NCBI RefSeq assembly: GCF_006345805.1
Contig: NC_043020.1
Coordinates: 8,494,001 to 8,558,000 of the forward strand
Reading direction: 5' to 3'
Source of the DNA: Octopus sinensis
Taxonomy: Eukaryota
DNA: 64,000 nucleotides
In this document: piece after piece, positions 1-64,000 of the stretch
Position numbering within the stretch: the stretch's first letter is position 1
Layout: every line of letters begins with the position of its first letter
Made by a program: the position numbers and the translations under genes
Notes under the pieces: generated by a model
The model's database searches: none
Told to the model about the DNA's origin: nothing
What the model saw: the letters and a program-made list of their open reading frames with translations, nothing else

Positions 1-62
1 ATATATATATATATCGTTAGCTCCTATTCGCATTTTTTTCTCTCCTTGTTTTTTTCTGTGTA

Positions 63-100
63 TCTTTCTGTCGAAGAGCGTAGACTCGAAACGTAAAAGA
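63..100 (+). ncRNA. Minimal type-I hammerhead ribozyme motif (Penelope-type), one core mismatch
   Basis: tcttt-CTGTCGA-a-gag(cgtaga)ctc-GAAAC-GTA-aaaga. Stem I is tcttt/aaaga and stem III is the palindrome ACGT. Core A6 is T. Confidence 0.6.
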
Positions 101-194
101 CTTTTTCTATTTCTATTCCTGAGCGCTATACTAATACATTTGTTTGTTTGTACTCCACCTGCCTTCGTCTTTTGTTTATTTTCGTAAACTTTCC

Positions 195-239
<45 letters not shown>

Positions 240-683
240 CTAACCAAATGACAGCTCCCTACACACACGGACACGTTTGTTTCTTTCTTGAATTAATTTG
301 TAATCGGCTGAAAGTTAGTGTGAGTCCTAGTTTCGTTCATGACATTTGTCCAACTCATAAGTTCGATAAGGGCCCGTACACGGAACTCTCAGCACTTGAA
401 TTACTTTTACAACATTCCATCGAAATGACTGAAACAAGTGACAGTTGTGTGTACGTATAGATACAGATACTTATCAGAAGCAACAGTGATTCAGAGTAAT
501 AAATAATACCGAATTTTGTTTTTTTGATTTCCTGTTTTGATATATAAATAACTCTACGAAGACATGTATACCAGACTGTCCAACTCTTATGCATACCTCA
601 CCCAAATATATCATCAACGTGTACGACTTTGGATTACTAGAATAAGCAGATGTTCTTACTATATATTTGGTACATAATCGTAT

Positions 684-1096
684 ACTCTTTTACTCTCTTT
701 TACTTGTTTCAGTCATTTGACTGCGGCCATGCTGGAGCACCGCCTTTAATCGAGCAACTCGACCCCCGGGACTTATTCTTTTTGTAAGCCCAGTACTTGT
801 TCTATCGGTCTTTTTTTGCCGAACCGCTAAGTGACGGGGACGTAAACACACCAGCATCGGTTGTCAAACAATGCTAGGGGGACAAACACAGATACACAAG
901 CATACACGCACACATATATATATACATATATACGACGGGCTTCTTTCAGTTTCCGTCTACCAATTCCACTCACAAGGCATTGGTCGGCCCGGGGCTATAG
1001 CAGAAGACACTTGCCCAAGGTGCCACGCAGTGTCACTGAACCCGGAGCCATTTGGTTGGTTAGCAAGCTACTTACCACGCAGCCACTCCTGCGCCT
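684..1096 (-). mobile_element. tRNA-derived SINE, family A
   Basis: The minus strand starts aggcgcaggagtggctgcgtggtaag, with an A-box-like TGGCTGCGTGG and a degenerate B box. It has an internal TA/TG tract and a (gtaaaagag)n tail. More than 10 related copies occur in the window. Confidence 0.9.
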
Positions 1097-1325
1097 ATGT
1101 CTGTGTGTGTTGAGTAAATGGCAGCATATCTGTGTGTACAAGTTTCAATACCGCTATGTATATATGTGTGCGTATATTGTGGGCTTATCTGCGTTGTCGG
1201 ACTAATGATTATGGTTTTAAAATATTATTCACTCCAAAATTTTTATTCACCCTCAGAATTATCATGAAGTTCTTTATTGTTAGTGACCGGTCACAGCTTC
1301 TTTTGAACTTGTCAGACCCCGCATA

Positions 1326-1834
1326 CGAGGTCCGGTCGAAAAATATCAAGACGGTTTCTATGATAATGAAGTTTATAGTACGCAGAGCGAAGCCGCTCGG
1401 CACAGATTGACCTTGAATTCTATCGCGCAAGCACACTAAGTTGTAACATTCTCGTTCACTTCCGCTGTTTTATAGTAGTGCTTAGAAGTAAAGTGTGTAG
1501 ATTGTGGTCGTCTCTCCATACCACAGACGTTCCATCAGTGACCATGGCAAAGAAAATGTGTGTGTGTGAGCGGAAAGGGACATGCCTTGAAGGTTATTAC
1601 GGCCAAAAATCTTTCCAAAGATCAAATTGCACTTGAACAAGATGGTCACTATCCCGCCAAAAGAGGAGTTCCAAGAATGCTTCCATCAATGGAAACTCTG
1701 CTGGATCAAGTGTGTGACTTCAGAAAGGGATTACTTCAAAGGAGATTAAATGCCGAATTGATTGAGATGCGTTGTAGTTTTTCTCTTTTTTTATATTTAT
1801 AGCACCAGTCCTAATACTTTTTAATCGGACCTGC
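1326..1834 (+). mobile_element. Internally deleted Tc1/mariner element with transposase C-terminal remnant
   Basis: TA followed by cgaggtccggtcgaaaaatatcaagacgg matches the reverse complement of ccagtcctaatactttttaatcggacct. 1642-1749 translates as MVTIPPKEEFQECFHQWKLCWIKCVTSERDYFKGD*, which resembles a mariner C-terminus. Confidence 0.75.
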
Positions 1835-2301
1835 TGTGTGTGTGTGTATGTGTGTGCGTGTGTGTGGTCAGCTGTAATTTGAGGGGGTTTCGCAATTATT
1901 TCTGCTTCAAGCTAGATGTTGCACTTTCTGAATATAGCTTGCGGTTGATCTCTCTCTCTCTCTCTCCCTCTCCGCCCTCTCCCTCTCCCCTCTCTCTCCC
2001 CTATATTCCACAATACCCTTCTGCGCTGAGTTGGGTCCTCTGTGTACACTCCATTGTAACAAAAACAAATGTTATTTTTTTTACACGCATTTCGACTTAC
2101 GTACGTACGTACATACATACAGCACGCATTTTAGGTGCATGCGTACGTACAGCTGATGACTGCGAGCGTACGTACGTGCGTGCGTGTAAGCTTGGAAATC
2201 ACGCACGCTTTTGCTCTCACACATTATAATGTGGGGAGGGTGGCGCACACACACACACACACACACACCTCTCCACAGTAATTTTTTTCTTCCCTCGAAG
2301 C

Positions 2302-2628
2302 TCACGTAAGCCAATCGCATCACTCTCATAGCATCACATCCATCAGTTAAAAACCCGCCATTTTTTCTCTTCCTTCCGTTATACCCACCCTGACAGTCTT
2401 CGTCTCGTCCCGTCCCGTTCCGTTTCGGGTTTGCTTTCCACCACCCCGCGCCGTTTCTACCAGGCTTGTCATCAATCATCATCATCATCATCATCATTGT
2501 CGTCGTCGTCGTCATTACGCGTTGCATTTAAAAAAGAAAAAAACCTTTCCTTCTTGCACCGTATCCATCGTTGCTAATTAACCTCCACCAGCAAAGCAAA
2601 TCATAAAAAAAACGTTGGTGAAGTAAGA
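2302..2628 (+). promoter_or_regulatory. Candidate promoter and first non-coding exon
   Basis: CCAAT at 2311-2315, Inr-like TCAGTT at 2343-2348, YY1-like CCGCCATTTT at 2355-2364, and donor gaa|gtaaga after 2622. Evidence is motif-level only. Confidence 0.3.
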
Positions 2629-3119
2629 GGCGGCGGCACGACGCATGCGCATTGTGACAGTTTTGCGGTTGCGGCGGCAGCAGCGACGGTGGTGGTGGTG
2701 GTGGTGGTGGTGAGATGTCGGGGTCGGCTGCAATGATTGAAGGGAAACTGAAATTTCACTGACGTCTGAGCTGGTTGTGTTGCTGGTGACCTCTCATTTC
2801 GGTTCGGCTGCGTCTCTAATCTTCCTCCATCCCTCCCATAATTACGTAATTTACGTCATATCTGCCTACCCACCTACCTACCTACCTACCTACCTACCTA
2901 CCTACCTACCTACCTGCCTGCATATCTACCTACGTATCTATGTCTCTCTATATATATATTTATCTACCCGTCTACTTATAGTATATAGATATATATCTCT
3001 GTATCTGTCTATCTATCTATATTTTATATATCTATCTGTCTATTCATCTACGTGTTTATCTTCCTCTCTCTCTCTCTCTCTCTCTCTCCCTTTCCTCTCT
3101 CTCTCTCTCTCTCTCCCTT

Positions 3120-3155
<36 letters not shown>

Positions 3156-3224
3156 GTATGTTTGCTTAACCTTAATGATGGGGCGAATGCTCATTTAGAT
3201 TCCCGTCTCATTAAATCTAAGGAT

Positions 3225-3256
<32 letters not shown>

Positions 3257-3537
3257 TTTCTCTCCCTCTCCACATTCACACCCTTGTGTTGTTCATACAA
3301 TCTTGATTCTGTTCGTAACATTTCTCGTAACTTCTGCCATTTCCAGGAGACAAACTCGTATAAATCAAACAACAGTGGTGTTTAAACTCAGTTCAACTCT
3401 GGTCGGTCAGATCTATGATCAAAGACTTTCCTCCCATGACCATTCCCTCCAAACTAGTATATCTAGAACCACATCACCCAATGTGTCTTTTAAGAGGGTA
3501 GGACGTGATTTGATGGCTTTTGGCTACTGCATGTGGC

Positions 3538-3841
3538 AGGCAAGTGTATTCTACTTATAGCCTCGGGCCGACCAAAGCCTTGTGAGTGGATTTGGTACGC
3601 GGAAACTGAAAGAACCCCGTCGTATATATGCATATATATATGTATGTGTTTGTGTCTGTGTTTGTCCCCCTCAACATCGCTTGACAATCGATACTGGTGT
3701 GTTTACGTCCCCGTATTCCAGCGGTTCGGCAAAAGACACCGATAGAATAAGTACTAGGCTTACAAAGAATAAGTCCTTTGCTCGACTAAAAAGCGGTGCT
3801 CCAGCATGGCCGCAGTCAGATGACTAAAACAAGTAAAAGAG
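3538..3841 (+). mobile_element. SINE family A, 5'-truncated
   Basis: Matches the body and tail of family A copies, from gcaagtg...ccgacc to atgactaaaacaagtaaaagag. Confidence 0.85.
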
Positions 3842-4591
3842 ATGTAGTCCCTTCCTTCATAGGTTTGTCTTCTCGATGTGGATTCACCTGCCTACCAGAA
3901 ACAGCTTCGACATTTTTATTATTAAATGCTTCAAAATGAAAATTACATGAAATAGAAAATATCAATTAGTAAAGCTTAAATTTTAATCTTTTGTTGGATT
4001 GTGGGACTTATTAATAACTTAATTAAATATGATTTATTGATACAGACATCTGTACACACACATAAGCGCCCATATATGCACTTACACGCGCGCGTACTAT
4101 TTATATATACAGTGCATGTGTGAATGGGTGCGTGTGTGTATAAGTATTTGCATGTGTGGAAACAGCTTCTCCTTTAAACATATATTGGAAATAACGACTA
4201 TGTTCTAATTTGATCTTTTTCATTAACGTTTATTTGTGTCTGCGAATCAGAACGCTAGAGTTCTTTTACAACAGTATTTCAGGCTATCTCAGACTCATCT
4301 TCGGGATGTAGTCTGGTTTTGTCTCCTGCGTTGCCTCTATAGTTTATGCAGATTTTTCCCGCCAGAAATTGACCTTCAGAGTGATAGTGTTGTATGTTAA
4401 TTATAGCCTCGTGTTGTGATATTAGAATTGCTTTTGTATTCAATGTTCGATTTCTGCAGGGAATTTTATAAAATTTGAAAGTTATTATCTGTTAATGTTT
4501 TCTTATTTAGCTTTGTTTAATCGCAATATGCTGTAGTGTTACAACGTCTGCTTATTTTAAATGTGTGTGTATGTACACAACGAAATGGTTA

Positions 4592-4660
4592 ACAGAGACT
4601 CCGGTGTTTCAGCTTCCTTGCCTTCGTCAGACAATCTGACGAAGGCTTGCAAACTGAAGC
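4592..4660 (-). ncRNA. Hammerhead-like motif within a short fold-back
   Basis: Perfect 12-bp hairpin at 4620-4631/4635-4646. The minus strand reads CTGACGA-aggcaaggaagct-GAAAC-accgga-GTC. Confidence 0.5.
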
Positions 4661-4697
4661 TTTTGCCTTGTAAAAATTTGGCAAACATGTCGTCGTA

Positions 4698-5051
4698 GCA
4701 TTCCGTCGGTTACGACGACGGAGGGTTCCAGTTGATCCGATCAACGGAACAGCCTGTCCGTGAAATTAAGGTGCAAGTGGCTGACCACTCCACAGACACA
4801 CACGTACCCTTAACGTAGTTCTTGTGGAGATTCAGCGTGACACAGAGTGTGACAAGACTCTGGCCCTTTGAAATACAGGTACAACAGAAACAGGAAGAAA
4901 GAGTGAAAGAAAATTGTGGTGAAAGAGTACAGCAGGGCTCGCCACCACTCCCTGCCGGAGCCTTGTGGAGCTTTAGGTGTTTTCACTCAATAAACACTCG
5001 CAACACCCGACCGCGACTCCGCTGCCCTAACCACTGGGCTATTGCGTCTCC
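4698..5051 (-). mobile_element. tRNA-derived SINE, family C
   Basis: Reverse complement of the 44543-44936 and 19135-19507 copies. tRNA-like head ggagacgcaatagcccagtggttagggcagcgg. Confidence 0.85.
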
Positions 5052-5524
5052 TCTTCGTACACACTCAAATATGTATAATTATGCTAAACTTCATTTTTAA
5101 TTATTGTTCTTAAAGCTCAGCTATTAGGTTTCTACTTTATTAGAGTTAAGAACTTGTATTTAATTAATTAAGTTACCACTTAAGCATTTTTTTTTTAGTT
5201 TTTTTGTTTGTTCCAGATTTTGAGGGGAGGGGAAACAGAGTGAGAGAATGATAGTCAATTATGGTTATTATTTAAAGCAGGATTGGGGTCTGGCGAGATG
5301 GTCGTTATTAGTGGGGTGTGTGTGTGTGTGGAGGAGTGATGATCGTTAATTGATCATTACTCCATCGTTAGTTGTGATTGATTATTTTTGGGGGTGGGGG
5401 AAGGAGTGAAATCTGAAGGATTGATCTCATTTGTGGTTATATTAAAGTTTTGCTCCGGGTCAGTTTTGACCAGGCAGACTTTATGATCAGAGGCATTCCA
5501 GCCGTGGCTATCTCTTTCATCTTT

Positions 5525-6165
5525 TGCTTGTTTCAGTCATTAGATTGCAGCCATGCTGGGGCACTATCCTGAAGAATTTTTAGTCGAATAAATCGATCCC
5601 ACATTTATTTTTTTCCTTTTAAGCTTGGTACTGATTCTATCGGTCCCTTTTGCTGAACCTTTAAGTTATGGGAGCGTAAACAAACCAACACTGGTTGTCA
5701 AGCGGTGGTAAGGGACAAACACACATACACTACATACATACATACATATATACAAGACGGGATTCTCTCAGTTTCCGTCTACCAAATCATAGAGGGAACA
5801 AACAAAGACAGACAAAGGGATTAAGTCGATAACAACGGCCCCAGTGCGTAACCGGTACTTATTTCATCGACCCCGAAAGGATGAAAGGCAAAGTCGACCT
5901 CGGCGGAATTTGAACTCAGAACGTAACGGCAGACGAAATACCTCTAAGCATTTCGCCCAGCGTGCTAACGATTTTGCCAGGTCGCCGCCCAATACTATTA
6001 TTATTATTATTTATTTATTTATTTATTTATTTATTATTAAGGCGGCGAGCTGGCTGAAACGTTATCGCGCCGGAATGAATGTTTAACGGCATCTCTTCCG
6101 ACTTAACGTTCTGAGTTCAAATGCCGCCGAGGTCATCTTTGCATTTCATCCCTTCGGGGTGGAAA
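5525..6165. mobile_element. SINE cluster: old family A fragment (-), family B (-) 5792-5990, family B (+) 6039-6165
   Basis: Similar to the other A and B copies. The two B copies are head-to-head across an (att/attt)n tract. Confidence 0.8.
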
Positions 6166-7226
6166 AAACGAGTTGGGCTTAGTAGAAAAGACTGTCTGCA
6201 TTAAAAATTAGTCTATAGCCATGAATGTCAGCGACAAAATTAGCTTATGGGAGGCCGAACTTTACATACAGGATCCAGGATAAATTTTTAAGACATTTTT
6301 CAGTGGTAAAAAATGTGTCTCATATGCTATCAAATACGGTAATACTTTTGCTGTGCTATTTCCTCGCTCTTCTTTCTTCCTTTTGACGGTCACTATAAAC
6401 TTCTTTTACCATTCTCTGACAGCTTTCCTCAGCCATACTGACAGTTTCTAAGCAGTTTTTGACTCTTTTAACCCTTTGGTGTTCAAATTTCTCTATTAAA
6501 TGTAATACTTTTTCACTCAAATCGTTTTGAATTAACCATGCATTATGTTTATAGCTTTGAGGTTTCAATGATATGATTGTTTATTTTTAGAATGCCACTG
6601 TAGGTTAGGTGTGAGAGGCTGGATATGGCCAGTTTGAATATAAAACATGTAGGATATTTGAGCCGGATATGGCCGGTGTAAACAGCTGTGCTATTTTCTC
6701 GCTTTTCTTTCTTCCTTTTGACGGTCACCATAAACTTCTTTTACCATTCTCTGACAGCTTTCCTCGGTCATACTGACAGTTTCTAAGCAGTTTTTGACTC
6801 TCTTAATCATCAGAAAACCATTTTGTTTATTAACTCCTGAATGCTTCCCGCTGTGGCTGTTTCTTACCAGTTTTTTTTCCCCCTTCTCTCGGTCACAAAA
6901 AACCTCTATCATTAAATCCTTGTCTTCTCCGGCAGTTTTTTCCTCTTTCATCGTAATCTTACCACGACATTTATTTTCTAGCAGTTTCCCTACCATGCTA
7001 TTTATTCTTCAGCACTTCACACACACACACACGCACGGTCGCGCACGCGCACAAATACTTCTGGGACGACATATTCTTGCCGTGTTATTTACTTTGTAGT
7101 TGGTTTTTTTTGTATGTGTGTGTGTGTGTTTTTTTTTTTTTCTCCTCTCATAACAAGGCATGAAAATGGCTTTCAAAAGCCAGCTTTTATGAGACACACA
7201 GACAGACAGAAATGTTAAACCATGAA

Positions 7227-7271
7227 AAATAACAACAACAACAACAATAATAATAATAATATAATAATAAC

Positions 7272-7320
<49 letters not shown>

Positions 7321-7674
7321 TAATAATAATAGCAATAACAATAATAATAATATAATAATAATAGCAATAACAATAATAATAATAATAACAATAATAATAA
7401 TAATAATAATAATAATAGCAATAACAATAATAATAATAACAATAATAATAATAATAGCAATAACAATAATAATAATAACAATAATAATAATAACAATAAC
7501 AATAATAACAATAATGATAATAATAATAATAATAATAACAATAATGATAATAATAATAATAACAATAATAATAATAATAATAGTACTAATGATAATAATA
7601 ATAATAACAATAATAATAACAATAATGATAATAATAATAATAACAATAATGATAATAATAACAATAACAACAAC

Positions 7675-7710
<36 letters not shown>
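7227..7710. repeat. Long (AAT/AAC)n trinucleotide microsatellite
   Basis: Directly visible. It accounts for the poly-L/I/Y ORFs in the track. Confidence 0.95.
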
Positions 7711-8499
7711 GTAGAAATAGAGAGAGAGAGAGAGAGAATAGGTAGATTTTTCTATTCAGCGGAATCTTCGCATTTGAGTTGTTAATCATGAAATTTCTGC
7801 CGTTCGCCTTTTTCTCCTTCAGTTCTGGTGTCATGGCGACGTTAAAGCTGGTTTTAGGTCGTTCATTAGAAACGCTGTTCCATTGTTGAGGCGATGAGGC
7901 GAAGAATGAAGTCAGATGAGAGAAGAGAAAAAAGTGTGTGTATTTGTGTGTGTGTGTGTGTATGTGAGAGAGAGGTGAGTAAGGAAGAGAAGGAATAAAA
8001 AGGAGCTGACTTTAGCATTTGGTAAATACAACTCATTAACTTGGTAATATTCTTCATCATCAATGCTGGCACCACCATCATCATCATCATCAACACCACA
8101 GTTATCATCATTAATGAATTCACCACCGCCACCATCGTCATTATCAGTACCACCACCACCAACCATCCCCACCATACTATAACTAATATTATACCACTAT
8201 CTTCACTTTCCTTATCACCTTTACAAACTTCATCGTCATCATCATCGTCGTTGTTGTCATCGTCATCACAGAACCATCTACCAAAGGTTTGAGGTTTTTT
8301 CTCCTCTCCGCTGTCGCTGGCGGTTTTCATTTGAAGGAAATTTGGCTGTTGTTTCTTGCAAACTGAATGACTACGACTGTGTAACAAAAGTAATAGAGGG
8401 TTCTCATTGACTTTGTTTTATGTGTATGTTTGGTGAGGAGAAGACGCTTGTACGAGCGTAGACCAATATAAATACCGAATATATATATATGGATATATA

Positions 8500-8738
8500 T
8501 TGGGTTGGTGCATAATTATTGCGGCTTTTTTTCAACCAATTTCATTCAACAAAAACAAAAACATTTTTAATGACTGTCTGATCGTCTGCCAAGCAAATGG
8601 GAGGCAGTAATTGAAGTAGAGGGTGAATATGCTCCGGAATAATCATTTAAAGATGTTTTTGTTACATGCTTTGTTATTGTTTTTGTTGAATAAGATGTGT
8701 TGAAAAAAAAAAGGCGCAATAATTATGCAACAACCGAA
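8500..8738 (+). mobile_element. Mariner-derived MITE with transposase C-terminal remnant
   Basis: TA flanks and TIR ttgggttggtgcataattattgcg with a degenerate partner. Internal sequence encodes DRLPSKWEAVIEVEGEYAPE*. Confidence 0.85.
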
Positions 8739-8973
8739 TATATTTAACATTGCATATAACAGGAATTCCTTCCTGCCAGCTATTATTCTTTGTCCATCTT
8801 TTCATATATATATACATATATGCACATACCTACATCTATACGTACATATATATGCATCTGTGCGCACAGGACGTCACGGAACGTGTACAATAAAAAAAAG
8901 GCAAAGTACGAATACATGGAATATGAACTATTTTTTCGAACAACGAAAGACATAAATAGAACGAAAGACAAAC

Positions 8974-9065
<92 letters not shown>

Positions 9066-9174
9066 TCTTAAGAGAGCTCAGTCTGGTCGTTAACAAAGCG
9101 ACAAGACTTTTTCAGATATATTTACATTTATGTGTGTGTATGGGCACATGTATATGTACGTATGTTTATATACG

Positions 9175-9260
9175 AGTTAGTGTGTATGTGTGTGTGTTTA
9201 TGTATATATATATATATGTGTGTATATTTATATGTCGTGTGTATATATAGTGTTTGTGTG

Positions 9261-9292
<32 letters not shown>

Positions 9293-9324
9293 GTGTGTAT
9301 ATATATATAGTGTGTGTAGGTATG

Positions 9325-9359
<35 letters not shown>

Positions 9360-9412
9360 TGTGTGTGTGTGTACGTATATATATATATATATAGTGTGTA
9401 TGTGTATATATA

Positions 9413-9450
<38 letters not shown>

Positions 9451-9572
9451 ATATTTATATGTCGTGTGTATATATAGTGTGTATGTGTGTGTATATATAT
9501 ATATATAGTGTGTGTGTGTACGTATATATATATATATATATATATATAGTGTGTATGTGTATATATAGTGTG

Positions 9573-9603
<31 letters not shown>

Positions 9604-9645
9604 GTGTGTATGTGTGTGTGTATATATATATACACACACACACAT
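9175..9645. repeat. Compound (TA)n/(TG)n microsatellite
   Basis: Directly visible. Confidence 0.95.
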
Positions 9646-9742
9646 AATGAGATGAAATGTATTGCTGGTGCAGCAGCAACTAAATACTTGCAATGTATGT
9701 GTGCATCTGCTTATTATTGTTTCTCTTTGTGCATATCTTCAG

Positions 9743-9814
9743 GTGCTGTTCGCGTCGATACTGATCAAGATACACCAACTCTTCATCGATCTCTCAACTC
9801 ACGTGACACTGAAG
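9743..9814 (+). other. Candidate 72-nt internal exon of the ELK-like gene
   Basis: Polypyrimidine tract plus ttcag|G acceptor and gaag|gtcagt donor. No ATG. The phase 1-1 frame is open (AVRVDTDQDTPTLHRSLNSRDTE) and in phase with 33322 and 39129. Confidence 0.35.
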
Positions 9815-10371
9815 GTCAGTTCCTATCGGTTTTCTTTCCGCCCCCACCCCCATCACCACTCACTCCTAACCTTTAGTCCCAACAGCACTAGTATTGTTGT
9901 TTTGCTTGTTGTTGTAATAACTTCCGGTCATCTCTGGTCGAAGGCTGTCTAGTTTGGTAGTCATGGGAGGAGGGGAGTCATGGGATACAAAATACATCAC
10001 CGTATTTAAAAATCATAAAACGTACTCCCCAACCAAAACAAATTCTCAAATATATTTACATATGAGGTAGAAGGGCGCATCTTTATCTGTTTGTACTCCA
10101 CAACCCACCGGTGCTGGTTTGGTTGCGTCCCCTTAACTGTAGCGGTTCGGCAAAAAAAAAAGGTTCGATAAAATAAGTACCAAGCTATAAAAATACGGGT
10201 ACTTTTTGGTAATATCATCCCCCCACCCATTAAAAAATTGGGTCGTCTCCCCAACTAAAAAAATTGTTTAACCCTCAATAATACAAACAAAACAAACATG
10301 AAAAAATTAATAAACATGAAAAGTGAAAAGATTAAACATTTTATTGAATCTGATAATATTTTTATAACAAA

Positions 10372-10770
10372 CTAGCAGTATCGCCCGGCGTTGCTCGGGT
10401 TTGTAAGGGAAATAACTATATAAGCATTTTTAGAGAGTTATAGCCAAAAAATAGCAAAAAAATGCATTAAAAATGGAAAAAATATGATGGTAAATTTTTT
10501 TTTAAATCGTTGACTCATCGTAGACATTTTTAGAGAGTTACTTCCCTTATATAATAGCGAAAAAATGCATTAAAATGGAAAAAAAATTATGGTAATTTTT
10601 TTTTTAAATCGTGGACTCATCGTAGACGCGCGCTAATACCCAGAAGGGCTCGATATGAATCACGACTATAAGATACCCGGTTTTGGTTACACTGCACCGC
10701 AAAATGTGGGAGTAGTTAGGAATCTAAATCGTAGGAGACAGACACACAACCTTACTTTTACATATAAAGA
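10372..10770 (-). mobile_element. Non-autonomous Helitron
   Basis: On the minus strand A|TC...CTAG|T with a cccgagcaacgccggg hairpin before CTAG. Carries an internal ~115-bp duplication. A second copy is at 59774-60161. Confidence 0.85.
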
Positions 10771-11965
10771 TTATGCCATTCCTATTGAGGAGGCCAAAAG
10801 TCAAGAAAGTGTTGAAGTATTCAATCAAAAAGATCTCTTTTAATCCAATCTTTTGTCACCACATGAACTCAACTTTTTAGTGGGGAGATAACCCATTTTT
10901 TTAATGGCAATGTTTTAAAGGGGCTGAGATAAACAAAAAGTACCAAAATAAGTACTGGGGTGGATTCGTTCTCCTAAAATCCCCCAAGGCTGTACTCCAG
11001 TATGGCCGCAATCCAATGGTGTAAGCGAGAGTTTGAAAAAGTAAGATACAGAATTATAAAATTCTTATGACATCAACAGTATACAGCTCTTGCTGGTAAG
11101 AATTAAAATTTCTGAAATGGAGAGAGTAATTCGAAAGATTGCTTTAGTCCGGTGGTAAAACGTCTGTCATGTTTAGAGAAGATGTGGTTTCGGGGCCTCC
11201 GAGTAGCCTTTTTTTTTTAACAACCAAATAGGTTTCTTTTTAACCCAATATTTACAAGCTATTATTTATAGCATTATTTGCTTCGAGTTTCACTGTTCCA
11301 TAATAGAATTGTTTCATGTTCTCTCGAAGTTTATATATTTTTATAATGTCAACAATGTGTGTGTGTGTGTGTGTGTGTGCGTATTAGTACGTGTATGTAT
11401 TTGTGTGTGCGTGTGTTAGATCATTGGGGGGGGAGAGGATATTTTTTTTTGCCTTTATTTCCAGCTCAGTTGAAACCCACGTGACTCAGTCGCCTCTTCT
11501 CTCTTTCATCTCTTCCCAGTTCTCCTTGCAACGATTACGCATACACTCACACACATGTACGCATGCGCACACACATTAAACACTCTGATCCATCCTTTCC
11601 CAGAGTTGTGGCGGTCTGGAATTGATCTCCTCGCTCTGGTCCGGCCATCAAAGGTCATAAGCATTACATCCCCAACTACCACCACCACCACCACCACCAC
11701 CATCTCCTCTTTAAGAGCCACCAATCCTAATGGCCGTCCTTATCTTCTCCGCACTCCACTTTAGCCTCTATCTTCTTCCTCATCATGTCTCGCTTCATTT
11801 ATTGTTTCGTCCTTCCCCCTCTCTTTCTCACTTTCCCCCCCGCTACTTCAATCTCTCTTCCTCACGCTTTCTTACTTTCATTTGCTCACTCTCTGTCTTC
11901 TCTTGACCCTCTCTTCTCTCTCTCTCTTCTCTCTCTCTCTCTCCTCATGTCTTTGGTTTTCTTTC

Positions 11966-12006
<41 letters not shown>

Positions 12007-12049
12007 ATAAATATTTGGTTTTCTCTGTGTCTGTCTCTATCTGTGTGTG

Positions 12050-12420
12050 TGTGTCTCGCGCGCGCCATCTTTCTCCTGCATACATACGTTCTGTCTTATC
12101 TCATTCATTCTCTCTTTCTCTCTCTGTCTGGCCGTCTCTCTCTCTCTATCTATCTGGCCCTATCTCTCTCTCTCCCTCCCTCCCTCCCTCTCTCTCGCAC
12201 GCGCCATCTTTCTCCTGCATATATACGTCCTGCCTTATCTCGCTCATTCTCTCTTTCTCTCTCTCTATCTGTCTGGTCGTCTCTCTATCTCTATCTGGCC
12301 CTCTCTCTCTCCCTCCCTCTCTCTTGCACGCGCCATCTTTCTCCTGTATATATACTTCCTGTCTTATCTCGCTCGTTCCCTCTCTCTCTCTCTCTCGCCA
12401 TACGCCTTTCGCGCTCTCTT
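12050..12420. repeat. CT-rich minisatellite, 3 units of ~130-140 bp
   Basis: gcgccatctttctcctg recurs at 12062, 12201 and 12330. Confidence 0.85.
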
Positions 12421-12801
12421 GTTCACCTTCTTTCTTCTGAGTATCTTTCTCTCTTCCCCTCCCCCTCCCATCACTCCTAGTCATATTTTCCTATCTGCAA
12501 GCTAGTTTGAAAAAAAAAAAATGAACTAGTTCAGTGAAGCATTCTAAATAACCTTCATTCGTTCTCCATGACCGATGATACAGCGGGGATATTGCGTTAA
12601 ATCAGACAGATTCTCCTCCATGTCCATACCGAGAAAAGTCCAGCTCTTTCCCGGATAGCACTGGCTCAACAGCGCGGAAATAAAACCATTAGCTTTGTGA
12701 TGTTATGTCGCCATCTTAATACGCTCGTTGTTTCAAAATGGCGGCTTTAGGTTGAACGACCGAATCGTTGTTCCTTTATCAAAACGGGAGAGAAAATAAA
12801 C

Positions 12802-13197
12802 GTGGCTGTGTGGTAAGTAGCTTGCTAACCAACCACATGGTTCCGGGTTCAGTCCCACTGCGTGGCATCTTGGGCAAGTGTCTTCTGCTATAGCCCCGGG
12901 CCGACCAATGCCTTGTGAGTGGATTTGGAAGACGGAAACTGAAAGAAGCCTGTCGTATATATGTATATTTATATATGTGTTTGTGTGTCTGTGTTTGTCT
13001 CCCTAGCATTGCTTGGCAACCGATGCTGGTGTGTTTACGTCCCCGTCACTTAGCGGTTCGGCAAAAAGAGACTGATAGAATAAGTACTGGGCTTACAAAG
13101 AATAAGTCCCGGGGTCGAGTTGTTCGACTAAAGGCGGTGCTCCAGCATGGCCGCAGTCAAATGACTGAAACAAGTAAAAGAGTAAAGAAAGAGTAAA
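12802..13197 (+). mobile_element. SINE family A
   Basis: A box TGGCTGTGTGG, B-box-like GGTTCAGTCCC, full body and tail. Confidence 0.92.
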
Positions 13198-14036
13198 CAA
13201 GTGTAATAAGCAAACTAATATGGTATTTGGCACCGAACTAGGAATTTGTCGGTCCTGTACATGCCCGGCATTCATGCATCGACCCCACGAGGATAAAAAA
13301 CGAAGTTGTTAACGTTTCTGATATCACCGAACCCTATGTCCCGTCTTTAGTTTCTAGATTCGTAATTCGCTGGAATAGCCGCCATTCTTTTATATCCTCC
13401 TTCACACGCACCAGACGTAGATATCTCGTGCTGTCGAGGAGGCTGCTAAACGTGATAATTCAGCTTGCTAGAAATAGTAACCAAATCTCCCCTACTGTTT
13501 TTTTTTAAAGAAGCACGACACATCGGATAATGTCATTCTAGATACACTGTCTAAAATTAAGATGAGTTGAGAGTAGGAAGCCTCTATGTGGTCACTCAGT
13601 TTGCTAGAAATAGCAAACAAATTTGCTTCAGATAAGGCTTTGTCTTTAAAAAAAAAGAGAAGACGACTTTGAAATTAAGTTAGGTTAGTAACAGGTTGAA
13701 TAATATTGCTTTAGATGGATTGTCTGAAATTCAGATGGGTTGGTCAGCGCTAGAACCTCTTACACCAGATGTTTTCAGACTGTGTACGGTGATACTTTTA
13801 GTATTTTATCATTTTGTAAAAGCACCAAAGAATTTGACCAATACAATATTATTATTTAACTTTTATCATATTTCCTCATATTACTCATCGTAACTAACAA
13901 AAATTTGCTCCTTATAGAACCCACCATATGACGTGTAACACTCAAGTGTGTGTATATAAATAAATAAATATATATATATATATACACACACACTCAGAGA
14001 AAAGCGTTAAATGACAAGAGAGATTATGTAATGAAC

Positions 14037-14189
14037 TTCATTCGCTTACAGTTATTTCTGCTATAAGATACAATGTACTCATGTCCGAGTGCTTGTGCAT
14101 CACCTTATAGCTCCGTCGGAGGTTCACGCAAGCACTCGACTATGAGTGCAGTATTGCATCTTATAGCAGAAACGGCTGTAGGTGATGAA
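14037..14189. repeat. Imperfect fold-back element with ~68-bp arms
   Basis: 14037-14104 is the approximate reverse complement of 14121-14189, with shared cores ttctgctataagat and cgagtgcttg. Confidence 0.8.
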
Positions 14190-15184
14190 CACTCAATAAT
14201 ATATATATTGATGAACGCTCAACACATATGTATATATTAATGAACGCTGTTCGAGCTTTGCCCGAGTATAAATTTAGTAAAGTAAACGTGTATTTGCAAG
14301 CTGATTTAATTTCTGCAGAAACACGTGTTGGAATTTTACATTCTCAAAACATGATAATTTTTTTAAAATTTAATCAAAAATGTATAATTCCCCATGCTTT
14401 ACCATACACACACACATAAATGAGATTTGATATAAGGTTAAATTATAACTATCGTGTGTAGGTCATATTTATTGTCATGACCTCTAGTTGCAAACGTCTG
14501 CCCAACGTCGTATGACCAATAACACTTCAGCTGTTTTATGGCAGACGAGGCAAGGCTGTTTTCCTCCTTGGCAATGTATGACCTTGAGCTAAAAGTTTTT
14601 TTAAAAAATCAAACGTGACGAATTGCCTCAGATGTTTGAAATAGGTTTAATTACAACTCGAATTTTGAGTTCAAATCCCGTCGGCGAGGTCGACCCTGCT
14701 CCCCACCCCCACCCCCTTCTCGCTCTCTCTCGTTCTTTTTACCCCCCGGCTTCCCTCTGAAACCAGTAAGCTACACACTATCAGCTCCGTTCAGGTTTCA
14801 ATGTCGTACTTTGCGGTTCTGCTCTGCTCTCTCTCTTGTTACGTCACCTGTAGACGACTGGAGGAGGACGATGTCGGCAGAATCAGATACTCATTGCAGT
14901 GTTCGGTGCTGAGTCAGCTTATCGTGGCGGGGTGGTGTCGAGAGGCTGGGGGTCGAGAGAAAGAGAGAGAGACAGACAGACAGACAGAAAATGGGGTGTG
15001 GTAACGGAAAAGAGCATCTATATGTGTGCAATAAATATGTGTGTGTGTGTGTATAGACACACACACACACGCACGTTTGTGTATATAAGTGTATAAGTGT
15101 GTATACACACAATTTTATGTACAAAATTATTTGAAAGCGTACGCGAACGTGATGTATGTATATACATACTTATATGCATTTATG

Positions 15185-15235
<51 letters not shown>

Positions 15236-15266
15236 ATATATATATAGATGTGTATATATATATAGA

Positions 15267-15300
<34 letters not shown>

Positions 15301-15312
15301 GATGTGTGTGTG

Positions 15313-15361
<49 letters not shown>

Positions 15362-16083
15362 TGTGTGTGTATATATATATATTGATGTGTATATATATAG
15401 ATGTGTGTATATATATATATAGATAGATAGATAGAGAGATGTGTGTTTGTATTTATGTATATACATATATAATAGATGCGTGTATATTTGTGTATATATA
15501 TATGTGTATATATATAATACACACACACATACCCATAAATACATATTTTGTGTGTGTGTGTTGGAAGAGGAGAGCGGGTGAGCGAAGAAGGGAAGATGAT
15601 TTCACCTGGAATGATGCCAGCCACCACTAATTGACCAAAATCATTTCCTCTGTGATGAAGGAGCGGCCTCGATTGACGTCAGCGCAGAGGCTGAGCGAGA
15701 ATAGTAGAGTGCTGCTGGTGATGGAAGAAGAGGAGGAGGTGAGGATGGGTGAGAATAAAAAAAGAAAAAAATCCGCACGAAACGATGAAGAGAGTTACTC
15801 AGCTGTTTTTTGAGGGGAGGGATGAAGGATGAGGGGCTCATTAAAAAACAAAGAAACAAATGGAAAAATGAAAGGAAGACAAACAAAAAAAAAAACGGTT
15901 TGCGTAGGTTATAAGTGATGCTACAGCTCGGCCCTGACCTTATATGTGTGTGTGTGTGTGATGGGTTAAATGGATTGTAGAGCTTGACAGGAATTGTGGG
16001 AATGGAGTGACGTAGTAGAGCCTTAAGAAAAGAGGCGAATGATGATGGTATGTCGCGATGTGTGTTTATAAAGATAAAAAGGT

Positions 16084-16483
16084 GAGTGGCTGTGTGGTAA
16101 GTAGCTTGTTTACCAACCACATGGTTCCGGGTTCAGTCCCACTGTGTGGCACCTTGGGCAAGTGTCTTCTGCTATAGCCCCGGGCCGACCAATGCCTTGT
16201 GAGTGGATTTGGTAGACGGAAACTGAAAGAAGCCTGTCGTATATATGTATGCATATATATATATATGTGCGTGTGTGTGTGTTTGTGTGTCTGTGTTTGT
16301 CCCCCTAGCATCGCTTGACAACCGATGCTGGTGTGTTTATGTCCCCGTAACTTAGCGGTTCGGCAAAAGAGACCGATAGAATAAGTACTGGGCTTACAAA
16401 GAATAAGTCCCGGGGTCGATTTCATCGACTAAAGGCGGTGCTCCAGCATGGCCGCAGTCAAATGACTGAAACAAGTAAAAGAG
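16084..16483 (+). mobile_element. SINE family A
   Basis: Full-length match to the other copies. Confidence 0.92.
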
Positions 16484-16534
16484 TATATATATATATATCC
16501 CTCAATTAATCTATCTGTCTAAACATATAAGGGT

Positions 16535-16870
16535 GACCCCCCTCCACCTTCAGTCACGAATGACTGGGATTGTACCTAGAAAATTACCCTTCAAGGCACA
16601 AATCTGGACAGGGTTGTTTATGGAAGACCAGTAGTCGCCCATGCATACCAGCCTCCCCTCTTCATGCCATTGATTTGAACCAAAGGAAAGGCAAAGGGGT
16701 CGATACAGCTTGGAACCAGTGACTTTGCAACTCATTTCTACAGCTGAGTGAACTTGAGCAATGTGAAATAAAGTGTCTTGCTCAAGAACACAACACATAT
16801 CCCGGTTCGGGAATCGAACTCATTACCTCACGATTGTGAACCCGACGCTCTAACCACTGAGCCATGTGCC
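16535..16870 (-). mobile_element. tRNA-derived SINE with CORE-like domain, family D
   Basis: Head ggcacatggctcagtggttagagcg...gagttcgattccc has A and B boxes. It is followed by gtgttcttgagcaagacacttt...ctcagctgtagaaatgag, which resembles the CORE domain. Confidence 0.8.
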
Positions 16871-17426
16871 TAATCACCTCTCTAATCCATTTACTTATCA
16901 CTCCATCTCTTTCGCTTTCTCCCCTGACCCCATAGACAAGCATCTATACATTTCTCTACGGTATATATCAGCGGAACGATTTTACATATGAAATGAAAAA
17001 TTTTTTTTTTAATGTCTGTGTCTATATTTAAAGTTATATAGAAATACATATGTCTGTGCAGACACACACACATGCTTAAGTGTATACACGTGTGTGTGTG
17101 TGGTGTGTGTGTGTGTGTGACACATCGCCATCGGAGAATTTGTGCAATTTTTCTGGGATATCCACCTTCACGTCTAATTCGCAACACGTAATACAAAACT
17201 GCTCTAGATGTTCCGCCGACCGACAACACACAGACGAAGATATTATATAACATACACACACACATATACATATAGAGAGAGAGACAGAGAGACAGACATA
17301 CGCACACACATACATAGACACATATTCACACATTATTTATGTGATAAGTGTCGTTAACTATTTGATACGAGTGTATTCGAGTTCATCTTGTTCTCCAGTA
17401 GGTGTGTTTGCGTATATGTACATACA

Positions 17427-17483
<57 letters not shown>

Positions 17484-17785
17484 GGCTATGTGTATGTGCC
17501 CGTACACATGCATATATTCATAAATATGCACATACGCTCGCGTACACATATTTCCCTCTCCCTCCGTACCCCCCACACAGTATTTTCCCCTTCGCCAATA
17601 TATATCGTTACATCTCTAGTTTTTGACGAATGTGGCACTGAAATTTTGAAATTAAATTTTCTTTTTCTCTCTCTCTCTCTCTCTCTCTCATTTGCGCATG
17701 CGTCGATATATGTGTATCTCAGTAGATATAAGTTTACACACATATTAAAGTATGAACATAACACTGAACCGTCTCGTGTTCGTAT

Positions 17786-17835
<50 letters not shown>

Positions 17836-17838
17836 AGA

Positions 17839-17875
<37 letters not shown>

Positions 17876-17882
17876 GTATATA

Positions 17883-17915
<33 letters not shown>

Positions 17916-18990
17916 ATGTCTGCGTGTGCTAGTTCTTCAGTGCATTTCCAACTTAAACTGAGTTTTTGAATACTAAGAGAAAATGTGTTTTTTAATGTGA
18001 AACATGGCATCACAAGTTATCTAATATGTTTTGTCATAACGAAAGTCTTCAGTAACCGGACACGACCGTAAAGAATTATTTTCAGATATTGTGTGTGTGT
18101 GTGTGTGTGTGTAAACTACCAGTTGAGTGCTAGGTCGCCTCTCTCTCTTTTTCCTCTCTTTCTCTGGATGTGCCATTGACTCCAAGGAAATTGAGAGGTT
18201 GTCTATGTCTGCTCATGACTACATAGGCTCCTAAAACAATTAGCGAAAACATGGTACACGTTACCAAACCCTATTGGTTTGCGGTTGACAGCTGGCTCCT
18301 GTGTATAGCTGCCCTACCTACACAACTATTTTACCCGTCATAACTATTTTCTCACACGCTCTCTCTCCTTCCTGCGTTAAAATACAATCCATTGTTTACT
18401 AATTGTGTGTCTGTGTGTTGAACATTGATTGTGCAAATTAAAAGGGGAAAAAATGACGTTGAAAAATTTCCGCTGTCGGTCGTAGGTATGTACGTATCAT
18501 GTCGTCTGCTCAGGGTTTTTCCTGTGATATCTAATGACTGTTTCACCTGTAAAATTTTTTTCTCTCTCACTACTACTACCACCACCGCCATTACCAACCA
18601 CTATCACCATCACTGCCACCACCACCACCGCCAACATCACCACCGCCACTATTACCATCACCACTTACATCACTCCGACAATCTAACGCCACCGCCATGA
18701 TCGCTATCACAACCCAACGATCAATCGACACATCTACAGAAGACTCACTTTCTTTGAAGTCGCCATTTCTCTAATGCAGCTTCGTGTTTTTTTTTACAGT
18801 TCGTCTTTTTTTATTATTTCATTTATGGCCCTCCCCAACGCTTCGTCATCACTCCTTAAACATCTGTCCAGTGTCTGTTGTTGTTGTTGGCGTTGACGGC
18901 GTTTTGTGATAGTGGTGGTTAGCCCGATTAAGTAGGTATTTAAGGAGAATTCCTTCAGTGACAATCCTATCTTTTTTGTTTTATCTAGGA

Positions 18991-19707
18991 CTGCAACTCT
19001 CAACCATTTTTTTTTTTTTATCTATGAACCCCTTTGATTCCTATCCTATTTTGATGGACTCCCATAGCTATTCAAATGTTTAAAAATTAGTTTTATAGAT
19101 ACGTCTTTCAAAATTCCTATTTTGTTTCCCTTGTGGAGGCGCAATAGCCGAGTGGTTAGGGCAGCGGATTCGCGGTTTCGATTCCCAGACCGGGCGTTGT
19201 GAGTGTTTATTGAGCGAAAACATCTAAAAAGCTCCACGAGGCTCCGGCAGGGGATGGTGGTGATCCCTGCTGTACTCTTTCACCACAACTTTCTCTCTCA
19301 CTCTTACTTCCTGTTTCTGTTGTACCTGTATTTCAAGGGGCCGGCCTTGTCACTCTCTGTATCACGCTGAATATCCCCGAGAACTACGTTAAGGGTACAC
19401 GTGTCTGTGGAGTGCTCAGCCACTTACACGTTAATTTCACGAGCAGGCTGTTCCGTTGATTCGGATCAACCGGAACCCTCGTCGTCGTAACCGACGGAGT
19501 GCTTCCTTATTTTGTTTCCCACACGCTCACTTCTGTAGGTTGAACTACGTAAAACTTTAAAGAAAGATACCAAGCTCGTTCCTGCAATAAATACAAGTAA
19601 AGCATTTTTTTCCCCCTCATAGACCGTTAAAATTCTACTGTGTTCCCAATTATTTTGCTTGCGTGGACCCTCAAAAATCTTATATGAACCCCGGTTGAGA
19701 ACCACTG
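18991..19707 (+). mobile_element. hAT/Charlie-like MITE interrupted by a SINE
   Basis: Right end ggttgagaaccactg and a degenerate left end. The 8-bp flanks atctagga/atttaaga match at 6/8. An uninterrupted relative is at 45197-45412. Confidence 0.65.
19135..19507 (+). mobile_element. SINE family C with 13-bp TSD
   Basis: tattttgtttccc at 19118-19130 and 19508-19520, plus a tRNA-like head. Confidence 0.9.
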
Positions 19708-19975
19708 ATTTAAGACAGTGTATCTAGCCCTACTTTATCGAATGTACTCTTCCTTTTTTAAGACTGGTGTAATAGTAAAATAATTATGCATAACTACATT
19801 AGTATGCCGCCTCCCCCGTCTTTGTCACCTCATAACTTTCTGAAAAATGAGTTTTTTTTTTTTATGAAATTTTCTACGAATACCTTTCTGCTGATGTAGA
19901 TTCTGATTACACTGGAATTTATTGGGGGAGGGGAATTAGCAGGTGCACACATACTTACTGACACACATAATTTAA

Positions 19976-20027
<52 letters not shown>

Positions 20028-21779
20028 CCAAATTAAACTTGAAAAAATTGTGATGTATGTCAGTATGTATGTATACGCGCCCGCCAAGTCTTTTTTTTTT
20101 CACATTAAATTCCCATACAGTCGTAACTACACCATCTAAAACGTATTAGTTGTAGAAAGTTTCATTAAATATGCCTATATTTTTCTGAAAGATATGAGGA
20201 AACAAAATCGATTCGTTTGAATTATCCGAAACTCTTCTTCCCGTTCCACCATGTCCGAAAATGTTTTCACATTGAAGTCCGCTAAAATTGCTTTCTAGGC
20301 CGTATTTGTTGTAGAAAATTTCATTAAAATTATCCATTTCTCTAACAATTATTACGAAATAAAGCCGGGAATGTGCAACCTGTGTAGATATGCCAAAATT
20401 TTCTGGGAATCGAGCTTAGAATTGGGAGAGGAGTGCAATTTTTTTTTTCCTTTCTTTAATCTGAATTTTGTGTACAAAACGTTTTATCACTCAATTCCTC
20501 TCTAACCAGAGTCTGCATTTTTCTCGTGATACGGAGTGCGAGAGTAAAAATTATTCGGCATGATGTCATTTCAAAGAGATTTTGCTGTTATTTCTAACAA
20601 GTCGATTGATCATGTAGCGGTTCAAGATAGTGGGATGAGATTTGAGAGATTTGGGAGTTATTTCTAGCTGATTGAGCGACCACGTTGAGACTCCTTCGTC
20701 GGCGTATTACAAACGTTATGTATGTATATTGTGTTGTGTCCTACAGTGGTGGGGAGCGTACTGCTTAGACAAATGCTGTTTCTAGTTTATGATTTTTAAC
20801 GTTTGACCGTCGTTCCAGCCGTGACGCTTTGACACACTTGTTCCAATTTCATTGAAATTTTCTATACACGTAGTTTTTTTTATGCCAGTTACAAAATGAA
20901 AACCATTTGGATAAGAAATAATAATAATAACCTTACAAGTCTTTAAAGATTGAATTTTTTAAAATAATTTTAGCCAATCAGATTCATTCATTTTTGACAT
21001 ACCATCCAGCAGACGATAGCATTTGCCATATTATTTGTATACGTTCCCATAGCAACTACTTATGACTATTTTTGAGGTCAGGCTAATAGAAAGGGTTTGT
21101 AGTGCATAACAAAATTTCATTCTCAAATGTAAATAACTAGTTTTCTTTCGTTTTCTTTCATTAAATATTTCTACCTTTTGGCATATCTACACAAATGTGG
21201 CCCCCTCATAACTACTTCATAAGTTTAAGAAAAATAGATATTTTTAAATGAAATTTTCCACAAATACCTTTCAGATGTATAAAAATAAGAAAGAAACATG
21301 TTTCGTAGCGTCGCGTCTCGAAAACAGAAAAAAAATTAAACAGAATTAGTTAATCTGATCATTTATTCTCTTACACACCATGGCGATGTTATTGAAAACG
21401 CTAAAATTATATAAAATTCAATCTTAAAAGTTTGTAAATTTCTTAATATTAATTTCTTGAAAAACTGGTGGTGCTTTTAGTAATTACGAAAAAATCGAAA
21501 CAAGTGTTAAAACTAAAAACGAAAATAGAAAAATATGACTATATTCTTTTTTTATTTATTTTTTCCTGACGTATATCCAGTACAGAATTGTCAGTATATT
21601 CAATCAGGCGATAAGGGTGAGGTACAGAGGGAGATTTGGCTGCTATTTCTAGTTAGTAGGTCGAATAAACACATGGTCTTCAATATGTGTTTGTGCTTTC
21701 GAGTGCTGTATCCATGTTGCGTGTGTGTGTGTATCTTTGTTGAGTGTATGTGTGTTTGTTGTATGTGCTTACATATTGT

Positions 21780-22130
21780 CTATATTCTGGACAAATCCAA
21801 AATGCCGAAGGTCGCATTGTACTGCGAGCTCGGCCAGAGTAAAAGAGACAGGGGAGTTCTTTGGAAGCGTTTGAAAGACGTCTGCAAAGCCTGCTCACCC
21901 GGACAGGAATAGACCTATAGGGGTGGGAGGGGGTCGAAGTACAGAGGAAGGTGTGGTTAGATTGTAACCAGACGGTTGCAAGCAACTTTTGAGACATCCA
22001 GAGCAACTGCGACGGATGAGAAACGCCAAAAAAAGGAAAGACTCGTCGTCTTGCCCCAAGTGCACACGAGACTATCGTTCAAAAACCGGTTCGTGTACCC
22101 TCTTAAGAAGAGCCTGTCGCTCTTTCTCGT
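21780..22130 (+). mobile_element. RTE-clade LINE ORF2 C-terminal remnant
   Basis: SKMPKVALYCELGQSKRDRG..KRLKDVCK, then after frameshifts EKRQKK and SCPKCTRDYRSKTG (zinc-finger-like). This fits RTE C-termini. Confidence 0.7.
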
Positions 22131-22192
22131 GGACTTCGGACTAGAAGACCTGCCATCGTATGTTGCAGACCTGATCGTATGTGTGTATGTGC

Positions 22193-22371
22193 AGGGGCGT
22201 AGCTAGGGTGGGACAAATAGGGCACATGCCTTGGGCACCTCTTTGAAGGGACGAAATTTTGGCCAAGATCATTTTCTAGTTAAGCCATTTCTATGCGAGT
22301 TTCCACTACTTGGTGGTGGTGGCGCAATTTTGATGCTTGCCCTGGGCACCATTTATCCTAGCTATGCCCTT
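22193..22371. mobile_element. MITE with aggggcgtagctagg TIRs (possibly Harbinger-like)
   Basis: The left end aggggcgtagctagg matches the reverse complement of the right end (aagggcatagctagg) at 13/15. No clear TSD. Confidence 0.5.
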
Positions 22372-22881
22372 GTGTGTGTGTGTGTGTGTGTGTGCATTCG
22401 AGTAAGAACGTTTCAAAATTTGACACAAGGATGAAAGGCAAGGTTGACGTCGGCCGAATTCTGCTAGAGAGAACCGAACCCCGAGCCTCTCAAATTCCGG
22501 TTAAGCGTCCTGTACCCATTAAGCTAAGCAACTCTTGACATACATGTTTAGCATATCATTTTATGAGCTTGGTTCAGTGTGAGTCGGTGTCTGTTTCTAT
22601 ATCAGTATCTTTGTGTATTGGGCTATGTGTGTGTGTGTTTAGGAGCATGTTTCTTTATGTTGTCTGAAGTCATATATGTATGTAAGAATGTGTACTTTGT
22701 ATGCCGCCTGTAGTGTCTATGTGTGCGCGTGTCAGTTTGTGTTCGTGTCAGCACACTCGTAACCAAATACGAACTTACATTCCTCCCCCAATCACCACCC
22801 AAAAAAACTATTGCAGTATTTCGCTTTTTCCAACAGTGTATATGTTATAAAAGGCAAACGAAAACGGACGTGTATCTATTT

Positions 22882-22931
<50 letters not shown>

Positions 22932-23274
22932 CATACATACACACACACGACATGCCGAAATATCACTCAATACACCTGACATAACATGAAATCTGTCAAA
23001 TCTATCAGTCAACTGACTGGACGGACGGGGTCACACACACGCACAGTATGTATGTGTGTGTGTTGAGAAGCCTTTTATGTGTGTGTACGTGTATGTGTGT
23101 GTATGTACACATACACCCGTATGTATATACGGATTAGAAGTGCGCTAAGCGGTGATTTATCTAAACTTGTCACCAGTTCAAATACGCCCCACACATATTC
23201 GAACCTGTAAGGCAACAACAATAAATAAAAAAAAAAGCATTCTCGCTGTAGTCGATAAGGTGTGAAACATACCA

Positions 23275-23660
23275 AATCGCCGTGTGGTAAAGAAGTTTGC
23301 TTCCCAACCACATGGTTCCAGGTTCAGTCCCATCGTGTGGCATCTTAGGTAAGTTTCTGCGACTCTAGTCTCAGGCAGACCAAAACCTTGTGAGTGGACT
23401 TGGTAAATGGAAACTGAGAGGAATCCTGTCACGTGTGTGTGTGTGTTTTTTCTGTCCTCCCCCAGCAGCAGCACCACCGCTTGACAATCAGTGCTGGTTT
23501 GTTTACGTCCCCTAATGCAGCGGTTCGGCAATAAAGACGAACAAATAAGAATAAATTTACAAACTTAAATTAAGTCCTGGGGGTCGATCTGTCCGACTAA
23601 AACCATTCACCACGGTGCCCCAGCATGGTCGCTGTCCAGTGACTGGATCAAGCGATAAAC
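23275..23660 (+). mobile_element. Diverged SINE family A copy
   Basis: Recognisable head, body and tail with many substitutions. Confidence 0.75.
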
Positions 23661-24153
23661 ATGTGGTATGGTATGTTCCTTGTTTAAAAACAATATGAAG
23701 TTGAAAGTACTCAATACATGGCGATAGTGTATATATTTATTTTAAACGATGACAATCACATCTCTTGTATTAGCCATTGTTACTTCCTGTTGAGAGTGAA
23801 TGTGGCGCGTAGGAAGAAAGAGATTTTGTATTTCTTTTTATAGTTCTATAAGTTTTGGTTCTAATTTTATCGTGTGGCCTCATTTCAGTGAGAGTCGAAC
23901 GCAGCGCGTGGAGAGTCACACACGTGACATGTGAAAGCGAAATCGTACTTAATTTCTGCTGTTCAACCACCATTTCTGAAATTTTAAAAATGACGCTTCC
24001 ACATTGATTGTGTGTATATAATCTAAACTGTCCGTCGAACGGGAACGTGAAACTCTGAGTAGCAGTAATTTTTGTGTAATTATTGTAGCTTTAAAAATTA
24101 TAAAGTGTATCGTTGGCGATTTTCTTTCTCCGTCTTCCTTTCCTTTTTCTGTG

Positions 24154-24186
24154 TTTCTGACGAAGAGCTCCGCTCGAAACGTTAAA
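24154..24186 (+). ncRNA. Minimal type-I hammerhead ribozyme motif, intact core
   Basis: ttt-CTGACGA-a-gagc(tcc)gctc-GAAAC-GTT-aaa. Stem III is the palindrome AACGTT. Same family as 63-100. Confidence 0.65.
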
Positions 24187-24217
24187 ATCCTCCTTCTTTC
24201 TTTGTTCACGTTTGGAT

Positions 24218-24274
<57 letters not shown>

Positions 24275-24920
24275 GTTCTTTACAGTGTTGTTAGCCTGGT
24301 GTATTAACAGAGAGCTTATAAAGTATTTTGCTCGGATTGATAATCCTTCACCAACACGTTTACTACAGAAGTAGGTTGTGATTTGAGGGATATTTGTCAG
24401 TTATGTCCATCAGGTAGTCGAACCACGTAAAGGTTCGTGGTTGCTCGTAAGGGCTCGTCTGAAGTCAGCTCTCAATAGACCAGGGATCTTGGTTTACAAT
24501 TATGTTTTCTTTTGACACATTCTACCAGTATACGAAGTTTCAAATTGTTTAGTTAACTAGGAAAATCTGGCCTTCAAACTGAAAAGATCCTAGACCATTC
24601 AGAACTATTGGGTTGGTGCATAATTATTGCGGCTTTTTTTTTTTTTTTCAAACAAATTTTATTCATCAAAAACAAACATCTTTAAATGATTATTCCGGTC
24701 AAACCGTCATTTAACGATGCTTTTGTTAAATATTGTTTTTGTTGAATAAATTTGTTGGAAAAAAAAAAAAAAGCCGCAGTAATTATGCACCAACCCAATA
24801 TTATTCCATGAACACTCGGGTATTTTTTTCCCTAACATTTGAGATTTGGCACAAAAAAGCTTCTGCTCTGCTCTGCTCTGCTCTGCTCTGCTCTGCTCTG
24901 CTCTGCTCTGCTCTGCTCTG

Positions 24921-24955
<35 letters not shown>

Positions 24956-25043
24956 AATCTTTGCTTCCTTTAATGCCGACTTTAGTATCAATGTGTGTAC
25001 GTGCATGCGTACGTCTGGTCTACATGTGTGTGTTTGTGAGTGT

Positions 25044-25080
<37 letters not shown>

Positions 25081-25557
25081 CCAGGCAGTGTCAGCTTAGG
25101 GCTGTGGGCAAGTACACACTTGGTCCATTGTTAGGGCCAAGCGAGAGTAGCAGGTAGTGGTGGTGGTGGTGGCGGTGGCGTGTTCATTACCGGGAGCTGG
25201 GGGGGAGAGGATAGGTGCAGTGAAGGGGGGGGGGGGGGATTAGTAGCTGATAAATTCCAACAACAACCACAACAACAACGAGACCAATGTTTCGTTGTCT
25301 GGATGTCGTCACGCCCACATTTAATAGATAGGGAGGAGATAGACGAACCCCACACATACGGACACCTTGGGCCGGCGTTATAGACACACAGACAGACAGA
25401 TAAGATAGGACAGAGAGTGCGTGTTTAAAAAAAAAAAAAAACTAGACATTCTGTGCATACTCCCACTTACGTTTGTGTGTGTATATATATAAACATTACT
25501 TTATACATACATGCAAACAGACACATATAGACCTATATATATATATATATATTATAT

Positions 25558-25595
<38 letters not shown>

Positions 25596-26308
25596 GTTCT
25601 TTACAGTGTTGTTAGCCTGGTGTATTAACAGAGAGCTTATAAAGTATTTTGCTCGGATTGATAATCCTTCACCAACACGTTTACTACAGAAGTAGGTTGT
25701 GATTTGAGGGATATTTGTCAGTTATGTCCATCAGGTAGTCGAACCACGTAAAGGTTCGTGGTTGCTCGTAAGGGCTCGTCTGAAGTCAGCTCTCAATAGA
25801 CCAGGGATCTTGGTTTACAATTATGTTTTCTTTTGACACATTCTACCAGTATACGAAGTTTCAAATTGTTTAGTTAACTAGGAAAATCTGGCCTTCAAAC
25901 TGAAAAGATCCTAGACCATTCAGAACTATTGGGTTGGTGCATAATTATTGCGGCTTTTTTTTTTTTTTTTCAAACAAATTTTATTCATCAAAAACAAACA
26001 TCTTTAAATGATTATTCCGGTCAAACCGTCATTTAACGATGCTTTTGTTAAATATTGTTTTTGTTGAATAAATTTGTTGAAAAAAAAAAAAAAGCCGCAG
26101 TAATTATGCACCAACCCAATATTATTCCATGAACACTCGGGTATTTTTTTCCCTAACATTTGAGATTTGGCACAAAAAAGCTTCTGCTCTGCTCTCTCTC
26201 TCTCTCTCTCTCAAGTTCAATCTTTGCTTCCTTTAATGCCGACTTTAGTATCAATGTGTGTACGTGCATGCGTACGTCTGGTCTACATGTGTGTGTTTGT
26301 GAGTGTAC

Positions 26309-26339
<31 letters not shown>

Positions 26340-26785
26340 CCAGGCAGTGTCAGCTTAGGGCTGTGGGCAAGTACACACTTGGTCCATTGTTAGGGCCAAG
26401 CGAGAGTAGCAGGTAGTGGTGGTGGTGGTGGCGGTGGCGTGTTCATTACCGGGAGCTGGGGGGGGGAGGATAGGTGCAGTGAAGGGGGGGTGATTAGTAG
26501 CTGATAAATTCCAACAACAACCACAACAACAACAAGACCAATGTTTCGTTGTCTGGATGTCGTCACGCCCACATTTAATAGATAGGGAGGAGATAGACGA
26601 ACCCCACACATACGGACACCTTGGGCCGGCGTTATAGACACACAGACAGACAGATAAGATAGGACAGAGAGTGCGTGTTTAAAAAAAAAAAAAAACTAGA
26701 CATTCTGTGCATACTCCCACTTACGTTTGTGTGTGTATATATATAAACATTACTTTATACATACATGCAAACAGACACATATAGA

Positions 26786-26787
<2 letters not shown>
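24275..26787 (+). repeat. Tandem duplication of a ~1.2-1.3-kb unit (24275-25533 and 25596-26787)
   Basis: Near-identical sequence offset by 1321 bp. Breakpoints lie in (TA)n tracts. The copies differ mainly in microsatellite length. Confidence 0.95.
24608..24798. mobile_element. Mariner-derived MITE (191 bp), duplicated at 25929-26119
   Basis: TA TSD and TIR ttgggttggtgcataatta(t/c)tgcggc. Confidence 0.9.
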
Positions 26788-26831
<44 letters not shown>

Positions 26832-26861
26832 TCTATATGTGTCTGTTTGCATGTATGTATA
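26756..26861. repeat. Perfect 106-bp palindrome centred on (TA)21
   Basis: Arm atacatacatgcaaacagacacatatagacc (26757-26787) is exactly inverted at 26830-26860. Confidence 0.95.
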
Positions 26862-26875
26862 TATATATATATATA

Positions 26876-27589
26876 GGAGTGGCTGTGTGGTAAGTAGCTT
26901 ACTAAACAATCACATGGTTCCGGGTTCAGTCCCACTGCGTGGCATCTTGGGCAAGTGTCTTCTGCTATAGCCCCCGGGTCGACCAATGCCTTGTGAGTGG
27001 ATTTGGTTGACGGAAACTGAAAGAAGCCTATATAGGTGCAGGAGTGGCTGTGTGGTAAGTAGCTTGCTAGCCAACGACATGGTTCCGGGTTCAGTCCCAC
27101 TGCGTGGCATCTTGGGCAAGTGTCTTCTGCTATAGCCCCCGGGCCGACCAATGCTTTGTGAGTGGATTTGGTAGACGGAAACTGAAAGAAGCCTATATAG
27201 GTGCAGGAGTGGCTGTGTGGTAAGTAGCTTGCTAACCAACCACATGGTTCCGGGTTCAGTCCCACTGCGTGGCATCTTGGGCAAGTTTCTTCTGCTATAG
27301 CCCCGGGCCGACCAATGCCTTGTGAGTGGATTTGGTAGACGGAAACTGAAAGAAGCCTGTCGTATATATGTATATATATGTGTGTGTGTCTGTGTTTGTC
27401 CCCCTACCATTGCTTGACAACCGATGCTGGTGTGTTTACGTCCCCGTAACTTAGCGGTTCGGCAAAAAGAGACCGATAGAATAAGTACTGGGCTTACAAA
27501 GAATAAATCACGGGTCGATTTGCTCAACTAAAGGCGGTGCTCCAGCATGGCCGCAGTCAAATGACTGAAACAAGTAAGAGAGTAAGAGT
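26876..27589 (+). mobile_element. SINE family A with triplicated 165-bp head
   Basis: ggagtggctgtgtgg at 26876, 27041 and 27206. Only the third copy continues into body and tail. Confidence 0.92.
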
Positions 27590-27736
27590 TCATTATTGTT
27601 ATTAAATTACATTTCATTTTCAGTTTGAAAATAAAGAAGTGGGAATTGTAATGGACGATCTGTGATTTTGGAAAAAAATTTAAACCTTCAAAGGCTTCTC
27701 CTATGGTTAAAAACAAATTGGACAAAATCGGTATTT

Positions 27737-28158
27737 AAGGCGGCGAGCTGACAGAAACGTTAGCACGCCGGGCGAAATGCTTAGCGGTATTTCGTCTGCG
27801 TTACGTTGTGAGTTCAAATTCCGCTGAGGTCGACTTTGCCTTTTATCCTTTCGGGGTCGATAAATTAAGTACCAGTTACGCACTGGGGTCGATGTCATCG
27901 ACTTAATACTTATGTCTGTCCTTGTTTGTCCCCTCTGTGTTTAGCTCCTTGTGGGTAATAAAGAAATAGGTATTTCGTCTGCGTTACGTTGTGAGTTCAA
28001 ATTCCGCCGAGGTCGACTTTGCCTTTCATCCTTTCGGGGTCGATAAATTAAGTACCAGTTACGCACTGGGGTCGATGTAATCGACTTAATACTTATGTCT
28101 GTCCTTGTTTGTCTCCTCTGTGTTTTAGCCCCTTGTGGGTAATAAAGAAATAGGTATT
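27737..28158 (+). mobile_element. SINE family B plus tandem partial copy
   Basis: Head aaggcggcgagctgacagaa, B-box-like gagttcaaattcc, conserved ttgccttt(c/t)atcctttcggggtcgataaattaagtaccag domain, period 183 bp. Confidence 0.9.
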
Positions 28159-28462
28159 GATTAGGGGATGGGATAGTTTGAAATAAAAAGCGTCTTCCAT
28201 TGTTTTAAACTGGGTAGTGCAAAAAACAAATGGACAAATTCGGTCTGGTGGGAGGGGGATAATAAATTTTCATTTTTTAAATTTATTTTATATTTTATAA
28301 AAAGCTTCCTCCTATCATTTACAAAGGTGAGGGAAATCTGAAAAATCTCCCTCAACGAAGAAAATGCCACTTAGGTGAGAGTGTGCTATTTTGAAAATCT
28401 CTGAAGGCGTTCTGTTGCGAAAATTATCCGACAATGACCGGACACTCAGTTAGTCTATGTAT

Positions 28463-28504
<42 letters not shown>

Positions 28505-28679
28505 TATATATATATATATATATTTAAGTAGTTGAATGAATTATCCTAGTATGGATAATTCGGTTAACCGATACCTGGGTAGCAAATTCACGTCAGAAAA
28601 CACAGTTGAAGCTACATGCCAAGGGCAGAGACCACGTGCTTTCGTGTGGAAATTTGTGTGTGTTTTTTTTTAACTATAA

Positions 28680-29425
28680 ATAAATGAAAGAATGGAGTCG
28701 AACGACGATTGCCCACACGGAGTCCATAGTGATAATGACTCATTATCACTATGGACTCCGTGTGGGCAGTCATCTAAAAGTTTTTTGTTCGTCATGATGC
28801 TGACGATTGCCACACGGAGTCCATAGTGATAATGACTCATTATCACTATGGACTCCGTGTGGGCAGTCATCTAAAAGTTTTTATTCGTCATGATGCTGAC
28901 GATTGCCCACACGGAGTCCATAGTGATAATGACTCATTATCACTATGGACTCCGTGTGGGCAGTCATCTAAAAGTTTTTATTCGTCATGATGCTGACGAT
29001 TGCCCACACGGAGTCCATAGTGATAATGACTCATTATCACTATGGACTCCGTGTGGGCAGTCATCTAAAAGTTTTTGTTCGTCATGATGCTGACGATTGC
29101 CCACACGGAGTCCATAGTGATAATGACTCATTATCACTATGGACTCCGTGTGGGCAGTCATCTAAAAGTTTTTATTCGTCATGATGCTGACGATTGCCCA
29201 CACGGAGTCCATAGTGATAATAACTCATTATCACTATGGACTCCGTGTGGGCAGTCATCTAAAAGTTTTTGTTCGTCATGATGCTGACATAAGTTCCTTG
29301 TCTTTCCTGATGAGAAGGCGGCATAATGCACCCCTTATTCCTTCGGAATTAGGAATATGCAGTCTTCGAAACATATGTCGAGAATAAAGGAATTTTGTTA
29401 AATCGTCGTTCGACTCCATTCTTTC

Positions 29426-29431
<6 letters not shown>
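28680..29431 (+). mobile_element. TIR-bounded element: six 97-bp hairpin repeats plus a hammerhead ribozyme
   Basis: Perfect 31-bp inverted termini at 28680-28710/29401-29431. Units start at 28704, 28802, 28898, 28995, 29092 and 29189. Confidence 0.85.
29291..29395 (+). ncRNA. Type-I hammerhead ribozyme with intact catalytic core
   Basis: CTGATGA at 29307-29313. Stem II is gaaggc-g-gcata/tatgc-a-gtcttc. GAAAC at 29368-29372. Stem III is the palindrome ACATATGT. GTC at 29377-29379. Stem I is tttc/gaga plus aagttcctt/aaggaattt. Confidence 0.85.
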
Positions 29432-29469
<38 letters not shown>

Positions 29470-30097
29470 GTCGAAAGACACCTGTTGTTATTTTCTTGTT
29501 TTTTGGTGGGGGAGGAGGGTTCTTTTGGTCTTTGTTGTCGTACGCATTCGCTTGCTTTCTCCACCTCCCCCCAAATTATTGCTCTCAGCTTAGATTTTGG
29601 GGGCCAGCCAGATTTGAACAGTCTCAAATGTAACCGGCCGAAACTATAAGGATGATCTGGAAGCTTGACTGATGAGAAAACGCAGCGAATGACTCGTCCT
29701 TCGTTCTTCCTGTCGGTTTCTTTTGTTTTTCCTGTCCATCTTTTGTATTGTCCGGATGTTATATTATCGACTGTTGCGTTCTCGTTCCATTTTGGGATAT
29801 ATATATATATATTTAAAATTCCGGGAAAACCCACAGTTTTAAGCAAGGCGCTCGGTACAATGACTGTATTCATTTAAAACAATAACTTTTGACAAAACCC
29901 GTCATATAAGAGTCATTGTTATAAGTGAGTGAAAAATATGCGTGCCACTTTATGTGATTGAGTGACATGCCTTTAAATTGTGTGGCCTCTCTAACCGAAT
30001 CATTCAGTAGGCCTGGGATGTTTCGGTGGTACGAGGTAAGCATGAGCTCTATACATGCACGTTTGGCTTCAGACAGACAGACAGATAGACACACACA

Positions 30098-30128
<31 letters not shown>

Positions 30129-30151
30129 CACAGATGTATATATATATATAT

Positions 30152-30272
30152 ATTTATTTTATAGACGGAGCTTCTACAGGACTAGAACTGTTTCATTCAA
30201 ATGAAATCATCAGATGATTTCATTTAAATGAAACAGTTCTAGTCCTGTAGAAGCTCCTTCTATAAAATAAAT
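30152..30272. repeat. 121-bp fold-back (60-bp arms, 2 mismatches) containing a hammerhead-like core
   Basis: Symmetric about 30212. The minus strand reads CTGATGA-tttcatttgaat-GAAAC-agttcta-GTC. Confidence 0.85.
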
Positions 30273-30362
30273 TAATTTACTCTGCCATGTATTGAGTACC
30301 TTATTTACTGTGGTTAACCCCGACTCAACCCGGGACCTACATATATATATATTATATATATA

Positions 30363-30405
<43 letters not shown>

Positions 30406-30508
30406 TCTTGACTATTTTTTTTTGCACGTTAGACCACTGGAAATGTAAATTTTGATTGAATGTTTTAATTTTAATTAAATTCCATTTCCCTTTGACATGA
30501 TTAAATAC

Positions 30509-30542
<34 letters not shown>

Positions 30543-30859
30543 TATAGAGAGAGTGATATAGATAGATAGATAGATATACACATTATCGCAGCGTTGTTGT
30601 TGGTGATGGCGGCGGCGGCAGAGGGGTGTTGGTTCCGATTCGATCAATGTGACGCCTAGCAAGGCAACGCTTTTTTTTTCTTTTCTTTTTCTTTAAGTCT
30701 GATACTTATTCTATCGGGATCGTTTACCGAACCGCTAAGTTACAGGGACGTACACACACGCGCGCGCGCGCACACGTTCGGATCCGCGGATTTAATTGGT
30801 CTTTACTTAACGCTTTTCACTTGGCGTGAACAAATAGGCTCTATAATTTGTATTGAGTA

Positions 30860-30904
<45 letters not shown>

Positions 30905-31581
30905 ACACACAATGTGTGTGTATCCTTGTAGATATAATATATGCATTGACTTCGTCAGTTATTTTGGAAGCAAGTTCGTTGGGTTTTAACATTTATTTAA
31001 TTAGAAGAAAAGAAGAAGAAAAAAAACGAAACTTTAAATCTTAAACAAGTATCTCATTCACATTTAACATGTGATAAATTGAAACGATAAAGCTACTGCT
31101 TCTCTCTCTCTATCTCTCTCTCACACACACACACACAGATACACTGATACATACACGCTCACGTACACACTCATAAACTCTCTCTCTCTCTCTCTCTCTT
31201 GATAGAATTTACAGTTGTGTGTTTCAAGAGAAGTAATTGAGCAGATGTTCTCTCTCTTGACACTAACTTCATTGTGTGTATGTGTATGTGTGTGTACATA
31301 TATATATATATATAATATATATATATACACGTTCATACACACACGCACACTGTATGTCTGTGTATGTGTGTATAGACACGCACACACACATACATACAAT
31401 GGCGAGTGAAAAAGTAAGGCAAATAAAAAAATTGCATTACTTTCCGACTCCCATACGTGTGTGTATATACACACATACATGTGTGTGTATACACACACAC
31501 ACACACATATATATGTACTGGTGTGTGTTTATGTGTACGTGTGTGAATAGTTTTGAAAACTTGCTATCTGTAATTTCAAAG

Positions 31582-31614
<33 letters not shown>

Positions 31615-32319
31615 CACACACACACAAATCCGTGTTTGTTTTTCTTATGTTTTTGTATGTATGCAAGTGTGTGTGTCTGCTATTTTTGGAAATCTTCACA
31701 CACACACACACACACACACACACAATGCGTACATACATATATGCGTATATACATACATGTTAAGAGAGAAAGAGAGAGAGTGGGGGGGGGCGTGATAAGG
31801 GGCGCAACCAACTTGAAGACTTCTCTTTTTATGTAATGTATACAGGGGGAAAGTTTGGCGAGGTTCCACCCACCTTCCCAACCAATTCCCTACCAAATCG
31901 GAAGTGTCTTGAAGGAACTAACAAGTTAGTATTTGTGAGGCCACACGATTGTACTTCATGCCAATCCGAAGACTCAGTTTTCAACAACGCGAAAATACCT
32001 AATAAAGATGGCATTGTTGTGTTAACTACAACGCCCGTTGTCACTGCCACCACCGCCTCCGCCTCCGCCGCCGCCTCTTCGGTAGTTGTTGTTGTTGTTT
32101 AGCCATGGGGCAATTCTAATCCAGTAGACCTATGATCAAAAGATGGTCTAACCGGGACCAACAACCGCATGGCATTCGATGTTCGTCACTGACTTTGCCA
32201 TTCAGTCTTCTAGGGGTCTCTATTTAAATACCAGTAATATACTGGGGGTTCCCCATTCAATCTACTTTTCCTGAGAAAAAAAACCTTCTCTACCAAGCAC
32301 CTTCACACACGTTCTTCTC

Positions 32320-33117
32320 TCTCTCTTGCCCTCTCTCACCCTCTCTCACTATCTCTCCTATCTTTCTCACTCTCGTCTCTTCCTCCTCTTCTCTCTCCCT
32401 CCTCATTGTCTTTCTCTCCTCTCTCCCTATTTCTTTCCCATCTTGTTCCTCCTCCTCTCACTCTCCTCTCTGTCTTCCACTCTCTCTCTCTCTTGCCCTC
32501 TCTCACTATCTCTCCTATCTTTCTCACTTTCCTCACTCTCCTCTCTCATCCTTGTCTTCCTCTCTCTTTTCTCTCCTCTCTCCCTATTTCTTTTCCATCT
32601 TGTTCCTCCTCTCACTCTCCTCTCTGTCTTCCACTCTCTCTCTCTCGCCCTCTCTCACTACCTCTCCTATCTTTCTTACTCTCCTCTCTTCCTCCTCTTC
32701 TCTCTCCTCCTTGTCTTCCTCTCTCTTTTCTCTCCTCTCTCCCTATTTCTTTCCCATCTTGTTCCTCCTCTCACTCTCCTCTCTGTCTTCCACTCTATCT
32801 CTCTCTTGCCCTCTCTCACTACCTCTCCTATCTTTCTCACTCTCCTCTCTTCCTCCTCTTCTCTCTCCTCCTTGTCTTCCTCTCTCTTTTCTCTCCTCTC
32901 TCCCTATTTCTTTCCCATCTTGTTCCTCCTCTCACTCTCCTCTCTGTCTTCCACTCTATCTCTCTCTTGCCCTCTCTCACTACCTCTCCTATCTTTCTCA
33001 CTCTCCTCTCTTCCTCCTCTTCTCTCTCCCTCCTCCTTGTTTTCCTCTCTCTTTTCTCTCCTCTCTCCCTATTTCTTTCCCATCTTGTTCCTCCTCCTCT
33101 CACTCTCCTCTTTGTCT

Positions 33118-33158
<41 letters not shown>
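32320..33158. repeat. Pyrimidine-rich minisatellite, ~5 units of ~160 bp
   Basis: ccctatttctt recurs at about 32425, 32582, 32741, 32902 and 33067. Confidence 0.9.
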
Positions 33159-33160
<2 letters not shown>

Positions 33161-33323
33161 GTGAAAAACTAAACTGTTCCAGTTTTCATATTTGTTTATA
33201 TTTTTCTCTTATTTTTTGTTTGTTGTGTTTTGTTTTTTTATTTCGCTTTGAGTAATTTTTATTGCATCATTTTTGTTTTCTAAATTAATTAAATTTTCTT
33301 TCTTTCTTTCTTTCTTTCTAGAA

Positions 33324-33444
33324 ATGGTTCAGTCTCCTACATCTCCCACACTCTCTGATTCCAGCCGATATTCAGACATTATGGGTGCCGAGTATCATCT
33401 CACAAAGCGACTTTGCACACAAGCAGCTCACACAAAATCCAAAG
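33324..33444 (+). CDS. Predicted upstream coding exon of the ELK-like gene (exon 33322-33444)
   Basis: Strong polypyrimidine acceptor (ctag|AA) and donor aag|gtaagc. Encodes MVQSPTSPTLSDSSRYSDIMGAEYHLTKRLCTQAAHTKSK. Phase 1 joins g|gt ATG in frame with the ETS exon. Confidence 0.55.
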
Positions 33445-33499
33445 GTAAGCCACCATTTATATTAGAAACCCCCCTCTCTCCCCCCCTCTCTCTCTCTCT

Positions 33500-33537
<38 letters not shown>

Positions 33538-33672
33538 TATAACATAAGAGGGATCCGCCATCTGAATGTGGCTAGGGTCAGGGCGGGGTGGTGGGGGTGT
33601 TACTGATGCATTTAGCCCCAGGCGAACATCGACGTCACCAGAAGCGCCCAGAGATTTATTATTGTATATATA

Positions 33673-34064
33673 TACTCTTTACTCTTTTACTTGTTTCAGT
33701 CATTTGACTGCGGCCATGCTGGAGCACCGCCTTTAGTCCGAGCAAATCGACCCCGGGACTTATTCTTTGTAAGCCCAGTACTTATTCTATCGGTCTCTCT
33801 TTTGCCGAACCGCTAAGTGACGGGGACGTAAACACACCAGCCAGCATCGGTTGTCAAGCAATGCTAGGGGGACAAACACACACACACAACACATACATAT
33901 ATACGACAGGCTTCTTTCAGTTTCCGTCTACCAAATCCACTCACAAGGCATTGGTCGGCCCGGGGCTATAGCAGAAGACACTTGCCCAAGATGCCACGCA
34001 GTGAGACTGAACCCGGAACCATGTGGTTGGTTAGCAAGCTACTTACCACACAGCCACTCCTGCG

Positions 34065-34067
<3 letters not shown>
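33673..34067 (-). mobile_element. SINE family A
   Basis: Full-length reverse-complement match. Confidence 0.92.
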
Positions 34068-34101
<34 letters not shown>

Positions 34102-34102
<1 letters not shown>

Positions 34103-35770
34103 TGCATTTGTCATCTTGCAGGCTTATTCATACTAAATACATTAACCCAACACATGACATTGGCCTATACCATGACGATGGTTTTATTATTTCCCACGAG
34201 CATGATGGGCACACACTATGTAGATTTAGAAAAAAACTTATCTCTACCGTTAACCAATTAGAATTTAAAATCTCAGTAGCTACTAACCTCTCTACAGTAG
34301 ACTATTTAGACGTGTCCCTAGATCTAAACACTTCCTCATATAAACTTTTTTATAAACAGAACGAGAAGCTTACATATGTAAACAGGCAGTCTTGTCACCC
34401 TCCCGCCATATTCATAAACCTAGTAGCCAACATTAGTAGAAGAGTGTCTTACCTCTCTTCTAAAGAAATTTTCGAGAGGGCAGCCCGCTACTATAATAAG
34501 GCCCTAGCCAATTGCAGGTTTAAAGATGAGTTAACATATAATCCCTCTAACACTTATCATGATATTAAGGATAGATATGGCTAAGGAAAATAATTTGATT
34601 TGCCCTTCCCTTTTCACTCAATGTAAAAACGAACATTGGTAGGATATTTTTGACTCTCCTTGACAAACATTTTCCTGTAAATCACAAATATAGAAAATTT
34701 TTCAACAGGCGATCAGGGAAATTGCCGTATAGCTGCTGCCCCACCACAGTTTCATTACACGTGGCCAACATAAAGAGCCTGAAGCTAGATGCAACTGTTG
34801 CGATCCAGGAGCCTGTCCACTCGAGAAATAGTGCATGACCAAGGCAGTTGTATATGAGACGAAAGTCACTACAACCCTAAATAATAATAATAGTAATAAT
34901 AATACACCGGGGAAAATACCTATATTAGATTATGTGAAGGGGAGTTTAAAAAACGCTATGTCAACCACATAGCCTCGTTACTACGTAAGGACAAGAGCAA
35001 GGTCACAAAGTTAGCCAGCCGCGTGAGGGCTTTGAAAAAGAATAAAACGCCATGTACGATTAAATGGAAAATAATCGAAAAACCCACATATGTGAATGGA
35101 CCAAAGAAATGTAGTCTTTGCTTGGCCGAAAGAACCCAGATTCTGTTCAGATCAAAAGTCCCCAACTTAGTATTGAACTCGAGATCTGAAATTTTCAGTA
35201 GTTGCGGACACATGCAAAAATATATTTTGAAGAACTGGACAATCCCATCCATCCCAGATTGATTTGACATTGCCCCGACCTTATTATTTAAAAGACTAAG
35301 GATGTTAGATCGCACACTACTATCGTCCCCCATCCTTTATTTTAGTATTTCTTTAGGTTTATTTTTTATACTTTATAAATTTTTACATTCCCGACATTTC
35401 TTATATCTATACCGTTACATTTCTACTTCATATTTTATACATTTGTACTCTCCTTACACAATTTACATTCAATTTCGTACATTATTTACATTTACATCAG
35501 GTCTGTTGGTTTCGTTTTCCGGTTAGAAGTTAGGATTTTCTATACGCTACCATTTTCTCACGTTTTTCGCGTATTCTCACGTCCCATGCCATATTTAAAG
35601 TTCTTAGTTCAGTACGAAGAGTGATCTGCGCCTGGAGAACGTGTCTGGATTTCCAGACACGTGAAACTATTAGTAACGCCCCGAAAATATGTATTGTGGT
35701 CCTAAAACAGGAATATTTGACTCTCGCCAGATGGAGTGTTCTCTTTGTTGAATTATAAAACGAACCAATA
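34102..35770 (+). mobile_element. Decayed Penelope-like retroelement (RT + GIY-YIG, Naiad-like) with HHR-bearing 3' region
   Basis: RT motifs GLYHDDG, VDYLDVSL and SCHPP. Cys linker RCNC..CPL..C. VVY...YIRLCEGEFKKRYVNH, CSLC and LNSRSEIFSSCGH follow. Frameshifts and stops are present. Confidence 0.85.
35627..35680 (+). ncRNA. Degenerate hammerhead ribozyme of the Penelope-like element
   Basis: CTGGAGA (A6>G), perfect 10-bp stem II acgtgtctgg/ccagacacgt, GAAAC, stem III ACTATTAGT, GTA site. Confidence 0.65.
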
Positions 35771-35828
35771 CACACACACACGTATGTGTGTGTGTATGAA
35801 TCTGTGCATGTTTTTATTTATATGTGGC

Positions 35829-35863
<35 letters not shown>

Positions 35864-35864
35864 G

Positions 35865-37134
35865 TTGGGTTGGCAAGAAAATAATTTCGTTTTTCGCAAA
35901 TAATTACGATTTTTTAAATGACTTTTATCAATGTTGTGATTTTTTTTCCTTTTGACATTTGATAGCCGTTACTTTTAGCTTACTTTAGAAGCAAATTGCG
36001 CATAATTTTGTTAATAGCTGTTAGTTCAGTGTCAATTTTAACATGCAGTACAAAAACGACGACTTTCGCCATATTTTGCTTTTTTACTTCCGGGGTCACA
36101 AAGAGATATGTGAAGTCTATGGTGTTGATTGCTTAACAACGCATATGTCAGAAATGGCTTTAAAAATTCCGTTCTGAGGATTTTTCACTCAAAGATGACC
36201 AACGTTCTGAGGATTTTTCACTCAAAGATGACCAACGTTCTGGTCGACCTACCGAAGTTGATAACCGAATTACAACTATAATTCAATCTGATTGCGAGAG
36301 ATTGCAGAGAGGTTAAATGTATCACACACAACAATTGAAAATCACTTAAAATGTCTTGGACTCTTAAAGAAGCTCTATATTTTGGTTCCACATCAATTGA
36401 AAGAGATTCACTTTACACCACGAATCAATATTTGCGATATGCATCTCAAACGCAATGAAATCGACCCCTTTTTTTTTTTTATCGAATCATCACTGGTGAT
36501 GAAAAATGGAGTGTCTACAATAACATCAATCAAAAACGATCATGGTCCAAGTGTAAAAACATCGAAGCTGAATTGCATAAAAAAAAAAGGTCATGCTGTC
36601 AATTTGGTGGGATTACAAAGGTGTTGTGTATTTTGAGCTGCTTCCAAGGAACCAAACGATCAATTCACATGTTTACTGTCAACAACTAATGAAACTGGAG
36701 GAAGCAATCAAAGAAAAACGACCAGAATTGACAAATCCTAAAGGAATAGCGTTCCACCATGACAACGCTAGACCACATACGTTTTTGCTAACTTGTGAAA
36801 AATTATTGGAGCTTGGTTGGGAAGTGATGTCACGTCCACCATATAGCCCATACCTTGCACCATCAGATTACCATCTATTTCGAAGTTTGCAAAATTCCTT
36901 GAATGGTAAAACTTTCAATAATGATGAAAACCTGAAATTAAACGTCCTTCAGTTTTTGGCTGATAAGGACCAGAAGCTCTACGAGCACTAAACCAGGAAG
37001 TTGCCAGAAAGATGGCAAAAGCTCGCCGAACAAAATGGAAAATATATATAATTGATAAAGTTCATTCTTTGTATGGAAAAAAAATGACTTTTATTTCATA
37101 CTAAAAAACCGAAATTACTTTCTTGCCAACCTAA
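35865..37134 (+). mobile_element. Full-length (1270 bp) decayed mariner, DD34D, mellifera-like
   Basis: TIR tt(g/a)ggttggcaagaaa(a/g)taatttcg with TA on the right. N-terminus MQYKNDDFRHILLFYFR from 36043. HDNARPH to YSPYLAPSD spacing is exactly 34 residues. Frameshifts and a 33-bp in-frame duplication at 36171-36236. Confidence 0.95.
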
Positions 37135-37140
37135 TACATA

Positions 37141-37317
37141 TTAGGAAGTTAAAGGTTATGACCATTCATAGAGTGACCATTGGTTCCGCACTTTGCAGTA
37201 TAGTGACTCGTCAGACTTAAATGGCCGAAGTCTGATGAGTTGCCTACACTGCTAAGCACTTTATGGGAGCGAAACCAATGGTCACTCTATGACCGGCCAT
37301 AACTTTTAACTTCCTAA
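37141..37317. ncRNA. 177-bp fold-back with hammerhead cores on both strands
   Basis: 45-bp arms with 4 mismatches. Plus strand: CTGATGA 37232-37238, GAAAC 37271-37275, caatg, GTC. Minus strand: CTGACGA...GGAAC-caatg-GTC. Confidence 0.8.
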
Positions 37318-37382
37318 AAATATATATTACTGCTCTAATTCCTTAGAGTATGCTTTTTTCCGGATATATGAACTACTGACGC

Positions 37383-37423
<41 letters not shown>

Positions 37424-37698
37424 TAACAATTGAGGATAAAATCTTTAAAAGAAATTATCAGTAGTTAGCGTGAAAAACCTCGTAAGAGAAAAAATCCGTA
37501 AATTTTTCCACTTTGAAAATATTCATTTATATTGAGAGTACTACTATTCGTAGATACCACACGCTAAAGAGGGACCAATGCGGTCAAAACTACTAAAATA
37601 AACAAAATTTGACCGAATGCAAAACTCCAAAGCAAATCATTTAAAAAAAGAATTTAGTTACATATCACCTGTGATTTCGCAATTAATGCAGAATATGC

Positions 37699-37761
<63 letters not shown>

Positions 37762-38066
37762 ACACGCCAGAAGCGATAAATTATAGGACTCAATACAGAT
37801 GTAAGAGTGTTCCTTAATACATTATCTCTGAAAGGCTCCGATTTCTAGTAATCTGAGTTATTTATTAACTTCCGATCATCGGCTGATAGAGTAAGTCTGC
37901 TTTTTCTTTTAAAGTATTCCCTGTTCGAATATTTCTGGAAATATGTAACTTAAGTTTAAAGAAAACGCTTATCGTTTTTATGTTACTTTGTCGTTCACGA
38001 AGGTTTTTTAAACAAAATAGCATAAAGTTAAGCGTTTTCTCCAAAATTATCTTTTTTTTTATCTTC

Positions 38067-38452
38067 TACTTGTTTCAGTCATTTTGACTGCGGCCATGCT
38101 GGAGCACCGCCTTTAGTCGATCAAATCGACCCCGGGACTTATTCTTTGTAAGCCCAATACTTATTCTATCGGTCTCTTTTTGCCGAACCGCTAAGTGACG
38201 GAGACGTAAACACACCAGCATCGGTTGTCAAGCAATGCTAGGGGGACAAACACAAACACACACGCATACATATATATATACATATATACGACAGGCTTCT
38301 TTCAGTTTCCGTCTACCAAATCCACTCACAAGGCATTGGTCGGCCCGGGGCTATAGCAGAAGACACTTGCCCAAGATGCCACGCAGTGGGACTGAACCCG
38401 GAACCATGTGGTTGGTTAACAAGCTACTTACCACACAGCCACTCCTGCGCCT
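38067..38452 (-). mobile_element. SINE family A
   Basis: Full-length reverse-complement match. Confidence 0.92.
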
Positions 38453-38649
38453 ATGACACTTATATTTCAAGTTTCAAAAAGATGTTTCATATTTCAAGCA
38501 ATACATATTTCAAAAGAGAAGCAGACTCGGCTTAGCTGATGATGACTGGAAACGAGTAACTCTGAGTTTTGGAAATTGAAGCCTTTCATTTATTGTGTGT
38601 GTGCTACGTTCTGGGGTAGAAAGGGCTCCTTAGCCGTAGTGAAGGCAAT

Positions 38650-38651
38650 CT

Positions 38652-38684
<33 letters not shown>

Positions 38685-38816
38685 GTTTAACGTCCGTTTT
38701 CCGCGCTAGCACGGGTTGGACGGTTCGACCGGGGTCTGGGGAGCCAGGGGCTGCCCCAGGCTCCAGTCTGATCTGGCAGTGTTTTCCGACAGCTGGATGC
38801 CCTTCCTATCGCCAAC
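38650..38816 (-). mobile_element. Retroposon 3' tail with (GAT)n end, probably RTE-related; relatives at 52843-52973 and 63408-63524 (+)
   Basis: Shared ggaagggcatc...gaaccgtccaaccc(a/g)tgctagc...aaaacggacgttaaa-(gat)n-like sequence. Confidence 0.65.
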
Positions 38817-39130
38817 CTTACAATAAATCACTCGGTCCGTAGCTTAGAAATACTGGGTTGACGTCCAGCGGGAACAGCTTTGTTTCATGGAGGAGGAAAG
38901 ATCTTCTTTAGTACTTGGTTGTACAATGCTTTCCAATGTGTGTGGTAGTGGCGCGCGCACACATTAGCCATTTGAAAAGACTATGAAAGTCTCGACCACG
39001 GTCGAACAATGATGATGATGATGATGACGTTCTTATTCGTTTTCTATGTCTTTTTTTAGTATTTGTTGTTTCACTTTTTTTTTTATTTTTGTCCTGACTC
39101 ATTTGCTGTTTTCCTGTTTTTCCTACAGGT

Positions 39131-40300
39131 ATGGAATCCAACATCACACTTTGGCAGTTCCTTCTGGAACTTCTCCTCAGCCACCAGCATCGCAACATTA
39201 TCCAGTGGACCAACAACGACGGTGAATTCAAGCTGGTGAACGCCGAGGAAGTTGCCAAACTCTGGGGCTTGCGCAAAAACAAGAACAACATGAACTATGA
39301 CAAGCTCAGCCGGGCCCTTCGCTATTACTACGACAAGAACATCATCAAAAAGGTCATGGGCCAAAAATTCGTCTACAAATTCGTTTCGTTCCCCGAAATT
39401 GAAAAAATCGAAAGTAAAATTCCGTTCAAAGTGAAAATGGAAAGCCTAGCCATGGAGTATGGCCAACGGGTCTATCCGCATTTCGTTGCACCCACCAATC
39501 TAGAGAACAGAGCTGCTGCAAGTGTTTGGCATCATCCTTCTAATTCTGCTGCTGTCGCCGCTGCTTCGATGGGGAGCGAACACAGATCTGGGATAAAGCT
39601 AGAGTCACACGAAAGGGATTCCAGCAAGTCTCAGTATTCAGAAAAGAAAGTCGATTTTCCGTCGCCATTGTCGTTATCATCAACGTCATCACTTTCGTCA
39701 TATTCATCGTCTCCGACGTCGTCGACGTCATCGCCCCTGCTGACACCTACGTCATCGTTGTCATCACCGTCGTCGTCGTCTTCTTCGCCGATGTCATCGT
39801 CATCGCCTTCTTCTTTGTCCACGTCGTTATCTTTGTCGTCGTCATCGTCGGCGGCGGAGGAACGGCGTGAAGCGGCACATCGCAAGCAGAGCCACAGCCC
39901 GTCGTCCTCGTCCTCGGTGTTGACCCCGGCACGACCCAAACCCATCCCGCTCAACCTGCACGTCGACGCGCCGTCCTCTTCTGCTCTGTCCCCGGGGACG
40001 TCACTTCCGATCCCGAGTCCCACGCTCAAAGTGTCATCATCCTATTCCAACATCCACACGCCCATCTTTCTGGCGTCTCCCCTCCTTAGTCATCGGACAC
40101 CCTTCCTACATTTCTGGAGCTCGCTGAGCCCCTTGACGACGTTGAGCCCTCGCTACAATTCCGCAAGCGCCTTCCAGTTTCCTAGCTATGCCGGTCCACA
40201 CATGCCATTGACCGTGGGGCTGACCAGTTACAATAACATGGACGGTCTCTCCTCCCCCGTACTCGTCTCCTCTCCCACCAGAACTATCCCAGTGTTATAA
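39131..40300 (+). CDS. ELK: ETS-domain transcription factor, ELK1/ELK3/ELK4 (TCF) subfamily; main coding exon
   Basis: N-terminal ETS domain [11 protein letters not shown]...[33 protein letters not shown]-site-like [20 protein letters not shown] and FQFP match TCF C-termini. Acceptor cctacag|gtATG at 39128/39129. Confidence 0.97.
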
Positions 40301-41313
40301 CAATAGACGAACCACCAACAAACACAACTCCCCCCCATTCGTCCGCATCCAAACAAATCACAGACCTTATTTCCCAGGGACTCTTCAACTTCAGTTTTTC
40401 CCTTTCCTTTTCTTTAAAAAAAAAAGAATAAATTTCCTTTCCCTCCCTCCCCACACCACTCACATCACCCCCTTTCTTCCCCTTTATCCCCCCCCCACTG
40501 ACTTTTGGTGACATAAGCGTGACATTTCATTTCTGACTATATTGTTGTACATAAAACTTCACTTAAATTCAATTTGGCCCTCAACTCCAACAGACAACAC
40601 ACACATACGCAGAAGCCACAACCTTCTTGTAAATCTTATTATTACACAATACACAATTGATTACCAAACACATTTGTTCTACAAACTATTATTGCACGCA
40701 AACATACACACACACATATATAAGATGGCTGTCCTCTCGTGTTAGAGAAAGACCGTCACCTGACAACGAAAACCACAAAAATCAGTCGTGCTGCCTGATT
40801 CGACTGTTGCCCTTGTGAACTACATATTGTAATCACTTTGGAGGGTGGGGGGCTTTCAGATAACAATAACCGGCTGCTCATATTATCTGCAATTGCAATA
40901 AGCGGTTTTCCCCTTGTATATACGTACGAACACAAAAATTACGTATGGTTTTGTGAGAAGATGTCGAACAATTTACTCTGAAAGCTGGGAGACAAAAAGA
41001 AATGGAGGAACAGGAAAGCAGGTTTTTTGTTGCTATATTATGACCGCTATTATTTTTGTTTAAAAATAAACTGAAACCATTAGAGGTGGGTGGGGGGGGG
41101 GAGAAGAAGAGGAAAAAAAGACTTTAAAGTGAGAGATATATACATAGGAAGAAGAGGAAAAGTAGAGAAAATGAGAACCATAACGATATTGTACGAGAGG
41201 AAAGGCGAGAGGCGGAGGAGGAGGAGGCAGAAAAAGAGCAAGAAAATGAAGGAAAAAGGAGGAGGAGGAACTGTGGCAGATTCGAACTACATCGAGGGAA
41301 TATCGATGTTCCT

Positions 41314-41347
<34 letters not shown>

Positions 41348-41373
41348 GTTTTTTGTTTTTTGTTTTTTTTGTA

Positions 41374-41446
41374 TTTTCAATTTCACAAAAGTAAGCAAAA
41401 AGGGGAAATAATTGTATAAAGTTATGTGGATGATGATGAGTATATA

Positions 41447-41478
<32 letters not shown>

Positions 41479-42095
41479 TCTCATCGGAGTGTGTGCGTGT
41501 GTTTATATATGTATGTATATGTATATATATGAATATATATATATATATATATTGTAGGTATGTATATATATATGTATGTATGTATATATATATATGTATG
41601 TATATATATATATGTATATATATGTATGTATGTATATATATATAGTATATATGTATGTATATATATGTAGATATGTATATATATATATATGTAGATATGC
41701 ATGTATATATATATGTAGATATGTATATATATGTATATATATATGTATATATATATATGTATATGTATGTATATATATATAGTATATATGTATGTATATA
41801 TATATGTATATATATATATATATATGTATATGTATGTTATATATATATAGTATATATGTAGTATATATATATATTATATATATATATACGTGTGTGTATA
41901 TATATATATATACATATATAATGTAAAATAGACTGGCTATTTGTTTGTGGTTTTTTTGTTTCTTTTTTTTTTCGTTTGTTGTCATTTTGGATTTTTTTGT
42001 TTGTTTTTATTTGTTTGTTTTTTTTTTGTTTTTCAATTTCACAAAAGTAAGCAAAAAGGGGAAATAATTGTATAAAGTTATGTGGATGATGATGA

Positions 42096-42131
<36 letters not shown>

Positions 42132-42184
42132 TCATCGGAGTGTGTGCGTGTGTTTATATTATGTATGTATATGTATATATATGA

Positions 42185-42218
<34 letters not shown>

Positions 42219-42280
42219 ATATATATGTATGTATATATATATATATGTATGTATATATATATATATATATATATATAGAT

Positions 42281-42321
<41 letters not shown>

Positions 42322-42695
42322 TGTATATATGTATATATATTATATATGTAGATATGCATGTATATATATATGTATATATATGTATATATATATATATATA
42401 TATATAGATATATATATATATATGTATGTATGTATATATATATAGTATATATGTATGTATATATATATGTATATATATATATATATATGTATATGTATGT
42501 ATATCTATATAGTATATATGTATGTATATATATATATATATATATATATACGTGTGTGTATATATATATATATACATATATAATGTAAAATAGACTGGCT
42601 ATTTGTTTGTGGTTTTTTTGTTTCTTTTTTTTTTCGTTTGTTGTCATTTTGGATTTTTTTGTTTGTTTTTATTTGTTTGTTTTTTTTTTGTTTTT
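41374..42695 (+). repeat. Tandem duplication of a ~656-bp microsatellite-rich unit
   Basis: caatttcacaaaagtaagcaaaaagggg at 41378 and 42034, with the remaining unit co-linear. Confidence 0.9.
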
Positions 42696-42824
42696 CCCCC
42701 CTCCCTTCTTTCCTTGACGAAAAAATCCTAGCAGCGATTTAAAAGCAAATTTGTGTCCTGAACTGTGGTCTTTTTATTTTTAGTTTGTGTTTCCAGAGAT
42801 AAAAATCACACACACGCACACACA

Positions 42825-42910
<86 letters not shown>

Positions 42911-43085
42911 CATTTATTTTATCAAAGAAGCTGGGTATATATAATATGTGTTATGCAGACATACGAGCTCTTAGTCTACGACCCATTCGATATAAGTGTT
43001 ACAGTCTGATAATGTGTTTCTATATATACATGCGTATATGTCTGTGGGTATATATATATCCACGTGTGTGTGTGTGTGTGTGTGT

Positions 43086-43128
<43 letters not shown>

Positions 43129-43162
43129 TATATATATATATATAGATATATATATATATGTT

Positions 43163-43198
<36 letters not shown>

Positions 43199-43558
43199 TA
43201 CAGAAGCACACAGACATATGTTTTAGACACGTGACAAGTATGGCGTCGTTATAGGAAGTGAGAGGTAGTAATCAATTAAAGCGGTGACATTTCTCGAGTG
43301 CGGCACAAGTTTACAACAACAAAAAGAAGAACCGTGTCTTTGTTTCTCCTGCGTCTCGTTCCCGTCTGACTCCCAACCTCCCCCCACACACATTATGTCA
43401 ATCATCCGCCATCAGTAACTTAGTGGTCGGTTAGTAGTCGTGAAAAATCCTTGTGGTGAATATATCTTCAGTTTCAAAGTTAATTATCTGCGGCAAAGAC
43501 TCTGTTCAAGTGAATCAAAAAATACATACATGGACCTCTTTAGCATTTGACAATGTCC

Positions 43559-43592
<34 letters not shown>

Positions 43593-44542
43593 ATATATAT
43601 ATATATATATATTAATAAATAAAACATATGATATATATACATATATTACGTACTACCTCTACATGTATATATATACACGCATATATGAGTACAGGACACC
43701 AAAAAAACGTCGAACACAATGAGAAACGAAAACATAGACACAAACCCAAGGAACTGGACATTTTTTTAAACAACAACAAAAATAGAGTACAGGACAATTA
43801 ACACAAAGAAAAAACCCCTTCTTCAGTCGCCATGGTTTCATCTACTCTACGTTTCGATATATATAGCTGTTTTGGAACATCAATAATTTAGATATTTCTA
43901 TTCGGTATTCAACTAAACGACCTGTCGGTGTTTCCACGAAATACAGACAGTGACAAAGTACTCTAGCAGCTATTGCACAGACACTCAGGCATACCGCTAA
44001 TTAATTATATTAGTAATTAGAAGAGAAGAACCCCAGTGAGGCACAAATGGTCGTTGGTGTTTACCTGTTTGTGGTAGATTTCAGTTTTAATATGGGTCAA
44101 CAGACCAGAAGCTTAGGATAGTTTGAGTAGAGTTAGTCTACTCCATAATAAACCGCTATAGTATAAATATGCGTTATCGTAGCTGCTATATCTGTGATTG
44201 TATGTGTCTGCTCGACAAAGGTTGACCTTGGGCTAAAAAACAACAATCGTATCTGTTGTTTTATAATTACTGTTGAATAGTGTAGGCGTGTTGTGGCCAA
44301 ATAATTAAAAAGTTCATTTGGCAAACACGAGGTCCTCATTTTCAGCCCGTTGACTATCTTGTACGAACATGCATACACGCGTACGTACATTATATACATG
44401 CATACGTACGTGCAATGACTACGTCTCGAATTTGCGTAATGCCGTTGCTTAATGGTTCTAGTAAACCTGAACAGTACGGACATACCTGTTCACCTCTGTT
44501 AAGTACATACTTTTCCACACTCCCTGCAAGTAGAGATGCCGT

Positions 44543-44936
44543 GGAGGCGCAATGGCCCAGTGGTTAGGGCAGCGGACTCGCGGTCATAGGATCGCGGTTT
44601 CGATTCCCAGACCGGTCGTTGTGAGTGTTTATTGAGCGAAAACACCTAAAAGCTCCACGACGCTCCGGCAGGGGATGGTGGTGATCCCTGCTGTACTCTT
44701 TCACCACAACTTTCTCTCACTCTTACTTCCTGTTTCTGTTGTACCTGTATTTCAAAGGGCCGGCCTTGTCACTCACCCTCTGTGTCACGCTGAATATCCC
44801 CGAGAACTACGTTAAGGGTGCATGTGTCTGTGGAGTGCTCAGCCATTTACACGTTAATTCCACGAGCAGGCTGTTCCGTTGATTCGGATCAACCGGAACC
44901 CTTATCGTCGTAACCGACGGAGTGCTTCCAATAAAA
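44543..44936 (+). mobile_element. SINE family C with 11-bp TSD
   Basis: agagatgccgt at 44532-44542 and 44937-44947. Head ggaggcgcaatggcccagtggttagggcagcggactcgc...ggtttcgattccc. Confidence 0.92.
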
Positions 44937-44949
44937 AGAGATGCCGTAG

Positions 44950-45125
44950 AATGCATAGTTGACAACGTCTTTGTGTGTGTGTGGATTCTTATGGTGACTT
45001 CTTCTCAGGCCTGCCATACCTAGGTAGACATGTCCACACTCGTTACAAGTTAAATCAGGTTGTACGCCAACATACTCGGGCATATTCAAATCAAGACCTT
45101 TTGGAATGTTACGCTTGAACAGTTC
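44950..45125 (-). mobile_element. RTE-like C-terminal zinc-finger remnant
   Basis: LTCNECGHVYLGMAGLRRSH resembles the CxxC..GLxSH motif of RTE ORF2. Confidence 0.5.
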
Positions 45126-45196
45126 CAGCGCGATACGAGTTTGTTCAAATTCCTTTCACCCATCACGATCTGTTTTTCGCATTGAACTATCTCAAT

Positions 45197-45412
45197 CAAT
45201 GGTTCTCACCCATTTTTTTTACCTATGGGCACCCACCGACTCCTTCTTTTTTACTCTGGCGGACCCTCATAGCTATTCAATATTTATATTTTTATAATTA
45301 AACATTAGGAACAGCATTTAGAAAATGTTAAAACATTTTGTCGAAGTATAACCAGTTTTATTGCAGAAAAGTTTGAACAAAATTTTGTATGGACCCCGGT
45401 TGAAAACCATTG
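45197..45412 (+). mobile_element. hAT/Charlie-like MITE
   Basis: TIR caatggttctcacc / ggttgaaaaccattg. The interior resembles 18991-19707. Confidence 0.65.
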
Positions 45413-46769
45413 ACCTAGAGCGAGGTTTTCGTATTCATTTCCAAAGATTTTAACCTTCTGCAATATATTCTTAGATACAGCCTCAAATCGACTTCTCTAA
45501 ATTGTGTGTTAGAGAAACTGTAGAGAAGCCCGTCGGTAGATTGTACATGTAATTCAAAAGTTACGGCCTTGTCACATACACTGGAATGCTTGTCGACTTC
45601 TATATTAATTTAAGGGGCGGGTAAATCGATGGCTGATTGATTGATTGGTTATTGGCAGAATCGTTTCGACGTCAAAGAGAATGCTTTTGCAGTATTAGTT
45701 CCGTCTTTTGTTTCTCATTCGTTCTGGGTTCAAACCCAGATGTCAGCTTTGCCTTTCATCCTTCTTGGGAGTGAATGGTACCAACTTATACCTTCCCTCA
45801 AATTTGCTGACCTTGTGTCTCAATCAGAAACCATAAAGACAGCGAACTGGTGCGCCGAACAAAATGCTTTGTGGTCTTTGTTCCAGCTCTTTACGTTCTA
45901 ATTTTAAATCCAACCGAACTGTAACCTTGTTTTTCCTTCCTCTGCTGTCAATAAGATAAAGTACCAGTCATGTACTGGAGTCTATGGTATCGATTTGTTC
46001 CCCTTCCTTCTAAATTAGATAACGTCATTATTATTAGGATATCGATTTTGCCTTTCATCCTTTCGGAGACAATTAAATAAGTACCAGTTGTGTACTGGGG
46101 TCGATCTAATCCCCTCACCCCAAATTTCATAACTTGTGCCTATAGTATAAAGAATTATTGGTAGCATGGTGGTGATCGAGAGAGCCGAGTTCAAATTCCG
46201 GTTATTAACCCCGCTGTTTCATTACGATCCGTGTTTTAAATCTCGCTGGTCGTGCGAGGAGGGGATGAAATTAATATCAATAAATAATAAACCAGTCGAT
46301 TTTATCGATTAGACTTTCTTTAAAAAAAATCGAAAGAAATCAGTCTTTTCAATATGTCTTTCTGTTCCTCTTCTCCCCCTCTCTCTCCTCTCCACCTCTC
46401 TCATCACAATGATTTTTCTTCAATTCCCCCTTTTTTACTCAATCTATATTACCCAAAGTTTGTCTTATCTCTCACATCGAACCCATCATCACATTTCTCA
46501 TTCCTTCTGAACCAAACTCTTCTTTTGCTCCATCGCTCTATTTATATATATATATATATATAAAATGAAATGGAAAATGTAGAACTCCCTTTCAAAGGCA
46601 AAAAAACCCCTCTTCTCACACACACGGCCTGTCATTATAGAAATAAGATTTTTTTTAAAATCTAGCAAACACTCGACTGCCACCGTTTTGGTTATAATAA
46701 TAACTCGGTTCAAAGATTTGTTCAAGAGCGACAGATTTTCTACTTTCACTTTCATAACTATTTTCTCTT

Positions 46770-46808
<39 letters not shown>

Positions 46809-47044
46809 CTCTTTCTTTCTCTCTCTCTGCTGTTGATTCATTAAACGTGCCCACCTTCTTCCCGCCGTCCGTTTCGACTTCTAAGTAATCTGACAGCGAT
46901 ATCATTATACATAAACACGCAATGCTTATACACACACACACGCGCGTGCGCTTACATATGAGAGTGGGTGTATATATAGGCGATCATTAACAGTAGTCAT
47001 CCTTTTAAACTTTTCATCTCACAAACAGAAATACTATCACGCAC

Positions 47045-47640
47045 TTACATTATATATATGTATGTATATGTATGTATGTATATGTGTGTGTATGTATATA
47101 TATATATGTGTGTATATATATGTATATATATATATATGTATGTATATATATATATGTATGTATATATGTGTATATATGTATGTATATATGTGTATATATG
47201 TGTGTATATATGTATGTATATATATATGTGTGTATATATGTATGTATATATATATGTGTGTGTATGTATGTATATATATATGTGTATGTATATATATATG
47301 TGTGTGTATATATGTATGTATATGTGTGTATATATATGTATATATATATATGTGTGTGTGTATATATGTTATATATATATATATATCTATGTATATATAT
47401 ATGTGTGTGTATATGTATATATATATATATCTATATGTATTATATGTGTGTATATATATGTATATATATATATGTGTGTGTGTATATGTATATATATATA
47501 TATATCTATGTATATATCTATGTGTGTGTATATGTATATATATATATATCTATGTATATATCTATATGTGTGTATATATATATATATTATATATATATGG
47601 TATATATCTATATGTGTATATATATATAAATAGTATATTA

Positions 47641-47674
<34 letters not shown>

Positions 47675-47700
47675 ATAATATATATATATATACGTATGAC
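47045..47700. repeat. Compound (TA/TATG/TG)n microsatellite
   Basis: Directly visible. Confidence 0.95.
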
Positions 47701-48071
47701 GTCAACGATATGTGTGTGTGTGTATCGGGTGGCAAAGCGAAATGGTGACCAACGAGCCAGACGATTGATTAATAATTCTTCACCCAATAAACTTTTAAGC
47801 TTTGCACCAGAAAGAAAGAAAGAAAGAAAGGCATCGTAATTGATTTCTTCGAAAAATAAAAATAAAAAGTATTTTTTTTTTAAAAAAAACCTTAAATCTC
47901 TCGTAGATCTTTTGAACTTTTGATAAGTCGGTTTCCTTTTCTCCTTCTTTCTTTTTTTCCTTTCCAATTTATTTATTTATTTATTGAATGCCAATAATAA
48001 TAATAATAATAATAATAATCCTTTCTACTATAGGCACAAGGCCTGAAATTTTGGCGGGAGGTAATAATATA

Positions 48072-48625
48072 GCGGTATTTCGTCTGCCGTTACGTTCTGA
48101 GTTCAAATTCCGCCGAGGTCGACTTTACCTTTCATCCTTTCGGGGTCGATAAATTAAGTACCAGTTACGCACTGGGGTCGATGTAATCGACTTAATCCAT
48201 TTGCCTGCCCTTCTTTGTCCTCTCTGTTTAGCCCCTTGTGGGTAGTAAAGAAATAGGTATTTCGTCTGCCGCTACGTTCTGAGTTCAAATTCCGCCGAGG
48301 TCGACTTTACCTTTCATCCTTTCGGGGTCGATAAATTAAGTACCAGTTACGCACTGGGGTCGATGTAATCGACTTAATACCTATGTCTGTCCTTGTTTGT
48401 CCTCTCTGTTTAGCCCCTTGTGGGTAGTAAAGAAATAGGTATTTCGTCTGCCGCTACGTTCTGAGTTCAAATTCCGCCGAGGTCAACTTTGCCTTTCATC
48501 CTTTCGGGGTCGATAAATTAAGTACCAGTTACGCACTGGGGGCGATGTAATCGACTTAATACCTATGTCTGTCCTTGTTTGTCCCCTCTACGTTTAGCCC
48601 CTTGTGGGTAATAAAGAAATAGGTA
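48072..48625 (+). mobile_element. Tandem trimer of headless SINE family B units (182-184 bp)
   Basis: ggtatttcgtctgcc at 48074, 48256 and 48438. Confidence 0.92.
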
Positions 48626-49305
48626 ATAATAATAGCAAAACTTGACAAGTTTCTAACGAAACGAAAAATGTAGCTATAACGTTCTTTACAAAATACCAGC
48701 TATATACTGAGGGCGATTTGATCGACCCATCCTTTTACTCCACCCCAGCCTCAGTAGCTAGAGTTTGTATTACCTGGGCCGTTGTTTTTTTTCTTTCTTC
48801 TTTTTATCTATACCCAGTAGAGTAACGTGGGGTGGGCGATATTTTCAGATCCCCACGGAAGGGGACACCCTGTGTACACGTGTTTGCTGTAGTAGACAAG
48901 TATATTAGGTTTAAGGAGATGGAGTGGGGGCACTGATCTGACAAATGCACAAGGCCTCCAAACCCGACTGTACCGTCACTGTGTGCCCTCTCCCCTCAAA
49001 AAACAAATTCCGTGCAAGACGGACTGTTCCTCCTCGCCCCTTTTGTTATACAAATGCTAACGACCCCGCTTCCCAAATTTACTGACTTTATATTATTATA
49101 TAGGGAAAATGAATAGTCAGAATGGGTTGAGCATCTCTATTCGTTTTGGCGTGGGTCTTCACATTCTGAGTTCAAATTCCAGCAGAGTCGACTTTGCCTT
49201 TCGTCAATCCGGGTTCGATGTGATCGATTTTCCTCCCTTCCCTAAAAAAAAAAACGGCTGGCTTTGTTGCCAAAACTAGAAACCCAAGCTCAATTTACAC
49301 ACACA

Positions 49306-49389
<84 letters not shown>

Positions 49390-49421
49390 GTATCTACCTA
49401 TCTATCTATCTATGTATCTAC

Positions 49422-49478
<57 letters not shown>

Positions 49479-51301
49479 ACTCACTCACAGAGACAATGAA
49501 AGACAGATATACACACATTTATACACGTAGACAATAGACAGACAAGAGAAGAAAGAATGGTAATACAGAGCACGAGCAAATAAGAAGAGGCATTCATGTG
49601 ACTTAAATGCAAACGCTGCCGGGATTGGAGTTGGTGTGATGTCACGAACGACCGCGTGCAAGCCGAGTGCCAGCATGGCATCACTTGTACGTGCAAATAT
49701 TGCTTCTTTTTTTTTTTTTTTAAATATATATTTGTTTTAACTTTATTTTTGTTTCATATTTTTGTTACAACCCCCCTCCCCACCAACCCACAACACACAC
49801 ACACAATCTTAACACTCACACTTTTTTTAGGCTTGTACTAATGACGAACTTACACGCTATTTACACGGCGTAGCCATTACTCCGCCACCGTGTAATGTGT
49901 GTACGTGACTTTGTGATTGTGTTTGTAGATGTGGAATCGTGTGCGTGTGTGTTTATTTGATCATAAACTAGCCAACTTTTTAAAATATGCTTTGAGTGCA
50001 AGTTTGTGTATATAATGATTGTTTGCGATGTGCGTAAATATAGAATTTGGTTGAAGTTTGTGAGGGTGTGTGTTTGTCATTCTATGAATGTATATTGCTT
50101 GCGTATATTCATAACAAGCAGACGATATAAACGTATGTATGTGAGAGTGTGTTTGCTTGTTTTCATAAAGAGATAAAAATAAATACAAATATAGCGTATA
50201 CATTTATATATTTTTAAAGAAAAAATCTTTGTATGGTCTGAATGGGCAGTGGTAAAAATGTGAGTGTGATAGAGAGAAGAGACAAAAAAATATCTCCGTT
50301 TTCATAATGAGCAAACGGACAATGAAAGAAATATTTGACTGAGAAGGACTGCATTGTCGAACGTAATACATGTCTGAATAACGGAAAGGTAGTTAGAAGC
50401 ATATTTTTCATGGACAAATTGATTTTTAAGTCTATTGTAAACTCTCAACAACAAGTGAAGCAATTTCCAAACGGTTCTGAGCTTCATAACCAACGTTGCT
50501 GATATATTTTCAAAGCATTTGTCGTTGATGGTTTCTGTTTTTTATTAATCATTATATATCAAGCAATGGCGATTCTAGAACGAACTTCATAATTTTTGGA
50601 GTGATAAAAAAAAAAGTGCAATTGATTTATATTTAGATATTAAACACATTAGAAATTTAAGTGCATGAATGTATGTTTATATATACACACAAAAACTGGC
50701 GATAACTATGTATTTATCCCATATAAATACGATAAAATTGTCAGTAAGCCGATTGCTTGATTTTACATTACATAAATAGGCGCCATTTATCAATATGGAT
50801 GCCTCTCTCTCTTATGACAACGCTGGTCTTTTGCTTTCTGGAAATGCAAGTTGTGAAGTAGATACAGAACCAGATTCGCCGAAAGCTTACCGCCCATTCT
50901 ATAGCAATCATTATATGGGTATTATTACCTTTTTTAATGAGTGCGCGTTATCCACCTACACACGAAGACATATAACCTATAAACTGCAATCCTACACAAA
51001 TTGTGGGGATATTTTTTTTTTCAGAGTCCAAGCATTTCACGATGTATTTGTTTTCCACATATATATATTTTTTTGTTCAGTTGATTTTTTTTTAATTATT
51101 CCTGACATTTTTTCTAATAAAAGACCAGGAACTCACAAAAAGTGGATTCTGGTGATGGCTAATTTTTCATCTGTTTTCTTGTTCCTTTTTCTTTTCTTGG
51201 TTATATATATATATATACGATGCATAGTTTATATATGTACACTGGATTGTTTCTCATATTATTTATTCATATACTACCTCTATATTTGTGTGCGTGTGTG
51301 T

Positions 51302-51332
<31 letters not shown>

Positions 51333-51542
51333 ATTTCAGTAGTGATCGCCATAAGCTTTACGCTTATATAAAAATACCATTTATATATATATATATCAAA
51401 AACAGAATACAAAGGATGTTGCGGTACACGTGTTTCAAGCTTTATAAACGACCTATTCTTACATCAGTGTATAATAGATATAAAGGATGGTTTAAAGCTA
51501 TATATATATATATATATATGGTAGCTAACAGTTATTATCGAT

Positions 51543-52347
51543 GTACTCTTACTTGTTTCAGTCATTTGACTGCGGCCATGCTGGAGCACCGCCTTTAGTC
51601 GAGCAAATCGACCCCAGGACTTATTCTTTGTAAGCCTAGTACTTATTCTATCGGTCTCTTTTTGCTGAACCGCTAAGTGACGAGACGTAAACACACCAGC
51701 ATCGGTTGTCAAGCGATGTTGGGAGGAAAAACACATTCATGCATATATACGATGGGCTTCTTTCAGTTTCCGCCTACCAAATCCACTCACAGGGCATTGG
51801 TCGGCCCGAAGCTATAATAGAAGACACTTGCCCAAGATTCCACGCAGTGGGCTGAACCCAGAACCATGTGGTTGATAAGCAAGCCACTCCTGCGCCTGAA
51901 GCAATTGCTGTGAGATGTGATTAAAGCCTGTTCGTTCCACCTCGCTTTATAAATTCATATACTCTTTTACTTGTTTCAGTCATTTGACTGCGGCCATGCT
52001 GAAGCACCGCCTTTAGTCGAGCAAATCGACCCCGGGACTTATTCTTTGTAAGCCCAGTACTTATTCTATCGGTCTCTTTTGCCGAACCGCTAAGTGACGG
52101 GGACGTAAACACACCAGCATCGGTTGTCAAGCAATGCTAGGGGGACAAACACAGACACACAAACATATACACACACACATATATAACGACAGCTTCTTTC
52201 AGTTTCCGTCTACCAAATCCACTCACAAGGCATTGGTCGGCCCGGGGCTATAGCAGAAGACACTTGCCCAAGATTCCACGCAGTGGGACTGAACCCGGCA
52301 CCATGTGGTTGGTTAGCAAGCTACTTACCACACAGCCACTCCTGCGC
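51543..52347 (-). mobile_element. Two adjacent SINE family A copies (51543-51897, 51960-52347)
   Basis: Reverse-complement matches. The first has a deletion in its head. Confidence 0.9.
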
Positions 52348-52706
52348 TTGTATATATGTATATATTTACACACATTCACTTGCTGGCTTCTGATATTATT
52401 AATAATTCATTCTTATTCTGCAGATTTTGTTAAATAAAGAAACAACGACGAATGATTTATTCTGGAAATCAACTAACATAATAAGAACAGAGAGACTCGG
52501 TCATCACACTAACGAACTCTCCTCCTATATGGAAAGGTTCTAAACCAGACATGGGCAAGTTGCGGCCTGCAGAACTTCTTGAATTGTTTTTAGGAGTGTT
52601 GCTTGCCTGTCACGTCTCATGCGGGCCTTTGTCGAGAATGGTTGTCCTTACCTGTTTTAAACAAGCCAAAGTGACTATCCTTTTATTGTCAAACCCGTAT
52701 ATTCTC

Positions 52707-52763
<57 letters not shown>

Positions 52764-52801
52764 CATACCGTATGCTATCAAATACGGTATGTGTGTATGT
52801 G

Positions 52802-52845
<44 letters not shown>

Positions 52846-53479
52846 GTTAGGAAGGGCATCAGGCTGGAGAAACCATACCAAAACAGACAGGGAGCCTGAA
52901 CAACCCCTCAGCTGGTCAGCTGTCAAACCGTCCAGCCCATACCAGCATGAAAAATGAACGTTAAATGATGATATATATATATATAGATAGATAGATAGAT
53001 GTGTGTGTATTTAAAGAGATTTGTTGTGTAAGGCCGGTACGATGCGAGAAGGTACAAAATAAACTACCAAATTCTTATACCACACATTGTTTCACCAAAA
53101 CTACCTCACTTTAATGTAGAGATATAGATAGATATACACACAAACACATGACATATATATGTATGTGGTGTGTATATATTGATATACACGTGAATGTATA
53201 CTATATATACATACGTCTAATCAATCGTTGTTTTGTATCAGATTAGAATTCGATATATTGAACCAGAGTTATTGAATATTGAGCTACTCGCATAGATTTA
53301 ACCGTTTCTTAATAATCCTCTCCGAATATTTTTGCCTGAACAAGACTGGAGTTGTTCGCTTTAAGAAACATGCCATCAATAAACCATGATAGCTGCCTGG
53401 AAGAAGAATTCCAAGGCCTCTGAAACTCGACTCCACAGTGTAAGGAAGAGCTACAAACACGACATTGTCTCCTGCAAAG

Positions 53480-53760
53480 GCGCTTGGCCGAGAGGTTAGG
53501 GTGTTTGCACGCACGGTCGTATGATCGTGGTTTCGATTCACTGGAACGGACGATTTGTTGTTTCCTTGCGCCACACACTTCGTTTCACGTTGCTCCTGTC
53601 CGCTCAGCTGACAAATGAGTTCCGGCAGTAGCTGGCAAGTTAACTCTGTGAATGACCACCGTCTTGTTCAGGTGGAGTGTTGTCATCTCGATTACTTAAA
53701 CGCCATGGAAACCGGGTTCTCCGGCTTCATGAGGTACCTGTGTCTTCCCCTCACTGGCGG
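53480..53760 (+). mobile_element. Old CORE-like SINE with a distinct tail
   Basis: tRNA-like head gcgcttggccgagaggttaggg...ggtttcgattcac, then ttgtttccttgcgccacacactt...gctcagctgacaaatgag. Confidence 0.6.
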
Positions 53761-53875
53761 TGAGGGAAGACACAAACGTGCGCGCGGGTCCGCCCCCCCC
53801 CCCATATATATATATCGTCAGTAAATCAGAAATCCGAAAGAGGAGCACACCGTAATTTATAGAGCAGTAAAGTAT

Positions 53876-54083
53876 TTAGATAAAGATAGTTATGGCCGGT
53901 TCATAGGGTTACCCAGGATTTCGCGTCCATAAAGCTTTTAGCTTTTCGTTGCCCTTAGCCCTTCTCCTTTTTCCGTGTATTCAACAATTAACCACGAGAT
54001 CTTTTCTTCTTCCACTTTGAAGACCATTAGGGTCTGATGAGACGCTGTAAAGCTAAGCATTTTATCGACATGAAACCCTGGGT
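53876..54083. ncRNA. Fold-back hammerhead element related to 37141-37317, cut by the gap
   Basis: Plus strand: agggt-CTGATGA (54034-54040)...GAAAC-cctgg-GT, then Ns. The left arm agttatggccggttcatagggttacccaggatttcgc aligns to the 37.2-kb arm. Confidence 0.7.
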
Positions 54084-54183
54084 NNNNNNNNNNNNNNNNN
54101 NNNNNNNNNNNNNNNNNNNNNNNNNNNNNNNNNNNNNNNNNNNNNNNNNNNNNNNNNNNNNNNNNNNNNNNNNNNNNNNNNNN
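54084..54183. other. Assembly gap (100 N)
   Basis: Run of N. Confidence 1.
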
Positions 54184-54367
54184 CCTTTCGGGTCGATAAT
54201 TAGTACCAGTTATGCACTGGGTTCGAAATTAGACTTCCGTTTGTCCTTATCCTTGTGTCTCCGTTTGTCTGTCCTTGTTTGTCTCCTCTGTGTTTAGCCC
54301 CTTGTGGGTAATAATGAAATAGATATCGTTAAACTTAGCGACCTTGTTCATCAAGGTAGGTAGTGGA

Positions 54368-54671
54368 TGGACACGCGTCGTTTGCGACGAGGAGTGGTTC
54401 AGTTTAATGATTGATTCGATCAGCGGAACCGCCTCCTCGTGAAGAAATTAATATGCAAATGGATGGGCACTCGGCCGACATGCGTATCCTTAACGCAGTT
54501 CTCAGTGTAACACAGAATGTTGACAAGGTACATTGAATTACTGGTACAGCTCATTTCTACAGCTGAGTGAACTGGAGCAACGTGATATAAAGTGTCTTGC
54601 TCAAAGACCGGGTATCGAACCCATGAGCTTACGATCTTGAGCCAAACAGGCTAACCACGAAGCCAGTCACC
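54368..54671 (-). mobile_element. Chimeric SINE: family D (CORE-like) head plus family C tail
   Basis: The minus strand reads ttgagcaagacacttt...ctcagctgtagaaatgag, then gagaactgcgttaagg...cacgaggaggcggttccgctgatc. Confidence 0.7.
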
Positions 54672-54989
54672 TTCACCAGTAGTGGCAGAACATGCTTGTA
54701 CACCAGCGGAGAGCAGGCACCAAGCGTAACATTTGACCCTATCAAAACTTGGCCTAACGAGCAGCCTGCGGTATACACCCCGCTTGGATATTCACCACAT
54801 CCGAGGTTCCGCTTGCTATGAAACATATGTAGCCCGGATTTTACCTTCTCCGTTCCTTAACTCTTGTATTTTTATTCTCATACCCAGCCACCCTAGTGCT
54901 TTTTTTTGTTGTAAATTCTCACTATATATATACGTATGTATGTGTAGAAGATAGATAGATAGAGAGAAAAGGAGGAGAAAAGTGGAATG

Positions 54990-55437
54990 ATGACACCTTC
55001 TTCTCTGGGCCGGAAGGTTCTTAATATCCAGGAGCTCATCCTACGAGCTATATCGACCTTATTGTTGATGTGGGCACTCCAAGTGAGATTGTTATCAACA
55101 GTTACACCCAGGTCTCTGATATATTAGCGGTTTCCCTGAATGAAGAGAGTATGGTTGTTTTAGTATTATAGACTTTCTTCCAAAATGCCTCAGCTCAAAT
55201 TTTCCCTCGTTCAGTTGCATTTTGTTTCTGTCTGCCCATTGACTCACAGCATATAGATCAGACTGGAGTTGAGTTCGGTCCGCTTCTTCATTGACGATTT
55301 GCTGGAGCTTAGTGTCATCAGCAAATATTTTCACTTTGCAGTGATGTACGACACTGGAAAGGTCATTTATGTAAATTATAAAGAGGAGCGGGCCCAAGAC
55401 AGTTCCCTGGGGGACACCGCTGGTGACTTTTGCTGAC
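54990..55437 (-). mobile_element. CR1/L2-like LINE reverse transcriptase fragment
   Basis: SGVPQGTVLGPLLFIIYINDL..FADDTK, then after a frameshift RDLGVTVDNNLTWSAHINNKV..ILRTF. Confidence 0.9.
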
Positions 55438-55439
55438 TT

Positions 55440-55617
55440 AGGCGCAGGAGTGGCTATGTAGTAAGTAGTTTGCTTACCAACCACATAGTTCTGGGTTCAA
55501 TTCCACTGCGTGGCACCTTCAGCAAGTGTCTTCTACTCTTCCCTAGAGCCGATCACAGCCTTGTGAGTGGATTTGGTAGACGGAAACTGAAAGAAGCCCG
55601 TCGTATATATATATGTA

Positions 55618-55654
<37 letters not shown>

Positions 55655-55870
55655 TTGTGTGTCTGTGTCTGTCCCCCAACATCACTTGACAACCGATGCT
55701 GGTGTGTTTACATCCCCATAACTTAGCGGTTCGGCAAAAGAGACCGATAGAATAAGTACTAGGCTTACAAAGAATAAGTCCTGGGGTCGATTTGCTCGAC
55801 TAAAGGCGAAGCTCCAGCATGGCAACAGTCAAATGACTGAAACAAGTAAAAGAGTAAAAGAGTAAAAGAG
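55440..55870 (+). mobile_element. SINE family A
   Basis: Full length with a (gtaaaaga)n tail. Confidence 0.92.
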
Positions 55871-56185
55871 TATATATATATATATATATATATATAGTGT
55901 GTGTGTTTGTACACTATGACCACTTTACAACTGTTGTTGGTTTGTTTAATGGGCAAAAGAATAAAATGTTCGACAGAATCACACTTAAAAAAAATAATAA
56001 ATAAATACTGGGGTCGATTTGTTCGACTTTAAACCCTTTATGCTCAAGCATGGCCGCAGCCAAATTACCATCTGAAAAAAAAGTACGCTACACCTGCGCA
56101 CGCGCACACAGCACACGCGTATAATACACACGCGCACACATACACACACGCACACACTCACACACAACACACATATACACAAACA

Positions 56186-56220
<35 letters not shown>

Positions 56221-56524
56221 AGAAGTCGTCGTCTGCTGAATGAAGAGAGAGGAAAAGAAAACGGATCCAAAGACTGACAGCTGTATGTAACGATCTGATG
56301 TCGCTAATGTTTTCAAGGCCACTGAACCAGTCAAGGAAGTAAGTCTCTGAAATCCATACTCCCTGCTGGGATCTCAGCATAAAAGCTTCCTTCACGCCTC
56401 ACCCTAAAAGGCTCTCTCGTTAGTTTTAACCAAATCAGTGCCCATCGAACAGGGTTCAAATCCAATCCCTTCCAAGCAATAAAAAAGCTTCTTTTTTTTT
56501 TTAAATTTCAACATTGTCTATATA

Positions 56525-56939
56525 TACTCTCTTACTCTTTTTGTTTCAGTCATTTGACTGCGGCCATGCTGGAGCACCGCCTTTTAGTCGAATACATTGA
56601 CCCCAGGACCTATTCTTTGTAAGCCTAGTACTTATTCTATCGGTGTCTTTTGCCGAACCGCTAAGTTACGGGGACGTAAACACACCAGCATCGGTTGTCA
56701 AGCGATGTTGGGAGGACAAACGGACACACAATCACAGACACACAAACACACACACACATATATATGCATTATATACGATGGGCTTCTTTCAGTTTCCGCC
56801 TACCAAATCCACTCACAAGGCATTGGTCGGCCCAAGGCTATAGTAGAAGACACTTGCCCAAGGTGCCATGCAGTGGGACTGAACCCGGAACTATGTGGTT
56901 GGTAAGCAAGCTACTTACCGCACAGCCACTCCTGCGCCT
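56525..56939 (-). mobile_element. SINE family A
   Basis: Full-length reverse-complement match. Confidence 0.92.
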
Positions 56940-57133
56940 ATATATAATAACTAAATCATTTCGTCAAAACTAGAGGCCCTGTCCCTAACCGACTTTCTTT
57001 CTCAAAAAATTTCTCTAAAATACGTAGTTTTTAATGAAAACGTTTTCAGAGAAATGTTTTAGTAGGTCATAGATTACGATGATTATGATAACATTTTTAA
57101 ATATCTGGTTTATTATATAATACAAATATGAAT

Positions 57134-57465
57134 AGGCACAGGAGTGGCTGTGTGGTAAGTAGCTTGCTCACCAACCACATGGTTCCGGGTTTAGCAGACG
57201 TAAACTGGAAGAATTTCGCCGTATATATATATGTATATATATATATCTATATATATATATATATGGGGGGGGGGGTATGTGTGTGTGGGGGGGACGTGTA
57301 TGTGTGTGTGTGTGTCTGTGTTTATCCCTCTACCATCGCTTGACAACCGATGTTGGTGTGTTTATGCCTTCGTAACTTAGCGGTTCGGCAAAAGACACCG
57401 ATAGAATAAGTACTAGGCTTACAAAGAATAAGTTCAGTCAAATGACTGAAACAAAGAAAAGAAGA
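57134..57465 (+). mobile_element. SINE family A with internal deletions
   Basis: The head and the second half match family A. Confidence 0.8.
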
Positions 57466-57493
57466 AAAGAATAGTAGAAAAGAATATAATTAT

Positions 57494-57539
<46 letters not shown>

Positions 57540-57695
57540 CTCTTTTACTCGTTTCAGTCATTTGACTGCGGCGATGCTGGAGCACCGCTTTTAATCGAGC
57601 CAATCGACCCCGGGACTTATTCTTTTGTAAGCCCAGTACTTATTCTATCGGTCTATTTTGCCGAACTGCTAAGTGACGGGGAAACAATGTGCCAT

Positions 57696-57805
57696 GCTTA
57701 CAGCGCCTAGGTTTCCCAAGCAGTCACCCATCTAAGTACTAACTAGGCTCGACGTTGCTTAACTTCGTTGATCAGACGAGAACCGGTGCTTTCAACGTGA
57801 TATGG
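57696..57805 (-). pseudogene. 5S rRNA pseudogene (lacks ~8 nt at the 5' end)
   Basis: The minus strand reads ccatatcacgttgaaagcaccggttctcgtctgatcaacgaagttaagcaacgtcgagcctagttagtacttagatgggtgactgcttgggaaacctaggcgctgtaagc. This is co-linear with metazoan 5S rRNA and is a single dispersed copy. Confidence 0.92.
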
Positions 57806-59403
57806 AGGCGCAGGAATGGCTGTATGGTAAGTACCTTGCTTACCAACCACATGCTTCCGGGTTCAGTTCCGCTGCTAAGCATTTCGTCCAGCGTGCTACC
57901 AATTCTGCCAGCTCGCCACCTTCTTTTCGCACATAATAATAAAGAAGTATATTTTGTCTTTTCCTTGGCTCAGTGACTGTACTGCGGCCAAGCTGGAGCA
58001 CTGCCTTATAAGGTTTTAGTCGAACAAATCGATTCCAGTACTTCTTTATAAGTCTGGTACTAATTCTATCGTTTTCTTTTTCCGGAGAGTAAAGTTAGGA
58101 GGTTGGGACATAAACAACCCAATACCGGTTGTCGAGTAGGGAGGCATGCAGAAACACTCAGACACACGCATACGTATATATATATATATTCATTTTTAGG
58201 AACGATGAATCTCGAAGCAGATAAAGCTATAAATAACAGCGTGTAAATATATATATTGAGTTAAAAAAGCCTTTGGATAGGAAAAGTCGAATGTAGGTGG
58301 TATGTTTGCGATGGGCTTCCACACAGTTTCCGTCTGTCAAATTCACTCACAGGCATTGGTTAACCCGGGGTTATAACAAAAAACTCTTGCCCGAGTGGCA
58401 CGCAGTGGGACTGAACCTAAAACCACGTAGTTGCTAAGCGAGCTCCTTACCCACACAGCCATTGAACCATGAAAGCGTTAGCATTGGACTTTGGGAGTCC
58501 CACAAAGATTTCTTTCCAAAGAATTTTCCCGAATAAAAGAAGGTGGAAAGGAACAGGTGGAAATTTTGTCGGTGAACAGGTCGCGGTTTGAAAGCGACGA
58601 AAATATTTTGACACAAATTAAATTTAAATGTTGAGGTGAATCTAACAGTTTTTGTGTGTTCCTAAATGGCTTAGAAACACCTTCCACGCTGTAACTTTTT
58701 AAGAAAGTTATAGAGAAACGATTCGTGGCGGCGAAAAGATGGATGCTGGGGACACTCTTGTCGTTATGGCAACGTCCCTTGGCGGTGCCTTGGTAGAGTC
58801 GATAAAGATGTCAGAAAGAATGCTTCGTGCTAATCGTTCCGACACACTACGCTCAGAACGAATTTGAACTCAGAACGTAGCGGCAGACGAAACACCGCTA
58901 AGCATTTAGCCCAGTAAGCGTAAGCTAAAGTTTCTGCTAGCTCGCCGCCTTAAGGAAAGGTTATACCTTCAAAGGCGTTTGCAAGTGACGGCTAAGGCTT
59001 CTTTAGAGCTAAAAATTACATTATTCAATAAAATATTCCTTTTCCTTAAGCTATAGTGTGTAAAAGTTTGAGGAGTTTTGGTGATTATTTCAATAAAACA
59101 TAATCGAGTCGCTCTATTTTCAAAGCTGGAACCAATCGTACAAAAATATTGTTTGTGATTTGATTAGCATAAACTAATTTTCTAAATTTTCACTAAATTG
59201 TTTCATCCTCGCTATATTTTTTTTTGTCCCTCTGTCTTGCTCATCGTTTTTCAAACTGTGGGTCCCGACCCTTCAATCGGCCGCGACAAAAAAAAAAAAA
59301 GAAGAAAGGAATGCAAGTGGGAGCAAAGTGCAGAATATAACCCAGCGTTTTTCAAATTGTGGGTCCCGACAAAAAAGTTTGGAAAACGCTGATGTAGCTA
59401 ATG

Positions 59404-59618
59404 CCTATTTCTTTACTACCCACAGGGGCTAAACACAAAGGACAGACAAAGAGATTAAGTCGATTATATCGACCCCAGTGCGTAACTGGTACTTATTTAA
59501 TCGACCCCGAAAGGATGAAAGGCAAAGTCGACCTCGGCGGAATTTGAACTCAGAACGTAACGGCAGACGAAATACCGATATGCATTTCGCCCGGCGTGCT
59601 AACGTTTCTGCCAGCTCG
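59404..59618 (-). mobile_element. SINE family B
   Basis: Reverse complement of the 60737-60968 type. A head fragment also lies at 58861-58952. Confidence 0.9.
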
Positions 59619-59773
59619 ATGTAGCTAATACCCTGTGCGCTATACACTTGGAAATTTCGACAATTATCTACAAATTTGTGATCTTTCGCAGTCATCTCCC
59701 TTCCATTCCAAGGACGGATAACTCTGTTTGAGTGCTGTCTTGTAGACAACACACAAACGCAGAGAAGCGATTA

Positions 59774-60161
59774 TCTTTATATATAAAAGTGAAGTTGTGT
59801 GTCTGTCTCCTACGATTTTGATTCCTAACTACTCCCACATTTTGCGGTGCAGTTTAACCAAAACCGGGTATCTTATAGTCGTGATTCATATCAAGCCCTT
59901 CTGGGTATTAGCGCGCGTCTACGATGAGTCTACGATTTTTAAAATAATTTACCATCGTTTTTTTCCATTTTAATGCATTTTTTCGCTATTATATAAGGGA
60001 AGTAACTCTCTAAAAATGTCTACGATGAGTCAACGATTTTAAAAAAAATTTACCATCATTTTTTTCCCATTTTTAATGCATTTTTTTGGCTATAACTCTC
60101 TAAAAATGCTTATATAGTTATTTCCCTTACAAATCCGAGCAACGCCGGGCGATACTGCTAG
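59774..60161 (+). mobile_element. Non-autonomous Helitron
   Basis: A|TC start, ccgagcaacgccgg hairpin, CTAG|T end. Same family as 10372-10770. Confidence 0.88.
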
Positions 60162-60315
60162 TTTAGTTATAAAAATATAATCAAATTTTTTTAAACATCA
60201 AAAGAGTATAAGGGTTCATTTGAGTAAAACAGGAATCAAAAGGATTGAGAAACACTGGACTGATCCTTTCCCTTAAAACTGTTGGATTTGCACAGAAATC
60301 AGAAGAAGAAGAAAA

Positions 60316-60357
<42 letters not shown>

Positions 60358-60388
60358 CACCACCACCACCACCACCACCACCACAAAA

Positions 60389-61030
60389 GTTAGCACACCA
60401 GGCAAAATGCTTAGCAGCGTTTCGCCCATCTTAATGTTCTGAGTTCAAATTCTGCCAAGGTAGACTTTGCCTTTCATCCTTTCAGGGTCGATAAATGAAG
60501 TACCAGTGAAACACTGGGGTTAACGTGATCAAATAGTCTCCACCCCCAAAATTTCAGGCCTTGTGCCTTTAGTAGAAAGGATCATCATTATTAAGGTGGT
60601 GAGCTGACAGAATGGTCAGCGTGCCAGACAAAATGCTTAGTGGCATTTCATCCATCTTTACGTTCGGAGTTCAAATTCTGGCAGGGTCAACTTTGCCTTT
60701 CATCCGTTCGGGGTTGATGAAAATGGTACCATTTGAGTGCGAGCTGGCAGAAGCGTTAGCACGCCAAGCAAAATGCTTTGCGGTATTTCGTCTGCCGTTA
60801 CGTTGTGAGTTCAAATTCCGCCGAGGTCGACTTTGCCTTTCATCCTTTCGGGGTCGATAAATTAAGCACCAGTTACGCACTGGGGTCGATGTAATCGACT
60901 TAATACCTATGTCTGTCTTTGTTTGTCCCCTCTATGTTTAGCCCCTTGTGGGTAATAAAGAAATAGGTACCAGTTGAGTGCTGGGATCGATTTAATAAAC
61001 TATCCCCTCCCACCAAATTCCAGACCTTGT
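60389..61030 (+). mobile_element. Head-to-tail chain of family B SINE variants
   Basis: Successive B heads and bodies with two tail types (aaatttcaggccttgtgcc and gccccttgtgggtaataaagaaataggta). Confidence 0.85.
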
Positions 61031-61864
61031 GGAATTATTAATTTTTTAAATTTTGGTCATTTGGTTTGCTAGAAATAGGAGCAAAATCGCCCTCAAACTG
61101 TACCTGAATGTCTTAAGGGAAAAAGAAACAATTGGATAATGTAGATGTACGTGCTATTGAAAATAAAGAATGGTGATAATTGGAATACCTTTGATCAAAG
61201 CATTGTAAGATCAGGGCTAACCTGGGCCCAAACGACAAATGAGACATGCATACATACAATAAGGATAAATGAGATCACAAAAGGATATATTAATTACAAA
61301 AATGTATTTAATTACTGAAGCTCTGTAATCATATATATATACATACAAACATACATACATATATATATTTATTTATATCTATATATATATCTGTGTGTAT
61401 ATATATACATTCATATATAAATCATACTATAAATATATATATTCAAAATCGTGTCGTCCAGGTTATTTGTTAAGGCTTGTCTGTTCGTCCTCCAACATTT
61501 ACATACGATTAGGTCCATCGTTAGCAGCATTCATTTACAAACCCCTTAACAGAATCAGTACCAATCTTTGGCTATCTGGTGCACCACCACCATCGCCACC
61601 ACAACCACACCCACCGCCGTGTCCTGGGACAAATTGGGACCTTTGCTAGATGTGAGTAGGATGTATACATATGAACATTGCAGTTTTCTACACGATGTAA
61701 CCACGGTAACAGCAGAGGCAGATTAACAGTGAAGCGGTACCATTTTGTATAGCAATGTTTCCTGCCATTGGTGGTGGTGTAGGTTGTGGTGGCAGTGTTA
61801 GTGTTGGTGACAGCAATGCTAAATCAGCAGCAGTGGTGGTGGTCATATTGAGGAGTGGCCTGAG

Positions 61865-61941
61865 CTAACTCAACATTTCCAGGCTGGCTTTCGCTCGTTC
61901 CATCTCGTGAAGGAATGAATAGAATTGCTGAAGACTGAGCT
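61865..61941 (-). CDS. COMMD7: COMM domain-containing protein 7, terminal coding exon
   Basis: Acceptor ttttttttctgtttctttgcag|AG, then (E)LSLQQFYSFLHEMERAKASLEMLS*. This resembles the recalled vertebrate COMMD7 C-terminus ELTLPQFYSFLHEMERVRTSMECFC. No upstream exons were seen in the window. Confidence 0.88.
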
Positions 61942-62602
61942 CTGCAAAGAAACAGAAAAAAAAGATTCAATGAGGCTGCAATGGTAACAACAACAACAAG
62001 AAACCTGTATGATTACACAAGGCGTTCATAAATGAAGTACCAGTGAAACACTGGGGTCAACGTTATAAAGGGAACTGGTTGCTTCTTTACACTTTTGGGG
62101 TGCAACTTGGGTGCAACACAATTTCCTTTCTTTTTGTTTCTAGAAACTACCAGTCAGGAATGAAAAGCAAGTTAAAAAATATATACAATTCTTTATTCTC
62201 TTGGTTCAACAATGAAACACGATGGTATGCTGGTATCCACCTAGTTCAACGCAGCAAGGCTGAATTCAAACGTTTGTTAGCTTTACAACAATTCAGCAGC
62301 AACAGAACAGGTCAAATCCTAAGCGTCTGGGACAGGAGAATAGGCTGATCACAGGTTTCAAAATATACGTCCTTTCTCTTCTATCGCCGTGTCTCAAGTC
62401 CCCGAACGCTATTAAGGAACGCTATGGAATTTATTCTTCAGTCTCTAGTGCATGTGCATGAGGGAACTTCCTTATGCCTTTCCAGAAGGTTCCAGAAGGC
62501 TCCAACCCCGCACACACACACTGAAGAAGGACGTTCCGCACACGCACACTGAAGAATGACATTGCGTGTGCGCACACTGGAATATGACGTCACTACAACG
62601 TG

Positions 62603-63110
62603 ATTGACTAGTCTCCTCCCTCAAAATTTCAGGCCCTGTGCCTTTAGTAGAAAAGATTATCATTATTAAGGTGGTGAGCTGGCAGAATGGTTAGCACACC
62701 AGAAAAAAACACTTAGTGGCATTTGAGCCATCTTTACATTCTGAGTTCAAATTCTGCCAAGGTCGACTTTGCTTTTCATCCGTTTGGGGTTGATGAAATA
62801 AGTACCAGTTACATACTAGGGTTGATATAATCGACCAGCCCCCTCCCCCACAATTTCAGGCCTTGTGCCTACTATGATAAAAAGGATTATTATTATCATC
62901 ATTATTAAGGGTTAGCACACCAAACAAAACGCTTAGTGGCATTTGAGCCATCTTTACATTCTGAGTTCAAATTCTGGCAGGGTCATCTTTACTTTTCATC
63001 CATTTGGGCTTGATGAAAATAGTACCAGTTACATACTGGGGTTGATATAACCGACTATCCTCTCCCGCCAAATTCCAGGCCTTGTGCCTACAGAAGAAAA
63101 GATTATCATC
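62603..63110 (+). mobile_element. Head-to-tail chain of family B SINE variants
   Basis: Tail-(att)n-aaggtggtgagctggcagaat junctions. Confidence 0.85.
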
Positions 63111-64000
63111 CTTTCTTCTATTAATAAAATCATCCTATTAATTTTCTTAATTTTGGTCATTTGGTTTGCTAGAAATAGGAGCAAAATCACCCTTAAACTG
63201 TACCTGAATGTCTTAAGGGGGTCCATAAAGTCCATATGTGCAATGCTACAAAACTACTAAATTCCTAAGCTTGAACAATTAGAATTGATAGAGAATACAA
63301 TTTCTCAACAAAATGGTGCATCTTGTCACTTTGCTCTGCAAGTTAGGGAATTTCTCATTTCTCATTTAGAAATTCCCTAACAGATATATATATATATATA
63401 TATATAGAAACACTGTCAAATCAGACTGGAGCCTGGTGCAGCCTCCATGGCTTCCCAGACCCCGGTCGAACCGTCTAACCCATGCTAGCATGGAAAACGG
63501 ACGTTAAATGATGATGATGATGATGGATTGGAAAAAGTGGCCGACACTTTCTCCAGATTTGACTCGATTAATGATGTGAGTTCAAATCTGACTGAGGTGG
63601 ACTGTGCTTTTCATTCCTTTTGGGCCAATAAAATAAAGTAGCAATCAAGTATCCAAGTTGATGGAATCAACAAACCTCCAGTCTTCAGAATCGTTAGTAG
63701 CCTTGAGACTGAATTAGAAACTTCAGGCTGTATTCACTTTGAGATTTGTTGTTAAATGACTTGTTTATGGGAAAAGAAGGGTTAGGATAGGAAGAAAGGT
63801 TTAAAAGACCATAAATTAACCCTTTAGCATTTAACCCTTTAGCATTTAAACTGGCCATATCCGGCCAAAAGTATTCTGCCTGTTTTATGTTCAAACTGGC
63901 CAGATCTAGTCTCTCACACTAACCCTACAATGTTGTTTTAAAAATTAATAGTTACCTCATCAAAATCTCATAGCTACAAGAGAATGCATGATTAGTTCAA

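What the first reader, a model, noticed from the sequence alone, without database searches (positions are those of the whole stretch)
28680..29431. TIR-bounded element with six giant hairpins and an intact hammerhead ribozyme
Seen: perfect 31-bp terminal inverted repeats enclose six 96-98 bp units. Each unit is a palindrome with ~29-bp arms and a 1-nt centre (arms perfect in four units, single changes in units 2 and 6). Directly after is a complete type-I HHR with every core base, the G10.1-C11.1 pair, long stem II, palindromic stem III ACATATGT, a GUC site and bipartite stem I. There is no ORF. Established: HHRs mark Penelope-like elements and retrozymes, but retrozymes carry an HHR in each repeat. 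Inference: a non-autonomous ribozyme retroelement built by repeated fold-back and template switching, with an architecture I do not recognise.
Basis: partly seen in the sequence, partly recalled or inferred. Interest (0 to 1): 0.9.

Follow-up and report, generated by a model that had tools for sequence, protein, structure and literature searches.

The report
Hairpin-rich hammerhead retroelement in octopus
A 752-bp insertion in an intron of an Octopus sinensis ETS transcription-factor gene carries six near-perfect hairpin repeats and one intact-looking self-cleaving hammerhead ribozyme. It is most likely an unusual non-coding passenger of Penelope-like retrotransposons, not a wholly new kind of element.

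Summary
There are perfect 31-bp inverted termini (28680-28710 / 29401-29431) and six tandem 96-98-bp units, each a 29-bp-arm palindrome. A complete type I hammerhead (HHR, 29291-29395) would cut after C29379.

A strict HHR descriptor hits only this site in the window and none of 300 shuffles. Rfam Hammerhead_1 aligns end to end but below threshold (19.9 vs 34 bits), because stem II is 54 nt long.

The window is Octopus sinensis. The element lies, sense strand, in a 23.5-kb intron of an ELK3-like gene.

The "unrecognised" architecture largely matches published Penelope-like element (PLE) insertion signatures:
- an HHR near the 3' end with a 2-bp helix III and a palindromic tetraloop (dimer type);
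- an inverted 5'-truncated copy, or 30-40-bp "tail", that creates inverted termini;
- a 3' end abutting (TA)n.

The same locus holds another short min-HHR family (7 copies, 6 ending on (TA)n) and a PLE remnant with a relic HHR.

No second copy, empty site or parental PLE could be found, so a Tc1/mariner-type MITE remains a live rival. The palindromic hairpin array and the very long stem II are the unusual parts.

Verdict: a probable new variant of a known kind, of moderate interest.

The parts
28680..28710 (.). Left inverted terminus (31 bp). It is the reverse complement of the element's 3' end, and I interpret it as an inverted, extremely 5'-truncated copy or 'tail'.
   Evidence: perfect 31/31 complementarity with 29401-29431; unique in the window.
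28704..28710 (+). GACGATT, a 7-nt overlap shared by the inner end of the left terminus and the start of every 97-bp unit (junction microhomology).
   Evidence: Read: each unit starts with GACGATTGCC, and the left terminus ends with ...GAACGACGATT.
28704..29288 (+). Tandem array of six units (98, 96, 97, 97, 97 and 97+3 bp). Each unit is a roughly 59-71-nt palindrome plus a roughly 34-nt spacer.
   Evidence: period 97, 6.0 copies, 98% matches; unit boundaries and differences.
28710..28768 (+). Unit 1 palindrome: perfect 29-bp arms, centre C at 28739.
28810..28862 (+). Unit 2 palindrome: perfect for 26 bp per arm, centre 28836. A 1-nt deletion (CCC to CC) in the left arm breaks the outer part.
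28904..28962 (+). Unit 3 palindrome: perfect 29-bp arms, centre 28933.
29001..29059 (+). Unit 4 palindrome: perfect 29-bp arms, centre 29030.
29098..29156 (+). Unit 5 palindrome: perfect 29-bp arms, centre 29127.
29195..29253 (+). Unit 6 palindrome: 29-bp arms with one mismatch (G to A) at the second position from the centre, 29224.
29291..29395 (+). Type I hammerhead ribozyme motif. Stem I is 29291-29306 paired with 29380-29395. The CUGAUGA core is 29307-29313. Stem II is 29314-29367 (54 nt). GAA is 29368-29370. Helix III ACAUAUGU is 29371-29378. The predicted cut is after C29379.
   Evidence: sequence; fold; descriptor: 1 hit in the window, 0 in 300 shuffles; Rfam RF00163, 19.9 bits, E = 0.01, full model length.
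29380..29431 (+). 52-nt 3' region downstream of the cleavage site, comprising the stem I 3' strand and the terminal 31 nt.
   Evidence: Read.
29401..29431 (.). Right inverted terminus (31 bp), which is the 3' end of the element.
29429..29467 (.). (TA)19.5 microsatellite that directly abuts the element's 3' end and overlaps it by 3 nt. This is the presumed target or 3' flank.
   Evidence: One search gives the background: about one perfect (TA)>=8 tract per kb in the window.

Best explanation
This is a non-coding, non-autonomous retroelement of the hammerhead / Penelope-like element (PLE) world. It is either a retrozyme-like monomer or a pLTR-derived passenger, and a PLE reverse transcriptase/GIY-YIG endonuclease copied it into a (TA)n tract of an ELK3-like intron in Octopus sinensis.

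**Proposed sequence of events**
1. An RNA was made consisting of at least 6 hairpin units, one type I HHR and a 52-nt 3' region.
2. The PLE enzyme nicked the target at a TA-rich site and primed cDNA synthesis from the 3' end of that RNA.
3. The PLE enzyme cuts and extends both DNA strands, so the other strand also primed on the RNA's 3' end. That made a short inverted copy of 24-31 nt.
4. The two cDNAs were joined at the 7-nt microhomology GACGATT. This produced the perfect 31-bp 'TIRs', whose outer ends are both the element's 3' terminus.

**How the ribozyme would behave**
- Helix III has only 2 bp and a palindromic AUAU loop. As a single copy the ribozyme should therefore be weak.
- It should cut well, after C29379, only when two copies pair through ACAUAUGU, as described for newt, schistosome and PLE hammerheads.
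- This single intronic copy is therefore probably tolerated. It would be transcribed passively on the sense strand of the host pre-mRNA as a very stable multi-hairpin RNA.

**Shown**: the sequence anatomy; the significance of the HHR motif; the species, intron and strand; and the co-occurrence of other HHR elements and a PLE relic at the same locus.

**Inferred**: retrotransposition by a PLE enzyme; the origin of the inverted termini; the dimer requirement; and transcription. How the palindromic units arose, and their amplification to six copies by slippage or template switching, is also inferred.
For: **HHR is real and of the invertebrate/PLE type**
- All core positions are present, as are the G10.1-C11.1 and A15.1-U16.1 pairs and C17.
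- The descriptor gives 1 hit in the window and 0 in 300 shuffles.
- Rfam Hammerhead_1 is the only family matched, over its full length.
- A helix III of 2 bp plus a palindromic tetraloop is what PMC4209133, PMC7229834 and PMC3088659 describe for metazoan type I HHRs that act as dimers.

**PLE insertion signatures from the literature**
- A 30-40-bp tail at either end.
- HHRs within pLTRs, drawn near the 3' ends.
- A (TA)n insertion bias, stated there for the Naiad clade, which lacks canonical HHRs. All four points are from PMC8557442.
- The purified PLE protein cleaves and extends both strands (PMC11167929).

**What is seen here**
- The inverted copy is 31 bp long and its outer ends are the 3' terminus.
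- The HHR lies 52 nt from the 3' end.
- The 3' end abuts (TA)19.5.
- The junction shows the microhomology GACGATT.

**Same-genome precedent**
- A roughly 200-bp family with a PLE-type min-HHR has 7 copies in 119 kb of O. sinensis. Six of the 7 end directly on (TA)n at their 3' side only.
- An independent min-HHR insertion occupies the orthologous microsatellite in O. bimaculoides.
- A degenerate RT/GIY-YIG (PLE-type) remnant with a relic HHR lies 5 kb downstream.

**Other support**
- Dispersed single-HHR 'monomers' related to PLE pLTRs are documented.
- No target-site duplication of 3 bp or more exists at any trimming of the ends.
- The whole RNA is extremely self-paired (-467 kcal/mol, z = -36), as is reported for retrozyme RNAs.
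Against: - Only one copy is known. None turned up elsewhere in the 64-kb window, in 119 kb of O. sinensis or in 97 kb of O. bimaculoides.
- No clean empty site exists, because the surrounding 3.7 kb does not align with O. bimaculoides.
- No autonomous PLE with a matching HHR and tail was found. There is no similarity to the PLE remnant in the window, or to L038 or L039.
- None of the 7 copies of the other min-HHR family shows an inverted tail copy.
- Perfect TIRs flanked by TA are also exactly what a Tc1/mariner-type MITE looks like, and such MITEs also favour TA-rich targets.
- The six palindromic units have no published counterpart in PLEs or retrozymes that I could find.
- The Rfam score is below the gathering threshold.
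- Self-cleavage is untested.
Confidence: 0.55

Rival explanations
1. A class II, Tc1/mariner-type MITE. It would have 28-bp terminal inverted repeats flanked by a TA target-site duplication, and an interior holding a tandem array of palindromic units. The interior would also hold a hammerhead that was captured from a PLE or retrozyme, or inherited from an ancestral sequence. A transposase acting in trans would move it by cut and paste, and the ribozyme would play no part in mobility.
For: - The inverted termini are a perfect 31 bp.
- If the ends are trimmed by 3 nt, the element is flanked by TA/TA with 28-bp TIRs.
- Insertion at a TA-rich site fits this class.
- Mariner remnants and a mariner-like MITE with 49-bp TIRs lie in the same window.
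- From my own knowledge, tandem-repeat-bearing MITE-like elements are known in molluscs.
- There is no poly(A) tail.
Against: - The TA 'duplication' is trivial, because AT/TA is part of the palindromic end itself.
- The termini (TA|AATGAAAG...) resemble neither the mariner-type TTAGG... end seen in the window nor, from my own knowledge, the usual Tc1/mariner termini.
- The long (TA)n tract lies only on the HHR-proximal side, as it does for the min-HHR retroelement family at this locus.
- An oriented, intact type I HHR 52 nt from one end is a PLE/retrozyme hallmark.
- The one full-text search combining hammerhead ribozyme, MITE and terminal inverted repeats returned 2 papers, and neither title or abstract concerns such an element.
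- No second copy and no autonomous partner was found.
Confidence: 0.25
2. A retrozyme multimer in decay. On this reading all seven roughly 97-101-nt periods were once hammerhead units of a tandem non-LTR retrozyme. Six of them were converted into perfect palindromes by fold-back copying, which destroyed their cores. Only the last unit keeps a working HHR.
For: - The distance between successive GUC sites is 97 nt in the array and 101 nt across the HHR unit.
- Each unit starts with CUGACGA, which fits the CUGANGA core pattern, and has UAAA where the HHR has GAAA (read).
- The unit's ATAATG-to-TAAA stretch (mainly its right arm) aligns with the matching stretch of HHR stem II plus the GAAA region. 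The match is 30 of 49 positions, p about 0.02-0.04 under two scoring schemes.
Against: - The similarity is marginal and vanishes under a third scoring scheme (p = 0.47).
- CUGACGA could be coincidence, at about 5% per unit counting both strands.
- In the units that heptamer is buried in the hairpin stem.
- Without gaps, the HHR unit is no more similar to a repeat unit than chance allows (family D1, last copy 61% over two units).
- This model does not by itself explain the inverted termini.
Confidence: 0.1
3. Not a mobile element at all. This would be a locus-specific palindromic minisatellite that grew next to an old, solitary PLE/retrozyme tail. The 31-bp inverted match would come from a local inverted duplication. 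Alternatively, the hairpins could be a host-selected hairpin-RNA, small-RNA or RNA-editing substrate cluster within the ELK3-like intron.
For: - Only one copy is known.
- The units are 98% identical, as expected of a young local expansion.
- The region is lineage-specific relative to O. bimaculoides.
- Generic miRNA-hairpin models score well above chance on the units (mir-28 49 bits, MIR2646 76 bits).
Against: - All the miRNA matches are far below their gathering scores (64 and 245 bits) and simply reflect long perfect hairpins.
- A perfect 31-bp inverted copy of exactly the terminal sequence, ending exactly at the element's boundaries, is hard to get from a random local duplication.
- Perfect hairpins with a 1-nt centre are not miRNA-like.
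Confidence: 0.08

Closest known systems
Penelope-like element (PLE) insertions and their pseudo-LTR hammerheads (Cervera & de la Pena 2014, PMC4209133; Craig et al. 2021, PMC8557442; Frangieh et al. 2024, PMC11167929)
   Same: - A type I HHR near the 3' end with a minimal, palindromic helix III.
- Inverted repeats created by an inverted 5'-truncated copy.
- A terminal segment of 31 bp, within the 30-40-bp range given for the PLE 'tail'.
- A (TA)n microsatellite at the insertion site.
- No clear target-site duplication.
- Stem II longer than usual (7-8 bp reported for PLE min-HHRs).
   Different: - No RT/GIY-YIG ORF and no recognisable pLTR.
- The body is six palindromic 97-bp units, which has no described PLE counterpart.
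- Stem II is 54 nt, far longer than reported.
- The HHR has a canonical helix I/III layout and is not the 'min-HHR' form.
- No sequence match to any PLE was available here.
Animal non-LTR retrozymes (Cervera & de la Pena 2020, PMC7229834; Li, Clavereau & Pollet 2026 preprint, 10.64898/2026.07.22.740005)
   Same: - Non-coding and AT-rich.
- A type I HHR whose helix III is 2 bp plus a tetraloop, as in invertebrate retrozymes.
- A highly self-paired RNA.
- The total length of 752 bp falls within the reported range of 51-972 bp.
- Dispersed monomers exist and are related to PLE pLTRs.
   Different: - Retrozymes are tandem repeats with an HHR in every unit, and they are bounded by direct repeats, not inverted ones.
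- Here there is one HHR, inverted termini and an internal array of non-ribozyme hairpins.
- Circular RNA cannot form from a single cleavage site.
Dimer-dependent satellite hammerheads (newt satellite 2, Schistosoma Sm-alpha), as summarised in PMC4209133, PMC7229834 and PMC3088659
   Same: A weak helix III with a palindromic loop, so two ribozymes can pair into an extended helix III. The topology is type I.
   Different: Those elements sit in roughly 330-bp tandem or SINE-like repeats with a short stem II (about 4 bp) and conserved loop 1-loop 2 contacts. Here stem II is a 54-nt interrupted rod, so the canonical loop-loop contact cannot form in the same way.
Tandem-repeat-containing MITE-like elements of molluscs and Tc1/mariner (Stowaway-like) MITEs. 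This comparison rests on my own knowledge; I checked no paper for it here.
   Same: Short, non-coding, with perfect terminal inverted repeats, TA-compatible flanks and an internal tandem array.
   Different: None is known to carry a hammerhead. The termini here do not look like Tc1/mariner ends, and the (TA)n tract lies on one side only.
Intronic hammerheads of amniotes (cited in PMC7229834 as playing a role in mRNA biogenesis)
   Same: A type I HHR on the sense strand of a host-gene intron, so it would be transcribed within the pre-mRNA.
   Different: Those are conserved single motifs under selection. This one is a young, lineage-specific insertion with no evidence of host function.

Membership tests
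Hammerhead ribozyme, type I (Rfam RF00163) | Conserved core: C3 U4 G5 A6 N7 G8 A9 and G12 A13 A14. | tested here: met
   CUGAUGA at 29307-29313 and GAA at 29368-29370. Every core column matches in the Rfam alignment.
Hammerhead ribozyme, type I (Rfam RF00163) | A15.1-U16.1 pair, H17 at the cleavage site, and a G10.1-C11.1 pair closing stem II. | tested here: met
   A29371-U29378, C29379 and G29314-C29367. The descriptor requires all of them.
Hammerhead ribozyme, type I (Rfam RF00163) | Three helices around the core, with helix I open (type I topology). | tested here: met
   The MFE fold forms stem I (4 + 9 bp) and stem II. Helix III is 2 bp plus a tetraloop. The descriptor gives 1 hit in the window and 0 in 300 shuffles.
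Hammerhead ribozyme, type I (Rfam RF00163) | Score at or above Rfam's gathering threshold. | tested here: not met
   19.9 bits against 34, E = 0.01 in a 131-nt search. It was not reported in the larger searches. The shortfall coincides with a 50-nt insertion in stem II.
Hammerhead ribozyme, type I (Rfam RF00163) | Site-specific self-cleavage (after C17). | not testable with these tools
   This needs in vitro transcription and a cleavage assay.
PLE-derived or PLE-mobilised element | An HHR of the metazoan PLE/retrozyme type: short helix III with a palindromic loop, capable of acting as a dimer. | tested here: met
   ACAUAUGU at 29371-29378, compared with the descriptions in PMC4209133 and PMC7229834.
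PLE-derived or PLE-mobilised element | An inverted 5'-truncated copy and/or a 30-40-bp tail at the ends of the insertion. | tested here: met
   A 31-bp perfect inverted copy of the 3' terminus sits at the 5' end. The criterion comes from PMC8557442. This feature is consistent with a PLE but not exclusive to it.
PLE-derived or PLE-mobilised element | Insertion bias for microsatellites, (TA)n. | tested here: met
   The 3' end abuts (TA)19.5. Six of the 7 copies of another min-HHR family at this locus do the same. The background is about 1 tract per kb. In PMC8557442 the (TA)n bias is stated for the Naiad clade.
PLE-derived or PLE-mobilised element | Sequence homology of the HHR and 3' region to the pLTR of an autonomous PLE in the same genome. 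| tested here: inconclusive
   There is no similarity to the PLE remnant at 34102-35700, to the rest of L036 or L037, or to the PLE contigs L038 and L039. The whole octopus genome could not be searched.
PLE-derived or PLE-mobilised element | Multiple dispersed copies with variable 5' truncation. | not testable with these tools
   No other copy was found in 216 kb of octopus DNA. No eukaryotic genome collection was available. Scans of the metagenome, prokaryote and viral collections gave only chance 18-mers or nothing.
Animal non-LTR retrozyme | Tandem repeats, each carrying a type I HHR, able to yield unit-length circular RNA. | tested here: not met
   There is only one HHR. The six units lack a functional core and resemble the HHR unit only weakly.
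Class II MITE (Tc1/mariner-like) | Terminal inverted repeats. | tested here: met
   A perfect 31 bp.
Class II MITE (Tc1/mariner-like) | A target-site duplication of defined length. | tested here: inconclusive
   Only 2-bp AT/TA matches are possible, and they are part of the palindromic end. No duplication of 3-10 bp appears at any trimming. No empty site is available.
Class II MITE (Tc1/mariner-like) | Termini shared with an autonomous transposon or with other family members. | tested here: not met
   The TIR occurs nowhere else in the window, L036 or L037. It does not resemble the mariner-like MITE ends at 37141-37317. The sample is small.
miRNA or hairpin-RNA precursor families (Rfam) | Score at or above the family gathering threshold. 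| tested here: not met
   mir-28 scores 49.1 against 64, MIR2646 76.1 against 245 and MIR851 36.5 against 90. These are generic long-hairpin matches.

The most novel reading that the evidence does not exclude
The element would represent an undescribed type of PLE-dependent ribozyme passenger. On this reading its body is an array of former hammerhead units that fold-back copying turned into perfect 29-35-bp hairpins, leaving a single functional, dimer-dependent HHR with a 54-nt stem II.

Sitting sense-strand in an ETS transcription-factor intron, it would deliver a self-cleaving site to the pre-mRNA. It would also deliver six Dicer/ADAR-grade double-stranded RNA hairpins. That would link retrozyme biology to small-RNA production or RNA editing in cephalopods.
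Probability: 0.1. Interest if true: 0.75.

Novelty: new variant of a known kind. Interest (0 to 1): 0.45.

Why it matters
**If the leading reading is right**
- This would extend hammerhead-bearing PLE passengers to cephalopods. My two literature searches that paired octopus or mollusc with hammerhead or retrozyme terms turned up no description of HHR elements in cephalopods.
- It would be a clean natural example of how two-strand priming by a PLE enzyme creates perfect 'TIRs' on a retroelement. Such termini can mislead transposon classifiers into calling a MITE.

**Open questions it raises**
- The HHR combines a fully canonical core with a 54-nt stem II and a dimer-type helix III. That makes it a useful test of how far stem II can grow before activity is lost.
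- The six perfect hairpins are an unusual cargo. Their origin and fate (Dicer, ADAR, genome instability) are unknown.

**If it is a MITE instead**
- I found no description of a DNA transposon that carries a hammerhead; only one literature search addressed this.

**Limits**
- Either way this is one young, probably neutral insertion in one intron.
- The general biology of PLE- and retrozyme-associated hammerheads is already established.

Tried and rejected
**Searches for other copies**
- Translated spurious ORF against the protein collection: no candidates.
- Exact look-up of the adjacent ORF: nothing.
- An 18-mer from the terminus scanned against the metagenome, prokaryote-genome and viral collections gave 15, 16 and 4 hits. 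The prokaryote-genome count fits my rough chance estimate of about 17 for an 18-mer, and I take the other two as chance as well.
  - BLAST of the element against those loci extends at most to 22-23 nt.
- 26-mers from the palindrome and from the HHR: no hit in viral contigs.

**Empty-site test**
- I fetched the O. bimaculoides orthologous locus (L037). The flanking blocks are collinear, but the 3.7 kb around the element does not align, so no empty site can be called.
- O. vulgaris DNA was not retrievable: the gene range exceeds 100 kb, and the other isoforms are not on record.

**Parental PLE**
- The RT/GIY-YIG-like remnant at 34102-35262 led to relatives P0129 and P0131 and their contigs L038 and L039.
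- Those contigs carry HHR-like motifs upstream of the ORF but share no similarity with this element.
- Pfam did not recognise these proteins. I therefore call them PLE-type only from motifs read by eye (YRDDG; VVYR...YVGLT; CPLC) and from a weak precomputed HTH_animal hit.

**Other ideas set aside**
- Homology between the palindrome arm and the terminal 31-mer: not significant (p = 0.16-0.41).
- RNAcofold of two HHR copies gave only a domain-swapped duplex. It says nothing about the helix III dimer.
- The second CTGATGA...GAAA site, at 37232, lies inside a mariner-like MITE and fails the strict HHR descriptor.
- The miRNA readings of the hairpins are all far below their gathering scores.
Full report
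**1. What is in the sequence**

The finding is accurate. The 31 bases at 28680-28710 are the exact reverse complement of 29401-29431. The core 26-mer occurs only at these two sites in the window, where shuffles predict none.

Between the termini, Tandem Repeats Finder reports 6.0 copies of a 97-bp unit at 28704-29288 with 98% matches. My dissection of the units gives the following.
- Unit lengths are 98, 96, 97, 97, 97 and 97 (+3) bp.
- Units 1, 3, 4 and 5 contain a palindrome with perfect 29-bp arms and a single central C. The arms extend to 35 bp with two mismatches.
- Unit 2 has a 1-nt deletion in its left arm.
- Unit 6 has one G to A change next to the centre.

The inner 7 nt of the left terminus (GACGATT, 28704-28710) are also the first 7 nt of every unit. 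The array ends in almost the same phase (…GCTGAC at 29288).

Only short spurious ORFs of up to 68 aa cross the element.

**2. The hammerhead**

Reading against the standard numbering gives this layout.
- Stem I 5' strand: 29291-29306.
- C3-A9 (CUGAUGA): 29307-29313.
- Stem II: 29314-29367, with G10.1-C11.1 closing a 54-nt interrupted rod.
- G12 A13 A14: 29368-29370.
- Helix III ACAUAUGU: 29371-29378, that is A15.1-U16.1 and C-G around the loop AUAU.
- C17: 29379.
- Stem I 3' strand: 29380-29395, forming 4 bp, a 3x3 internal loop and then 9 bp.

The MFE fold recovers stems I and II.

A strict type I descriptor requires the core, G10.1-C11.1, at least 4 bp in each of stems I and II, at least 2 bp in helix III, and H17. 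It finds this site alone on both strands of the 64-kb window and nothing in 300 dinucleotide-preserving shuffles.

Rfam gave no hammerhead hit in the 64-kb or 1.6-kb searches. When only 29280-29410 was searched, Hammerhead_1 (RF00163) was the single family returned. It aligned over model positions 1-45 of 45 with every core column matched. The score was 19.9 bits against a gathering score of 34, E = 0.01, with 50 nt inserted where the model expects 10.

The motif is therefore a real type I hammerhead by anatomy. It sits below Rfam's threshold because of its stem II, and its activity is untested.

**3. Where it is**

- The ETS-domain ORF at 39131-40300 (Pfam Ets) led to ELK3-like proteins of Octopus sinensis.
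- The O. sinensis locus L036 (GCA_006345805.1, CM016882.1) contains the element and its flanks at 100% identity. The window is therefore O. sinensis.
- tblastn places exons of the ELK3-like gene at 9730-9813, 33321-33446 and 39128-40297, all on the + strand.
- The element therefore lies in a roughly 23.5-kb intron, with the hammerhead on the sense strand.
- In the O. bimaculoides orthologous locus (L037) the flanking blocks are collinear: window 26502-26866 with L037 82027-82389, and window 30542-30758 with L037 84509-84716.
- The 3.7 kb between those blocks does not align with the 2.1 kb in O. bimaculoides, and the element is absent from L037.
- The region is therefore lineage-specific, but no clean empty site is available.
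- O. vulgaris DNA could not be fetched.

**4. What the surroundings show**

The same stretch of octopus DNA is full of hammerhead-bearing retroelement debris.

(a) A roughly 200-bp family.
- It has 7 copies in the 119 kb of L036, 75-88% identical, one of them in the window at about 24105-24221.
- It has none in L037.
- It carries a PLE-type minimal hammerhead: GUUU-CUGACGA-A-GAGC/UCC/GCUC-GAAA-CGU-U-AAAC. This shows an unpaired base before stem II and a palindromic ACGU helix III, as Cervera & de la Pena 2014 describe.
- Six of the 7 copies end directly on a (TA)n tract at their 3' side, whereas their 5' flanks vary.

(b) At the microsatellite where O. sinensis has one of these copies, O. bimaculoides has a different minimal hammerhead with the U3-A8 core covariation. 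It too is followed by (TA)n.

(c) At 34102-35262 (+) there is a degenerate ORF set.
- Its database relatives (P0129, P0131) have a YRDDG reverse-transcriptase motif. They also have a C-terminal GIY-YIG-like segment with a CPLC motif.
- Pfam did not recognise them, so the PLE assignment rests on motifs read by eye.
- About 360 nt downstream sits a relic hammerhead. Its core is intact in O. bimaculoides (CUGAAGA…GAAA) and mutated in O. sinensis (CUGGAGA).

Perfect (TA)>=8 tracts occur about once per kb in the window. An element end that abuts one exactly is therefore improbable by chance, roughly 0.1-0.5% per end.

**5. Interpretation**

- They have a 30-40-bp tail at either end and hammerheads within their pLTRs, drawn near the 3' ends. 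Their Naiad clade prefers (TA)n, which obscures target-site duplications (PMC8557442).
- Purified PLE protein cleaves and extends both DNA strands, unlike R2 or L1 (PMC11167929).
- Metazoan type I hammerheads typically have a 1-2-bp helix III capped by a small palindromic loop and work as dimers (PMC4209133; PMC7229834; PMC3088659).
- Dispersed single-HHR monomers related to PLE pLTRs are common (10.64898/2026.07.22.740005).

The element matches each point.
- The HHR lies 52 nt from the 3' end.
- Helix III is 2 bp plus AUAU.
- The 3' end sits on (TA)19.5.
- No duplication of 3 bp or more exists at any trimming of the ends.
- The 31-bp inverted copy has the 3' terminus as its outer end, and it joins the body at a 7-nt microhomology.

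I therefore read the 'TIRs' as the footprint of two-strand priming by a PLE enzyme on a non-coding RNA. They are probably not transposase binding sites. My confidence in this is 0.55.

**6. What remains unexplained or unproven**

- Only one copy is known.
- No parental PLE with this HHR and tail was found.
- None of the 7 copies of the other family shows an inverted tail.
- Perfect TIRs flanked by TA also fit a Tc1/mariner-type MITE. I keep that reading at 0.25. The termini do not resemble the mariner-like MITE in the window, and the one search that combined the terms found no paper describing a MITE with a hammerhead.
- The six palindromic units have no described counterpart in PLEs or retrozymes.
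- A weak hint exists that the units derive from hammerhead units:
  - the period is 97 nt against 101 nt between GUC sites;
  - each unit starts with CUGACGA;
  - the unit's ATAATG-to-TAAA stretch aligns with the matching stretch of stem II plus GAAA, 30 of 49 positions (p about 0.02-0.04 in two schemes, 0.47 in a third).

  I treat this as a hypothesis only.
- The whole element would fold into an extraordinarily stable RNA (-467 kcal/mol, z = -36). This matches the 'highly self-paired' character reported for retrozyme RNAs.
- The matches to miRNA families are generic and far below threshold.

**7. Verdict**

The claim of an unrecognisable architecture does not hold, because the termini, the ribozyme type and the target match PLE biology.

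I rate it a new variant of a known kind. The hairpin array and the 54-nt stem II are the original features. Interest is moderate (0.45).

Noticed in passing
window 24105-24221 (+), followed by (TA)n at 24222-24275; also L036 2874, 32027, 42882(-), 45981(-), 48400 and 64799: A roughly 200-bp short-element family carrying a PLE-type minimal hammerhead (CTGACGA at 24157-24163, GAAA at 24176-24179, palindromic ACGT helix III). It has 7 copies in 119 kb of O. sinensis and none in the orthologous 97 kb of O. bimaculoides. Six of the 7 copies end directly on (TA)n.
   Followed up: partly
L037 41180-41310 (O. bimaculoides), compared with L036 48400-48612 (O. sinensis): The orthologous microsatellite carries different hammerhead elements in the two species. 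O. bimaculoides has a U3-A8 core-covariation min-HHR (TTGATAA...GAAACATGTA). O. sinensis has a copy of the roughly 200-bp family. These look like independent insertions into the same (TA)n/(TG)n tract.
   Followed up: partly
window 34102-35262 (+) and about 35628-35680: A degenerate retroelement ORF set whose relatives have RT (YRDDG) and C-terminal GIY-YIG-like motifs, that is, PLE-type. It is shared with O. bimaculoides. A relic hammerhead about 360 nt downstream has core CTGGAGA in O. sinensis and CTGAAGA (intact motif) at L037:88298.
   Followed up: partly
window 37141-37317: A 177-bp mariner-like MITE with 49-nt inverted termini (90% complementary, starting TTAGGAAG...). It lies next to mariner transposase remnants at 36292-36991. 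It contains CTGATGA...GAAA at 37232 but fails the strict hammerhead descriptor.
   Followed up: partly
window 57695-57815 (-): A full-length 5S rRNA match (Rfam RF00001, 79.1 bits, E = 4e-15) inside a SINE-rich stretch. It could be a 5S gene, a pseudogene or a 5S-derived SINE head.
   Followed up: no
window 26875-27358, 27786-28158, 48074-48625, 60601-60858 and 62689-63091: Short tandem arrays (2-3 copies) of 140-220-bp SINE-like units. The two just upstream of the element (165-bp and 183-bp periods) have many dispersed relatives in the window.
   Followed up: no
window 28456-28523: A second (TA)34 tract lies 156 bp upstream of the element's left end. I could not decide whether the intervening 28524-28679 is original target DNA or part of a compound insertion.
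   Followed up: no
window 54084-54183: An assembly gap of 100 N.
   Followed up: no

What the first reader, a model, noticed from the sequence alone, without database searches (positions are those of the whole stretch)
37141..37317. Ambisense twin hammerhead in which arm differences re-pair with the shared spacer
Seen: the plus-strand HHR has an intact core, stem III ACCAATGGT, a GUC site and stem I agt/act plus atggccg/cggccat. The minus-strand HHR (CTGACGA, GGAAC) uses the same spacer in reverse, ggccatt/aatggtc. Three of the four arm mismatches fall exactly where each arm must match the spacer in its own orientation. Established: ribozymes in both polarities are typical of viroid-like RNAs. 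Inference: selection or templated correction has maintained both polarities.
Basis: partly seen in the sequence, partly recalled or inferred. Interest (0 to 1): 0.88.

Follow-up and report, generated by a model that had tools for sequence, protein, structure and literature searches.

The report
Inverted hammerhead pair in octopus intron
This is a 177-base hairpin in an intron of an Octopus sinensis gene, made of two tail fragments of a hammerhead-ribozyme-carrying retroelement joined head to head; it is most likely an ordinary, decaying by-product of retroelement insertion and not a viroid-like two-strand ribozyme kept by selection.

Summary
The sequence features are real. Window 37141-37317 is an exact 177-nt imperfect inverted repeat. 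Its right arm carries a type I hammerhead (HHR) on the + strand with an intact core. Its left arm carries a related HHR on the - strand. Both can use the central spacer as the distal 5' strand of stem I.

The "twin ribozyme under selection" reading is weak:
- The minus-strand core reads GGAA where GAAA is required (A13 to G, window 37186).
- Helix II is poor in both arms.
- No Rfam hammerhead model is reached.
- A transcript holding both arms prefers the rod by about 56-61 kcal/mol.

The window is Octopus sinensis, in the last intron of an Elk-3-like gene. The hairpin sits in a (TA)n tract, next to a Penelope-like element (PLE) remnant that has its own HHR. Another HHR element 8 kb away also carries an inverted copy of its tail.

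PLE insertions are known to be 5'-truncated, often with an adjacent inverted truncated copy, and to target microsatellites. The spacer core GGCC is its own reverse complement, which gives both polarities half of the helix for free.

No family copies or orthologous site could be retrieved, so the covariation test remains undone.

The parts
37141..37317 (.). Whole element: a 177-nt imperfect inverted repeat (rod hairpin). It consists of two head-to-head 5'-truncated copies of an HHR-bearing retroelement tail, with 3' ends (…AACTTCCTAA) pointing outward.
37228..37317 (+). Unit A (right arm, 90 nt, AAGT…CCTAA): type I hammerhead with an intact core. CUGAUGA 37232-37238; helix II/loop 2 37239-37270 (32 nt, weak); GAAA 37271-37274; helix III ACC-AAU-GGU 37274-37282; C17 at 37283 with the predicted cut between 37283 and 37284; 34-nt tail 37284-37317 containing ACU and CGGCCAU (37294-37300).
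37141..37218 (-). Unit B (left arm, 78 nt, read on the minus strand): hammerhead-derived copy. CUGACGA 37214-37208; helix II 37207-37188 (20 nt, weak, 12 nt shorter net); GGAA 37187-37184 in place of GAAA (A13 to G at 37186); helix III 37184-37176; nominal cut between 37175 and 37174; tail 37174-37141 with AAUGGUC. Predicted to be catalytically dead.
37219..37227 (.). Shared 9-nt spacer AAATGGCCG (the hairpin loop). It gives AUGGCCG as the distal 5' strand of stem I for unit A and, read in reverse, GGCCAUU for unit B. The core GGCC is palindromic and is the probable joining point of the two copies.
37135..37140 (.). Left flank TACATA. TA is the target duplication of the adjacent mariner. Before the mariner inserted, the flank was (CA)n(TA)n (35837-35864).
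37318..37330 (.). Right flank AAATATATATTAC. Together with the left flank it shows that the hairpin sits inside a (TA)n-type tract.

Best explanation
The 177-nt hairpin is an insertion relic of a hammerhead-bearing retroelement mobilised by Penelope-like-element (PLE) machinery, either a PLE tail or a non-autonomous 'non-LTR retrozyme'.

Proposed steps:
1. Two severely 5'-truncated copies of the element's 3' end (about 90 and 78 nt) were made in opposite orientation at one break in a (TA)n microsatellite. This is the known PLE pattern of an inverted 5'-truncated copy next to the direct one. It is plausible because a PLE protein cuts and extends both DNA strands.
2. The two copies were joined in the middle at the near-palindromic distal part of stem I (…AUGGCC…).
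3. Because GGCC is its own reverse complement, the junction supplies a 5' stem-I strand to both polarities.
4. The remaining fit comes from differences that are neutral in an ordinary hammerhead: two C-to-U changes opposite G and one change in the internal loop. Alternatively the two arms were copied from two slightly different family members.
5. Since then the locus has decayed: about 10% arm divergence, indels in helix II, and A13G in one core.

In its present context, the sense strand of an Elk-3-like intron, the RNA would fold as a long hairpin and not as a ribozyme.

Shown: the anatomy, the host and intron location, the microsatellite setting, the neighbouring PLE remnant and second HHR element, the fold energies, and the broken core. 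Inferred: the double-strand-primed origin, the joining at the palindrome, and the lack of present function.
For: - Host and position: the window is 100% identical to Octopus sinensis CM016882.1. The hairpin lies in the last intron (33447-39127) of an Elk-3-like gene.
- Flanks: (CA)n(TA)n on the left, interrupted later by a mariner at 35865-37134, and A(TA)n on the right. Hydra-clade and other PLEs insert into (TA)n/(CA)n (PMC8557442).
- PLE nearby: at 34100-35262 there is a frameshifted ORF with the CxCX5C linker, a GIY-YIG-like region and CxxC/CxH motifs described for Hydra-clade PLEs. Its homologues carry an RT-like N-terminus. Its 3' region holds a decayed HHR (35632-35675), and the O. bimaculoides orthologue of that HHR keeps an intact core.
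- Same architecture 8 kb away: a second HHR element has a perfect 29-nt inverted copy of its own tail at its 5' end (28682-28710 against 29401-29429). That copy is joined to the body at a 7-nt microhomology and ends in (TA)n.
- Literature: PLE insertions are highly 5'-truncated and often have an inverted 5'-truncated copy immediately adjacent. HHRs lie near the 3' end, and 30-40-nt tails occur (PMC8557442). A purified PLE protein cleaves and extends both strands (PMC11167929). L003 shows head-to-head copies of a homologous ORF.
- Palindromic GGCC/GGCC distal stem I is also seen in the HH9 consensus aligned to unit A.
- Decay: A13G, helix II z-scores of +1.1 and -0.1, and 8 substitutions in 77 aligned positions spread evenly, plus indels.
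- Fold competition: rod -98/-104.5 kcal/mol against -42/-43 with the HHR fold enforced.
Against: - No other copy of this HHR family was found. None appears in 216 kb of octopus DNA, in two metagenome scans or in two viral scans. The parent element, its native 5' stem-I strand and its link to a PLE are therefore inferred, not seen.
- The neighbouring PLE remnant has a different HHR sequence, so it is not the parent.
- A simple null model (perfect repeat plus 5 random substitutions) gives the observed minus-strand helix in 0.5% of trials or fewer. Some non-random cause is needed. The two causes offered here, neutral G.U transitions or two source variants, are untested.
- No clear target-site duplication is visible.
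Confidence: 0.6

Rival explanations
1. One ordinary hammerhead-bearing copy inserted first. A later local DNA-level event (fold-back or template switching during replication or repair at the GGCC palindrome) made the inverted copy. The arms then drifted apart, and the fit of the left arm to the reversed spacer is partly luck.
For: Substitutions between the arms are evenly spread at about 10%, 6 of 59 outside and 2 of 18 inside helix II, as expected for drift after a single duplication. The palindromic spacer core would favour a fold-back. The two C-to-U changes are neutral with respect to the native pairing (read from the sequence).
Against: Drift from a perfect repeat yields a helix of 7 bp or more in only 0.5% of simulations. 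The second HHR element in the window shows that inverted tails arise at insertion, because its inverted tail is 100% identical to the direct one. That favours an insertion-time origin here too.
Confidence: 0.2
2. One reading: a functional ambisense twin hammerhead. Both strands are transcribed and self-cleave, as in viroid-like RNAs, and selection or templated correction keeps each arm matched to the shared spacer.
For: Both polarities can draw a complete stem I using the one spacer, and this is unlikely under simple drift. The rod shape with facing ribozyme halves resembles viroid-like RNAs (general knowledge of Avsunviroidae).
Against: The minus core has G in place of invariant A13. By the classical mutagenesis of the hammerhead core (own knowledge), core changes of this kind lower cleavage by orders of magnitude. 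Helix II is weak in both arms. No Rfam hammerhead threshold is reached. The rod is 56-61 kcal/mol more stable than any fold containing the ribozyme. Only a single copy was seen in 216 kb. The element sits in chromosomal DNA inside an intron amid other transposon debris.
Confidence: 0.06
3. A miniature inverted-repeat DNA transposon (a mariner-type MITE with TTAGG termini) that happens to carry hammerhead sequence.
For: The termini TTAGG…CCTAA match the first 5 nt of the adjacent mariner's inverted repeat TTAGGTTGG. The left flank is TA. The element is a palindromic hairpin of MITE size.
Against: The right flank is AA, not TA. Similarity to the mariner repeat stops after 5 nt. No second copy occurs in 216 kb, whereas other repeats recur many times. 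The arms are complete hammerhead tails, which a transposase-binding repeat does not explain.
Confidence: 0.05
4. Whatever its origin, the intronic hairpin now serves as a precursor of small RNAs (hairpin or miRNA-like) from the Elk-3-like pre-mRNA.
For: It forms a very stable duplex of about 80 bp on the sense strand of an intron. Weak, sub-threshold matches to miRNA hairpin models only reflect the shape.
Against: No miRNA family reaches its threshold (best 27 bits against 90-99). The stem is much longer than a typical pre-miRNA. No expression or conservation data could be obtained.
Confidence: 0.05

Closest known systems
Penelope-like element (PLE) insertions with hammerheads in their pseudo-LTRs/3' ends (Cervera & de la Pena 2014, PMC4209133; Craig et al. 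2021, PMC8557442; Frangieh et al. 2024, PMC11167929)
   Same: A type I hammerhead lies near the 3' end and is followed by a tail of about 34 nt. There is extreme 5' truncation, an inverted 5'-truncated partner copy adjacent at the 5' side, and insertion into a (TA)n/(CA)n tract. A Hydra-clade-like PLE remnant with its own hammerhead lies in the same intron.
   Different: No reverse transcriptase/endonuclease ORF is attached to this unit. Both copies are cut down to the ribozyme and tail only, so the two ribozymes share one stem-I strand. That arrangement is not described in the papers read. The parent element was not found.
Metazoan non-LTR retrozymes (Cervera & de la Pena 2020, PMC7229834; Li et al. 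2026 preprint, 10.64898/2026.07.22.740005)
   Same: Non-coding, low-GC sequence carrying a canonical-style type I hammerhead with a short helix III. Such elements are reported in molluscs and thought to be mobilised by PLEs. The total size (177 nt) is within the 170-400 nt range.
   Different: Retrozymes are head-to-tail tandem repeats with one polarity of ribozyme, and they give circular RNAs. This is a single head-to-head pair with no tandem copy, so there are no two same-sense cleavage sites to release a monomer.
HH9-type intronic hammerheads of amniotes (Rfam RF02275)
   Same: HH9 is the best, though sub-threshold, Rfam match. It shares CUGAUGAG, AGCGAAACC, a short helix III of the CC…GG-UC type, a GGCC/GGCC distal stem I, and a sense-strand intronic location.
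   Different: The score is 13.8 bits against a gathering score of 52. The proximal stem I is 3 bp where HH9 has 6, and loop 2 is about 18 nt longer. No cross-species conservation could be shown. The hammerhead is embedded in an inverted repeat.
Viroid-like circular RNAs with hammerheads in both polarities (Avsunviroidae and relatives)
   Same: A rod-like fold in which ribozyme halves of opposite polarity face each other, and a helix III that would favour double-hammerhead action.
   Different: This is chromosomal DNA in an animal intron. One of the two cores is mutated. There is no evidence of circular or replicating RNA. The dual polarity is explained by inverted duplication.
Twin-priming inversions of LINE-1 insertions (own knowledge, not tested here)
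   Same: Two cDNAs primed from the two sides of one target break are joined at a microhomology, giving an inverted segment next to a direct one.
   Different: In L1 both cDNAs copy one RNA, with one primed internally. Here both arms end at the element's 3' terminus, as expected if both DNA strands primed on the 3' end of a template.

Membership tests
Hammerhead ribozyme, type I | Conserved core C3-U4-G5-A6-N7-G8-A9 and G12-A13-A14, with an A15.1-U16.1 pair and an N-U-H cleavage triplet | tested here: met
   Met for the + strand unit: CUGAUGA, GAAA and GUC are all present. It is found by a strict descriptor with 0 hits in 60 surrogate windows.
Hammerhead ribozyme, type I | The same core on the minus-strand unit | tested here: not met
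   CUGACGA is acceptable, but the second half reads GGAA (A13 to G, window 37186). Shifting the register breaks the 15.1-16.1 pair and stem I.
Hammerhead ribozyme, type I | Three helices around the core, with a stable helix II closed by G10.1-C11.1 | tested here: inconclusive
   Stem I (3 + 7 bp) and helix III (3 bp) are present in both units, and so is G10.1-C11.1. Helix II is a 32-nt or 20-nt segment that folds no better than shuffles (z +1.1 and -0.1). The minimum-energy fold of each isolated unit is not the hammerhead fold.
Hammerhead ribozyme, type I | Score at or above the Rfam gathering threshold of a hammerhead model | tested here: not met
   The only hit is Hammerhead_HH9 at 13.8 bits (threshold 52), on the + arm. 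There is no hit for Hammerhead_1 or for the minus arm.
Hammerhead ribozyme, type I | Self-cleavage at the predicted site | not testable with these tools
   This needs in vitro transcription of each strand, alone and as dimers.
PLE-derived insertion / non-LTR retrozyme | Hammerhead near the element's 3' end, 5' truncation, and an adjacent inverted 5'-truncated copy | tested here: met
   Both arms end in the same 34-nt tail after the cleavage site, and they meet at their 5' ends. The pattern is as described in PMC8557442. A parallel case lies at 28682-29429.
PLE-derived insertion / non-LTR retrozyme | Insertion into (TA)n/(CA)n microsatellite | tested here: met
   The flanks are (CA)n(TA)n…TACATA on the left and AAATATATATTA on the right.
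PLE-derived insertion / non-LTR retrozyme | The same sequence present as the pLTR/3' end of an RT + GIY-YIG element, or as head-to-tail tandem monomers, elsewhere in the genome | not testable with these tools
   No eukaryotic genome collection can be searched by DNA here. There are no copies in window, L001 or L002, and the public scans were empty. The six-frame protein search was also empty.
Viroid-like RNA with ambisense hammerheads | Functional ribozyme cores in both polarities | tested here: not met
   The minus core is mutated at A13.
Viroid-like RNA with ambisense hammerheads | Existence as a circular, replicating RNA and not as a host DNA locus | tested here: not met
   The sequence is part of Octopus sinensis chromosome CM016882.1, inside an annotated gene's intron. 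RNA forms could not be examined.
Mariner-type MITE | Terminal inverted repeats flanked by a TA target duplication, in multiple dispersed copies | tested here: not met
   The left flank is TA but the right flank is AA. The element is a single copy in 216 kb.

The most novel reading that the evidence does not exclude
The hairpin may be the unit of an undescribed class of DNA-encoded, ambisense hammerhead elements in cephalopods. Both transcripts would self-process using one shared palindromic stem-I strand. The clustered arm differences would be true orientation-specific compensations, and the A13G change would be a recent lesion in this copy only.
Probability: 0.06. Interest if true: 0.7.

Novelty: new member of a known kind. 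Interest (0 to 1): 0.27.

Why it matters
As it stands, the finding adds cephalopods to the animals whose genomes carry several hammerhead families tied to Penelope-like elements. There are at least three distinct motifs in 64 kb. The one literature search on hammerheads and octopus turned up no paper reporting them.

It also gives a clean, small example of how the PLE habit of making an inverted truncated copy can produce what looks like a two-strand ribozyme. This is a useful caution for motif-based searches for viroid-like elements in genome data.

If the selection reading were true, it would be a DNA-resident counterpart of ambisense viroid-like RNAs in an animal. That would be of real interest for the origin of such RNAs. 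The evidence here does not favour it.

Tried and rejected
Searches for family copies that found nothing:
- Window search with up to 3 mismatches: only the two arms.
- BLAST against 119 kb of O. sinensis and 97 kb of O. bimaculoides.
- Two viral-contig and two metagenome-contig pattern scans.
- A search of the protein collection with the six-frame translation of the element, hoping to catch short ORFs called on octopus read assemblies.

Orthologous site:
- The O. bimaculoides alignment runs through the PLE remnant and the mariner up to window 37139. It then enters a 5.9-kb run of N, so the site is unreadable.
- The O. vulgaris gene range is too long to be served, and its other isoforms are not on record.
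- Exact-ORF look-ups for two window ORFs found nothing.

Homologues of the PLE-like ORF: the contigs L003 and L004 showed no convincing hammerhead with my descriptor.

Test for uneven divergence between arms, which would have pointed to two source variants: not significant.

Readings rejected:
- Assembly artefact from a palindromic read: the arms differ by 10% and by indels, and unique flanks continue on both sides.
- Known miRNA: only shape-driven sub-threshold hits.
- The neighbouring PLE remnant as the parent: its hammerhead sequence is different.

Full report
**What is in the sequence**

Window 37141-37317 is exactly an inverted repeat. The outer 49 nt of each arm are 90% complementary. 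The complete 177 nt folds into one nearly continuous rod on either strand, at -98.2 and -104.5 kcal/mol with z-scores of -14 and -16 against shuffles.

Read as two units with their 5' ends at the centre and their 3' ends outward, the arms align over their whole length. There are 8 substitutions in 77 aligned positions (about 10%), spread evenly, plus 14 gap positions that all lie in helix II/loop 2.

**The plus-strand unit**

The right arm is a type I hammerhead on the + strand:
- distal stem I: AUGGCCG (37221-37227) with CGGCCAU (37294-37300)
- proximal stem I: AGU/ACU
- CUGAUGA at 37232-37238
- a 32-nt helix II segment
- GAAA at 37271-37274
- helix III ACC-AAU-GGU
- GUC, with the predicted cut after 37283
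- a 34-nt tail ending …AACTTCCTAA

A strict descriptor finds this motif and one other (at 29306) in the real window. It finds none in 60 first-order Markov surrogates of the window, so the motif is not a chance match.

Rfam places it nearest to Hammerhead_HH9, but at only 13.8 bits against a gathering score of 52. Helix II is weak: three pairs, a G.G mismatch, two more pairs and a large loop. It folds no better than shuffled sequence.

**The minus-strand unit**

The left arm, read on the minus strand, is a shorter relative of unit A:
- CUGACGA at 37214-37208
- a 20-nt helix II segment
- GC-GGAA-CC where unit A has GC-GAAA-CC

The invariant A13 is therefore G (window 37186). Shifting the register does not rescue it, because that breaks the 15.1-16.1 pair and stem I. 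From the classical mutagenesis of the hammerhead core (my own knowledge, not a tool result), core changes of this kind reduce cleavage by orders of magnitude. Rfam reports no hammerhead match on this arm at any E-value up to 10. The statement that both polarities carry a ribozyme is therefore only half true. One core is intact and one is broken.

**The spacer claim**

The 9-nt loop AAATGGCCG (37219-37227) gives AUGGCCG to the plus unit and, in reverse, GGCCAUU to the minus unit. The minus unit's 3' strand AAUGGUC pairs with it, and the helix can be extended to 9 bp with two G.U pairs.

The outer arms differ at five positions, not four. Three of them (arm positions 21, 24, 25) fall in this strand. 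Starting from a perfect repeat and adding five random substitutions, a minus-strand helix of at least 7 bp appears in 0.5% of 200,000 trials, and one of 9 bp in 0.005%.

Three points reduce its weight:
1. The helix core GGCC is its own reverse complement, so four pairs are available in both orientations whatever else happens. The HH9 consensus aligned by Rfam also shows GGCC against GGCC in distal stem I, so this palindrome may be an older trait of this ribozyme type.
2. The two C-to-U differences leave unit B's strand (UGGUCAU) still able to pair with an A-type 5' strand (AUGGCCG) through two G.U pairs. The C-to-A difference lies in what is the internal loop of the A-type fold. All three changes are therefore neutral in an ordinary single-polarity hammerhead. 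(This is read directly from the sequence.)
3. The arms may have been copied from two different family members.

**Would it work as a ribozyme here?**

In a transcript that contains both arms, the rod is 56-61 kcal/mol more stable than the best structure that contains either hammerhead fold: -98.2 against -41.9 on +, and -104.5 against -43.3 on -. On the + strand the complementary arm is transcribed first, so the CUGAUGAG segment can pair with it as soon as it emerges.

**Where it is**

Window 1-50300 is 100% identical to Octopus sinensis chromosome CM016882.1 (GCA_006345805.1). The coding exons of an Elk-3-like ETS gene map to window 9730-9813, 33321-33446 and 39128-40297 on the + strand. The hairpin therefore lies in the last intron, with the intact hammerhead on the sense strand.

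A 1270-bp mariner (35865-37134) ends 6 bp to its left. Without that later insertion, the hairpin is bounded by (CA)n(TA)n on the left and A(TA)n on the right.

**Neighbouring elements**

Upstream in the same intron, 34100-35262 (+) is a frameshifted ORF remnant. Its homologues carry an RT-like N-terminal region (…FDVKDFYPSI…, YRDDGL). The remnant itself has the CxCX5C linker, a GIY-YIG-like region, and CxxC…E and N…CxH motifs. These are the features Craig et al. describe for the Hydra clade of Penelope-like elements.

Its 3' region contains a decayed hammerhead (35632-35675, CUGGAGA with a perfect 10-bp helix II). The O. bimaculoides orthologue of that hammerhead keeps a canonical CUGAAGA…GAAA core (L002 88288-88352).

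Eight kilobases away there is a third, unrelated hammerhead at 29301-29385 (Hammerhead_1 at 19.9 bits, below the threshold of 34, with palindromic helix III ACAUAUGU). It ends a non-coding element made of six 97-nt tandem repeats. At its 5' end that element carries a perfect 29-nt inverted copy of its own 3' tail (28682-28710 against 29401-29429). The inverted copy is joined to the body at a 7-nt microhomology (GACGATT), and the element abuts (TA)n.

**How this fits what is known**

- PLE insertions are strongly 5'-truncated and often carry an inverted 5'-truncated copy immediately adjacent, which forms inverted repeats. They bear hammerheads near their 3' ends, show optional 30-40-nt tails, and prefer microsatellites (PMC8557442).
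- A purified PLE protein cleaves and extends both DNA strands, unlike R2 or LINE-1 (PMC11167929).
- Animal type I hammerheads generally have a very short helix III and act as dimers (PMC4209133; PMC7229834).
- Non-LTR retrozymes are argued to be non-autonomous derivatives of PLEs (preprint 10.64898/2026.07.22.740005).

The 177-nt hairpin is what these properties predict when both copies are truncated just upstream of the ribozyme. Two tails point outward and are joined at a short homology, which here is the palindromic distal stem I.

**Verdict**

The most likely account (confidence about 0.6) is a decaying insertion relic of a PLE-mobilised hammerhead element, not a selected ambisense ribozyme pair.

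The main weakness is that I could not obtain a single further copy of this hammerhead family, nor a readable orthologous site:
- O. bimaculoides has a 5.9-kb assembly gap starting exactly after the mariner.
- The O. vulgaris locus could not be fetched.
- All public scans were empty.

Noticed in passing
window 28682-29429: A second, unrelated hammerhead-bearing non-coding element. It has a perfect 29-nt inverted copy of its own tail, six 97-nt tandem repeats (each a long hairpin), then a type I hammerhead at 29301-29385 with palindromic helix III ACAUAUGU (Hammerhead_1 at 19.9 bits, below threshold) and a tail running into (TA)n. The inverted tail joins the body at a 7-nt microhomology, GACGATT.
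   Followed up: partly
window 34100-35262 (+) and 35632-35675; L002 88288-88352: A frameshifted ORF remnant with the Hydra-clade PLE hallmarks: CxCX5C linker, GIY-YIG-like region, and CxxC/CxH motifs. Its 3' region has a decayed hammerhead (CUGGAGA), and the O. bimaculoides orthologue of that hammerhead keeps an intact core (CUGAAGA). No Pfam match for the remnant or its homologues.
   Followed up: partly
window 35865-37134: A degenerate mariner element with Hsmar1-like inverted repeats (TTAGGTTGGCAAGAAAGTAATTTCGG) and a partial transposase (Pfam Transposase_1). It is inserted in the microsatellite 6 bp from the hairpin. It is also present, with deletions, at the orthologous site in O. bimaculoides, so it predates the split of the two species.
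   Followed up: partly
L002 88919-94854: The O. bimaculoides assembly has a 5.9-kb run of N that begins right after the mariner end, where the hairpin's orthologous site would be. Hairpins and microsatellites may be what broke the assembly.
   Followed up: no
L003 8239-9357 (-) and 10001-11119 (+): An unidentified ENA eukaryotic contig carries two head-to-head copies of a 372-aa homologue of the PLE-like ORF. This is an example of the inverted PLE arrangement at full ORF scale.
   Followed up: no
window 57695-57815 (-): A eukaryote-type 5S rRNA match (79 bits, full length). It is isolated and not in an array, so it may be a dispersed copy or a 5S-derived SINE head.
   Followed up: no
window 680-1100, 12802-13198, 16084-16498, 27194-27589, 33666-34080, 38047-38455, 51960-52357 and others: A repeat of about 400 bp is present in more than 20 copies (83-96% identity) across window and L001, presumably an abundant octopus SINE. 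One copy lies between the hairpin and the last Elk-3-like exon.
   Followed up: no
window 24222-26829 and 41349-42696: Local segmental duplications: adjacent blocks of about 650-700 bp at 94-99% identity to each other, of unknown nature.
   Followed up: no
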